NCBI GenBank assembly: GCA_021613535.1
Contig: CP075497.1
Coordinates: 2,108,001 to 2,172,000 of the forward strand
DNA from: Adineta vaga
Lineage: Eukaryota > Animalia > Rotifera
Reading direction: 5' to 3'
Length of the DNA stretch: 64,000 bases
The notes below the pieces were generated by a model that was given only the letters and a program-made list of their open reading frames with translations, did no database searches and was not told the origin of the DNA. The translations under genes and the position numbers were made by a program. Below are positions 1 through 64,000 of the stretch, in pieces (the stretch's first letter is position 1; every line of letters begins with the position of its first letter).

Positions 1-3000
1 AATCTTTTATTGTGATGATCGTTCTCATTCGGAATATCTTTATAAAAGTGTAACCATTCAATTAAGAAAATTTGGTACGAAGATTTGTTTCTAATAGTAT
101 TAATTTCAACAGAATGTCTTCTGTCTATCTTTTAAGATGATGAATTTGATGAATGGGTTGATGCTCTTTATGCTGGAATACATGAAGCTAAGAATTTAAA
201 TGAAGCAGCAAAACGAAATCGGTTAGAAACTAAAGAATTTTTCCATCGATATTTTATGTTTGTTGATTATTTAGATGGCTTTTAAGACAATATGAAAGAT
301 TGAAAGCATCATCGGGAGGTTTAACATTTGATTCAATTAATGGATGGTTAAATTCTCATCTTGGTCTAGTTGGTGCAAAAGGTAATGTTGAAAGATCAAT
401 TAAACAAAATGAAATCTTTCGTCAAACAAATGAAATTACTGATTCAGTTTTCAATGATTTATATTATAGTTTCATTAATAATCAACAAAAAGTAAATATA
501 TTGATCGTTTTGATTCGCTTTTATCTATTTGATTTCTATAGATTCTCACAAGAACTCTCATGTCTGATATAATTGATGATAGGTAAGATTATTTCTATGT
601 ATATTATTATTAGTCTTAATGAATCGTTCTTTAGTGGAATTTCATTAAATAATTTCGCATTACGTGTTACTAATAATCAAAAAGATGTCGTTTCACAAGA
701 AACAGATCAAATCAAAAGTTCGCTACATTTAAATACTGATCAATCGGAAATTTCTCTTCGACAAGTAATGAATTCAGAATAAATTAACAAATTAGAAATC
801 TAACGATTTAATTTAGAGTATGAATTATCTTTGGTCTGATGCGAATTCAGCATTTGATCCAAAATCTCGTTCGATATGTGTCGATGATATGGATCAACAA
901 TTGAATTATTATTGGATTTCATCAAGTCATAATACGTAAATGATTATTTCGAAGAATTTCGTTTTATTTTATTCTTTCGATATAGATATTTAGCTAAAAC
1001 ACAAATGTTCAATCCATCATCTGTTCATTGTTATATTCAAGCTTTATTGAAAGGATGTCGATGCATTGAAAGTAAATGAAGAAAACTTTTCATTCAATGC
1101 ATTTCTTTTCTTATATAAGTCGATGTTTTCGATCCTCGAACTGGTACAGAACCGGAAATAACGCATAAAGGTACACGTATCAAAACGATTCCATTACGAA
1201 GTGTTCTCGAAGCTATTATCGACTATTCTTTTGTTACAAGCGAGTAAGAATTTAAGAAAATTGATTTGATTGAATGTAGAATCGAGGGAATATTTAGATA
1301 TCCAGTTATAGTTTCAATAGAAAATCATTGTTCACCTCAACAACGTTCAGTAATGGGTCGAATGTTCATTGAAATATTCGGTGGTAAGTTGAAATATAGA
1401 AATCGAATCGAAAATAGAGAATTATATTGAGTAGAAAGTCTGATACAAGTACCTCTATCACAAAATGAAACTGAACTTCCTTCTCCTAATAAATTAAAGA
1501 GGAAAATTCTTTTAAAGGTATTTGCTGCTTAAAGATCAATTGCTTTGATTATGAATTAACCTTGCTTTTTTTTCGGTACATTTCTTCATTTGTTATTTGA
1601 ATTGAATAGGATTCGAAATTGAGTAATGGATCATTATCACCGCAGCCTAGTCTTGACGGTGATGAACAACCTGGTATATCTGCAAGTCATCTCGAAGGAC
1701 ATGTTCAGTTGTATAATGCTACGAAAAAAGTAAATTTTTAAGCTTAATAAATGAATTGACATGTGAAATATTATTATAGAATTGGGTGGATTATAATTAT
1801 ACAATAGGAAATGATAGTATATACTTAGCTCAAATGTATGAACCACGAAATCAGGAAAAAAATGATTATGATCTAAGTGATGAAGAAACTGATCAAGTTA
1901 GTTGAAAAAAATCTCGTTTTCGAAAGATTTATCTGGAATTTTTCTAGAAAAAAGATATTTCAAAGGATGGTTTTATTCAAATTTGGTATCATGGCACCAT
2001 ATCTCATGAAGAAGCTAAACGTATTTTCTTCGCCAATGATGGTTATGAAGTCGGAGCTTTTCTTATTCGAAAAAGTCAAAATAAAAACTGTTATTGTCTT
2101 ACATATCTGTATGAGAGAAGATCATAATTTCACGAAAAACATTTCCTTTTACATTTTTCTTTTAGTGCACCGAATTCTTTGGTGAAAAGTATTGAAATTC
2201 GTGAAACACGAACTGATGATGGGAAATGTTTGTATTCAATAACTGATAAAGTATTTGATTCAATTCCGGATCTTGTTGCTTCTTATCGAACATTTAATTT
2301 TGCGGAAACAAAATCGGGATCAACTGAAGGAAATTGTGTTCAATTAGGAAGACCTGTTCCAAGAGAGAAATGGTGTCAAGAATTAAAGAGTAAAAAATGG
2401 TATCAACCAGATTTAACACGAAAACAAGCTGAAGAATTATTACGAGGTGTAAGTAAATCTTTAAAAAGTTTTCATTTCTTTAACATTTCTATAAATTAGA
2501 TTGGAGAAGAAATGACGTTTCTCATTCGAAAATCATCGAATCGTATTCGACAAGATTATACATTATCTGTTTATTCCAATGGAAATGTTCGTCATTCACC
2601 AATCTATACTGAGGGTCATGATTTAATGTTACAAGCAAAAACATTTACAAGTCTTATCGAAATTGTTGACTATTATTCACATAAACCCGTCTTCAATGAT
2701 TTAACTTTACAAACTCCCGCGAAATTATATGCAGATTTTCTTCATGAACGACGTCAATATGCAACACATGGAGATAATAAACATATTATTTTTCAACCAT
2801 TAGAATCCGCGATTGCATTACAAGCAGATCAAATTCGAATAAGTAGAAGACAAACGAACGCTGATTAGTATATTGAATATGTTCATTTAGGAAATCCTGA
2901 TGATCATTCGGATGGTTCGACAATTCAAATAGAATTAAATACAATTGATGATGAAAAAACGAAACCTTATGGATATTTAATGAAATTCAATTCATCAAAA

Positions 3001-4332
3001 GAATGTCAAGTGTTTGTAACAAAAATTACTTCGGCATTTTCGATTGTTCCCCCGAAACTACCAATCGTAAGACCAAAACCGAGCAGACCTATAAATTCTC
3101 CATCAACAAATGAAAAAGCAGAAAGATATCTTGCTGATTATGATAAACTAATTGTTTATTGTCAGGGAGTTAAATTAAGAGATCGACATGTGGAGAGACC
3201 ACAAGATCTTTTAGGTAAATATTGATCATGAAATTTCCTTTCAATATATTCTCTCTCTTTTATTTTCAAAGATAAAATCAAATTATTTACAGAAATGATT
3301 TCATTAAATAGTGCAAAAGGTTTGACATTCTGTTCGGAAATTCGAACGATGATATTGTAGGTTTTCTTTTTTGTTATAAATGATTGGAGAAGAATGTTTA
3401 TCTTCTTGATTTAGATTCAATCAAAATCATTTCACTCGTATTTATCCAGATCTTAATAAAAAATCATGGACTTCACGGAATTTTGATCCGATGATCCATT
3501 GGGTTGCTGGTTGTCAAATGGTCGCATTGAATTTTCAAATGCCTGGTTCGTATTCATCATTTCCAATATTTCTATCGTTGTATTTCTCTTCAGATCAGCC
3601 CATGCATTTGAATGCTGGTCGATTTGCCGCGAATGGCGGGTAAGATTCAATTCAACGGTCTATCAGAATAACTTGTTTCTTCTAGTTCAGGATATATTCT
3701 TATGCCAGATTATATACGTTCATTTGATAATAATAGACCAGAAATCTGTACAATATCAATGTTATTAAAAATTCGTGTTGTAGCTGTACGACATATACGT
3801 TCTGATCAAGTGAAAAGTATTTCGAAAGTTCAAATTAGAATCACAATTATTACGGGAAGTAAAAAACGACCATATGAAAATCAAAATTTGACAAGTAGAT
3901 ATTCTTTGATTTATTTGATTTATGTCATTTTCTTTCGCAAATAATAGCAATCATTAATGGTCCATGTGGTATTTGGGATTCGAAACAATCGTCTTCGAAA
4001 CAATCTGATCAACTACTTACACAAAATAGTCTTCAATCGAGTAACAAAGATGTCGATATTCTTTATTTTGAAGTTGTTACAGATAATGAAGAATTTTGTG
4101 GACAATCAACGATTCCATTATCATCATTGCGATCAGGTTTGATTTTTTTAATCATTCATTGAGAATGACTTTCCTTTCTTTTAAGGTATTCGATCTGTTC
4201 AACTTTATGATAAATTCAACGAACGTTTAGATATGAGTGCACTTCTTGTTGACATTAATTTTCAAACGGGTATGCTACTCTTTGATCTACAGTTCGATCA
4301 AATAATTATAAATATGAATGATTTTAGTGTAA
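1..4332 (+). CDS. PLCG: Phospholipase C gamma-like protein, 5'-partial, multi-exon (PH end, EF region, X-box, split PH, two SH2, Y-box, C2; no SH3 seen)
   Basis: Manual splicing gives X-box YWISSSHNT|YL...ALLKGCRCIE|VDVFD...PEITHKG...YPVIVSIENHCS...LPSPNKLKRKILLK; SH2 motifs WYHGTISHEEA...GAFLIRKS and WYQPDLTRKQAEELL...TFLIRKS; Y-box FTRIYP...WVAGCQMVALNFQ...NGGSGYILMP; C2 ending GIRSVQLYDKFNERLDMSALLVDINFQTV, stop 4330-4332 after a final intron 4270-4327. Confidence 0.92.
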
Positions 4333-6097
4333 TTATTCGACAAATGTAGTACAGATTGATCATGCTGTTTTAAGAAATATTTCTTCGAACATTGAAAATA
4401 GAAGATTAGAATCAACGTTGGTGTCGTTATTAATTTTTTTTCTCGTTTATTTTTGTACACATTTTGTCATTATGTTTTCTCTCGCTTTCTTCCTCTCTCT
4501 TTCTCTCTCTCTCTCGCCTTCACTTTCTTTACCTCGCACCTTATGTCTCCAGGAAAATAGCAAAGTGTAATTTGATTTTATGCAAGTCAAAGACGCACAT
4601 CATACATACCTGTATGATAGGAACAAAGTAGTGTGAGAACGAGAAGAGAGAAAGAGAGAACAAGATTGCAATATGATATTTTCTTCTTCACCTTCTTTCT
4701 TGTCTTCGACGGTTTTTCTTTCTAATTATGTTACAACGATGTTAATCTTCTCTTTTACTATATTTTTTCATTGATGTTGGACACCTTTTTTCCCTCGTAT
4801 ATGTATATAAAAGTATTGTATCTTCTTTTTTTTCTTTTTCGTTCGTTCGTTCTTTCATTTCTAGTTGGATCTGTCAATTCGATGTTTCAAGGACAATGAG
4901 ACAAGAGCGAGTGTCAACATACTTCACTTTATCGTCTATTTCTTTTGTCGCATGTTTTGCAGCTGCTGATTTCTGTTGAAAGGTGTCACATAGTGGCGTA
5001 CTACTTTGCTATTCTAGCAGAAAGAGAAAAGAACAATGAATGAGAATCTCGCGTTCTTTTCTCTTTGTTTCATCCCATTAACAATCTTTCATCATCACCA
5101 ACGGCATAACCACTCATACTACTTCTGTCGCGATGATGTTTTGCTATAGACACTCATAGACATTGTGCGACGCGTGCCGTTGGACGATCGACAAGATAGG
5201 GGAAAAAACGAGAGAAAGAGACAGAACAGAGAAAATGAAGGTTTGCTCAGCCCCGGACGTCCGTGTCAGTTTGCATGAGTGTTCTTCTTCAGTTGCGTTG
5301 GATACCTCCTTGCCTTTCTTTGATTGATGTCGTATGCGATAGGTTACCTCGTGTGCCAGTCATCGTGTAAGTATATTACAAAGATCGAAAGGAAGAACAG
5401 AACACTAAATGATAGAACAGACAAATGAAAGAACGAACAAAATATTTTAAATATACTGCACGCCCTCTCACATATTCTGTATATGATTATGAAGAGTAGA
5501 CGAGTTTTGTGCGATCTCATTTCTTTTCTCTTCATATGTATTTAGGAGGTTGCCCCTCGTCTTTCTGTTGCTATATGCTCTGTCGTGCAATAACCGAGTA
5601 ACTGAAAAAAAAAGAGAAGAGAAGAGAAAAAGAAAAAAGAGGCAAAACGTTGTATGAAGCGATGCATCCATCCAGTATACGAAGAAAAAGCAAAGAACGA
5701 TTTTTTTGTGCTTCTCGATAGAAAAAAACTGGGCCAAGGAGAAAGGGGTGGTAAGGGGACGCGAACGAGACAGAGAGAGAGGAGAAGAAGAAGAAGAGAA
5801 AGAGAAACGGCAAGGCGCGTGCACTAATCACGTCCTTGAACGGCTCGCTTGCGCTCTCTCGATGCCACTGTAGGCGTTCGTGGGTTCCGGCTGCGCACAA
5901 AACGAGAATGAGAAGAAGAAGAAGAAGATGATGATGATGAAAGAACTTTTCCCTTGTGTGCTCTATACTTCTCTATCATTCGCTTTCTATTTCTCTCTTC
6001 TCAATTGAAGTCAATCATCAGCTGTATATTCTAGAAACGATTCTCTTTTTTCATTCATTATCGTCGTCTTTCTTTTGATCTACCAAGCTCTTCTTCA

Positions 6098-6160
6098 ATG
6101 CAACCATTAACACCGAATAATGATGTACAACGGCCCATCTGGTGTCTTGTCATCGTGTGA
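6098..6160 (+). promoter_or_regulatory. Candidate overlapping upstream ORF (20 codons) spanning the FoxO start codon
   Basis: ATG at 6098 opens [20 protein letters not shown] in a different frame from the FoxO ATG at 6120; function inferred only. Confidence 0.25.
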
Positions 6161-8040
6161 TTTACTTGTTGATAGGACAGACGACAGTTATAACTCGATG
6201 GTGAAGCCACATCAGTCCGATTCTCATCAATATCATCATCCTCATTATCCACAACATCATAGTGATTCGTCTCGTTCATCATCCGTTTGTTCGTCGTCAC
6301 TTTCACCCAAAACTTCCTCTTCAACGGGTGCTAATACAACAGGCATTTCATCAGTAACTGTGTCTAACACGCCAGCTGCTGTCACTCTAACTGATATTGA
6401 TCCACAATTAGCTCAACATGTCGAATATGAATTAGGTTTAACAAAAAAGAATGGAAATGGAAGTGGAACACGAAAAAATGCTTGGGGTAATTTAAGTTAC
6501 GCTGAATTGATTAGTAAAGCGATTACGAGTAGTGCTGAACAACGTTTGACATTATCGGAAATCTATGATTGGATGATCAAATATGTTCCATTCTTTCGAA
6601 ATAAAGTCGATCGAATTAGTAGTGCTGGTTGGAAGGTAATAATTGTCTTCTTTTCGCAAACAGTTCAAAATTTCTGAAATTTTTCGTTTTTCAGAATTCT
6701 ATTCGTCATAATTTATCATTACACAATCGATTTAAACGTGTACAGAGTGAAGGTACTGGAAAATCTTCTTGGTGGATGATTAATCCAGATGAAAAAATGA
6801 CTTGTGGTAATGACACATCCTCACCGTCACCAATTAGCGGCTTGAAACAACCACGTCGTCGTCTAGGACAAGGTACCAAATCGGCATCTTTATCTTCAAC
6901 AACTCAACCGAAACGACTTCGTGGACCTCGTTCAACTAAAACTACTCGAGCAATGACAGCCGCTCAACGAATAGAACAACAACAACAGCAGCAACAACAA
7001 CAACATCAAACGTCAGGTAATCAACAAATTCAGTCTTCTGACATGTCGACAGTATCAATTTATGACACTCAACAATGGCCATCTCAATTAGATACCGACA
7101 CTACACCTAATCATTTATATGAACATGAACTCTATTCAACATCTGTTCATACTCCAACAACGAATACGAATGGTAATTCAACTGCATGTATACAATCGTC
7201 CTACTCCTATGATGATGTTGTACCTAATTATGTTAATAATACACCCTCAACCAATAATACAAATAATACCGGTGATTATTCCTATCATCATCCACATCAA
7301 TTTCATTCACATCCACATCATTCTCATACATTGTATCAACATCATCATGGATCAAATTATGATACCGGTGCGTCTAGTGGATATTATCATCATTCAAATT
7401 CATGTTCTCATCCACTTGATACATATCATACAAATAATGCAGGAACGTATTCATTACAACAACAACAACAACAACAAATTGATCCGAATGATGAACAGAT
7501 ATATTTACGTGCTCATTCGATTTCGTCACATTCATCTTCATCATCACTTTCCCCTCCAACATTATCGACAACTAATAATCTTTTACCATCATCTTCGTCC
7601 GGTTCATCTTCTTCAAACTATACACATCCACATAAAACGTCTTTATCCGGTGGTTATCTTCATCCCGTATCGAATGGAACACTTACTCTCTATAGTCATC
7701 ATCATCAACCTCAACATCTTTCTCATCCTCCAGATATTGAAACTTTACTTGATTTAAATACTCAAGATGATGATATCGATGATGATGATGATGATGATCT
7801 TTCAACTCTCGTACATCATCATCAAGGAATGATTGATGATCAACAACACTTATCATCTTTTTTTTCTCCTGATCATAATCATCCCATGCATTCTCATAAT
7901 GATACATCACCATCAATTTTACGTACGGTGCTTAATAGGCCGATTGTCGGTAAATATTTCATCGCTCGATTTTCCTATTGACCTTGATCAAAAACAAAAA
8001 TCTCTTTTCTCATTTAGATTTGTACAATCAACAGGTGTAA
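6120..8040 (+). CDS. FOXO: Forkhead box O (FoxO/DAF-16 family) transcription factor; exons 6120-6635, 6695-7949, 8018-8040
   Basis: FoxO-diagnostic forkhead [18 protein letters not shown]...[17 protein letters not shown]...SSAGWK|[32 protein letters not shown]; GT-AG introns of 59 and 68 nt; poly-Q/His/Ser/Asp low-complexity C-terminus ending DLYNQQV*. Confidence 0.93.
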
Positions 8041-9093
8041 ACTGACCGGTTCTATTTTTCTTTATTTGTTTTGTTTCTTTTCTTTTCTTTCTTTTTTTAA
8101 ATTCTCCCCGTTTTCAATCTATTAAGTTATCACCGGCGATACAATTTTTTCATTTTGTAGATATTGTGCAATGTATTCTTTCCTACCACAGTCGTTTTTT
8201 CTTCGACAGTCGAATGAATACATTTTATCTTCTGTTGCTCTGTTTTCTTTCTCTTCAACCGTAAAGTTATTTTTTTTCTCCTGTCTTTTTGTTTTCTTGA
8301 TCATTAAAAAAAACGATTTCTGTATTATTTTATCCTTTATCATTCAATTAAAATGAAAACCGGTGATATGAATTTCATGGCAAATCAAGAACAAAATGAA
8401 TTGAAATATCAATCGATGTTTTAGTGAGAAAGAAAGATCTTTTTGTCCTGTTTTTTTTAGACACTCTCAGCATATTTTTGGCTTGTTTTTTATATATTTT
8501 TCCTTAGATGTTTGTCGAATGTTTGTTTTTCCTAAATTTCACGCGAGTTTCGTTTCTTTCCGGCGTCTTTGATTTTCTTTGCTCGTTTTCTTTCCGTCTA
8601 TTTTTCATTTTGTAAAGTTCGATATGTATAAAAATGAACAAATGAGAGATTATTTATGAAAAAAGAAAGAATATTCGATTGAAACCTTTCGATCATTTTA
8701 ACAAAAAACCCTTGTTGACATACACACTGATGTTTTTCTTTCATTCTCTAGTTGTCAACTATACAATTCTAAGAATGTAACTCATTCTGTCTCTACTTAG
8801 GTACATGACGACAAAATCTATCTAGAAAGTTATTTATTATTTTAGTAGAACATATGCTATTTCTTTTTGGCACTTATTAAATGTGTAAGAGTAACAGAAA
8901 ATCTATAAATATCTTTTGAAGGAATGCTTGACCTGGAGAATTTGATCCACTTTCATTCAAATAACTCAAATGTAAGGACAATTCTTTATTTCATTGTTGA
9001 ATAAAAATCAGGAAATAAATTAATGTCATATCTCTTTATTGAAAACAAAAGGTCATGTCGACCGACATTTCTAAGCTAATAAAACATGAGATA

Positions 9094-9570
9094 TCATTTA
9101 TTCATTAAGATTTCAACTGAATACGTCTTGGAAATTAAACCACCATGACCAAGCCAAAAAATTGCTAACAACGATGCGAAATAAGCGAATAGAAATGCAA
9201 CTACTGTTAAATAATATGAATAACCAAGATTTGAATTCACAAAATTAAGATACGATCCCAGAGAAGTTAATAAAAAGATACATATCATAAAAAGTAATAA
9301 AGGTATAAAACATCGAATATAAATCACTTGTTTTTCATTGATAACTTTCGTTAAAAGTAGAATAAGTAGAATTATACAAATAATCAATAGCATGATGGAA
9401 ATAACTGCCAGAATACTCGGAAGTTTCGAGCATTGATCACAAAATAAATGATGATATTGATGAAAAAACCATCCCGGTGTTGATAAACCCATCATCGAAA
9501 AGATCGTTGACAAAATTATACTAACAAATATACATAATATCAAAAAAATCTCACTGAATATTCTCATCAT
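9094..9570 (-). CDS. Small four-pass membrane protein, claudin/PMP22-like topology, single exon, 158 aa
   Basis: Four hydrophobic segments; TM1 followed by GLSTPGW and a Cys pair (FCDQC); LGYSYYL precedes TM4, resembling the claudin/PMP22 GxSxxL motif. Confidence 0.6.
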   Translation of the reverse strand: MMRIFSEIFLILCIFVSIILSTIFSMMGLSTPGWFFHQYHHLFCDQCSKLPSILAVISIMLLIICIILLILLLTKVINEKQVIYIRCFIPLLLFMICIFLLTSLGSYLNFVNSNLGYSYYLTVVAFLFAYFASLLAIFWLGHGGLISKTYSVEILMNK

Positions 9571-9894
9571 TTTATTTCAAATGTAATAATGATTACAAAT
9601 AGATCCTATCTTATCAATTTATTCTTACGTAAAGATACTTTTCTTCATAGAAGAATGATAAAAAAAAGGAAGAAAGACCGCTCAAATAAAAAAATCTATT
9701 CTTTTCTGTTTAATCATATTCGAAACAAAGAATATAATACATGCTTGACGATTGATAATGGTGTGATTAGCGATAAAACGACATTAACTGGATAAAAAAG
9801 AAACTTTTTTTGCTATGTATATCGCATCTTGTTCTCATACCTTTTGTCATTTGCATATATTAATACAGTCGTCGTTTAGGTAGTGCAAATAAGA

Positions 9895-10835
9895 ATGGCA
9901 AATCATACAGAAATTGATACGTTTTTGGATGAAAAAAAACAAATTATTTCATCAAAACCAAGAAAATATCATGCAAAATGGTGGTATCAAGAATATAATT
10001 CTCAAGAGATAATTTCAAATATTATCGAATCATATAATTTCCGAGCGGTAGTTATTTTCTTAGTTGTTATTGACACATCATTAGTTGTTACTGAAATCTT
10101 ATTAGATTCATTTAAAATTCATTATGAATGTGAACATTATGATCAACATCCATTAAATTTACGTAATAAAATCAAAAAAGAACGTGTGGAATATGCGATG
10201 GAAATCGTACATTTTACATCGATTATTATTCTGAGCTTTTTTTTTATTGAATTAATCATACGAATATACGCCTGTGGAAGAGAATTTTGGAATATTCGAA
10301 GACGAAAAATGGAATATTTTGATGCTTTTATTGTTATTGTATCATTAATTATTGATTTATGGCTTTTACATGGCGAGAAAATTCTTCTTGGTGAACAATT
10401 AATTCTTATACTTGCACTTCGTTTATGGCGTTTTGTACGAATTATTAGTAGTAAGTTAAGTTTTTCGATTAAAATTGATAGAAAAAGAAAGATTATCTTC
10501 ATTCAGGTGTAGCTGAAAGTATTCGACATGGTCAAAGAAAACATAAAGAACGTTTAAATCATCAATATCTTTTTGCAGTTCGTCGATTAATTGAGCTCCT
10601 TCTGTATAAAACAACTTATGCAGAGAAAAATCAAGATAAAGATTTCGATTCGTTACTCGAACAGTTTCGAATGGTTGATGAACAGTGTAAATCATCTTTA
10701 GAAGCATTAGATCAAAATCAGGAATTAACTTCTTCACGTGTTGTTGCTCAATTCGTAGAACAAATTCAAGGAATTGAAAATAAGAATAATCCCAGTGTTA
10801 TATCAGCAATGTTTACTAAAGAACCACAACTTTAA
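9895..10835 (+). CDS. HVCN1: Voltage-gated proton channel Hv1-like, copy 1; exons 9895-10450, 10507-10835 (294 aa)
   Basis: Stand-alone voltage-sensor domain: S1 VIFLVVIDTSLVVTEILLD (selectivity Asp), S2 HFTSIIILSFFFIELIIRI, S3 EYFDAFIVIVSLIIDL, S4 LRLWRFVRII (RxWRxxR Hv signature); no pore domain; 56-nt intron after S4. Confidence 0.88.
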
Positions 10836-11133
10836 AGTCTTCCGGCCATTTTTTTGTACTATAAAGAAGTTTTAAAACATCACGTTTCAGTCGGGATTTA
10901 CATTCTCTTCAGAAATAAATGGTATTAGTGGGTAGAAATAGGACATTTTTTTGATGCGATACACATACCATGTGAAAAAATAAACTTAGGATACATCATG
11001 TCTATGAAAAAAACATTATAAAAGAAAAGCAAAAAAAAGTTACGAGAAAAGAAAAAAACAATTTTTTTCTGCATTGACCTTCGCGTGCAAGTCTCCATCG
11101 ATTTACTCGTCATTCTGTTAAAACCTCGAAACA

Positions 11134-12065
11134 ATGAAGAAAGCAGAGACAGAAACGTTTATAAATATCAATAAGAGAAAATCATCTTTCGATACACATG
11201 GATGCTTTTGGAAATGGTGGAATCAAAAATTTCGTTGCCAACAAATTATTTCTCGCGTTATCGAATCATTTTATTTCAGTGCCTTCGTTATTTTCTTAGT
11301 TGTTGTCGATACAGCATTAGTTATCACAGAAATCTTGTTAGATTCATTCAAAATTCATTATGAATGCAAACATTCTGAACAACGTTCTTCAAATTTTCAT
11401 AATAAAATCAAAAAAGAAAATGTGGAAATGGCTATGGAAATTGCACATTTTGCATCGATTGCTATTCTCAGTTTTTTCGTCATTGAATTAACCATACGAA
11501 TATTTGCTCGTGGAAGAGACTTTTGGAATATTCGAAGACGAAAAATGGAATATTTCGATGCAATTATTGTTATCACTTCATTAATTATTGATTTATGGTC
11601 TTTGCATATTGAAAAGAAGCTCCTTGGCGAACAATTAATTCTTATACTTGCACTTCGATTATGGCGTTTCGTTCGAATTATTAGTAGTAAGTGCGTATGT
11701 CTTGAAATTCAGATTGAACAAATCGATTTGTCTTAGGTGTAACTGAAACTACTCTTCATAGACAGAGTAGACATAAGGAACGTTTGAATCATCAATATTT
11801 TCTTGCAATTCATCGATTAATTGAACTACTTGGTCACAAGACAACGCAAGCTGGGAATATTAGTACAGAAAATCTCAATTTTGTACTTGAACATTTTCGA
11901 ATGATTGATACACAATGTAAATCATCGTTGGCAGCATTAGATGAAAATGAAGAATTAACTTCTTCAGCTGTTGTTACAAAATTCTTAGAAGAAATCACTG
12001 GAATTGAAAAACAGAATAGTTCCCAGTCTATTTCAGCAATGTTTGCTAAAGAACCACACGTTTAA
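11134..12065 (+). CDS. HVCN1: Voltage-gated proton channel Hv1-like, copy 2; exons 11134-11686, 11737-12065 (293 aa)
   Basis: S1 FLVVVDTALVITEILLD, S4 LRLWRFVRIISS; same intron position as copy 1 (50 nt); intact frame after splicing. Confidence 0.88.
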
Positions 12066-12283
12066 AATCTTTTAACTATTTTTCTTGTATTGTAAAGAAA
12101 TTGTGAAACGTCATTAGAAATATACGATCTAATCGAGGAGAAATGAAAGATTTCTAATACAATACACATATTACCAGAAGATACGACATGCCTGTTACAA
12201 AAAATAACGAGAAGAGAAAAAAAAACAATTTCTTCCCCTCGACCTTCGTGTACAGCTCTACTCGTTGTTCTGTTAACATCCAA

Positions 12284-13218
12284 ATGGTAAACAAAGCAGA
12301 AAAGGACACGTTTATGACTGAAAACAAGAAAAAATCATCTTTAGCTTCACATGGATGTTATTGGAAATGGTGGAATCAAAAATTTCGTTCTCAAAAACTT
12401 ATTTCTCATCTTATCGAATCATTTTATTTTCATGCTTTGGTCATTTTCTTAGTTATCGTTGATACAGCATTAGTTATCACAGAGATCATCTTAGATTCGC
12501 TTAAATATCAATATGAATGTCAAATTCATATTCACCATGTATCGAACCATCGAAATGAATTAATGAAAGAACGTCTCGAATTGGCTATGGAAATCGCACA
12601 TTTTGCATCGATTGCTATTCTCAGTTTTTTCGTCATTGAATTAACCATACGAATATTTGCTCGAGGTAGAGAATTTTGGAATATTCGAAGACGAAAAATG
12701 GAATATTTCGATGCAATTATTGTTATCACTTCATTAATTATTGATTTATGGTCGTTACGTGGTGAAAATAAACTTCTCGGTGAACAATTAATTTTTGTAT
12801 TGGCATTTCGTTTATGGCGTTTTATTCGAATTATTAGTAGTAAGTAAATATATCTTGAAATTCGGATTGAATAAATTGATTTGTCTTAGGTGTAACTGAA
12901 GCTACTCTTCATAGACAACGAAAACATAAGGAACGTTTAAATCATCAATATCTTCTTGTTATTCGTCGATTGATTGAACTACTTGTTCATAAAACAACTC
13001 ATACTGAAAATTATGATACTGATAATCTCGATTCTTTACTCGAACATTTTCGAATGATTGACGAACAATGTCAGTCATCCTTTGAAGCATTGGATCAAAA
13101 TCAAGAATTAACTTGCTCAAGTATTATTACACAATTTTTAGAAGAAATCAATGGACTTGAACAAAAGAATAAGTCTTCTGTTATTTCAGCGATGTTTGCA
13201 AAATCATCTGAAGTTTAA
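12284..13218 (+). CDS. HVCN1: Voltage-gated proton channel Hv1-like, copy 3; exons 12284-12839, 12890-13218 (294 aa)
   Basis: S1 FLVIVDTALVITEIILD, S4 FRLWRFIRIISS; same intron position (50 nt); start chosen by alignment to copies 1 and 2. Confidence 0.88.
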
Positions 13219-13418
13219 TTTTTATGTAGACTTTTTCATCCTTTTAACCTGTGAATGTGTTAGAAAAGAGAAAATAATCTATTTTTTGAATGATTTTATT
13301 CGGCCTACTTGACTTTATTATTACTAATCTCACACATTATCAATCTATTCTAGGGACAATTAGTACTATTCACTAAAATTCATACTCTTGTCTTTCTATT
13401 ATTCAGAGAAAATACCGA

Positions 13419-14208
13419 TCATTGATCGGCTTCAACAAATGTTCGTAGAGTGAACAACAAATCCTGTGTGTTGTCAAACATAATTACAAGTTTTTTTACA
13501 TTCAATTTGATTTGTGTTCCTTTAAAACAGCAATTCGTTATATTAAATTGTTCACCAGTAAATGCTAATTTCATGACGCCACATTGATTCTCCTTTGATG
13601 AATAAATGACGATAGTTTCTGTGACATCCACTGTTGTTCGCTCTTCACTGATTTCTTCTTTAAAAAGTGATGATAATAGGTTTTTTAGTACTGTTCTGTT
13701 CACATGTCCATTCTGTGTGGCGGCACAAAATTCAATAATATTATTAATATGTTTAAAGAGATCATCAGGTTTCCAGATTTTTTTTCGAACGTTCCCTCAC
13801 GAGAATCAAAGTAACCCTTTAGTTTGCCACTTTGCAAATTTTCGACATGAGCACCAATTGATCGAAGGGTAGAGTAGACCTCAGAATCCGATAGTTGTTC
13901 ATTAGCCACATTGAGAGTACAACTATCATCGATATTCAGTATATATGCAATGGTAGGACGTGCAAAGAGACGAATAATCGCCCTTAGACGCCACGATAAA
14001 CGATTAGATGTTTGTGTAGTGTCCGATGCCATGACACAAAGATTACCTTCTAGAAAGAATGCAGATTCTTCATTCTTTCTATCAAAGGACGATATGTCGA
14101 TCTGATCTTCTAGTAATGAAGACAACTCCTTTTCTTTGTAATTATAAGCAAAGATCTATTCCATACTTAAGTTCAGTCAATTCAATAGTACAAAATCATA
14201 CCTGACAT
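13419..14208 (-). pseudogene. Frameshifted gene of unknown family (about 250 codons if repaired)
   Basis: ORFs 13700-14125 and 13419-13703 join into one frame (…TFEKKIWKPDDLFKHINNIIEFCAATQNGHVNRTVLKN…) if one base is added to the T8 run at 13778-13785; a candidate first exon ATG TCA G at 14208-14202 with a 46-nt intron leads into a further stop and shift. Confidence 0.45.
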
Positions 14209-15233
14209 ACTATGCTATCGAATAAATTCTATTTTATACAGTTACAATATGCATTTATAATTCTAAAATCTGATTAATCAAATTCTCTTTGGCGCACTCT
14301 CTGATAATATTCAACCATATGAGGATAAAATCCTCTTATTATAAATACGTCTGAGTAAAAGTCATCAAGAATATGCTAGTTTTCTATCGTTATTCGTTTT
14401 ATTGATTTTCTATTTATATGTTATAAGGAAAAGTCGATATAAATACTGCATGAATCATCATGAATTTTGACAGAATATTTTATCGGGAAACGGCATCTGT
14501 CAATTTTCATGATCTATACTTTAAGTACATTTTACCCGAGAAAAGTATAATTGAATAAGATTGGATAGATGTCGCTTTAGTATAATAAAATACATATTTT
14601 TTAAAAATGAAAATTTTTAATAAAACTAAATTTTGTTTATTAAATAAATTAAAAAAAATTAAACCAATTTTTTCTTGAATTATTTTATTACATAGACAAT
14701 CTTTGTTACAACTGGTTAATTTTTCTTAAATAAGAAAAAAATTATTTGTTTTGTTCTTATTTTTTATTTTCGTTGATATTCAAATAAAAAGATTATTTCT
14801 CATTAAAACCAATTTTCATTGGTTAGCATAAAATACCGAGCTAAATGTCCGAACATGCGAACGTTCGTTCGATATTCTCGACAACAATCCTCGTAGAAAC
14901 AAATAAACAACAGAAGAGAAAGAAAGAAAGTCTTCGTCGAGAGAGAAAAAAAAAACAAATCCTCCTATACTACTTTTTAAGTCGAAAAGAATGAACCAAT
15001 GATTTAAAACAGAAAAAAATCCGTAATATCTCCGTTGTATTTCTTCATCGTATATTTAATCATATTAAACTGCGCAATTAATTTTTAAAAATCATATTTG
15101 TAGATGATGATTGTTAGGCAGTATAAATTCATTCGAATCATTATGTAGTTCCAATATACAATTATAGTTCAAGTATTAATAAAATCTCTAGAACACTTTG
15201 TATCTTCTCTTTATTGTTTAATCGTGTTTTATA

Positions 15234-18200
15234 ATGGCCGTAAGTTATTTATTTGAAATCTTTTTCTATGAAATGAAATTTGAAATTCATAGGATTTTGT
15301 TTTTGGTGATTTTTCTGAACAAGAAACCGAAAAACTCTTTGGTCATGATAAACAATCTGTGAAAGTAAATGAACCTGAGGTAAATATTTTCAAACAAATA
15401 GTTTTTTTACTTTAAATTCTTTCTTTGAATTGTAGTTTCCATGGGCCGCTGAAGATTGTATGACATCAGCAATTGAATTTGGTTTCGATGTTCCACCTGT
15501 TATTTCTCCAACAGGTGGTACTGGTGTTTCATATCCAAATTATAATTCTTGTAATGGAAGTTCATCTCATCAAGAATCAACGAGTTCAGCATTAACATCT
15601 CCACCATATTCATCGAAAAGTTCTTCTGTAGAAAACTTAAAAATAACGAAACAATCATCATCACATAATCGTCATCATAGCGATAGAAAATTAAAGAAAA
15701 AACGTCCACCAAATTATTATCGACAGGAATATCAACAAATGCTTGAACCAGCAACACTTCAACAGCAACAGCAACAGCAACAACAACAACAACAACAACT
15801 CAATGGACAAACTGACGAAACAACACCAATTCAAATGCGTTCAAATGAACAAACACCACAAATAGAACAAAATTCGAATGAATCAAATGTATTATTATTA
15901 TCATCCAATGATGCAAGATACATCTCATGTGATCAATGGGTTCATTCAACGATGAAACATCAACAAATGGTGACAAATGATGATGATCAATCTTCATCGA
16001 AACAATCAATTAATGATGATGATGATGATGAAATTGATTCCGATGGTAAGAGAGAGGAAGTATATATATATATGTATATTTATTGACTCTTTGATTTGCT
16101 TGGTTTTTAGTCACTGGAACAACAACAGATACCGATAATGATAATGATTTACTTCAAAGTACATCAACAACTCGTCCAAGTTATCCCGTTAATATAATCC
16201 CATCTGATCAAAACTTAGAAAACAAATCAAATTATAATTCTAATCAACATTTATTAAATCCATCCAATCAATTAACAAATGATTTAAATATCTATTCAAC
16301 ATCTGTTGCAAGTGGAGCTTCAATTGAAACATTAAAGCCTTCAAATAATCTTTCATCACCATCAACATCACCTGTTAAACAAAATGATCTATCAAAATCG
16401 AAACCTTCTTCATGGGCAGATCTATTTCGTAGTCAGACATCAGCAACTATTCAATCATCTCTTCCACCTCAAACAACTAGTCCAGTCAAAAAATCACAAA
16501 TCTCATCATCTACAACTCAATCAATATCAATTCCAACTCAACAACAAAACGGAAATCTTCCAACAAAATCAACGAATAATAATTTCTATTCCAAATCCAA
16601 TTATCATGTTTACAATAGCAATGGAGGAGAATCGAAATCTTTAGAAGATTATTTTTCCAAATGTGAAGTACGTCCATCAGCAATGGCAATAAAACCACGT
16701 GGTTTATTCAATAAAAATAATTATTGTTATATTAATGCAACACTTCAAGCTCTTCTTGCTTGTCCTTCTTTCTTCAATGTCATGAAATATATCCCAATTA
16801 ATGAAGATCCAATTGATCATCAAGTTCCATGTATTAAAGCTGTTCATTCATTTGTTAATCAATTTGAAAAGATGGATCGAAGTAAATCAAATGCTGCCAA
16901 TCATAAAGATATTATTTGTGGTCAACCATTTGATCCGATTGATATTCTACAAGAAATTGCTCGTCTTCGTCATGTATCAGTTGATATTGTTAAAACAAAA
17001 CAAGAAGATGCACATGAACTATTATGTCAATTATTGAGTGAACTTCATGATGAAATTTGTTCAATTTTATACAGTAAATCAGGTATAGAGGAATCTATCA
17101 GTACATCAACTGCTGCAACTACAACCACCACAGGAACAATGCACAATGGAGAAGAAAAAGCTGAAGATTGGCTTCAAGTTGGAAAAAAAAATAAAACACA
17201 TGTTCTTCGAACGGTAAATAAGAAATAAATTCATGAATTTCATAATCGTAATAATGCATTTTTAGAATGAAATTCGAAAAAGTCTTATTGTCGACATATT
17301 TGCTGGTAAATTTCGTTCAACAGTACATTCAGCTGGAAATCAAAAATCAGTGATACATGAACCATTTTTTACTCTTTCACTCGATATTAAAGTAAGATAA
17401 CTATTTTCAATATTCACGTTGTACAATGGAAACAAACTTATCTGAGATAAATAAGAAGAAAATAATAACATGCTCTTGATAGAGAATGTCAGCACTGTAT
17501 GTGACCAATTTTTGTTATCAGTACGTGATTGTCGATCGAGAAAGAACAGTAAATGATTTCCTTTTGTTTGTATAAATATTGGAATAGAATGACATTTAGG
17601 TTATCTATTTGATCTCTTGTTATATGAATGGATTTATTTGTAGGATCCCAAAATAACCTCATTGGATGAAGCTCTTCTACGTTTCTGTGAACAATCAACA
17701 CTTTCCGATTATATTGATAGTAAAACTCGTCAAAATGTATGTTATTAATCATTTGAAAAAGTCGAAAACGAATCCAATTTTTATGTATTTGCAGGTCCAC
17801 ACTAATAAAACTATGTTAATCGAACAATTACCACCAATTCTCATTATACATATGAAATGTTTTCTCTACGATGAATCGGATGGAACAAAGAAAATCAATA
17901 AATCTATAAACTATACAGTCAATTTAACATTACCAAAAAGTAAAAAAATTTATTCTTTTCCAAAATCAAATATCATTATTTTTCTTCTCTTCAAGATATC
18001 TTAACCGAACAAGCCAGAAAACATTCATTTGATCGATATAAATTATTTGCTGTTGAATATCATCAAGGTGAACGTGCAACAGATGGACATTATATAACCG
18101 ATGTTTTTCATCCTGGTCTTCAAGGATGGATTCGATATAATGATGACAATGTTCATGTTATTCCCTCAAGTCAAGTGATGAATTCTTCCGCAGATAAACT

Positions 18201-18237
18201 CACGCCTTATCTACTTTTTTACCGTCGTGGTGAATAA
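15234..18237 (+). CDS. USP10: Ubiquitin carboxyl-terminal hydrolase 10, multi-exon
   Basis: Spliced N-terminus MA|DFVFGDFSEQE (G3BP-binding FGDF), IEFG, KKKRPPNYY and SWADLF motifs typical of USP10; Cys box KPRGLFNKNNYCYINATLQALLAC, QEDAHE, His box YHQGERATDGHYITDVF…WIRYNDD…TPYLLFYRRGE*. Confidence 0.93.
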
Positions 18238-18830
18238 AACTACTGATTTTCGTTTTCGAACAAAGAACAACTTTCTTCTCTTGTTTCATTGTCGCGCAAT
18301 AGCTTTGATTTCTTTTTCTCATTTGTTTTCTTTTTCTCATCCGAGTGTAATCTCTCTTTGTCTATCTCTATCTGTCTGCTCAACCCAGCTGTTTCTTTTT
18401 TTTTTTGTGTTTTGGTTTTCTTCTAACCGGTGTAGTTTAACGGGCAAACATTTTTTTTGTCTTGTTTCTTCTATTCAAAGAAAATCTTGTTCTTCTTGAG
18501 GATTGTGGTGATGGTCTTTTGTCTTTTATTCTTTGTTGTTTTTTTGTCACGTACAACACATCCGGTTAACTAACTTTGACTGGTATTATGCGTATTAAAC
18601 CGCACCTTGTTTGTAATGACAATTGATTGTTTTCTATTCTTAGTCTTCTTCACGCAAACATAGAAACCTTTCACGTTTTCTCTTTCTCTTTTTTTTGTGC
18701 TCGTTTTTGTTTAGCATTTCTGTTTCATTTTCGTTTTTCCTTTTCTGTGTGTTTTCTTGTTTCTTCTTTCGTCTGGCGCGCATTTTTTTGCTCTACATGT
18801 CTGTTCTTTGTTTATTATTGGCTTTTTCAG

Positions 18831-18851
18831 CACACACACACACACACACAC
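18831..18851. repeat. (CA)n microsatellite downstream of USP10
   Basis: Ten consecutive CA units seen directly. Confidence 0.9.
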
Positions 18852-19347
18852 TTACATTCATACATATTATCTTAAACTTTTTTTTTGTTCGTCACTTTGC
18901 GTACAGACACATCTTCTGATAATAAGTGCCCATAATAAACAAAAAACGATGGCGGTGTAGTTTTTGACGATATTATAAACACTGTCTGCAGACTGATGCC
19001 GCACACCAGAAAGATGGAGGTGACTTTCACTTTGCATAATACCTGGTTCTCTCTCTTCTATTATAGAACAAGAAAGCTATTCACTGTAGCACGTCATTTA
19101 TCTAAGTGGCAAAGTCAGAAAGACTTCTTGTAAAAATAATTCAAACCACCATCTCCTTTCTGAAAACTTATGGGATGATGATTTATGAAACAAAAAACAG
19201 AGTAATCAAAATCTATGTTGAATGTTTAATATGAATAAACATATGATTCCATACGATATCAACTAATCATTGATAAAATCTTATATAAAATCAATAATCT
19301 TTTTTTCAACTGAAATAATTAATCTGACCTTTGTTCTAGATCGTACA

Positions 19348-19608
19348 ATGCCTTCCTCGTTAATGGTTGCTCGTTGGTACACAAAAATTAAAGTATCACC
19401 ATTGTCCAATACACTTGTTCAACAAAACAAAGAAATATGTTTCCCAAATAGACAACGACATCATCGAGGAACTTGTAAAAATCATTTTAATTTCTATCTT
19501 TAAATAATGTCATTGTCTCGTTTTTTTGTAGTACCTACGGCATTGATTACAACTCTCTTATTATTTATGATAAAATTACCATCTTATGTTGAACGATATT
19601 CTCGTTAA
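19348..19608 (+). CDS. Possible small two-exon protein (67 aa) with one hydrophobic segment, or a gene fragment
   Basis: ATG 19348; a 57-nt GT-AG intron (19475-19531, typical size here) joins MPSSLMVARW…HHRGT to LPTALITTLLLFMIKLPSYVERYSR*. No family recognised. Confidence 0.25.
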
Positions 19609-20582
19609 GTATTAATATTAATGCGATGTTGAATTGAAAAATCACGGAGCAATCAATTTGGTTTTTTTTTCGCTAAATTTATCTAATAACATTTTTTTTA
19701 CTTACAAATAAAGAATGGAATGGAATTCGACAAAACAAAGTTTGTTAATTTTGTATCCAAAACTTTTACTTATTGTACATTCAAAATGTTTGGTAATAAA
19801 TACTAATCACTATCATGAATCTATTTTTATGAACATATTTTTTCTATGAAGAGTTTATTCATTGCAAATTAAGAAGTAACTTAAGTCATTCATGATAATT
19901 TCTTCTATTAAAATAATCTAGTTGAATAATTCAGCATACAATTTATTTGATGTGAAAACTGTATTAGAAACATCATCGTAATTCCATTTTCGACGAAATC
20001 AAGTTCTTTATTTAAATTGTACTATTGAATTCGAATTCAATCATTTATATAGCAAAAAAGCGAAACGAACAATTTACTGTAACTTATCGAAAATGTTATT
20101 CATCAACTGACTTCAGGAATCGCTAGAATAGAAAATACTCCACCAGAAGAATAGTGCACTTCAGTAAAACCACATAAAAACATCACAGGATCGAAACCAA
20201 ACCCAATTGACTGGCAATATTACGTCTGAATATAAAAGTCGTCTATACACACATTCTATCTCTTTATTATAACATTGCCCAATCAACAAAATATAATAAA
20301 TTTCTTCATAAAATATAGATTTCGCATAATACAACTAAACCGCTGGATACCTATAGAAATTGCGCAGAAACAAAAATTGACCATGTATAAGTAGTTTAAA
20401 ACACATACAAAGTCATTGAATGAATTGATCAATAGTATAGAATGGAAAACACAACCATAAATTATTTTCATTTATACTTCTTTGTTTCGGTTAAGTTTAT
20501 CCACGTGTGTAAACAGATTTTCTGAATGAATATTTTATTTATTTATTCGACAAAAATACACACGTTCTCATACACATCAATT

Positions 20583-21578
20583 TTAGAGTTCGATCAAATC
20601 AAAGAACGAGAGAAGATACAATAAGACCAAGATTTGTAACATTGTTATGCAAGTCAGAGTTGATGATTTTGATTTAGTAGTTGTAGTAACTGTAGTACTT
20701 ACATTTGTACTGGCTGTAGTATTCGTGCTTGTACTATCACTAACAGTTGAATCCACTTTTACTGTAACTGTTCCTATTAAACCGGCACTAATACCTTGTT
20801 CTTGATTAACGTATGATAATTGAACTAAAGAATTAACACCATCTTGTTGTGTATAAACACGATCAACACTATTGAGAGTACGTGTAGCTGTATTGGAACT
20901 ATAAGGTGTAACAGCTTGAACTAATGCGGTATAGCTATCATTGAAAAAGATTTGTCCAGTGTGGGATGTATGTCCACCCCAATAGTATATTGAACTATCA
21001 GATGTTTGTGTACCGCCAAATCGAACTTTAACATGAATATGTGTTGCACGTCCACTATAATATCCAGGATAAATTCCATTGAATACAACTTGGCCATTTG
21101 AATTTGTTATTTGTATACCTCGAAGATACGTCGTTGTACTTACAGTACTCGTTTCAAAATGAGAATACACACCAGCTGCATTACAATACCACAAATCAAC
21201 AGCAGCATTGATAATAGCTGAACAGTTATCTGTATCGATTACATAAACGATTAATGTGAATGGTATACCATTTTGTAATTCACTAAAACGAGAAGATTTT
21301 TTCAAATCAACATATATAAATATCTTGTTTAATACTCACGTTAAGTTTTGTCGTACCAAAGATCCATTATAATAGTAAGGTCCTTCTTCGATTTCTGGTG
21401 TCAAGGTACACCCTGATACTACTGCTCGTTTCTTGAGCAATGAATGTTGTTTGGTGCTACCTAAATCAGATAGATTTATTTTTTCTTTGCAATACTACCA
21501 TAGTTTTAACTCACTTGAAATCGTTATAAATATTGAAAGCAGCATGAGAGCAGTTGTAACGCTATTGAAAAAGTACAT
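20583..21578 (-). CDS. Intradiol ring-cleavage dioxygenase-like protein, secreted, probable GPI anchor; exons 21578-21515, 21460-21340, 21282-20583
   Basis: Signal peptide MYFFNSVTTALMLLSIFITISS; CTLTPEIEEGPYY, VDLWYCNAAGVYS, YLRGIQ, IYPGYYSGRATHIHVKV, HTGQIFF motifs (2 Tyr + 2 His iron ligand positions present); Ser/Thr stalk then hydrophobic C-terminal tail; introns of 54 and 57 nt. Confidence 0.88.
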
Positions 21579-23072
21579 AACTTCTGTTTAAGCTGTTATA
21601 CTTTGATCTGGTGAAGAAAGGTAATATGAATGAATCGTTAAATGTTTACTGTCATATATATATATATATCGCATGTGCGCATAATGAATTGAGTAATTAT
21701 TGTCGCTAGACTGTTCATAGTACTTTTTGCAGTAGAAAAAAAAGGATGTACTTTTCTTGTAAAAAGTGCATCGACACGGTAGGGTGAGAAGAGGCATATA
21801 TTCTCTTTTCTATCTTTCTTTTCAAGCTGTGAACATCAGAAAAATACACAAAATTAATATGATGGAGTAAATCATGGATACTTTTTTTCCTTTTATTCTT
21901 TTGCACATTATGTATGTTTTGCGTTCTTTTTTTTGACTCTCGATGTACTATTCCACAAAAATAATATCATGCAATGAGTCATTTGTAATGAAAAGAGGTA
22001 TACTGCCCGATTAAGTTTAAAATAGAAATAATTCGTGTACGAAGTATTTACCAAGAATGAACTTGATGAATATTACAAATTTAATAATGTATATACAATG
22101 AGCAATAGTTTCAATTCATCATATTCTCAAGAACGTTTCAAGTTGTTTACATGCTCAATGGAACTTATAGTTATTGTGAGAAATACATATGAAAAGATTA
22201 GTTAATATAATTATACATTCCTTTTAGGAATCTTTCAGGAGATATTATCATAAGTGTTTTGGATTACAGAAATACTACATTTTATCGATAAAACGTAATG
22301 AAATAGTTTTTATTTAGCAAAAGAAACTTCTCTCATTTCCATTTTGATTTAAAAACAATTTTGTATCTCCGAATCTTGCACAATGTAAAAGACTTTGTTT
22401 TATTCTTAACGTTTTAACAAAAACCCCATCTACAGGAAGCAAACATAATATAATAGTCTTTTGAACCAAAAAGTTATCTTCTGGTAATTATCATTAAGCG
22501 AGATTGACACCGTTATCTTGTGATGCTTCTTTTGTAAAATTTTCTATGAAAATTGTTCATTTGTTCTATACGGTAGTGAATTTCGGTTAGACGAGGTAAT
22601 TATGATCTGATTGTATTGAAAAATTGTTCAACGTATTTCATACTTGTTAATACAATGTCAAATGAAATGAGCGGATATCGTCAAAGAATGTCTCTACAAA
22701 ATATGACTGTCTAAATAAATTTAGAAATATAGAAGTTGCTGATAACTGGATGAAAACAGAATTCATTTCGGGCGACTAGCGAGTCAACAAGAGAAGATAT
22801 GTTCCTTCTTGTTTAATTAGATCGCTATCGGTATTTTTGTCACTCCTTGTCTGATTTTATGACTTGATAATTGTGTTACTTGTTTGTAATATTTTTTGTC
22901 TCTCGTTCAGATCTAGGAGATGAGTATATATATATATATATATATCTTTGAGAAACATTTTATATTAGATCATTCTTCTTCTTCTACTAAGTCATGTAAT
23001 TACCATCGAATCCCTTCGATGTACGATTAATTGTGATTTCGTCTATATATTTACCACTGAATATGACATACA

Positions 23073-23449
23073 ATGGTCTATTTGAATTCTTTCTGAAGTT
23101 ATAAAAGAAGAAAAAGATTTCATTTCCGACTGAATATCTTTGGGTCTACGGTTATAAAGGTATACGAGTCTAAGTGTCTAAGGCCGTATACATTTTTATC
23201 ATTAATCATCAATTAAAGTGACTCAGTGAATATAGTACTAGAATTATGTCTGGTCAGGGTCAAATGAAATTATTTGAATCATGAAAAATAATTTGGGCAT
23301 TGGTGAGTAGCACCACTTTGGTATATAAGAGGGACTGTCATTTACTAAATAAAATCAGTTGTTAGCTTTAGACCCGTATACCCAGGGTTCTGTGAAAAAG
23401 ATCATGGTCTCTTGTGATTTTGAATTCAGAAAGAATTCAAAAAGACCAT
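23073..23449. mobile_element. MITE-like non-autonomous element with nested imperfect inverted repeats (true ends may lie slightly outside)
   Basis: atggtctatttgaattctttctgaa (23073-23097) is the reverse complement of 23425-23449 with one mismatch; inner pair ggtatacgagtctaag (23159-23174) versus tttagacccgtatacc (23367-23382); no coding capacity. Confidence 0.65.
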
Positions 23450-23481
23450 AGAGTCAAATATGAGCTATCGAAAATAATAAC

Positions 23482-23941
23482 GATCCTTTGAAAAAAGTTC
23501 TTGTCAATGCTCTTGGAACTTCGAATATTTTTGAAACTTTGTCGTTCGTGTTTTATCAAAGAAACTTACCCTAGGATTTTCATCGCTTTAACTTCACATG
23601 TTTATGCTTCGGTTGTTTATGAATAATTTGTTACAGAAACACCTACGTTGAATTCAATGTCTGCTTACCAAATCAACAAAGCACATGCTGATCAATGGAT
23701 AGAATTTTATCAAATAAAATATAATTTGCCTGTATGTACAGATCGAACCTTCATTGATATATTCAATATTGGTACTGGAAATGCAGTATGACTTTTTGAC
23801 TTAGTTCAATCGATTAAAGAAAAACTTGACCGTCATGATCATGATGTGGCTGTTGTTTACACGAGTACAGACACCCATCATCTTGCGGGTAATGCTACCA
23901 AATTAAACGATATTGGTTTTTTCATACGTCATTTGATATGA
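23482..23941 (+). pseudogene. Degraded NAD-dependent nucleotide-sugar epimerase/dehydratase (extended SDR) fragment
   Basis: Reads DPLKKVLVNALGTSNIFET/CRSCFIKETYPRIFIALTSHVYASVVYE*FVTETPTLNSMSAYQINKAHADQWIEFYQIKYNLPVCTDRTFIDIFNIGTGNAV*LFDLVQSIKEKL…HHLAGNATKLNDIGF: SDR NxxGT, YxxxK and FNIGTG motifs in order, with a frameshift near 23539, stops at 23624 and 23789, and an apparent internal deletion. Confidence 0.7.
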
Positions 23942-24470
23942 AAACTTTACTAGATTCATTTTTCACTCATAATCAAACTTTTGTTATTAACAGTAATTAA
24001 TAAGATATGATGATATATAGTTTTTTTAAAGTAAATGTTTCAGAAATGATACCAAAACATGATCGAGTTGACTCTATAAGGTGAAGATGGGAGTGATAGA
24101 TGATATTTAAGCTCACGCCCTCAAGATGGTAACAAAGCACTACTTTTACAAAATCTTCAAATAAGATATTACATGTTGAAAGTTATATATTCATAGACAG
24201 CGCAAATATTTTCAAGTAATTAATTTCTTTTAGCAGTAGTTATTTGATCAAACGAAAAGCAAAACTTACTATAGCTGTAGTATAGTGTTTTTTGAAGAAG
24301 GATGAAGTCTCTATTTTTTAATACAAAAAATGCAGCATATTCAATTTTTGAAAAGAAGCTTATCATTTAATAGTATTTCATTTTTATGAAATTCTCTTAT
24401 TAGTCACCGGCTCTCATACTTCTATACTTTCTTTCTTTACTTTCTAGAACAATACTTTATCGCTCTTCTC

Positions 24471-24630
24471 TACCCAGCTCGGACAATCCGGTGTGGAAAC
24501 GGTCGATCCTGAAGAATTTTGAGTTTTCAGTGGAAGCATTTATCTCGTTCCAGTCGAAACTGACAGAAATCTGTCAAACAGACAGTCGGATACGATCTCA
24601 GATTCCTGGCAATTTCCTTCGTCAACTATG
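24471..24630. repeat. GC-richer stretch, probable relic of a short interspersed or transposon-derived repeat
   Basis: Abrupt compositional change beginning tacccagctcggacaatccgg; no matching second end found in the window. Confidence 0.3.
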
Positions 24631-24775
24631 TGATGATATATCTGTGTATATGTGTGTGTTCATTCTCTTGTCTTTAAATCGACACCTTGTTACTTAATTA
24701 TGTGTAAAGAAAAATCAACTGTAAGTAGTGAACTGATTATAGTGTTGATAAATGTTTCCTTTTTCTTGGTAGATA

Positions 24776-25470
24776 ATGAATTTTCATTATTCTAGTGATT
24801 ACTCTTTGAATGATGGATGTAAGTAAAAGTTGTAAATTCTTTTTGGTGACATTTATTCTATTTGTTCTGGGATGAAATCAGACGAACTGATGCAAAAAAT
24901 TTACCAGAAATCATTGAACATTTACAAATACTCTCATCACAACACGACATTGATCTTCAAGAAAAAGATAATATTGTTGAGTTAAGTTGTAGTATAATTG
25001 AAAAGAGAAAATGCTGCCCTAAACGAACAATTGAAACAGTCAAAAAGAAATCTTCAATATCTAATGATACAGTTTATCACCAGTGAGCAACGCGGTGTTC
25101 ATATCTTCGAATGTGGAACTGGTTCTCAATGATATTTGGCTTCTATTTCTATGTTGTTAATAACAAATGTTACTGGAAGTAAATATTCTCGATTTTTTCC
25201 AGAATATTTTGATCATTCTTACGAACGCTTCATCGTCTGTTTTTGTTCATGGTGTTCTTATTATTTTTTTTGTAATTTTGTATAAGATTTGTGTGTTAAA
25301 GAAATAGAATGTATTATATTATGTATACCAGAATCGGTACCAAGGATAATCTATGACCATCAATTTCATACATTGATTCTCAAACTGATCAACAGTTTTG
25401 GAATTACGTATTTAATGGGTATAAAAACATATCTGTTAAACTTATAATAAGGAATATTGAAACTAAATCG
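24776..25470 (+). pseudogene. Possible decayed gene of unknown family
   Basis: ATG plus gtaagt donor near 24776-24824, protein-like frame 24862-25086 and further protein-like segments in other frames broken by stops; no motif recognised. Confidence 0.2.
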
Positions 25471-25752
25471 TCATCTGTGATTTTATTATGTATACTTTTT
25501 TTTCTTGCTTTCAAAATTTACTTTTAATGAGCAACAGAGATTTCTGAAGATTTATTCCGTTGACTATTTATCGTACATCAATTTAATTCATTTTTGAACA
25601 CACAAACCCTATAATTTTCACATATCGTTTTCTTTATTAAAGACTTAAACACATACACACACTTTCTCTGCTTTATTCTTATCAAGTTATACCTATAAAT
25701 ACAATCCGAAACCAAAACTATCAAGGAAAAAAGTTATCAAAAAATAAGTGAA

Positions 25753-27045
25753 CTACCAATCTAGTGGATCTACTAAACTTTCTTGATCTTCTCTAGAAAG
25801 ATAAAATTGATTATACCATCGACGCATTTTCAATATGGGACCATCATTTTTCACAAGAAATGGTGCCCGTTTAAAGACCTAAAATGAGAAAACCAATCAT
25901 TCTTTTCGCTCTCTCCAAGTGCTTACTTTATTTTCCCAAACAATAATATCTCGCTGCCATTGTGCAATCCAATTTCCAATAACATACCAATTTAAAAATC
26001 TTGGCATTTTCATTTCTACGTAAGCACGAAATTCGACATCTAATTCCGTAAAACTCGTTGGTGTATGTGTATGAAATAAATAAATTCTTCCAAAATCAAC
26101 ATCAAAACGAAATAGAGTTATACCAGCAGGACCATAAAACGTAATTGAAGCATTTGCTTTCGTTGATTCATAACTTTTTCCAAATAATTTTATCATAGCT
26201 GTATCATAGAAATAAGCGATATACGGTTTTTCTTGATCAAACACTAAGGATGCTTGGTGATTAACAAATACATATGGAACACGCCATTCAGTCCATGGAA
26301 TTAACATCTGACCATGTAATGGTTGAAAATGTTGAAAATCAGCAGCATTTTCAGCAAATTCTTGTAAATGCATTTGAATATTTGGATAACGATAAACACC
26401 ACGAAATTCAAATTTATCACCATTTAATTCGTCAATCTCGATAGCATCATAATGCGGTGATTCATTCAATGGATGATACCAAATCATAATCATACCATAA
26501 CGTTCAACACATGGATAAGCTTGCATTTTAGCCTTAAAGAACAATTAAGTCTTTTACACAATACAATTGATTGATTTATTCTTTACCTTCTCAGGTATCT
26601 TTCCATCGACATATGGAAGTTTTGTACAACGTCCAGTTTCACCATTGAATTCCCATAGATGAAAAGGACATTGAATACAATTTGTACCAGGCATAACACG
26701 TCCACCAAATGCTAAATTTGCTCCCATATGAACGCAAAATGCATCGAGAACATAGACTTGATTATGTTCATCATCTGATCGAAAAATGACCATTTCTCTT
26801 CCAAGTATAAATGCATGTTTTACTTGTCCACGTTGATTCACTTCATCGGAATCACAAATACGATACCAACCACATGGATATTGACGTGGATATGTTTGAC
26901 TTCGATCTACACCTCGACGAGCTTTACGAGTAGTTATCTTCGATTTTCTCCATCGTTGAATATAAAAAAATATAAAAATGATTGGAAGGACAAACCAATA
27001 GAGAGAAAATAATTTTCCCACAATTTCTATGTTAAGAAAACTCAT
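25753..27045 (-). CDS. nvd: Rieske cholesterol 7-desaturase (Neverland/DAF-36 family); exons 27045-26587, 26532-25927, 25878-25753
   Basis: N-terminal TM; YPCGWY; Rieske motif LDAFCVHMGANL…IQCPFHLWEF; mononuclear iron motif ENAADFQHFQPLH; QWQRDIIVWENK|VFKRAPFLVKNDGPILKMRRWYNQFY…LDW*. Confidence 0.9.
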
Positions 27046-27744
27046 CTAAAAGACCATAAGATTTCTAAATATTTTTCTGAGAAAAAAAAAGATCGTGACT
27101 TAAAACATGCTTTTTTTATCTTTTTCTTTTTGTCAACTTTGAATATTTGTGCTCATTTTTATTTGGTATTACTTACCGACGTTTCTTCGTGCTTGAGTGA
27201 CGTTATATGTGTACATAGGTTTGTTTCGGTTGCATTGGCAAAAAGAGCACACAAACGTCTCCGACAATAAAATCATTTTCTTTTTGCTCTGTGTATTATA
27301 ACCATAAGCAACGTAGAGATTTTTTCTTTCTTTCTCTCTTCGATTTATGTGAACTGATTGAGAAATATTCAAAGAACGTTTAAATAGGTGAAAGTACTCA
27401 ATATGTCGATACGATCAATTGACACAAAAATAAATCAACGAAATGAGAAGAAATGTATTATCATTAAGTCTTGCACATAAACAACAAAAGCACATTTTTT
27501 TCCGTATACTTTGCAATATTTGTTCTTTGTAAATGAAAATCTAATGACAAATTCACCATCTGCTCATTTTTCTTATCTAATTCTCTGTAAATTACATAAA
27601 CGTAAAACGTTTTATTTTGAAAATTCAAAACACAATTGTCTTTGTTCTTCTCTCTATCTTTCGTATATACACAAAACACGTGTTTGATTCGTTCGTTTAT
27701 TTAACATATTTACATTTTTCCTTCAACTTGAATTCATATTTTAA

Positions 27745-29447
27745 ATGTCCTTAGAAACGTCGATATTTTCATCATCTCAATTAAATCGTCGATCAGCAAA
27801 ACGTTTTCGTCCATTAATACAATGTAATCATATAAATAATCAAACGAAGGAACAATGTTCAGCTGATGGCTTTATGGAATGTGTTCATTGTGACAAAATT
27901 TGTTGTCTTTTTCATATAACACAACATCAAGATGAATTAAAGCAAATTCGAGATCAACTTGTCGAGGTTAAAATCTTGTTCAGATCAATTTTGTTGTTTT
28001 GATTTCGATCTTTTTTTTAGGAAGCAAGTGAAACTTATTTAACATTAAGTGAAATGCAAGTAACAGACACACGAGAACAACTTCAAGAGAATTTAATTCT
28101 ATGGAAAAAACGAATGTTCAATAAAATTGAACGAATTCATCATCAACTTCTTGGTAAAGTAAAATGTGAACTTTTTGTTTTTCTAATCAAATTTTTCTTT
28201 AGATGACGTTGAACAATCATTTATTAAAGTCAATTCAGAATTTGAATTAAAAAAGAAGAATTTAATTCATGATTTTGATGAAAATATTTCCACCAAACTT
28301 GAACGTCTTTCATTAAAATATGATTTTTATCCACATGAACTTGATGATTTAAAAATGTCGTTAAATGAAATGTTTAGTCGAATACGTGATGCACGAACAT
28401 CAATTATAAATATTGATTTTGGTAATGGAAATCCATGTTTATTAGATGATGATGAATCATTTGAGTATGAAAATAATATTGAATCACCAAAAATTATTAT
28501 TCAAACAAAACCTGATATTGAACGAATTCTTAACGGATCGTATCTTCGACAATTTCAACTTGAAAATGACAATTCAACCAATCATATTCCAATTCTATAT
28601 GATACATCAAATAAACATGTAAATCTTTCTTTCTTATCGAAAAGAAAAAACCTTTGAATTCTTTAGTTATTGGTTTGTAATTATGAAAATAATACTTTGG
28701 AATTATACAATCATGAAGAACGTATTGGTGGTGGATTTTGGCCAAAAGATTCGTCAGGAATTACATGTATCAAATGGTGTTCATATTTAAATACATTTCT
28801 TGTTCTATGTTCACAATCTCTCTATGCATTGAATTGTTCTCAGCAACCATTTAATATTCATATCATTACACAAGTAAATCAAATAAATTTTTTCGTTTTT
28901 TAGAAATTCTCTTATTTAGATCACATCAATTGATGGTAATCCAATGAAATATTTGACTTTAAATAATGATTTGATGTTAATTAAACATGGTAATGGTTTA
29001 TTTATTGATAAATATTCATTAAAATCAATGGAATTACTAAAACGTTGGTCAAAAACGGACTTTTATCCGAATGATGAAAGTTTAGTCGATATTCATCGTT
29101 TAGAATTTTCATCGAATTTTTATCTCGTTATGAATGTTGAAATCAATGATGAAACAAATGTTTTAGATTTATTTATCTTTCCAACTCTTCAACATATTCG
29201 TCGATTAGAAAATTGTTATTTTATTCTTTATTTACCATTAAATAACTATTGGATTATCAAACAAATCAATGACAGTAATCAACATGATTTATGTCTTTTA
29301 GATCAAAATGGACAAATCAATCGTTTAAATATCACTGAAAGTGAAAATATCATTGGAATGCGTTTCTTTGGTAAACAATATTTCTTAGTTCTTCATCAAA
29401 TTGAAAATTCTATTCAAATACAATTGTTTCATATTGATAAATTCTAA
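27745..29447 (+). CDS. Uncharacterised B-box-like zinc finger plus coiled-coil protein with beta-rich C-terminal domain, five exons
   Basis: C…C…CVHCDKICCLFHITQH motif followed by a helical charged region and a beta-strand-rich C-terminus; four short GT-AG introns link ORFs 27745, 28355, 28670 and 28944. Confidence 0.65.
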
Positions 29448-30052
29448 ATAATTCGTTTTATGTGTATTGAAAGATTTGTTAAATAAAGAAAGAAAGAAAA
29501 TGATTCATCAATTGTAATCAGAAAGAACAAATGTATGAGATTAAATTTCAATTGAATTGATAAGAAGAAAACAAATCGATGTGTCTGTTTCGATTCTCAT
29601 CAGAAAGAAAACACACACACACACACACACGTATTTCTTCATTTTTATCGACAAATATAAGCTTGTTAATAAAATTTTTGATTTTCATAGGCACTAGTCG
29701 TGTGTGTTGATTAAAAATAAAGCTTATCACGCAAAGAAAATAAGTAGAAACGACCGTATGGCAAGAAAAAATGTCGCCTTTTTTCTTCTTTCACAGACAT
29801 TGCCGTTATATTTTTATCAAATTTTCTTTCGAAAAATCCAATCGGTTCAGTTTTCTAGTTTGAAAATTCATCGAGAAAACGTTATCGAGGTCACTGGAAG
29901 AGCTACATTCATTTTTCTTTACATATTCAGACGTGTTTTTTTTCTCTCTCTCTTTCTCTCTCGTGTTTATATTATTTTAGATCGTGTGTTTAAAAGTGTT
30001 CTACTAACATAAATTCGTTAGTCAGTTAAACGAACAATAAGTTATCCTAACA

Positions 30053-30848
30053 ATGCGTTCAAATAAGCTTTTGTTTCTAATCTTTTTGGTCTTATATTTC
30101 ATCGCTGGTTTATCACTTTTGATTGCCGGTAGTGTTGCTCATCGACAAGCAACACATTGTAAGTTTAATAAATCTTTTCAAATTGATTTCTTTATGTTTT
30201 TTTTTCAAAAATTAGTTTCAAATATTACTGGTTATTCATTAATGTCTAGTGCTGGTTTTGTCATTGCATTAGGTGTTATTATTCTTTTACTTACGGCAGT
30301 TGGTAAATGAGAGATTTTTTTCTTCTTCTTTAAATCAAATAACGTTTTCTTTGTTGCTAGGTTTTCTTGGAGCATATAAGAATCGTTTGAGTTTATTAAA
30401 AGTCTTTATTGGCTCATTAATAATTATTCTCTTACTTCAATTAATTGCTTCAATCGTTGCATTTACACTTCGAAATAAAGCAGAAGATCAATTACGTACA
30501 AAATTACTTAAAACATTACCAACATACGAATCAGATTCATTAGTTCGACGAGAATGGGATCGTTTACAACAAGATTGGAAATGTTGTGGTGTAAATAATG
30601 CAACAGATTGGAAAGATTTTACTAGTAGAAATGATCCTCCAAACTCATGTTGTTCCGATAATGATTGTAACAAGCCAGATTCAGTTAAATTCATCAAAGG
30701 TTGTTATGATTCAGCATTAAATATCTTCTTCAAATATTCCAAATCATTAGGTGTTGTTACACTCTTCTTTTTTATTGTCGAAATTGCTGGTTTAGTCTTA
30801 GGAATTCATCTTCTTCGCGATTTAAAGAATAATTATGGAAGTGTTTAA
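30053..30848 (+). CDS. Tetraspanin; exons 30053-30158, 30216-30302, 30361-30848
   Basis: Four TMs; large loop with WDRLQQDWKCCG, PPNSCC and KGCY; C-terminal YGSV (YxxPhi sorting motif as in CD63-like members). Confidence 0.92.
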
Positions 30849-31235
30849 ATCGACATTTCTTTTGACATACACTTACACTTTTTTCTTTGTTGTCTTGTTC
30901 ACATTTTATTTAACATTCTCTTCTTCATCTTTGTTGTTGTTTTCTTATTTTATCAAGAAATTTAGTAAACATCATATTTCAGCAGATTTATATTTAGTTC
31001 ATTTATTAATATTGAGAAAACAAATGGGAATTAGTCAACGTTATCGCGATAGTAATAAATGTTCTCAATAATGAAAGAAAAAAAACAAATGTTATGATAA
31101 TCAGAAATTTGATAGAAAATATTTGAAATTTATATGATGTAATATTTCACCTGCATTCACCTTGAATAGATAATTAATGTTGACATTTACTTTCTCATCA
31201 TTATTCTTCATTGGTTAAGATGAATTCATCTATTG

Positions 31236-31493
31236 TCACGTAAAGAAAAGACCTTTGAAAATCCAATCAAAAAATCTTTCCCATGAAGTTTTGTTTGGTT
31301 TGAAAGCAATAGAAAGAATTGTATAATAAAATATCAAACTAACAATCAAGACAATAAAGAATAAGATCATTAAACGAATTAGAATCAAAAGAAGATTATT
31401 GATAGAGATTAATAATCGAGATGGTAATGGAAATTCTTTTTCTTTCTTATCAAATATTGAATTTGAAGAATCTGATCGAATGATTTTGTTCAT
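31236..31493 (-). CDS. Small single-pass membrane protein, 85 aa, unknown
   Basis: ATG-initiated ORF with one long hydrophobic segment and amphipathic C-terminus SWERFFDWIF. Confidence 0.4.
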   Translation of the reverse strand: MNKIIRSDSSNSIFDKKEKEFPLPSRLLISINNLLLILIRLMILFFIVLIVSLIFYYTILSIAFKPNKTSWERFFDWIFKGLFFT

Positions 31494-32299
31494 TGTTTAA
31501 GAACGGAAAATTTTTGTTGATTATTTAAGCGCTTTATAATATCTTGTCATGTTTTGAGTATTTAGTTTGAAATTTAATCATGTACAATCGAACATGTCGA
31601 AGGTGATTTCCTGATTTTGATCTAATGATGGAATTTGATTATTATTATGTCATTTAAAATTCTTTTTTTTTCCTTCTGTTTGAATATTGAACATAAATAT
31701 AAGAAGTTTTATTCTAATAAACTTCAAATAATCAATAATGTATATTCTCTGCGTATGTTAATCAATTTTTTTCGAAGTTAAACAAGATATTTTTATGATC
31801 TTCTCAATGTCTGAATGATAATCATGAGAAGATTGTATACAATTCACATTTGCATTGTCATTCTTTCTTTTTTTTGTCAGAACAAGGTCTTGTCAAATGA
31901 CGATAAGTTCAACTCGTCTGTTTTTCTTTTGATTGATTGCTCTCAGCTGTTAACTGAATGAGGACTAAAGTGGGTCACTGAATCTCGAACAGTCTCGTTT
32001 ACTGTATATCAACGCCGATAGGATGATTCAGATAATTGAGTCAACTCATAGAAGTGTTGAGTAGACAAATGAGATGGTACCACTTTTAGGTACTTTCGTT
32101 CTTCTTCTTATGTAAACACAAAAGTAGTCGTTGTCGACATAGTTATCGTTGATCCATTGTTTCTTAAAGCGAATGAATGAAAATTGATCTGAAATATTTG
32201 AACAGCTAGATGAATTTCTCAGAATGTAAAGAAAAGAAAAGATGATGATGTAAAACTACAAGACTTAGTTACTACTGCCATCATAGGATTTCACTTTCT

Positions 32300-32324
32300 C
32301 TTCTTCTTCTTCTTCTTCTTCTTC
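32300..32324. repeat. (CTT)n microsatellite
   Basis: About eight consecutive CTT units seen directly. Confidence 0.85.
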
Positions 32325-34324
32325 CCACTCTTTTCTATACACATAGGAGAGAACGGAGAAGAAGAGAGAGAGAAAGAAGTATGTAATATTCTTTCTCAGA
32401 TTGCAGCAGATGAAGGTTGATAATGAACAATCATCAGCCAGTAAAAGTAAAGGTAGTTGAACAATAATACAAAAGAGAAAAGAAGAGAAGAGATTTCGTT
32501 TTTATGTAAATACATCGGTTATGATGATGATGGTAACGGGTGTGTGATTCTTTTTCATCAGAAGAATTGCCTGTCTCAAGTAACGTTTTCTCGCTCTTAT
32601 TCGCATGTGTACATACAAATGCCGAATAAAATCAGCAACTCTCTTTTTCTTTCTGAAAGGATATGCTAATGTACTTATTGATCAGACAAGAGGGGCTGTA
32701 GGCTTAGATAGTTCTTATACACACTTTAAAGCTTACGTATTGTCATCAAGTAAAAGAATATTTTCTTCACTCTCTCTCTCTCTCAACGTTTTTCTTTATT
32801 ATACCAACTCGATCTAATATTTGATAGAATATACATGTATCTACCATCTATTCAGAGATAAGCCGAAAAGTTATTTATGACTTAACTTATGTGGATTTCA
32901 GCAAATTGTCTTTCGTTGGCTATCATCAACCTTTCTTTTCTTTTTATTTGTCAAAACCGCAGGCAACAACGTTTTTTTTCATCATATCGTTTTTACTTTT
33001 CAAGAATGTGTTGTTCTCTTTTTTTTTTCATCGTATGCTCGGTTTGTTGCATCTTACAAATATACACGCATCTCATCATCGATCTCATCAAGAGAAGCGA
33101 AAGAGAGAGAAAGAGAGAACATACACGTTCGACAAGTGAAAGCAAAAGAGACCGCTTGAAATTTTATTCTCTCTCTCTCCTTTCCTTCTTTTGTGTGGCG
33201 AAAAAAAAACGTAAAGAGAATTTCGATTCTTCTATACACATCATACATCTGAAATCAGTCTAAGTGTCCGTTGTGCTTCATCATCAACGTCCATTGATGT
33301 AAGAAAAAAACCACACACACATACACACACACGAACAAACAGCAAAGATATTAAACTGATGGCTCATCTGACCATCGTAACAAAAAGGTATTGTCCATTT
33401 TGACGTGTGTTTTGTGATTTAACGTAAATAATTTATTTCACGCAACTCTTCTTTGATAGGTATTTCCGATAGTGTGACGAGTATTTTCTTTTACTATCAT
33501 CTTTCTTTTTCTTTCTTTCTCTCTCTCTCTCTTCTCGTTAGATTTTATTCCTATTACTTGCCAATGTTTCGGAGCAGAACGATGAAAAATGCGTTCCATA
33601 ATTATTCCTCATTGCAGAGAAAACTCAAGGTTTCTCTTTCTCGTTTTTTTTTCTTCTTCTTTACGTAAGTTGATTAAATAGAATAAAGACTTGTTGGGAC
33701 ACAGTGCTATAACATACTTTTATGTTTAATAAGACAGTTGAATCGACCAGTAAGTCAATTCTTTTTTTCTCTCTCTTCTATTCACTCTGTTTCAGATATT
33801 CTTATAATGAATTACATCATCTCGAAACAAATGTAAATAGATAGGCATCAAATTACTTGATTAGACTGTCCTTGAAAATGACTTATTCAATTTTCTTCTT
33901 TGAGGAAATGAAGAAGAGGCAATCTGTCAGTCATCTACTAAGATTGAGTAAAAAGTAAAAAAATATTATGACGGCAAGACACAGGTGTAATCATCCTTGA
34001 ACAAAAGAAAGAAAGCTAATGAAACTGAAAATGCAATTTACCTCTTGAGAAACGATAGGCTAAAAACGACGTAGATGAGTGTAGTATTACTTAAATGTTT
34101 ACAAAACAGTTTTCGACAATCTGCAAGAGCAATTGAAAATGTTCTCTTATTCTTTCTATCTTTTCATTCGAATTTGACCGCCATTCATTAATTGTTGAAA
34201 CTATGACGAAAAAAAAACAAAATAGAGATGCAATTGTTAGAAGGCAATATAAACACCAACATATTGCCTAGATGACATACGTAAAAGAATGAAAATCGAA
34301 CGAAATTTTCTTTTAAGATCATCA

Positions 34325-35924
34325 ATGACACAATGGCCAATTCAAAGAAATATCTATACATTAGTACCACAAGCTAATCCAATGACGAAATTAACTACAA
34401 CAGAAACACCACATATTTTAACAGCACATAATACAAATGCACCACGATTATCATCATCAACAACAACAACAACTTCTCCTCAACAATCGACAACATTTAA
34501 TAGTTATGATGATAGTCTAACGAATCTTTCCTGGTTACATGATATTAATATATTGAAACGAACAATGCCAGCAATAAATACTTGTTCATCGAATAAACGT
34601 AAAGAACGTCCATCATCAACGAATGATGCAGTTTATCCAAATGATATATCGGATAATCAAGATTTACCGATTAATAATGATGATGATAATGATGATCAAT
34701 GGCGTATATATAAAACAAATCCTCAAGCAAAACCGGTCTATTCCTATTCTCAGTTAATTTTATTGGCAATGAAACAATCAGGATATGACAAAATGACATT
34801 ACAAATGATCTATGAATGGGTAGCGGAAAATTTTCCTTATTTTAAAAAAATGGAACCAACTTGGCAGGTATGATTTTTCTATTTTCATTTATTTGTCAAT
34901 CAGATTCAAAAACACAAAAGATGTTTTTTTTTTCTAGAATTCAATTCGACATAATTTATCATTAAATAAATGTTTTATTAAAGTTCCACGAACTAAAAAA
35001 GAAGCTGGTAGTGGAAAAGGTGGATTTTGGAAATTATCACCTGATTATGAACGACAACGTTCAATTCTTCATACTTCACACTCTCAACAAGAGATCAATT
35101 CTCCTCCAAATAAACGTCCACGACATTCCAAACGATCAACAATGAATTCAATTATATCAACGAAGAATTTCGATATTTCTTCTCGTATATCTCATGAAAA
35201 TATCAAAACAGAATCTTGGATTGATCCGATACTTCCATGTCTACCAGTATCGAAAAATCAATCTCCACTTCATTGTCATACAACAATTCATGATCGTTCC
35301 TATGTTCGAATGCCAAGTAGTTTTCTTTCTCCGACATCTTCACCTGATTCTTTAATTGTATCGCCATTTAATCCATCTCATCTTAATGATTTTTCTTCAA
35401 TTTTAACTCCATCACCTTCAAGTTCACCCTCATCAATGTCATCAGCGATATCAAAACAAACGTTTCATGGAACTAAACTAGATGATACAGATATGCTTTT
35501 ATTAGATACATCAACGTTTGATTGGGATGCTTATTTATGTGAAACACCGAATGATATTGATGTTCAACCATTATTATCAACAAAAACTGAACAAGATTTA
35601 TTTAATGATTTCAATGCCGCATTAACAGATTTGACAACTTCAGCTGAAGCAGCCGCTGCAGCTGGTGCAGATACTCATGCTTTTGATGCTTTTGATTATA
35701 CATCGAAAAATTCTACATTCAATTGTTTATTTGATGACGATGATCAACAACAACAACAACAACAACAAGAACAATCGATTAGCGATTCTTCGAGTAATTC
35801 AGGAGAATTAACTGTAAAAGGTTGTGGAATAAAACGACCCTTATGGTGGATTAGCAATGAAAGTGTAATACCAACGAAATTACCTTCATTAGAAACAGCT
35901 TTTGATCTTAAATTATCTAAATAG
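34325..35924 (+). CDS. FOXJ1: Forkhead box J1 transcription factor; exons 34325-34867, 34938-35924
   Basis: [10 protein letters not shown] motif; [21 protein letters not shown]…PTWQ|[18 protein letters not shown]…[12 protein letters not shown]; C-terminal ELTVKG motif; acceptor just upstream of the ATG implies 5' UTR exons. Confidence 0.88.
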
Positions 35925-38739
35925 TGAATAGAAAATTTTCTTCTTCTTCTCTTTTCTGTATATAATCTTGTGTGTATGGGTCGTAGTCTTCCGTTTCTTG
36001 AAATAACTTGTGTGACAGACATTATCTGCAATTATCTCTGCTTTTTTTTCCTTTCCGTCCGAAATTATTCTTTGTTTGAGAAAAAAACTCAAACGCGTGA
36101 CTTTTCTTTGAATGTTTATCACTGTGATTCTAAACAGTTACAGACAAACCGTCCATTTTGTAATCACTTTGTATACGTTTGTGTTTGTTTTCTTTCTTCA
36201 GGATTAAAAAAATAACAATTTCTCAAGAAAAATCCTTTGTTTTTCTCTGTATTTGTTTATCAAGAAAAAAAATGAAATAAATTGTAGTGAAAATTGATTT
36301 TATTCGAATGAAATAACATTGCCTTCGATAAACACTTGGTTTTTATCGATAATAAGCAAGAAAAAACAAGGAGTGTTTATTGAAAGACTACTCGTTATTC
36401 TTAAACTTTGCTCTTATTAGAGTTCTCGAAAGGAAAAATAAATATATAAATATTATTGTAGTCAAATGATGAAAAGGTTTGCTTTCTTCAAACCGAAGTT
36501 CAATGATAAATTTCGAAATCGTTCAATATTTGTAAAGTTGATGAAGCTATTTGATGTGTTCATTGGAATACTGTTGTTTTTCTTCAACTTTCTTTCAAAT
36601 GAATAGAGAAATGATGTTTATTTAAGAGAGATCTTAACATCAAATTATGAGTACATTGATGAAATGAAACCTTCTACTTGCAAAAGTCAGATTTATTAAG
36701 TTTTACAATAAAAGTATGTTATTTCATAAGTTATCGGTAAACAAAACATAACGTAATATGTTTAATTTCGAGATCATGATTAAGAGAAACTCATTAAATA
36801 TTTAGAAGAATGAACTAGAATGAATGAGAGTTTTGGGCAACAGGTTCGGCGAAGAGTATGTAATGTTAAATCGCATTTACTCTCACTGAATGTAATACTC
36901 TTTGTCAATGTTAGTTTTCGATGATATGGTTTTCGGCGAGAAGCATATTATTTACTTTCACTGTACCCTTAATGATGCTCATGGTTATTTTCAAATACTT
37001 ATGAGTTGATATAATTGTTTTCGAAAACGTTTCGAAGTAAGATTTTGGAGTAGAAGTATGAAATATTCAGAAATAGAAAAAGGAAGCAAACATCCTTTTT
37101 CCTGAATAAATATTTCTTATCTTTGCTGTTATTTACTCCGTGTTAAAAGATTAGTTATACTCAAAAAACCGAGTTAGTTGGATAGTTTCAATGATTGACA
37201 AGAATTGTGAGAAACTCAAAACACAATTTGAATACAATACAAAGTGTGACTGTTTATAATATATTCTTATCCTGGATATGTATTTCATCGAATAGGTAAC
37301 AAATTCGATTAGAGTGTATTTATCACATCGTTGTCCATCGATAAATGAACTAATGAATAGAATGTTTGTTCAATTGCATGTTCTTCGTTATATGAAATCG
37401 TGTCATTTTATTTGCCAACTACATTCACCTAATCTCTTATATTTTCAAGATTTACTAGATTATCCGAAGCGATTTATCTGTGTTATTCTCTTGATTTTTC
37501 TTCTTCGAATTTGTTTCCATATGCATCAATAGTTAAATTCATGAGTTGAAATGGAAAGATCAACAATAGTTATTCAAGGTGCTCGATTTAGTAAAGAGAA
37601 AACTAGAAAATCAGCAAAAAAAGTTCTGATTATTTCCACATCAATTCATGATCCAATCTTTCGAGGTTTATTCGAAGAAGAAAATAAGAAAAGAATCTTG
37701 TGTATTGTGACTTATTGCATTCTTTTTCCTTTATCATTTTAATCATAAAACGATCTCATCACTGATCACATCTATACAAAAGATTCACGAGTAAAAGATA
37801 CAAAAAAAGAGAAAGTTTGATCACTGATTCATTGTTTCTCTGAAACTTGAGGGTAATAGAACATTGAAGAGTATATGACGTTAAGCTGCATCCATCCATA
37901 TCATACTTTTAGTTTGTATCATTTCTATAGACATCTTCTTTTCGCTATCATCGTAATGAATAAATGTCATAAATTCTACTATTTTACTACTTATAAGTTG
38001 ATTATATTTAATTATATACATTCTTGACGGAAAAAGGTCATCTCAAATGTTTCTAATAAACTTTTCTGAAATAATTAGAACGTTAAATTATGATCTTGTG
38101 ATATATACGACGTAATTCTTTCAAATGATTACGGAAAATTCTTTTCAATACTAAACTAAATGATACTTGAAAACTTCAAGAATAGTTTTTCATCACATGT
38201 TCGTATATTTCTATTTTTCAACAGAAAAAACTCTTTAGACATAATGTCAAAAGTAAAATCAACTGTAATTGTGTAAATTTTATTTATTAATCTAGATTAA
38301 TAATCGATTATTTCTCAAATAATATATAACATGTCAACCAAAACGAGGAGAAAAGAAGAGAACGAACTCGAATGCAATATAATCAGCAATCGATCTAAAC
38401 CAAAAGCAATTGATAACTACGAAGAAAACAAACTCCCATTAAACATTTCACAGGTACAGAAAAGAAGAAAAAAAAGGAATAACTCGATTGAATTAATATT
38501 CTACATAGATTTCGTAAATACATCGAACGAAAAGAGAAGTCTTTGAAAAATTTACTTGTCACCAACAAATGACAACAAAAATATATAAACCGATAAAGAA
38601 TATCACGCAAATCACAAGAAAAAAAAAGAAACGAAATTTTCTTTTCAAGAAGACTTTTGAAGTCCAAAAAATATTCATTTTGTTTGGGTTTTCATAAAAC
38701 CAAGAAAAACAGATTTGAAATTAGCACCGCTCATATCAA

Positions 38740-39870
38740 TCAATAAGAATATTTTGATGAAAGTATGTTGAGAACTAAGATATGAGGTAAGAATGAATTT
38801 AATTCTGGTCGAAGATTTGAATGAATAAGACGAATATCACCTGTCCATTCATGACATAATGATGTTAACATTAAACGATGAATATTTCCGCATGCTGGTG
38901 ATTGATCAAGTAATTGTTCGAATTGTTTTGTCGAACGTTGTTGACTAGAAGAATTTGTTATTATTGGTGAAAAAGTAAATTTAACTAAAAGTGAATAAGC
39001 ATCCGAAGAAAGAATTGATGATTGAGATGAATATATTGATGATGTTGGAAGTTTTGGTAGAAGAAGAAATTCATTAGGTGAACCAAATTCCAGAAAATGC
39101 TTCATTTCTTGTCGTTTACGCAATGGAAGTGATGATGATGGAAGAAGATCTTTTGTTAATAAAAGACAATGTTTCGATTCCATTGGGATAATTCTTTCCG
39201 ATGAACTAGACGAAAGAAAACAAAAAGTAAAATTGTCTTGACAAAATAAAAAAGTAGATTTACTTGATTGAATCATCTAATTGATTTTGTTGTTCTTGTA
39301 GATGAAAATTCATTGGTGTTGAATATTTTGATTGTTTGATGGGAAATTTTCTCATTAAAATTCGTTTCTTTTTCGGATCACATAGAGATAAATCATTTGT
39401 TTTGATTTGATTTTTTTCTTTTCTCATTTGTATTATTAAATCACGACATTGAGCAAATTGTGGTGAATTACGTAAACAATAAGGATAATTGGAATCTTTT
39501 AAAAATCGTTGAATACTTAAATAATATGATCGAAGTGTTTCTGGATCATATTTTGAACCTTTACGTGTACGAATTGATGTTAAATAATCGATTAAATATG
39601 TTCGCATTGAATCAGGATCGATATCCACAAGTGTTGTTGATGAAATATCATAATGACGTTTTAAAAATTTACGAAAACGACGAACATCTTGTCGCGTCTT
39701 TAATTTTGTATTTCCTAATGTTCGACGTAATGGTGTATGCATATCTTCATACGATGCCGAACCAAACTAAAGAAGAAAATTTCGAAATGAAATAGAAAGA
39801 CGCAAAAGAATATTACAAAGAACAACATTCTATATCTTTCTATGCTTACAGATGTTAACATTATTTCCAT
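38740..39870 (-). CDS. Protein with Crypton/DUF3504-associated (QRICH1/ZMYM/KCTD1-type) core-binding domain; exons 39870-39850, 39766-39264, 39205-38740
   Basis: NTKLKTRQDVRRFRKFL…LVDIDPDSMRTYLIDYLTSIRTRKGSKYDPETLRSYYLSIQRFLKDSNYPYCLRNSPQFAQCRD matches the helical N-terminal domain pattern of Crypton-derived proteins; no tyrosine-recombinase catalytic motifs follow. Confidence 0.7.
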
Positions 39871-40324
39871 AGAGAACAAACTTTCGAATGAATCTGTATC
39901 TTTACATATTGTTAAATATCAACTACGCGTCGTTCACTCTTCTTTTTGCGATGAACTTGAGAGAGAACCGCTATTTATATAGACATTAATTTTTTTCTCT
40001 GACGCGCTTTATTCTGCTTTTTTTTTCTTCTTCGAAGAAAACTGACATACTTACGTCGCTTTTTTCCCTTTCAACTAACTAAAGCGCATCATCTGACTAA
40101 GAAATAAACTTGTATATCTCTTTATTATCAACTACTGATCACTATGGATAATTATCCGTTAATAAGCAATACCGGATATGAATTCAATTGTATGTTTGAA
40201 ATAACAAATGAATGTTGATCACGAGAAAAGATAAAATACCTATATGAAAGAGGCAACTATGTCTATCTTTCTGATAAAGAGTATTTTATATATTTCAAAG
40301 CATACATAAGACCTACTTTTGACC

Positions 40325-40845
40325 TTATAAATACCAGCTTATTTTCCATCTTGATGGTCTTCTATTTGTAACAAACTCCATCTTATCATTCGATGTCTTT
40401 AGGACATACGAACGTAAACATATGTAAAAAGCAAGAAAATTTAAGCGAAACGTTTCGTTTTTATCAATGTTTTACATTTTCTAAAACGATGGTAAATTGA
40501 GATAGATCTACAGGTAGAGACTATATTTAGTAATAAATTCTATTTACTAATGATAAAAAAAGGTATTTTCTTTTGAAAATAAGAAGAACTAACAATTACC
40601 TCATCTTCTTTTGTTGAATTTGAATTGGTAATTAATGCTACATTTGATGTTGAACAAGTGATAGGATTCGTTCTTCGTTCGAGATCTGCCGTTGATAATT
40701 TGTATTTACTTTTCGAGGAAAGTAATAATAAAGATTCATCAATGGAATCTTTACTTGTCGAGGAAGATGGTGGTGTTTCTATTGTATAAAAATCTTTTAT
40801 ATCCATAGGTTTACTTTGTGTATATATAGAAGTACTTTCACTCAT
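40325..40845 (-). CDS. Small Ser/Thr-rich protein of unknown function, probably three exons
   Basis: ORF from ATG 40845 to donor at 40599; downstream in-frame segments SLPVDLSQFTIVLEN and TSNDKMEFVTNRRPSRWKISWYL* bounded by AG/GT sites. Confidence 0.4.
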
Positions 40846-42223
40846 TCGTTACTAATGTACTAGTTATGGACACGCATCAAAAGTTAACAAGACATCGACG
40901 AATAAAACAGATGATAAAAATAGACAACAAAAGAATGACGACAACGACTTTTATGCGTGTGTGTGTGAGTATGTGTGTCTTTAGTGTAGTAGTGATAGTA
41001 GTTTAATGTGTGTATGTATGCGTTTCTTTTACTTTTTTTCGCGTGTTCGACGAACGGATAGATTGTTCTTACATACAGAGGCATTATCGTTAGAAAAAAA
41101 AAGAAGAAGAAAAAACATCAGCAGACGGAAAGAAACATAACAAAGAGAAAGAAAAGAAACACACATCTCTACAACCGAGAAGAACGAAAAAGCGAACCTT
41201 TATTTTTACATGCTGAGTATGTCTATGCTGTCCGTCGTTCTCAGCAGTGTGTACTATTAAACTTGCTTGAGAATTGAAATCAAGGTGTAATGTCACTCTA
41301 TTGCTACATGTATGTTTTCGTTTTCATGACAATCGCGTATGATAGCTTTATCTTCATTACTTTTCCTTTTTTTATGGTCGTTTTCATTGTTCTTTAACAT
41401 ACACATCGTCATAAAATTCCTTTTCATTTATTTTTCTCTTTATTATTAAATATTTAATCTATGTTCTATTCTCAATTGATAGATCAAATGATGACAGATA
41501 CTCGATGTATTTACCGTTTCATTATGATTAATTGATAATAATAATCTTTTCATCTATGATTGTCTACAAGACGAGTAGATTGGAATGTTTTATCTACAAT
41601 AGAACATTTCCTCTTCTATTTCACTTGAAACTTGATGTGCGTAATTGAATAAATACAAGGTTGATGACTTTTATTCTCGAATGTTCTCATTAGTAGACGA
41701 GAAAAAGGAAAAAGAGAATACGTAAATAAAACGAAGATGATTTTAATTGCATGTTATCTGCATATTTTCAGAAAAATAAAAACAAATCATCAACTTGAAC
41801 GGATGAGTTGGTCATTCAGAAAATCTTCTTTGTTATTATAATCACGTTTCGGACCTATGGAGAGATAAAAAAGAAAAGAATAAACTTTATCATCTACTCG
41901 GAATCTTTAATGCTTGAAGATATTTTCTTCAGTCTGACGTCAATACATTGAAAAAACATACTAATTAATACCGGAAAACTAAAGTGACTGGAAATATACG
42001 TCAAAGATTTGTGCTACAAGCTAAAAGATACATTGGGGTCAGGTTAAATACTTTAAAATTAAATTTCTTTGAAAAGTTTCATCTTGTATATCCAAAAGAA
42101 TCTTTTACACGATTATTTATTAAGATAAAGTCAGAAAGACAAACTTTTCTGAATGAAAAATAAAAATCAGCTGGTTTTCTCATTTACACAGCGATTTGAT
42201 TAAATAGAAAGTGGAATCGATGC

Positions 42224-42532
42224 TTATTTAGCCACATTCGACATCCGATTAAAATTTTGATCAGCCTGAAGAGAAACTCGTTCAATAGGTATCATTTGAT
42301 AAACACGAAAACATTGAACTTTAACTAAAAATCTTGATGAATCTTCATTGATGTTCGGCGTAATCAATGGATAACGATTCGAACGTGAATCTTTCGTTGA
42401 TCGAGGTTGAAAATGAGTTTTGTATGAAATTGTTCGTGGCTTTTTCGTTATCGGTTTCGAGGGTGGAACACTTTCGAAGATCTGTTTGATTTGATCATAA
42501 TTAAATTCGTATTCATTTTCCATCGTGGTCAT
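42224..42532 (-). CDS. Hypothetical 102 aa protein
   Basis: ATG-initiated hydrophilic ORF with codon usage like neighbouring genes; no motif recognised. Confidence 0.4.
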   Translation of the reverse strand: MTTMENEYEFNYDQIKQIFESVPPSKPITKKPRTISYKTHFQPRSTKDSRSNRYPLITPNINEDSSRFLVKVQCFRVYQMIPIERVSLQADQNFNRMSNVAK

Positions 42533-42830
42533 TGTATGAGAAGAAAATATCGTTTTCTACTGTGAATGAAATCCACATGTTCATCATACGTAATTTATAC
42601 AATCGTCAATGTGTGAACATCACAGTCAGACTATTAAACGAATTATTCAATTTTCTTTTTCATTAATGACGTCTGTCATGCATATCTAAACCTGACGTTT
42701 ATTTACTTTGTGTGTGTTGTGTTGTCTTTTCTCTCCTATTGGATATTCTTCGACGATTTAATAGAATTTTAGATGATTGTTAGTTTTAGTTTTTTACTTG
42801 AATCAAATCACAGAAAACAAAGTTGATCGT

Positions 42831-43595
42831 ATGAACGACGTAGTAAGTTCAAAATTTGTTGAAGATGAAGATAAACCATTGGGTAATACCGTGAAAATTA
42901 TTATCAAAAAAGGAGATATTGGTTTAGAAGAGTATCAACATCAAAATTATCAATATAATTTATTCAACAATCGAAATAAACATGATGATTATTACAATGA
43001 TCTAAATAAAATCAAAGAACGATTTGATAAAACAATACCAAACATGCAACATGTCATTCAGATGGATATGAAACGAATGAATACAAATAAATTATATGAA
43101 CGACAACTTAAACATGCAGTCCATGGACCAAGAGGTTTAGATTGGCAATATAAGTGAGACAAATGATTCAATTTTCGATCGGATTATTGAGTAGAATAGT
43201 TTCTTTTCTCTATTTGATTTACTAGATCAATATTGTTTCTGTATAGAAGAGTTGAATCTTTATTTCTATTTAGACAGCAATTAAAACGCTTTAAAAGTGA
43301 TGAACGTAATATTCAACGTGATCTACTTCGTCTTAATTATGATTTAGCAAGAATTTCTTTGTGTTCGTGTCTTCATGAAACTCAACCGTCAAATTTCTCA
43401 AGAAAAACAAAACTTATTCTTAAACGTTCATTATTAATGACAAACAAACGCATATCAATCGATTTCTCGACATCAACAAAGCAAATATCACCATCATCAT
43501 CATCATCATCGATAAACAAACAAATCAATCACAATCCTTTGTATCTTCATGAACAACAAATTCTTCAAGAGAAATTAAAAGATTTTCTTTCTTAA
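42831..43595 (+). CDS. Hypothetical two-exon protein; intron 43154-43273
   Basis: MNDVVSSKF…GLDWQYK joins in frame to QQLKRFKSDERNIQRDLLRL…LKDFLS* through a GT-AG intron; no family recognised. Confidence 0.5.
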
Positions 43596-43708
43596 TAAAA
43601 CATTTCTTTATTTTTAAAAGCAAAAGACAAAACGTACAAGTAGTTGATGATCAATACTGTTTCTTTTTTTCTCGCTAAAACAATATGCAAACAAGAATTT
43701 CTATAACA

Positions 43709-46700
43709 TTAATATGTTCTCGGATCAAGTCCGACTTGTAATGGGGAAAGGGATCGTGCACGATAATTGTTTTCGTTTCGGCGAGAGACAGGACTTGGAC
43801 TTCGACGACGATGACCATGTGCGGAATGAGTGACTGGATGATGATGATGATGATGTTGTTGTTGTTGTGATGGTGGTTGTTGACGTTTCTGATAAGGGGG
43901 TAGTTGTTGCTGAGGTACATTGATTGATTTAGTTGTTGAAGAAGGAAATTGATGAACAGGAACGGACATAGGTGATTGAACAACAGTGAGAAGACGTTCT
44001 AATCGAGCAGTGATTTCATAATCAGGTACAGATAATGTTTTAGCATCTAAACCAAGCATACGAGCGATCAATGCACGGAAATCTAATAACTAAAATGACA
44101 CAAAAGTTTTCATATGTTAAAGAAAAAGACTCTCGTTTCATACTTGTTGTTCTCGTTCGGTTAGTTGTTGTAATGTACTTTTTAAGAACCGTAATTCATT
44201 TGATAAAGTTCGTACAGCATTATCTGATGAGATTAATGTTCGATTGGTATCATCATCCACTGTATGCATTTTATCTTGTAAACTTGAAATTTTCACTGCT
44301 TGTTTATCACGTGTATTTTCTAATCTACTGATATCTTCTAAAAGACGACGGACTTCTTTCTCTCGTTCGATTAATCGATTCTAAATCACATAAAAACAAT
44401 AGTTTTGTTTTCATCAATTCGAAATAAAAAGATCAATTACTTTAAGTGTATGAACATCGGAACTTTGAGTTTTTAATAAAGTATTTTCACTTCTTAATTC
44501 ATTCACTTGTTGTGTTAAACTTTCGACTTTTAATTTCATTTTTCGTGATAAAATTACATGATCATCAATTTCCTTCTCTAAATCCGTTTTACCCACTCGA
44601 CCTTCTTCTAACGCTGCAACTTTCTTCTTCAATAAATCTAAATGTATATCTTTATTTTCCATTTGTTCTTTCATTTGTTTGATTTTTCTTTGTAAATTAC
44701 AAACAGAACTTTGTTGATCATGAATCGAACCATATTCAACTTTCATTAATTGTTCAGCTCGTTGTAAAATCACTTCGGGATTTAGTTCATAACCCATTTC
44801 CGTTGAATAATTTTCGATTTTCATAATTGAACCAAGGCGTTCGAGAAAATGTGTAAATTTCGCTTTATCTTGTTTATGATTTTCTCGATAAACATCCGCT
44901 GATGTACACGACATGTTCAATGTTTTCAAGCGATTTTCTAAATCATATAAATGGGATTCTGTATGTGTACGTTTCTTATCGGATTCTTTGTTGAGTTCGA
45001 TTTGTTCTTGTAATTGTTTAGCTAATTGTTCTTTTTGATTTTGAAGATTAGTTATAATCTTTAAGAGAGAAGAAATCATTTGAGAATATTAGAAAAGAAG
45101 ACAAATATGAACTTACAATGCCTCGATCTTTACTTGATTGCATTAATAAATGTATTTTTTCTTTGATTTCATCTTCTTTCGGTTCAACTTTAACATATCC
45201 ATCGGATAATAATTGACCGACTTGTTGTTTAAATGCTTCAAAACATGATTTACTGTAATTTAAATCATTTTCTAATTGTTTGAAGTGTAATGCATTGGAT
45301 GAAAAATGATTTTCTCGTTCATCTAATTCACCACGTGTGTTTTGCCAAGCTTTTTGAATTGATTCAAGACGAGATTTTACTGTTTCAAGTTCATTTTTAA
45401 TTGTTTCTTTATCATGAAGTGCTCCATCACGTTCAGCTCTAATTGCATCAATTTGTAAACGATGAGAAACTGTATTGTGATCATACGATTGTAATTGATT
45501 TGTCATTTGTTGAATTGTTGCACGATTTGTTTGAGAATCTTGTTCTAATACTTTATTTGCTTCTTCTAATTTAATCATTTTACCTTTTAATAATGCATTT
45601 TCAGCATTCATATCAGCAATCTAAACAAACAATACTGATCAAATATGACGATTTTTCTCATGTAAATTGATCTCTTTTTTGTTTATAACAATATTAACTC
45701 AAGATTGTAAATCACTGATACACATGACCTTGTATCATACATATTGACTTAGGAACTCATCGAACTATTGTTTCTCTCGACGAACAGATTGATCATCATG
45801 ACATCGTTTGATCTTACTCGATTTATAACTATTTCAAATGCCGATGTACTTGGTTGACCATAATCAGTTCCGAGTGTTACATTTAATTGTGCGAATAATT
45901 CATGTAATTTTTTATATATACCATCCGTTCTTCGTTCATTTGTTTCTCGATCTTCCATATGGGCTCTGAAAAACAACGAACATTTCCTATTGAAAATGAG
46001 ATTAAAAAAAAGATGAAACCTTATTCGTGCTTGTAGTTCTGATAATTGATCTTGTTTTTCTCGAAGATCTTTCTGTAATATTGAAATTGTTAAGGATGAT
46101 TTATTTGCCACAGTATCATATGACGTCATATTAGATTCTAATTCACGTATACGTGTACGTAATTGATTATTGGCTTGAACAACAAGTTCATGTTCACGTT
46201 TAACTGAATCAATTTCATGTTTTAATTCATTAATTCGTTCATCTTTTGCAGAAGATTTTATTGATGTTTCACGTAACTAAAATGAAAGATTCTTTTTCTT
46301 TGTTAGTTCAATAAGAAAGAAAAGTTTCATTGTTTACATCATGAGTTAAAGCATCGAGTTTCATTCGACATTGATCAAGTTCACGTTGGACAGCTACCAT
46401 AGATGTTCGATCTGTACTAACAAACGGATCATATCGAGATGGTTCGAAATGAACTTGTCTAGTTCCATCCCTAAACAAAACAATAGAAATATATTTTCTT
46501 TCAGAGACATAGATTTATTACTTCATGCATGATAATTCTTTTACAAGAGCATCTTTATTTTCCAAATCTTTTTTTAAAACACGCAGTTGATCTTGTAACT
46601 ATGCAAAGGAAATAACAAGACGATTTTCAATTAAATCGATTCTTACATCTGTTAAAGTTTTTCGACTTTCGATACTTTCGCAAGGACCATTTCCGTATCC

Positions 46701-46853
46701 ATGGTAAGTCGGATACGTAGGGGTAGTTGTATATGGTCCTCGATAAGCACTATATTGTGCTTGTTGTTGTGTTAGAGAAAAATTTGAATTCGCATCGATC
46801 ATCGTTCTTGCTGAATTCAATTCACGATTGAGTAGATCACTTGCTGATGTCAT
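43709..46853 (-). CDS. CCDC170: Coiled-coil domain-containing protein 170-like, multi-exon
   Basis: Long heptad coiled coil; ENKDIHLDLLKKKVAALEE and C-terminal FRALIARMLGLDAKTLSVPDYEITARLERL match recalled CCDC170 motifs. Confidence 0.8.
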
Positions 46854-47444
46854 TTTTCTAAGTAATATTAAAGAAATATGTCAAACTAATATGTTTGATG
46901 GTAGTATACAAATATACTCTACCATCACTTCAATCCATTAACTTAGTGAAGACCTTTAGAAAAATTCTTTTCAATAGAAATCATTGAAAAATTTCGAGAA
47001 TTTATTTTATTTTCAATCTATTCTATTTTCTTTTTAGTCAAAGAAATTCATTTCGTGAATAATAAATCAAAGTGCATAGATGTGTTAGACAAATATCTAA
47101 ACCAATAGAATGAAACCAGAGCTTAGTAATCATTATTCGTCTGTTATTGTTGGTTGTGTTGTTGTCACTTTTTTGCTTGTATTCAAACTATTTTTTTTAT
47201 CTTATTTCCTCTATCTATTGGTTAAATTCACTAAACTATAAAAAACTGTACTTGCATATTTCATGTCCTTGTCTTTACACAGCAGCAATCAACCATTACT
47301 TTACTATTTCTTCTCTCGTCCTCTTCCTTCGGCATGTTGACGTACTTTACCTTCAATGAAAAGTTTCTTTTTTCTTCAGAATTGATGATTGATAAAAATG
47401 AATTTTATCTTATTTATTCTAGTTGAAATAAAACAAATCGAATA

Positions 47445-49898
47445 ATGAATATTTCTCGTCTATATATTTTTCTTTGCATCATTTTTACAATTGTTCTATG
47501 TGATGAACATGATCATAAAGTATGTTTGAAAACCATCGAAAATGTTTGTAGTCGATTTTTTTTGTTGAATTATTTAGTATGAAGATGGTAGTGAAGTTGT
47601 TCTATGGATGAATACAGTTGGTCCTTATCATAATCGACAGGAAACATATAATTATTTTTCTTTACCATTCTGTCGAGGAACGAAAAAGGAAATCTCGCAT
47701 TATCATGAGACATTAGGTGAAAATATTCTCGGCGTAGAATTGGAATATAGCGGCGTGGAAATCAATTTTAAACGTAAGAAGAAAAGATTTTCGTAAAAAC
47801 AAACATTTCGCTTCTGTTTTTTTTCTTCTCTAGGAGATAAACCTAAAACAGAGATATGTGGAATTACTGTAACACCGGAATCATTTGATGAATTGACCTA
47901 TGCGATTAAAAATCATTATTGGTATCAAATGTTTATTGATGATTTACCAATTTGGGGTTTGTTAGATATATAATGAGTTTTTCGGGAAGATTTTTTCTTT
48001 CTCGATTTTAGGAATTGTTGGAGAAATGGATGAATCAGGTAAACAAGCATATATTTGGACACATAAGAAATTCGAAGTCGCATATAATGATGATCGAATT
48101 ATTGATGTGAATTTAACATCCGAAGCGAAAGTACAATTAAAACCAAATACACCATTAACATTTTCATATGAAGTTATCTGGAAACCAACAACAATTCCAT
48201 ATCCAAAACGATTTGAAAAATATCTTGATGCAGGATTTTTTCAACATAAAGTAAATAATCATAACGAATTTAATTGAATAAGAAATGAATTTTGTCGAAA
48301 TTTAGATTCATTGGTTTTCAATATTTAATTCATTTATGATGGTTTTATTTCTTGTTGGTCTTGTTAGTATGATTTTATTACGAACATTAAGAAAAGATTA
48401 TGCACGATATGGTAAAGATGATGATTTAGATGATATGGTAAATAGTATTCGATGAAAATTATCTATTGAAAAACAAAACAGTCTTTTTCTTCTTAGGAAA
48501 GAGATTTAGGTGATGAATATGGTTGGAAACAAGTTCATGGCGATGTTTTTCGTCCACCAGCTCATCCGATATTGTTTGCATCATTGATTGGTTCAGGTTA
48601 TCAAATTGCTACTGTTTCCATACTTTGTATATTAATAACTATTGCATTTGATCTTTATACTGAGTAAATTCTCGTGGATTCTTTTGACATCTTCAATCTA
48701 ATTGTGTTTATTTAGACGTGGGTTATTGTTTAGTACAGCTATATTTCTTTATGCTGCATCATCTGTTGTCAATGGATATGCAGGTGGAAGTTTATACGCT
48801 CGAATGAAAGGACAATTATGGATCAAACAATTAGTGGTTGGCGCTTTTATTGTTCCTGCAATTATTTGCAGTGTAGCATTTTTGGTTAATTTTATTTCAA
48901 TTTATTATGGTTCATCACGTTCAATTCCATTTACTGTTATGGTTTGCTTTTGAAAGTTTTCCTTCGATTTGTCTATTGACTTTTTCTTTTTTGGTATTTA
49001 GTTAAGTGTAACAGCAATCTGTTTGTTTATTATTCTACCATTAACAGCCGTTGGAACTGTCCTAGGAAGAAATATTAGTGGAGAACCGAATGTACCATGT
49101 CGAACGAATGCAGTACCACGACCAATACCAGAAAAGAAATGGTTGAATAAGAAATGATTGATTTTGTAATGGAAAACAGAATTCTATTTGTTTAGGTTTA
49201 TGGAACCAAATGTGATTATACTTGCGAGTGGAATCTTACCATTTGGATCGATATTTATTGAAATGTAAGTTCAAGTTTTAACTGAGAAGAATATGTCTAA
49301 TGGAGATTATTTTAGGTATTTTATTTTCACTTCATTTTGGGCTTATAAAGTAAAAGAATGAAATTTTTGCAAAACGTGAAAACAAAGAAGATTTTATGTT
49401 TAGATTTATTATGTTTATGGATTTATGTTACTTGTATTTTTAATCCTTGCTGTTGTTACTGTCTGTGTAACAATCGTTGCAACTTATTTTATGCTCAATG
49501 CAGAAGATTATCGATGGTAATTGAATTGCAACTGAAGAAATTTTTCTTTCTTCGATAGACTATTCGAAAATAATTTCATTTCAATATTGATAAAAAAAAC
49601 ATGATTCAATTTCTTTTTTAGGCAATGGACAAGCTTTCTATCAGGCGCATCATCAGCGTTCTATGTTTATCTATATGCTATTTATTATTTCTTCTTTAAA
49701 ACAAAGTAAAGTAACAAATAATTCATTCAATATTCTAGACAATTTTTTTCATTTAGAATGTATGGAATGTTTCAAACAGTTTTTTATTTTGGTTATATGG
49801 CCCTATTTTCTCTTGGACTTGGTATCATGTGTGGAACATTTGGTTATATTGGAACTCAAGCTTTCGTTCGAAAAATCTATTCAATTAAAATAGACTAA
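47445..49898 (+). CDS. TM9SF3: Transmembrane 9 superfamily member 3, many short exons
   Basis: Signal peptide then DEHDHK|[32 protein letters not shown]…HYHETLGE; [49 protein letters not shown]; C-terminal KID Golgi-retention motif. Confidence 0.96.
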
Positions 49899-50252
49899 GA
49901 AAGACTTGTTCTTATTCCAGTGATATTCTCTTTCTTTTCCTTGTTTGCTTCTTTTTTCTTTTTGCTCTTCAAATCTCACAGAAAGTTTCCAAGCATAATG
50001 AAGATCATTTAGCGTGAGTAACTCTTTCGAACGGAAGAAGAAATGAGATTGAAACAAAATGTTTGATGTTTCCTTCGATATTTATATTAATATTCTCTCT
50101 TTATCTTTTCGTTTTTTTTCTTTTCTTAAATATGTTTGTTTTTGTTATTTGAGGAGTTCGGATAAAAAATTTTTTTCTTTTGTTCATACACACAAAAACA
50201 ACTAAACAAACGATAATTAAATAGAGATCTTAGGAGAAATATGAGTTATTTA

Positions 50253-52364
50253 TTAGAAGAAATGAAACACCGATAGACATAATAATAAGGAGAAGAAATT
50301 TAATAGACGAAAATGGTCACCGGCATGATTGACCATACGAGAATCAGATACGATTTTTGTCCGATGCGATGATGGACTAAGTAGAACGACAAAATTGCTT
50401 TTATTCGTTCGATTTAATGATGGTTTAGAGAAACGTGTAGAAGAGACTAGCTACTGGTCGTGTCGTTGTGATTTGCGATTCATTGGTTATGGGTAAAGTC
50501 GATGTAGTTAAAACCGAATCAAACATAGTTTCATGAACACGATGAGTAAATGGAAATTCACCACGATTACAAAATAAACCTGTATAATCATCATAATCTA
50601 ATGACCATCTAGAAAAAAAACCAACATGAACTCTTTATAGAATGAATGGATCAATCAATACTTACAACATTGCTCCACCAAGTCCCATTGTTTTCGCCCA
50701 AATAACCTATAAAACAAAACGTGAAAATATTCATTAAAAAAAAGAATCTATTTCTTACTTTTAATGTTACGCTTCGCAGTGAATCATATCCAACCCATTG
50801 ACCTGTATCAGAAAAAGCATATTGAGATTGAGAATCAAAATCCCATTCTGTTGTCCAATTATGTGCACGTAACTTTTGACAAATCTACAAAAACAAATTC
50901 AAATTGATTTCCATTAAAAAAAGGAAATTTCTCTACTTCAAAATATGCCAAAAGTCCTTCTTCTTTTGTATACGGTCCAGCTAAAATTGATCGAATTATA
51001 AACAAATCCATGTCTCATTCTGAATGTAACTCAATACCTTCTCCTCCACCATCAGTAATTGCTGCACCAATCGAATTATTTTGATGACTAGCTAATGTAA
51101 ATGATCGTCCATACAAAGCTAAACCCAAATTCAATTTCGATGCTGGACATCCTTGATTAATCCAATAATGAATCGATGAATTCTAAAAGAAACAAAAACT
51201 CTTTCCTATCCAACAAAAAACATCTAAAATTCCTACTGAATTTTTCCAATCTTCATGGTCTTCTAATTCCGTATGACTTCGATACAACGGACTATTAATA
51301 CCTGTAACAGGATCCCATTTTCCTAAAAAAAAACAGAAACTAATCCATATTTCAATCAAAACAATCATCTTTTCTTACCATGATAATCATATGTCATCAC
51401 ATTAACATAATCTAAAGCACTATGAACAGGAAAAATGCAATGAAGTTTTGAAAAAGAAATGTTTCTTACTTGCAAAATTCCGGAACAACATAACCTTGAT
51501 CAATTTTTTTCGGATCAGCAGCAACAGCTGCTGTTAATAGTAATCGATTTGTTTTATTCATTCGTTCTGCCTCATCGTCAAATGCTTGTCGTAGTTCGCG
51601 AATAAGAATATTAAATTTTACTTTACTATCTGGTGATGCATCACGATCACGTGAACCAGGAAATTCCCAATCCTTGAAAACAAAGTAACGAAATCTTTTT
51701 TAGCTATAACAAAAGAAAACAAATCGAATTACTTACGAGATCTAATCCATCAAATTGCCATTCTTCAAGAAAAGCAACTGTTTGATTAATGAATTTTGCA
51801 CTAAATATTGAAATGAATTTTCATCATTGAATATTCTCTCAAAGTTCTAATAAATAAATAATAATCCAATTTCGAAGATTCTTACCGTGTTGTATCACTT
51901 CGTAGAATTGCATTAAAACCTTTACTTCTTGCTGACCATCCTCCAACGGATAAGATAATTTTCAAACCAGGATTTCGTCGTTTTAATCCATACATGCGAA
52001 GATAAAGTGGCTAAAAATATGACAATAAATTCCTTTGAAATTCTTTTTCGAACTTTACCATTCCTAATCGATCTGTCCAATGAATATCATGTTCTTCTGT
52101 TGGTGTTATTGCTAATGTTAAAGGATCGATATATCTGCAAAAGCATAATGTATATGTGTACATAATAATGGATCGATATGATCAGGATAAAGTGTTGGCA
52201 TTGCTTCACGATATAAAGACCAATTTGTATAATAACAAACGATACGTAAATCGGAACATTCTAAATTGTAAATTTATTGATTTTCTAATCAAATATAAAA
52301 AAATCTTACGAATCAATTTGTTCCAAAAGATAATTCCAAATTGAATCAAAAAGAAAAACTTCAT
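50253..52364 (-). pseudogene. GH18 chitinase, probably GPI-anchored, disrupted by two frameshifting insertions in this sequence
   Basis: IVCYYTNWSLYR, IDPLLCTHIHYAFA, KIILSVGGW, FDGLDL|DWEFPG, VMTYDYHG, QWVGYD, LGGAMLWSLDYDD. A +2 insertion (atatat 52129-52134) gives a stop at 52120-52118; a +4 insertion near 50447-50450 gives a stop at 50427-50425 and cuts off a hydrophobic tail that ends at 50253. Confidence 0.85.
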
Positions 52365-52826
52365 ATTCGTTATCTTATTCTCTTTAATGATTAAAAGAAA
52401 ACTTATCTTCACTGTCCTTTTTCTCTCTCTCTCTTCCTTTCTTTCTTTCTTTCTCGACATAGATCAACTTCGTTTGTCTGTTTACATAGAGCTCAACAAA
52501 AATGACGACGTCGGTGTGTGTTCCTGGACATCAGTGACCGGATTGAACAATGTATTTTGTGTTAGTAGATACGAAATGAAGCACACACGACAAACTTTTA
52601 GTTGAATTCAGTCGACTATTCACAAGATGGACTAAATAAATGTCATTGACCACTTGTAGGCAATTTACATAGTCTCTTCTTCTTCTTTGTTATGTAAATT
52701 TAGATTATGTTGATACTTACAGACAAACATTCTATATAGACAGATTAAGAATTTATTTAATAAAGACGAATTTTTTTCTATTCATAAAATTGACTTTTAA
52801 TACAAAACTTATCTGAATAATATCAA

Positions 52827-53414
52827 CTAAACTTTACAAAAATCATCATTGGAAGTTTTCGAATGAAGTTTTTTCATTTGTTCAATCAACCATTTGATAT
52901 TTTGAATGAAAAAACAAACAAGAAAAACAATGAGAATAATATAATAAACAATTGTTGTCCAAAATGCTGTTTGATACAATGAATAATTACAATACGTATG
53001 AATATCATATGTATTTGTATATTGAACATCATTTTTCATATGAAAAACTAAATAATTTCCAATAATAAACCAAATGAAAAAACAAAATAGAAATAGAAAT
53101 TGAATTATAAAACCAAAGAAATAAAATATCGATATCCAAGAATATTTTTCATAAAGAAAAGAAATGATAATAAGAAGAATTCCATGAAATGAATAAATTA
53201 ATTGAATAATTCCAATGACGAATAAATAAAGAATAAGTCGATCATCAATTGTACAATGATCTTGATAAACTGAACTGAAACGTAATTGTATAATTGCTAA
53301 TGGTATAAATAAAATAATATGAATATAAAAATAATATGAAAGAATTAATTTCGATAGAAATTTCGATTTCTTTGTCCACCAACAAGTATTTGATATTTCT
53401 TTATCAATATCCAT
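52827..53414 (-). CDS. TMEM272-like multi-pass membrane protein, single exon, 195 aa
   Basis: Four hydrophobic segments with CTIDDRLILYLFVIG, FFIWFIIGNYLVF and YCNYSLYQTAFW, the spacing typical of TMEM272-family proteins. Confidence 0.7.
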   Translation of the reverse strand: MDIDKEISNTCWWTKKSKFLSKLILSYYFYIHIILFIPLAIIQLRFSSVYQDHCTIDDRLILYLFVIGIIQLIYSFHGILLIIISFLYEKYSWISIFYFFGFIIQFLFLFCFFIWFIIGNYLVFHMKNDVQYTNTYDIHTYCNYSLYQTAFWTTIVYYIILIVFLVCFFIQNIKWLIEQMKKLHSKTSNDDFCKV

Positions 53415-54142
53415 ATAAAGTTACGACAAAAAGGGAGAAAAAAAATGAATGAGACGTCTATATATTTGATTCATGATAAATTAAAAAAATGATTGTTTTG
53501 ACACGCCCGAATGAGAAGCGATCACTATAGACTACGCCCTTTTCTCCCTATTTCTTTCTTTTTTTATGAACTATGTTAATGAGTATAAAGTTTGTAGTAT
53601 TCAGGTTTGTACTCGTCATTTCTTTTTTACATTTAGTAAAACTAGAAAATTGAAATATGTCATTATCTAACGGAAAGTCTAGTCAAATTGAAAGTGAAAA
53701 AGACAAGTCTGTCAAATTCTTTCAGGAAACGATGTATGAGTACAAAAATGATTATATTTTTTGTCTTTTTTAGAAAATTATCGATTAAAAACCCAATTGA
53801 ATGCGATTATTTTTGAAAAAAAGAAAGCAACGAAATAATTGCATGTTTGAAATTTTCCTCGCAATAAACTAATTAGTTTCTATCCTTATATATATATAAA
53901 TCTTATATGAATAAAACTAATTATTCTTTTGTATTCACTTCTCATTGAGATATCATTTGAATGCATGTTGAAGGAGAGGATTGAGATTGATTAAGGGAGA
54001 AAAAGCAAAGAAGAAAGGCATTTATAATAGACAGAACCAAACAAAAAATCATAATCATAACAAATATAATTAACACAAAAATAAAATTGTACAAAGCGAA
54101 ATTCTTTCTTTTCTTTTCTTTTTTATTTATTAATTTTTAATA

Positions 54143-55904
54143 TTAATCTTCAGTTGATATTGAAAAACCATGGAGTGATATATCATCACGTTCATAGATT
54201 GATGAAACCGGATCAGGTTGAAGTTTAACAATTAAACGATGATTATTTAAATTCGTTGATGTTTCACTATTGATTGTTATTGAACATTTCGCTTTTCCAT
54301 TGCGTTCTGAACGTTGATGTTTACTTCGTCTATTACTACTTGATGAACGTGTTTGACTTGTTCCTCCATGAGTTGTTGTATGTTGTAAACCACTTGTATC
54401 AGTTGTATTTGGTGAACTTGAACGAAATTTAATTTGACAACATTGAAATAGATTTCGTCGTATTTGTCTTAAACGTGAAAGAATTGTTCCATCATGTTGA
54501 AGAAAAGTAAGTTCAGCTGATGTTAAAGGTTTACCAATAATACAATAAAGTACAGCTTGTAGAAAATGTGTCATTTCAGTTCGAAATTCTTTTGCTGTTA
54601 CTGAATAAATAACAATATTAATTGAATGATTAAGATTCATTAAAATAATACAAAGAATTTTAATAAAAACTAAAATCGTTTGTCGATATAAATTTGTATC
54701 ATCTTTCACATATTCATAAACACTTAAAAAGATAACTATAGGTGCTGTTAAACTAATAAAAACAAGATTGACAGTGATTAACATCACAGATATATTTCGA
54801 CGACGACGTGAACGACGTGCTGATGTTGAACCGGCGCGAGATGATGAACGAACAAGTGTTAAGATAATAATTATTGTACAAGCAATCATTGCTTAAACAA
54901 AGAAAGAGATTTTTTAAATCAAATATATATTTCTCACATGTCGATTTACCTGTAAATGGGATAAAAACATTCATAGCTAAATCCACCCAAACCCAATAAA
55001 CATAAAGATTTCCATGTTCATTGGAATTTTCTAATGAACATTGAAGAACATTAACATCAAAGAAAGGTATTGAATCTTGTTTGATTGTTGTAAGAAGATT
55101 ATCATAATGTGAATGAAACGTTCGATCATGATGAACAGTATGAGATGGTGGTCGAGTAAATACATCATAAGATAACGATGAATCACTTCCAGTTCTTCCT
55201 TGTTCATTACTTTCACTTGATCCTCCCGAATTCGTTAAAGTAAAGTGTTTAGATTGATGAACAAATGGTTTTGATGATAAATATCTTTCGATAACTGTAT
55301 CATTAGAAAGAATTCGTTGTTGATCATTTCGAGTAGTCGTTTGTTGTTGATTTCGTTGTTTAAGAGAATTATTTTCATAGAGAAAGAAATGACTATTTAA
55401 TATTGTAAGAAATAAACCAAGAATTATTGTGACTAGAACTGAATGTCTTGGTTTTGACCAAGTTTTTGCAAGACGAAGATATTTTGCTGATATAACACGA
55501 TCAATACTGACAGCAACTAATATCCACGAGGAATATTGTGGAAGAAAATAAATGCAAAATGCAAATAATTTACATGGAAATGATTCAGTTTGAACATCAT
55601 AATGAAAATGATATAATGAAATAAAACTGACACAAAATGTAATGATCACTCCCAGATCAACAAGAGCAAGACAAGCTAAATAGCAAAAGGTTGAATATCG
55701 TCGCATAGCTGCACGTAAGAGAACACAAAAGGAAAGTAAATTTCCAAATGAACCCAATATAAGTACAAGCACCGGATAAATTTTGAGTATGATAATAATG
55801 GACGTGTATAATGAATGAGTTTTCGCATCGAATAATGAAAGTGTCGAAGGCGGTGCGAATCCGCTAAGAACATCGACGGATTCATCATAATTCTCTGCCG
55901 TCAT
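54143..55904 (-). CDS. Class A (rhodopsin-like) GPCR, peptide-receptor type; exons 55904-54950, 54891-54143
   Basis: TM1 LGSFGNLLS, TM2 YLACLALVD, TM3 CKLF…WILVAVSIDRV, TM5 VFIPFT|AMIACT, TM6 FISLTAP, TM7 NHSINIVIY; 58-nt intron. Confidence 0.92.
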
Positions 55905-58900
55905 GTATAATTGAAAAGTTTTTATTTAGATCAACAAACATATTAAAGATGTCATTGGTTTTGTTTTTAAAGGCATATCTTTAAAAGAGAAAAAGAAAAG
56001 AAAAACTCGGCTATTTTCTTGAGTATATTAAACAAGAAAAAGGCGGTGAGAAAATATCTTAAGTGAATCGGAGAGAAATGATTCTAAATGAGGAGAAAAA
56101 GAAATGACTATAGTAATCACTCCTACATTTTGTTTTTCTGTTACGCAAAAAGAAAAGTAAGAAAACGAAGGTTATACCATTGTCAGATGGAAAAGAGAAA
56201 AAAAGCACTATTTCAATACACATTCAGTTGAAGATTTATTACATGAAGAAAAATCATTCTTTTACTTTCTTTTTTATAATATATTTTCTTTTTAATTAGA
56301 AAATATATATAACGAAGTATGCTTAATGCCATCAGTCCGACTAATTTCAAAAGACGAATAGAAAAAGAAATGATAGTGAATGACTTTTTCTTCTCCTCTA
56401 CAAAGAAAATGTCTTGTTAAACACCGTAACTAAGATTACCTACGCACGCAAAACATTCTTAATCATGTATTTTTTAAATAGATGTGCGTGCGTTAATGTC
56501 ATCTTTGAATCTATTTTCTTTCCCTGACGCCTTCCGTTCGATCTGAACAAATAAATTGGTATGTTCTTATCTAACTAGTAACGACTCATTATGATAAAAG
56601 ATTTTCTTCTTGTTTTCGTCGTTAAAAGGAAAGATGACGAGAGATTAAAATAATGTTTTCTTCCAAATCCAACTCATTCAAGACTGATTTTATTAGTTGA
56701 TAATGATGAAACTTCCTCAGAACAAAGAACAACACTAAAAATGTCTTTGTCATCGATAACGTTTTTTTTTATTCTTATTCGTTGATAAAAAGAAAAAAAG
56801 AAAACTATAATATAATCTAAGGCAAGATAAAGATATGTTGATAGATGAGTTGTGGATGCTGTGAAATTGATCTGTCAACTCAATGTTGTCGACGGAGACA
56901 AAAAATTGAGTGATATGCACATGTGTGAATGAATAAACCGGTAAATGACAAGTTTTTTTCTATTAACTTTTCCTTTCCAGTAAGTCTATCATTAATTTTC
57001 AATTCGAGAAATGTTCATTGTTTGACAAGATAACAAGAAGAGGAATTTTCAAAATGTCTTCTTCTATTCTCTGTTCTGTTGTTGATCATGTACTCTTTCT
57101 AGTGATAAACATTTCACACAAGTTTTTGTCTTATCCATCATGACGTTTTCTCTTTCTCGATTATCAACTTAATCTCATTTACTTCTTTTGCGTTTTTTCT
57201 TTTTTGTAAAACAATGACTTATCTGCGATTATGTTGAACAAAACCAAGCTATCTCTGACTCTGATAGGATTGTCATTATTTTGACCTTGATTATAAGAAT
57301 GGTGTGAAGAGAAAAAAAGAACTCGAATTGAAAGTCAAAAAAGTGTCAGACACTACGGAAGGTGAGAGAAAATACGAGAGATCTATGTCAAATAATTCAA
57401 GTCTCTTAGGAATAATAATGAGTAGAGGTCTAAATCTCAAGTACTTTGAGAGAAAAAGTATTTGTTTTTGAAAGTATAACAGACTTCTAATGGAAATATC
57501 AGCATGAAACCAATGAGATTAAGCATTTTGTCTACAGATGTATAAATAATCATAACAAATAGAAAGAAGAATTTCGAGACATGAACTAACTTCAAAACAA
57601 ACAGATGGAAATAGATTTCTTTCTTTTTATCATCAAAACAAAAACTAAAAATGAAAAGATAATCACTTGTAATTCTCACGAGATCACTTACTCGATCGAT
57701 CCGTCTTAGGATGCAAATCATCCTAGAATACAGTTATTATTCATGAACTCGAATCCGATCTAAGTAAGGGCAAGATTGTATATAAAGAAAGACTACACTT
57801 TCATCGAGATTATTTATTTATTTGCATATCTGCGTTAGTTCTAAACGCCTCAAGTCATTCCCCAAGAAAAAATCAAAACTCAAGCCATAACACATGGGCT
57901 AATTAATTTCTTCTCTCTAAAATAAGAAGAAGAAGAAAAAAAATCACTGATCAAAAGAGAAAACTATATCAGTCTACTAGAATAATAATAATAAACAAAT
58001 GGAGATACGTCAAGATTGAAAATATACAGTTGACACATAATTAACCGCATGATTACGTTGTTAAAACAAAAAAGAAACTCGTCGTTTTTTTTCTTCTTCT
58101 CTCTAAACGAAGAAAAATATCAACATTAATAATATTAAAATCAAAATAGTAAATGATCATCGAACTAAAAGAGACACTAAAGAATGGAGAGAAAAAAACA
58201 AACTTGTTCAATTACCAAGTGCCTTCTATTCGTCTCAAGAGAATAAAACACACGATTTATTGTCTTATTTTTATCGAATATTTTCTTTCTCAAATAAAAA
58301 TTGGCATCTATGATAATTAAGTCAGTTGATCAATGTTCTGTTTTTGTCATTCTTATCATAATCGTCCACCATATTAGTTTAGAAAAAATCTTCTTTCTTC
58401 TCTATTCAATAGAAATATTTACCTCGGTAAAGAAGATTAAAATTAATCTGAATAGAAAAAACAATGCTACTTGGTACATTTCCATATAGAAACAAAAAAT
58501 TGTTAGTTTTATAATCAACATATCGATTGATCTACGTCTTGATTACACTTGACTGCTTATCGAAAAGAATCCAATCGGAAGGAAATCTTTTCTTACGTAT
58601 TTTCTTTTTCTAATGAATACAATCTCATGCATATTAGTTAAGTATAATGTTGATATATTTTTCTTTCTTCTTGTTCTTAATGTCAATTATATCTAATGAT
58701 ATTACACAATGTGCATGAAGAGGATAATTTGAGTAAGTAAGAAAGAAGAAAAAGATTACCATTGAGATTGTGTTACATATACAGACGTTTTACATTAACT
58801 AAATAGTGTCACTTTTCTTTTCTTCTTGAAGACAACCCTTCAAGCTCTTCTTTATCGAACGTCTATCATTGATGTAGTTTTGATCTTCGAAGCTTCAAGG

Positions 58901-59115
58901 CATTGCACATCTTTAATCTCTTAGTTCTATTTCAAAAGAAGCTGATGAAAGACCATCGTAAATTCTCCTCAGTTGAAGAAGATTTTCTTTGGCCTACTTT
59001 TTTTGGTTGACATATAAAAGAAACAGTCCTTTCGGTCAATGAGAAAAACAATATTACGATGAACAAGAAAAAGAAAAAATAGACATTGTCATTGATTGAG
59101 TATTCAGAAAATCTT

Positions 59116-59141
59116 TCTCTCTCTCTCTCTCTCTCTCTCTC
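59116..59141. repeat. (TC)n microsatellite
   Basis: Thirteen consecutive TC units seen directly. Confidence 0.9.
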
Positions 59142-62100
59142 GTTTCATGAGTATTATCTGTCAAAATGAAGGATATAAAGATCTGAAGTTATATTAATAT
59201 TGTTATTATTGAAGATTTTCTTCTTTGCAAAACAATACGACTAAAAACAACAAAGAAATCAAGATCTATCTTTCTTTTTTTTTCGTATTTATGATAATAT
59301 TTTCTTTTCTTATTGATTCATTTATTAGTTTAAAAGACTTTCTTCATCTGTTTATACATCTATCTTCCGACATGGGAACGCCTTGACATTTCATAATCGA
59401 AGTCAAATATAAAAGATTCAAATTCTGACATATCTGATCAATATCTTTATAGAAGATGATTATTCAAAGATAAACATGTGCTATTTCAAAAGAGAGAATC
59501 TCACGAGATTTGATAAACAATTTAAATATATGCAAGATAATAATGAAAGAAAGAAAGAAGAAAAAGATTTCTTTTTTCAAACGCGTTTATGCAAATAAAA
59601 TTTGATTCATCGTTCTTGTCATTATAAGAAAAGGCTGCAAATTCGATTAAGAAGAAAGAATGTTCGTTTGTTTTTGTCATTCATGCTAAGCTCACAAAGC
59701 TTCACAGAATTTCGTTTCTTACTTACTTACAGATATCGTTTGAAATGAATATATATATATCAGTAGAAGGATAAAATAACAAGGAAAATCTATTAGCTCG
59801 ATCTATTTACCAGTACAGGTCAAATTGATAGAAAAATAAAGAATATATCGATTCTCAATAGACTTTCTTGATGAAAAATCTCGATGTATGTGTTTGCTGA
59901 CAAATCAATCTCGATGACCTTATTTTCGGATATAAAAAAGAAGAAGAGATTCTTTGTGTTTTTCTATCTAAATCTGACTACTTACGAAACAATCGTTGTC
60001 GTTATTGCATCTTATCGTCGATAAAAGTTCGGATGTCTGTCTTGTGTTTCTCTTCATTCAATGAGGCATGAGCAACACATTTCCCTATCGAAGCTTGCCA
60101 GTCGAGAGTATTATAAGCAAAGCTATTTGTCTAAAATCAATTTAATGATGTCATTCTATGGAATGGAATCCTAAAGAGAAAGAAAGAAAGAAAAACCAAG
60201 AATATTTTTCTTCTTTTACTAGTTAATTATCTAACGTGTAAAACAAAGAAAAAGCATAAAGATCTAATTAATAACTAGTTACTATTCTCACGTAATTCTT
60301 TTACTACTTAATGATCAGTAACACATCATCGATGAGAACTCTTCCTGACAATAACTTGCGTGTTAATTCAGATGCGTCTATTCTATATGATTGATCAGAT
60401 TTCCATACATATCAATATCTATTACATCGACGAGACAAAAAACAGCTCGTCTAATGTTATCAATAAAATCAGATACTGTCCTCGATTCATTTTATTATTC
60501 ATCTAAATACCGATGAAGACGAAATCTGTTTATATTTCTTTTTCTTTCGATCAAATAAATAAGAAAATTTTCTTCGAGTATTATTTTCATTCTATGATAA
60601 TAGTATCAATCAGTCGAAACTCAAATGTCTTCTATATCATTGTTTGGTGCAATAACAACGATAAATAAACAATTAATAAACCAGATAGAAAAAAGAGATT
60701 TTTCGTTTCTCGATGATTTATTCCGATAACTAGAAAATAATTAATCGATTGAACTATTTCAAATTTCTGAAAAGATCAAAATTTAATTATCAAATTCTTC
60801 TCGACTTGATCGACTTATTTTCTATAAACAGTCGAAACACATTTTCTCTTTAATCATTCAACATTCAGATAACATGCGTATGTGGGGGTGGAGACAACAC
60901 TTATATATGTCATTCTCGATTCTACCGGCACTCATTCCTTTTCATCGCATGTCTCTTCACCTTCCTAATTAGCAAATGACATGCACTCAAGTTATTGATA
61001 AATAATTTCTAAAAATAAATCGAGAAGATTAAAGATAAACTTTGTGTCGTTTTCTCGCTCGAAAAATAATAAAAGATCTTCTTACTTAATCATTCATGTC
61101 AAATATGATCAAATGAACAATCTCTCAATTGCACAAACATTCGTTAATAATCTCCGATTTTTCTTCGTCACAAAGCATACTAATGAAATTCAATCAATCA
61201 TATCTTGAAAAACTAGTTTTCATCGAATTAATTCGCTTTTCTTTTCCGAACATTTTCAAGAGAGATGAATCGACAATAATCAAATTAACAATACTCAAAA
61301 TCAATCGGAACTTCCAGTCAAGAATTCATTGATTAACCAATCATCAATTGAGAAAAATTCATTCTTTCAATAAAAAAAAAACTTCAACTCAATTATAAAT
61401 AATATCATAACGATTAAGACGTGTCATGTATTTGATCATTGCTCTGGTGTCGACTCGACCGATGGAACATTGTTATTCTCCATAAAAATGTTCACGAAGA
61501 TATCTAATTAATCATTTAGTTGACTGAATTCTGTTTATTCTCATTGTTTTAAATATAATCCAATAAGTTAGATCAATTCGACTTTTAAGTTCTAATGACG
61601 TCGTAGTTTATATTTAACTATTGGCACAGTAATTCAATACGAAAAAACCTGACAAAAACCCACGCTAATCCATCAACGTAATAACTATTACGTAAAAGAA
61701 AATCTTTCAATTAATCGATGACTTAAGGATAATAGTATCGACTAAATCAAACTCCATAAATCAACAGTAAATATATTTCATTTTATTTTTTATTATCTTA
61801 ACAATAAATTTTCCGTTTATATGTCACATAAAATAAAGTCTAAATGTATCTTTTTTATTACATGGATTCGTCTATCATCTAACGATTATTGTTATTTTTA
61901 TATTAATCAAAAACCTATGTCAATCTGTATGTTTTCATTTGTTACTTTCTTTTTCTTCTTCTCGTATTCATTTATCAAAGACAAATTCATTCTATCTACA
62001 GCTGTTACCCCCATCGAAACGAAACAACAAACGATTAGAAATATGTAGCAAGATGAATGAAAAAACAATATCGAATTTATTTCTGATGATTGCAGACAAG

Positions 62101-62467
62101 TAAGTATAGACATCGAGTTAGAAAGACAAGAGAGAGAGAGAAGAAAAAAAATGAAGGGCAATAAGAACACCAAAAGTCATTCTTTCTATTACAATTATTA
62201 ACCAATCGAAGAAATATATATGTGTGTCTGCGTGTGTGTGTTCTACGAAACGAAATAGAAAAAAACTGAAAGAAGAAATAAAGAACGCGTTGGTGTACTA
62301 TGACTGTGTGTGGTGTTTTTGTTTTGTTTGTCTTCAAAGTACAGTACTAGACACAAGTTTCAATCAAAACTGATATTTTACGCACAGGTGTTAATATTGA
62401 CAAGATGAAAAAAAACGATAAGATTATCTTAACTTCGTTTCATTTTATATAGCTTTTTAGATAAATT

Positions 62468-64000
62468 ATGTATTCAGCCCATGATAACAACGATAATTCC
62501 CTGCGAAATGTCCTTTTCAATGCTGCTGTACAATTAAGTGTTCCAACAGTAACATCAACAGCTTCCGCAGCAACAAAAATGCGTGCAAATTCTTCAACAG
62601 AAGAAACTTTACTAAACTCTCCACGTTCTCGATCGACTGCAGCGAAATCACGAAATAGTCTTACATCTAGTTCGACATATTTTCGACGACATTCTACTTT
62701 TAAAAAAGCGAAAATCTTACGCGATGTCTCGACACAATGTTCATCAACCGTACCAGTTGATGATTCTCCTGAACATGTGGATTTAATCTTAGATAATAAT
62801 AATAATCCAACGAAAACATTATCAATATCTCATACATCGAAAGAATATCTGTCTGTTCCACAAAATGATCATTATCGATCATCGCCAAGTTCGTCACCTA
62901 CTCGATACAAACAATCATTAAAGCATACTTTACTTGGACTATGGCAAGGTTTAAATAATGACGAAGTTCGATCAACATCTTCATCACCCATCGATCCCAA
63001 ATATTTCGATGAACGAGTTCGAATTGTAAGTCTTCTTTTCTCTTTAACCAATAAAAATAACGCATTTTCTTGCTATTAATAGAGTTCACCAAGATGGAAA
63101 GCGTTTTCTAAAGTTGTGACTTCGTTATTAACATTTACCAGAACAAAAAAAGGACGATATGAATGGATACAATTAGTCGGTCATGCAGGTAAAACACTTC
63201 TTCTTACATTGTTTCAATAACTTCAATTATCGTTTTTATGTTCTTCGTTGAAAAACAATAGGAACGTTTAAAGAAGGTTTTCATGATGGTTATGTTTTGA
63301 AAGAATTATGTGATGATGAACGATATTGTTGTGAATTACTTCAGAATGATCGATTAAAATATTTTGTTCCTAAATATAATGGAACTGTTAAAGATGAAGA
63401 AGGAAAACGTAAGAAATGATATTGAATTGAATGTTTGAATACATGGATTTCCTTTAAAGATTATATTGAAATGGAAGATTTATTAGCATCATTTCATGAA
63501 CCATGTATTATGGATTGTAAAATTGGTGTACGAACTTATCTTGAAGAAGATTTAGAGAAATCAGAACGTGATCCAGTTCCAAGAACTGTGAGGGATTTAA
63601 AGACGATCTGGTTTTTTTCTCTTCTAATGAAGCTTTATGTTAGGATTTATATGAAAAAATGATTGCCATTGATCCAAGTGCACCAACGGACAAAGAACAT
63701 GAAGAGAGAAAGATTCTCAAACCACGTTATATGATCTGGCGTGAAACATTAAGTTCCAGTCAAGAATTAGGTTTTCGTATTGAAGCAATCAAAGTAATAT
63801 GATCAATGAAAATACCTTTTTCATATTCATCGAATCTCGTTTTTAGAAATCTCGTGGTTTAATGTCCAAAGAATTTCAACAAATCAAACATCGTGATGAT
63901 GTGCGAAATCAATTAATGCAATTTCTTGCTAATTCTATTCCACGTGCTGTAAGAAAAATCAATTCTTTCATTTGTCTCTCCATTGATTTTTCCATCTACC
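62468..64000 (+). CDS. ITPK: Inositol-trisphosphate 3-kinase, 3'-partial, multi-exon
   Basis: [10 protein letters not shown]|[47 protein letters not shown] (PxxxDxKxG), [40 protein letters not shown]; runs off the window end. Confidence 0.94.

Follow-up and report, generated by a model that had tools for sequence, protein, structure and literature searches.

Three similar genes lie in tandem on chromosome C6 of the bdelloid rotifer Adineta vaga, and their sequences raise the question of what they encode and how the array arose. The original prediction, made on the 64,000-nucleotide stretch of DNA that we call the window, was that they are Hv1-like voltage-gated proton channel genes produced by a local triplication, and it judged them against the view that most animals have a single HVCN1 gene. 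That yardstick is out of date. Multi-gene Hv families are known in Limulus, myriapods and molluscs (2023 review, PMC10377628), three functional Hv genes have been described in Aplysia (PMC10911540), and bdelloids have two Hv groups, Hv1 and Hv2 (Yan, Boschetti and Hong 2026, PMC13530225). Our results overturn nothing in this respect, as families of several Hv genes, and Hv paralogues in bdelloids, were known beforehand. Instead, they concern which kind of voltage sensor the three genes encode and how the copies are related.

Gene models of the array

By direct reading of the sequence, positions 9895-13218 of the window hold three intact two-exon genes on the + strand, g1, g2 and g3, encoding proteins of 294, 293 and 294 aa with zero internal stops, as had been predicted. 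In g1, exon 1 (9895..10450, 185 codons plus 1 nt) encodes a short N-terminus, the S0 helix and S1-S4, and equals residues 1-185 of the deposited protein P0001; exon 2 (10507..10835, 108 full codons and a TAA stop) encodes a cytoplasmic helical C-terminal domain. After a 298 bp spacer, g2 follows with exon 1 at 11134..11686 (184 codons plus 1 nt, S0-S4, equal to P0002) and exon 2 at 11737..12065, and a further spacer of 218 bp leads to g3, with exon 1 at 12284..12839 (185 codons plus 1 nt, S0-S4) and exon 2 at 12890..13218. Both of these second exons also end in TAA stops. We set the start of g3 at 12284 because the in-frame upstream ATG at 12188 sits in the homologue of the g2 non-coding 5′ flank.

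The three introns are GT-AG introns of 56, 50 and 50 nt, and they occupy one common phase-1 site just after S4, where they split the Ser codon of the ...RIIS motif; the shared intron position claimed for the array is thus confirmed down to the codon. The g1 intron (10451..10506, GTAAGT..CAG) is unrelated in sequence to the other two, while the introns of g2 (11687..11736, GTAAGT..TAG) and g3 (12840..12889, GTAAGT..TAG) share about 86-88% identity. Bearing on splicing, a Logan contig from another bdelloid contains an intronless 293-aa ORF that runs across the exon junction.

Our g1 and g2 models match exactly two deposited A. vaga proteins, P0001 (I4U23_027905) and P0002 (I4U23_027906), respectively. 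Unlike these, the g3 protein had no match in the word search or among all the proteins retrieved, and g3 may be unannotated in the deposited proteins. Homology searches on the window's genes were performed exon by exon, with g1 and g2 also represented by P0001 and P0002; g3 was searched as separate exons throughout.

Probable assignment to the Hv family

When the three genes were compared by phmmer with proteins of solved structure, the top PDB matches of g1, g2 and g3 were mouse and human Hv1 (E-values of 2e-12, 6e-11 and 9e-9, respectively), whereas the voltage-sensing phosphatase Ci-VSP reached only 0.07 or worse and the remaining voltage-sensor domains about 0.3 or worse. The trio is therefore closer by sequence to proven Hv channels than to VSP, with E-values to VSP that are 7-11 orders weaker than those to Hv1. 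In the HMMER alignment, all three genes have equivalents of human D112, H140, F150, E153, D174, D185, R205, W207, R208 and R211. Identity to human and mouse HVCN1 (PDB 5OQK and 3WKV) is about 30% or less, but all the functionally mapped residues align.

We checked the codons of the residues on which the prediction had relied, and each was found in each gene. The S1 selectivity Asp is Asp60 in g1 (10072-10074), Asp59 in g2 (11308-11310) and Asp60 in g3 (12461-12463), and it aligns to the VVLD Asp of 5OQK/3WKV, which we take in our numbering to be human Hv1 D112. The S2 Phe and Glu are Phe116 (10240-10242) and Glu119 (10249-10251) in g1, with their codons starting at 11476 and 11485 in g2 and at 12629 and 12638 in g3. 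The S4 motif RxWRxxR lies at 10420-10440 in g1 (R176/W178/R179/R182), 11656-11676 in g2 and 12809-12829 in g3. Together with F116 and E119, the charge-transfer centre and S3 include D143 and D154 in all three genes. These features extend across the clade: all 59 distinct members keep the equivalents of D112, H140, E153, D174, D185, R205, W207, R208 and R211, and F116, E119, D143 and D154 are conserved in 58/59, 59/59, 59/59 and 59/59, respectively.

An Hv profile search retrieved 2526 relatives, among which those that could be named were the Hv1 proteins of Ciona, turtle, fish, amphioxus and others; word-based protein searches matched only rotifers, molluscs and Clytia, and the named chordate and other anchors were taken from the profile search and from cluster look-ups. 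In the language-model search (Atlas), 'voltage-gated hydrogen channel 1-like' ranked first at 0.91 and the TMEM266 cluster 14th at 0.88. Pfam was uninformative as a guide to family: Ion_trans scored 23.4 bits on g1, under the cut-off of 25 bits, and did not match g2 or g3, and the second exons had no match to the Hv1 C-terminal coiled-coil family VGPC1_C at E up to 1. The same scan, with the weak Ion_trans match as its sole result, detected no phosphatase domain in the trio.

The AF2 model (pLDDT 82.5) consists of S0, S1-S4, a helix at 166-226 that is continuous with S4, and then three more helices; its helices are S0, S1-S4 and cytoplasmic helices only, and an S5-S6 pore domain is absent. Superposed on solved voltage sensors, the modelled sensor scored Z 12-13, with Ci-VSP the best (Z 13.2, rmsd 2.9 Å over 128 residues). 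Many voltage sensors tie in the VIA structural ranking, and therefore the comparison of folds is unable to separate Hv1 from VSP. Foldseek returned zero matches against PDB at E 0.001 or better, and the Atlas shape search was uninformative.

In the tree, which contained neither TMEM266 nor VSP sequences, the array genes form their own clade (support 100/100), nested in a bdelloid-only clade (100/98) with A. ricciae ArHv1 (CAF1315436.1). As judged by sequence, the trio belongs to a bdelloid-specific subgroup that lies beside the published 'Hv1 group' and apart from the published 'Hv2 group'. Besides this clade, the trio shares with ArHv1 the S4 R-R-R motif and the S1 Asp; in both, a WWN motif precedes S1, the S2-S3 linker carries a 3-residue insertion, the C-terminal domain begins with SVA..S.R and the same phase-1 intron follows S4. 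However, it is only 30-38% identical to the bdelloid Hv1 group, its N-terminus is short and lacks the Cys-rich stretch, it has Ser rather than Asn three residues past R3 and an RRRK S2-S3 linker, and it is a tandem at one locus without an ohnologue. Of the two, ArHv1 is the one with patch-clamp recordings. The bdelloid Hv2 group (e.g. ArHv2, PMC13530225) consists of pore-less Hv-type voltage sensors from the same genomes, but these have Lys at the second S4 position, His three residues past R3 and S1 on a separate exon, and their branch, which is very long, falls outside the bdelloid-only clade. Assignment of the trio to Hv2 is rejected, as all three genes carry Arg, not Lys, at the second S4 charge position.

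We conclude that g1, g2 and g3 probably encode putative Hv-type voltage-gated proton channels of this bdelloid-specific subgroup. Each protein would be a four-helix voltage sensor without a pore, in which S4 extends into a long cytoplasmic helix, as modelled by AF2. By analogy with characterised Hv channels, protons would cross the sensor itself and be selected at the S1 Asp; during gating, the three S4 arginines would pass the Phe/Glu/Asp charge-transfer centre, and the C-terminal helix would mediate dimerisation.

An unlikely alternative, though the strongest of those we considered, is that the three proteins are non-conducting voltage sensors that serve either as sensor or regulatory subunits, in the manner of TMEM266/HVRP1, or as heterodimer modulators of other rotifer Hv channels. 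TMEM266 lacks an acid at the S1 selectivity position, has a long cytoplasmic C-terminus and does not conduct, and loss of conduction is known in Hv-derived proteins (PMC10377628). The array proteins have changed 2-10 times faster than those of the flanking genes (dN between A. vaga and A. ricciae of 0.22-0.45, compared to 0.03-0.13), 54/59 clade members have Ser for Asn at the human N214 position, and the C-terminal domain does not resemble the coiled coil that Pfam describes for Hv1; all of these observations would fit a sensor that has ceased to conduct. However, the S1 Asp, whose replacement marks TMEM266 and VSP (PMC10377628), is kept in 59/59 members, as are the S4 Trp, the three Arg and the charge-transfer Glu and Asp, with the Phe in 58/59. 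ArHv1, the closest relative to have been characterised, yielded voltage-dependent currents when recorded in HEK293 cells under conditions established for Hv channels, with a V1/2 of +89 mV (PMC13530225), and TMEM266 fell below the Hv1 clusters in the language-model search. Both TMEM266 and Ci-VSP share the four-helix voltage-sensor fold, but neither has the acidic residue in S1, and the S4 Trp is also missing from VSP (PMC10377628); the trio has both residues, and it has neither a phosphatase nor a long cytoplasmic domain. The S1 Asp, the length of 294 aa and the rank of the TMEM266 cluster thus argue against identity as TMEM266, and identity as VSP, a sensor coupled to a PTEN-like phosphatase, is rejected by the S1 Asp, the S4 Trp and the absence of a phosphatase domain. 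The Hv1-like reading of the original prediction therefore holds against VSP by sequence, against TMEM266 by the S1 Asp and by nesting with a patch-clamped channel, in a tree that had no TMEM266 or VSP branch.

Copy history of the locus

We counted Hv copies at this locus in four bdelloids, as had been suggested earlier, and found one in Rotaria sordida, two in A. steineri and three each in A. ricciae and A. vaga, with flanking neighbours common to all four loci. The upstream neighbour, a claudin-like 4-TM gene (9094..9570, - strand) outside the array, is conserved in A. ricciae and A. steineri. The independent A. ricciae assembly has a three-gene array in the same order as in A. vaga, between matching neighbours, confirming that three diverged copies exist. 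The A. vaga copies are 63-75% identical to each other in exon 1 and 57-66% in exon 2, and therefore they are not an assembly duplication.

The array genes group by species in the tree, and positional orthology between A. vaga and A. ricciae was rejected for the second gene (AU p 0.0001) and the third gene (AU p 0.001); the exon-2 tree was poorly resolved and left positional orthology undecided. In addition, an 80 nt candidate gene-conversion tract, running from the S2-S3 linker into S3, is identical between g2 (11521..11600) and g3 (12674-12753, + strand), with permutation p<1e-4 over all sites and p=0.013 on third codon positions alone. The species-wise clustering and the identical tract therefore indicate gene conversion or parallel duplication, and not one frozen triplication. 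For the second and third copies, the sequences point to one or the other of these processes. The locus would have held one gene at first, as in Rotaria, gained another to reach the state seen in A. steineri and then a third, as in A. vaga and A. ricciae, after which the second and third copies would have exchanged sequence, if they did not arise by parallel duplication. Consequently, the notion of a local, fully retained triplication stands for the three intact copies, but not for their history, given copy numbers of 1, 2, 3 and 3, rejected orthology and a conversion signal.

A somewhat less likely alternative than non-conducting sensors is that one or two copies, recently duplicated and redundant, are heading for loss and are unexpressed or non-functional, so that the locus is in effect one channel. 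Pairwise dN/dS within the A. vaga trio is raised (0.35-0.63, highest in exon 2), compared to 0.13-0.37 between the trio and A. ricciae; copy number differs between species, and the missing, possibly unannotated g3 protein would also fit decay. Yet dN/dS is below 1 in every pair and in both exons, a pattern indicating that purifying selection still acts on all three copies. The reading frames of the three genes are unbroken, as are their six splice sites, each copy retains every key residue, and A. ricciae likewise has three intact copies.

Bdelloid genomes are degenerate tetraploid and hard to assemble, but it is hardly credible that the three copies are haplotypes or ohnologues laid side by side, since they differ at 25-43% of residues, their flanks differ and the g1 intron is unrelated, tandem copies lie between matching neighbours in the independent A. 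ricciae and A. steineri assemblies, and the true ohnologous segment was found on C3 at 12.83 Mb. This segment has the neighbours and no Hv gene, and a retained ohnologue of the array is thereby rejected.

Variation within the trio and the wider Hv repertoire

Most of the divergence among g1, g2 and g3 falls in four regions: the N-terminus, the S1-S2 loop, which is extracellular and rich in His, the S3-S4 loop and the C-terminal tail. Differences in gating, in Zn2+/pH sensitivity or in partners could plausibly reside there. Compared to human and mouse HVCN1, the trio has Ser at N214, Arg at H167/H168, the 3-residue S2-S3 linker insertion and a longer, multi-helix C-terminal domain with zero match to VGPC1_C. 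In the HMMER alignment Arg replaces human H168, a residue involved in pH sensing, and this replacement and the Ser at N214 speak against the proton-channel reading. We tentatively propose, as a possibility we hold well short of probable, that the trio is a third, functionally distinct bdelloid proton-channel type, set apart by the Ser at N214, by an S2-S3 linker that is all-basic instead of carrying the His pair, and by the multi-helix C-terminal domain. Its members may form heterodimers, and gene conversion may homogenise the transmembrane core while leaving the tails and the His-rich extracellular loops free to diversify, yielding graded gating or Zn2+/pH sensitivities from one locus.

The three paralogues of Aplysia californica, AcHv1, AcHv2 and AcHv3, are a parallel case of three Hv proteins in one animal with differing gating (Chaves et al., PMC10911540). 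However, the Aplysia genes are old and differ widely in structure (in AcHv3, R1 is missing and the S1-S2 loop is huge) and a tandem arrangement was not reported for them in that paper, whereas the rotifer trio is a local array with 57-75% identity and concerted evolution. Because few natural paralogues exist, Hv channels are highly valued in structure-function studies, and this locus offers a series of closely related natural variants, in 1, 2, 3 and 3 copies over the four species. Since these variants differ chiefly in loops and tails, segment swaps can test what determines gating, Zn2+/pH sensing and the compatibility of dimers. Among ion-channel gene arrays, the locus is also a clear example of copies evolving in concert or in parallel.

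The expansion extends beyond the trio. At least eight Hv-like genes, falling into four groups, are present in the haploid A. vaga assembly, plus one clearly broken copy, and so the bdelloid Hv repertoire is wider than the two published isoforms. Of those isoforms, ArHv2 gave voltage-dependent currents with demonstrated proton selectivity, and one of the two has been linked to stress survival (PMC13530225). The trio's branch is absent from that work, the sole published bdelloid Hv study, its supplementary tables apart. The Hv2-type genes of A. vaga are two, L008 on C3 and L010 on C6, both with the Lys. Prompted by a fused A. ricciae gene model, we looked for a carbonic anhydrase near the A. vaga Hv gene on C5 and found none within 20 kb. 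This C5 gene, which is counted among the eight or more, is possibly disrupted by a LINE.

Gene structure and channel-family identity of the C6 trio

We characterized a tandem array of three two-exon genes (g1, g2 and g3, the trio) on A. vaga chromosome C6, all on the + strand at positions 9895-13218 of the window (chromosome positions 2,108,001-2,172,000). Coordinates, introns and protein lengths were read from the sequence, and the original prediction of three same-strand two-exon genes was correct. The exons of g1 span 9895-10450 and 10507-10835 (56-nt intron; 294 aa), those of g2 span 11134-11686 and 11737-12065 (50-nt intron; 293 aa) and those of g3 span 12284-12839 and 12890-13218 (50-nt intron; 294 aa). 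All three genes have a phase 1 GTAAGT..AG intron, which splits the Ser codon directly after S4 (...RIIS). Their pairwise identities are 63-75% in exon 1 and 57-66% in exon 2. The g1 and g2 models match deposited proteins I4U23_027905 and I4U23_027906, both labelled 'hypothetical protein'. None of the searches, which took the window genes exon by exon with the g3 exons unjoined, returned a protein matching g3, and therefore g3 may be unannotated.

Pfam is nearly blind to this family: Ion_trans scored 23.4 bits for g1, under the cut-off of 25, and the scan of g2 and g3 gave no match. When compared to the sequences of all solved structures, the top match of each protein was mouse and human Hv1 (E = 2e-12, 6e-11 and 9e-9 for g1, g2 and g3, respectively), with Ci-VSP at E of at least 0.07 and the remaining voltage sensors at E ~0.3 or worse. 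Rotifer residues align by HMMER to positions that we take to be human D112, H140, F150, E153, D174, D185, R205, W207, R208 and R211, according to our own numbering. Across 59 members of the trio's subgroup (distinct sequences from genomes and metagenomes), Asp60, His106, Glu119, Asp143, Asp154, Arg176, Trp178, Arg179 and Arg182 are 100% conserved. An S1 acidic residue and RxWRxxR are the recognition criteria for Hv channels according to a 2023 review; Ci-VSP has neither the S1 acid nor the S4 Trp, and Asp112 was identified through comparison with the non-conducting C15orf27/TMEM266 (PMC10377628).

An AF2 model of the g1 protein (pLDDT 82.5, pTM 0.69) contains S0, S1-S4 with an S4 helix unbroken up to residue 226, and three further helices. 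Its superposition on voltage sensors (Z 12-13) confirms the voltage-sensor fold and does not separate Hv from VSP. The predicted Hv1-like identity is well supported by the top Hv1 matches, the conserved signature residues and a shared clade with ArHv1. On the functional side, a proton current, heterodimers and a link to desiccation are inferred.

A rotifer subgroup among known Hv families

A search of 1.84 billion representatives with a profile built from sequences of rotifers, molluscs and cnidarians yielded 2526 relatives, the nameable ones being Hv1 of Ciona, turtle, fish, amphioxus, a crinoid, a mite and jellyfish. A maximum-likelihood (ML) tree of 48 voltage-sensor sequences recovered the trio's subgroup with 100/100 support inside a bdelloid-only clade (100/98), whose other members are the 'Hv1 group' already published and an additional type located on C3. 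The subgroup holds one gene from each Rotaria, two from A. steineri, three each from A. ricciae and A. vaga, and one transcript-like contig. Two marks characterize it. The position of human N214 is Ser in 54 of 59 members, and the S2-S3 linker reads RRRK, with Arg aligned to human H168, a residue involved in pH sensing.

We recognised ArHv1, the patch-clamped A. ricciae relative, as CAF1315436.1 from its accession and R211 numbering; in HEK293 cells it produced voltage-dependent currents with a V1/2 of +89 mV (PMC13530225). That study reported two bdelloid Hv isoforms, and none of the accessions given in it, its supplement aside, was seen to belong to the trio's subgroup. Because families of several Hv genes have already been described from Aplysia (PMC10911540), other invertebrates (PMC10377628) and bdelloids (PMC13530225), what is new is limited to the undescribed subgroup and its array.

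History of the locus

The gene order is conserved, with Forkhead and an opposite-strand claudin-like gene followed by the Hv genes, an unnamed gene and UCH. Between these neighbours lie three Hv copies in A. ricciae, two in A. steineri and one in R. sordida, all with the intron at the identical site. The inverted ohnologous segment on C3 (12.83 Mb; 12831000-12838200) kept Forkhead, the unnamed gene and UCH; both the claudin-like gene and the Hv array are absent from it, and just 1.8 kb stands in their place. Ohnologue identities are 51-77% for Forkhead and 61-80% for the unnamed downstream gene.

The array's copies group by species in the ML tree (g2 + g3, 99/91; the three A. ricciae genes, 100/93). 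With the A. ricciae genes named a, b and c in order, the AU test rejects the pairs g2-b (p 0.0001) and g3-c (p 0.001), and does not reject g1-a (p 0.06). Synonymous divergence is 0.39 between g2 and g3 and ~0.6 between g1 and the other two, compared to 0.53-0.81 for flanking A. vaga-A. ricciae orthologues. In addition, g2 and g3 share an identical 80-nt run (p<1e-4; p 0.013 at third positions alone). Based on the species-wise clustering, the AU tests, the synonymous divergence, the shared tract and the similar introns and 5′ flanks, we read the array as evolving in concert; the alternative is that the lineages duplicated their second gene in parallel.

Similarity between g2 and g3 extends to their introns, the g1 intron being unrelated, and to their 5′ flanks (window 10986-11133 and 12136-12283; 58-70% identical across ~150 bp), which may be a shared promoter or trans-splice region. 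These two flanks share a stretch containing GACCTTCG, and the g1 flank is unrelated.

Pairwise dN/dS never reaches 1 (0.35-0.63 within A. vaga, 0.13-0.37 versus A. ricciae). The trio's proteins evolve at 2-10 times the rate of their neighbours (dN 0.22-0.45 versus 0.03-0.13). Most of the change falls in four regions: the N-terminus, the His-rich S1-S2 loop, the S3-S4 loop and the tail. At position 159, within the S3-S4 loop, g1 and g2 have His and g3 has Arg. In a Logan contig of another bdelloid, a 293-aa ORF runs through the exon junction without an intron, which is consistent with a spliced mRNA and confirms where splicing occurs. Separately, the deposited 273-aa model of the A. ricciae middle gene (P0037; 4727-5653 of its locus sequence) omits part of S1 via an extra intron, and its chosen acceptor also removes four residues kept by the rest of the family. 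The exon is one continuous open frame, and the deposited model is probably an annotation artefact.

Other Hv-like genes of A. vaga

Beyond the trio on C6, A. vaga has Hv1-group genes on C2 (P0044) and C5 (2930797-2934306). The C5 gene, which of all A. vaga genes is the closest to ArHv1 (54% across the sensor), combines the shared post-S4 intron with an extra intron within S4. No in-frame ATG precedes S1 in its open frame, and a LINE possibly interrupts the gene upstream; the stretch 0.5-1.6 kb upstream holds a tandem-repeat ORF and another that resembles reverse transcriptase. In one A. ricciae gene model, an alpha-carbonic anhydrase domain (residues 30-265) is joined to an ArHv1-type sensor (341-474), and thus in that species the two genes are either neighbours or fused; around the A. 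vaga C5 gene, no carbonic anhydrase was found inside 20 kb.

Hv2-type genes, with Lys at R2, are located on C3 (13.318 Mb) and C6 (1.452 Mb). Both have His three residues past R3, an extension that the 2023 review calls typical for the Hv channels of protists, plants and ichthyosporeans (PMC10377628). In a language-model search, their nearest cluster was Mucoromycota (0.92). The Hv2 group has introns and a very long branch, and that it may be of non-animal origin is only a lead.

A fourth Hv-like type is encoded on the minus strand of C3 at 15.9 Mb (15945300-15945782), with a broken copy containing stop codons at 19.43 Mb (19430389-19430789). Glu replaces Asp at its S1 selectivity position, and the second S4 charge, R2, is His (R-x-W-H-x-x-R). 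It has one relative in the protein collection (P0188), to which it is 64% identical.
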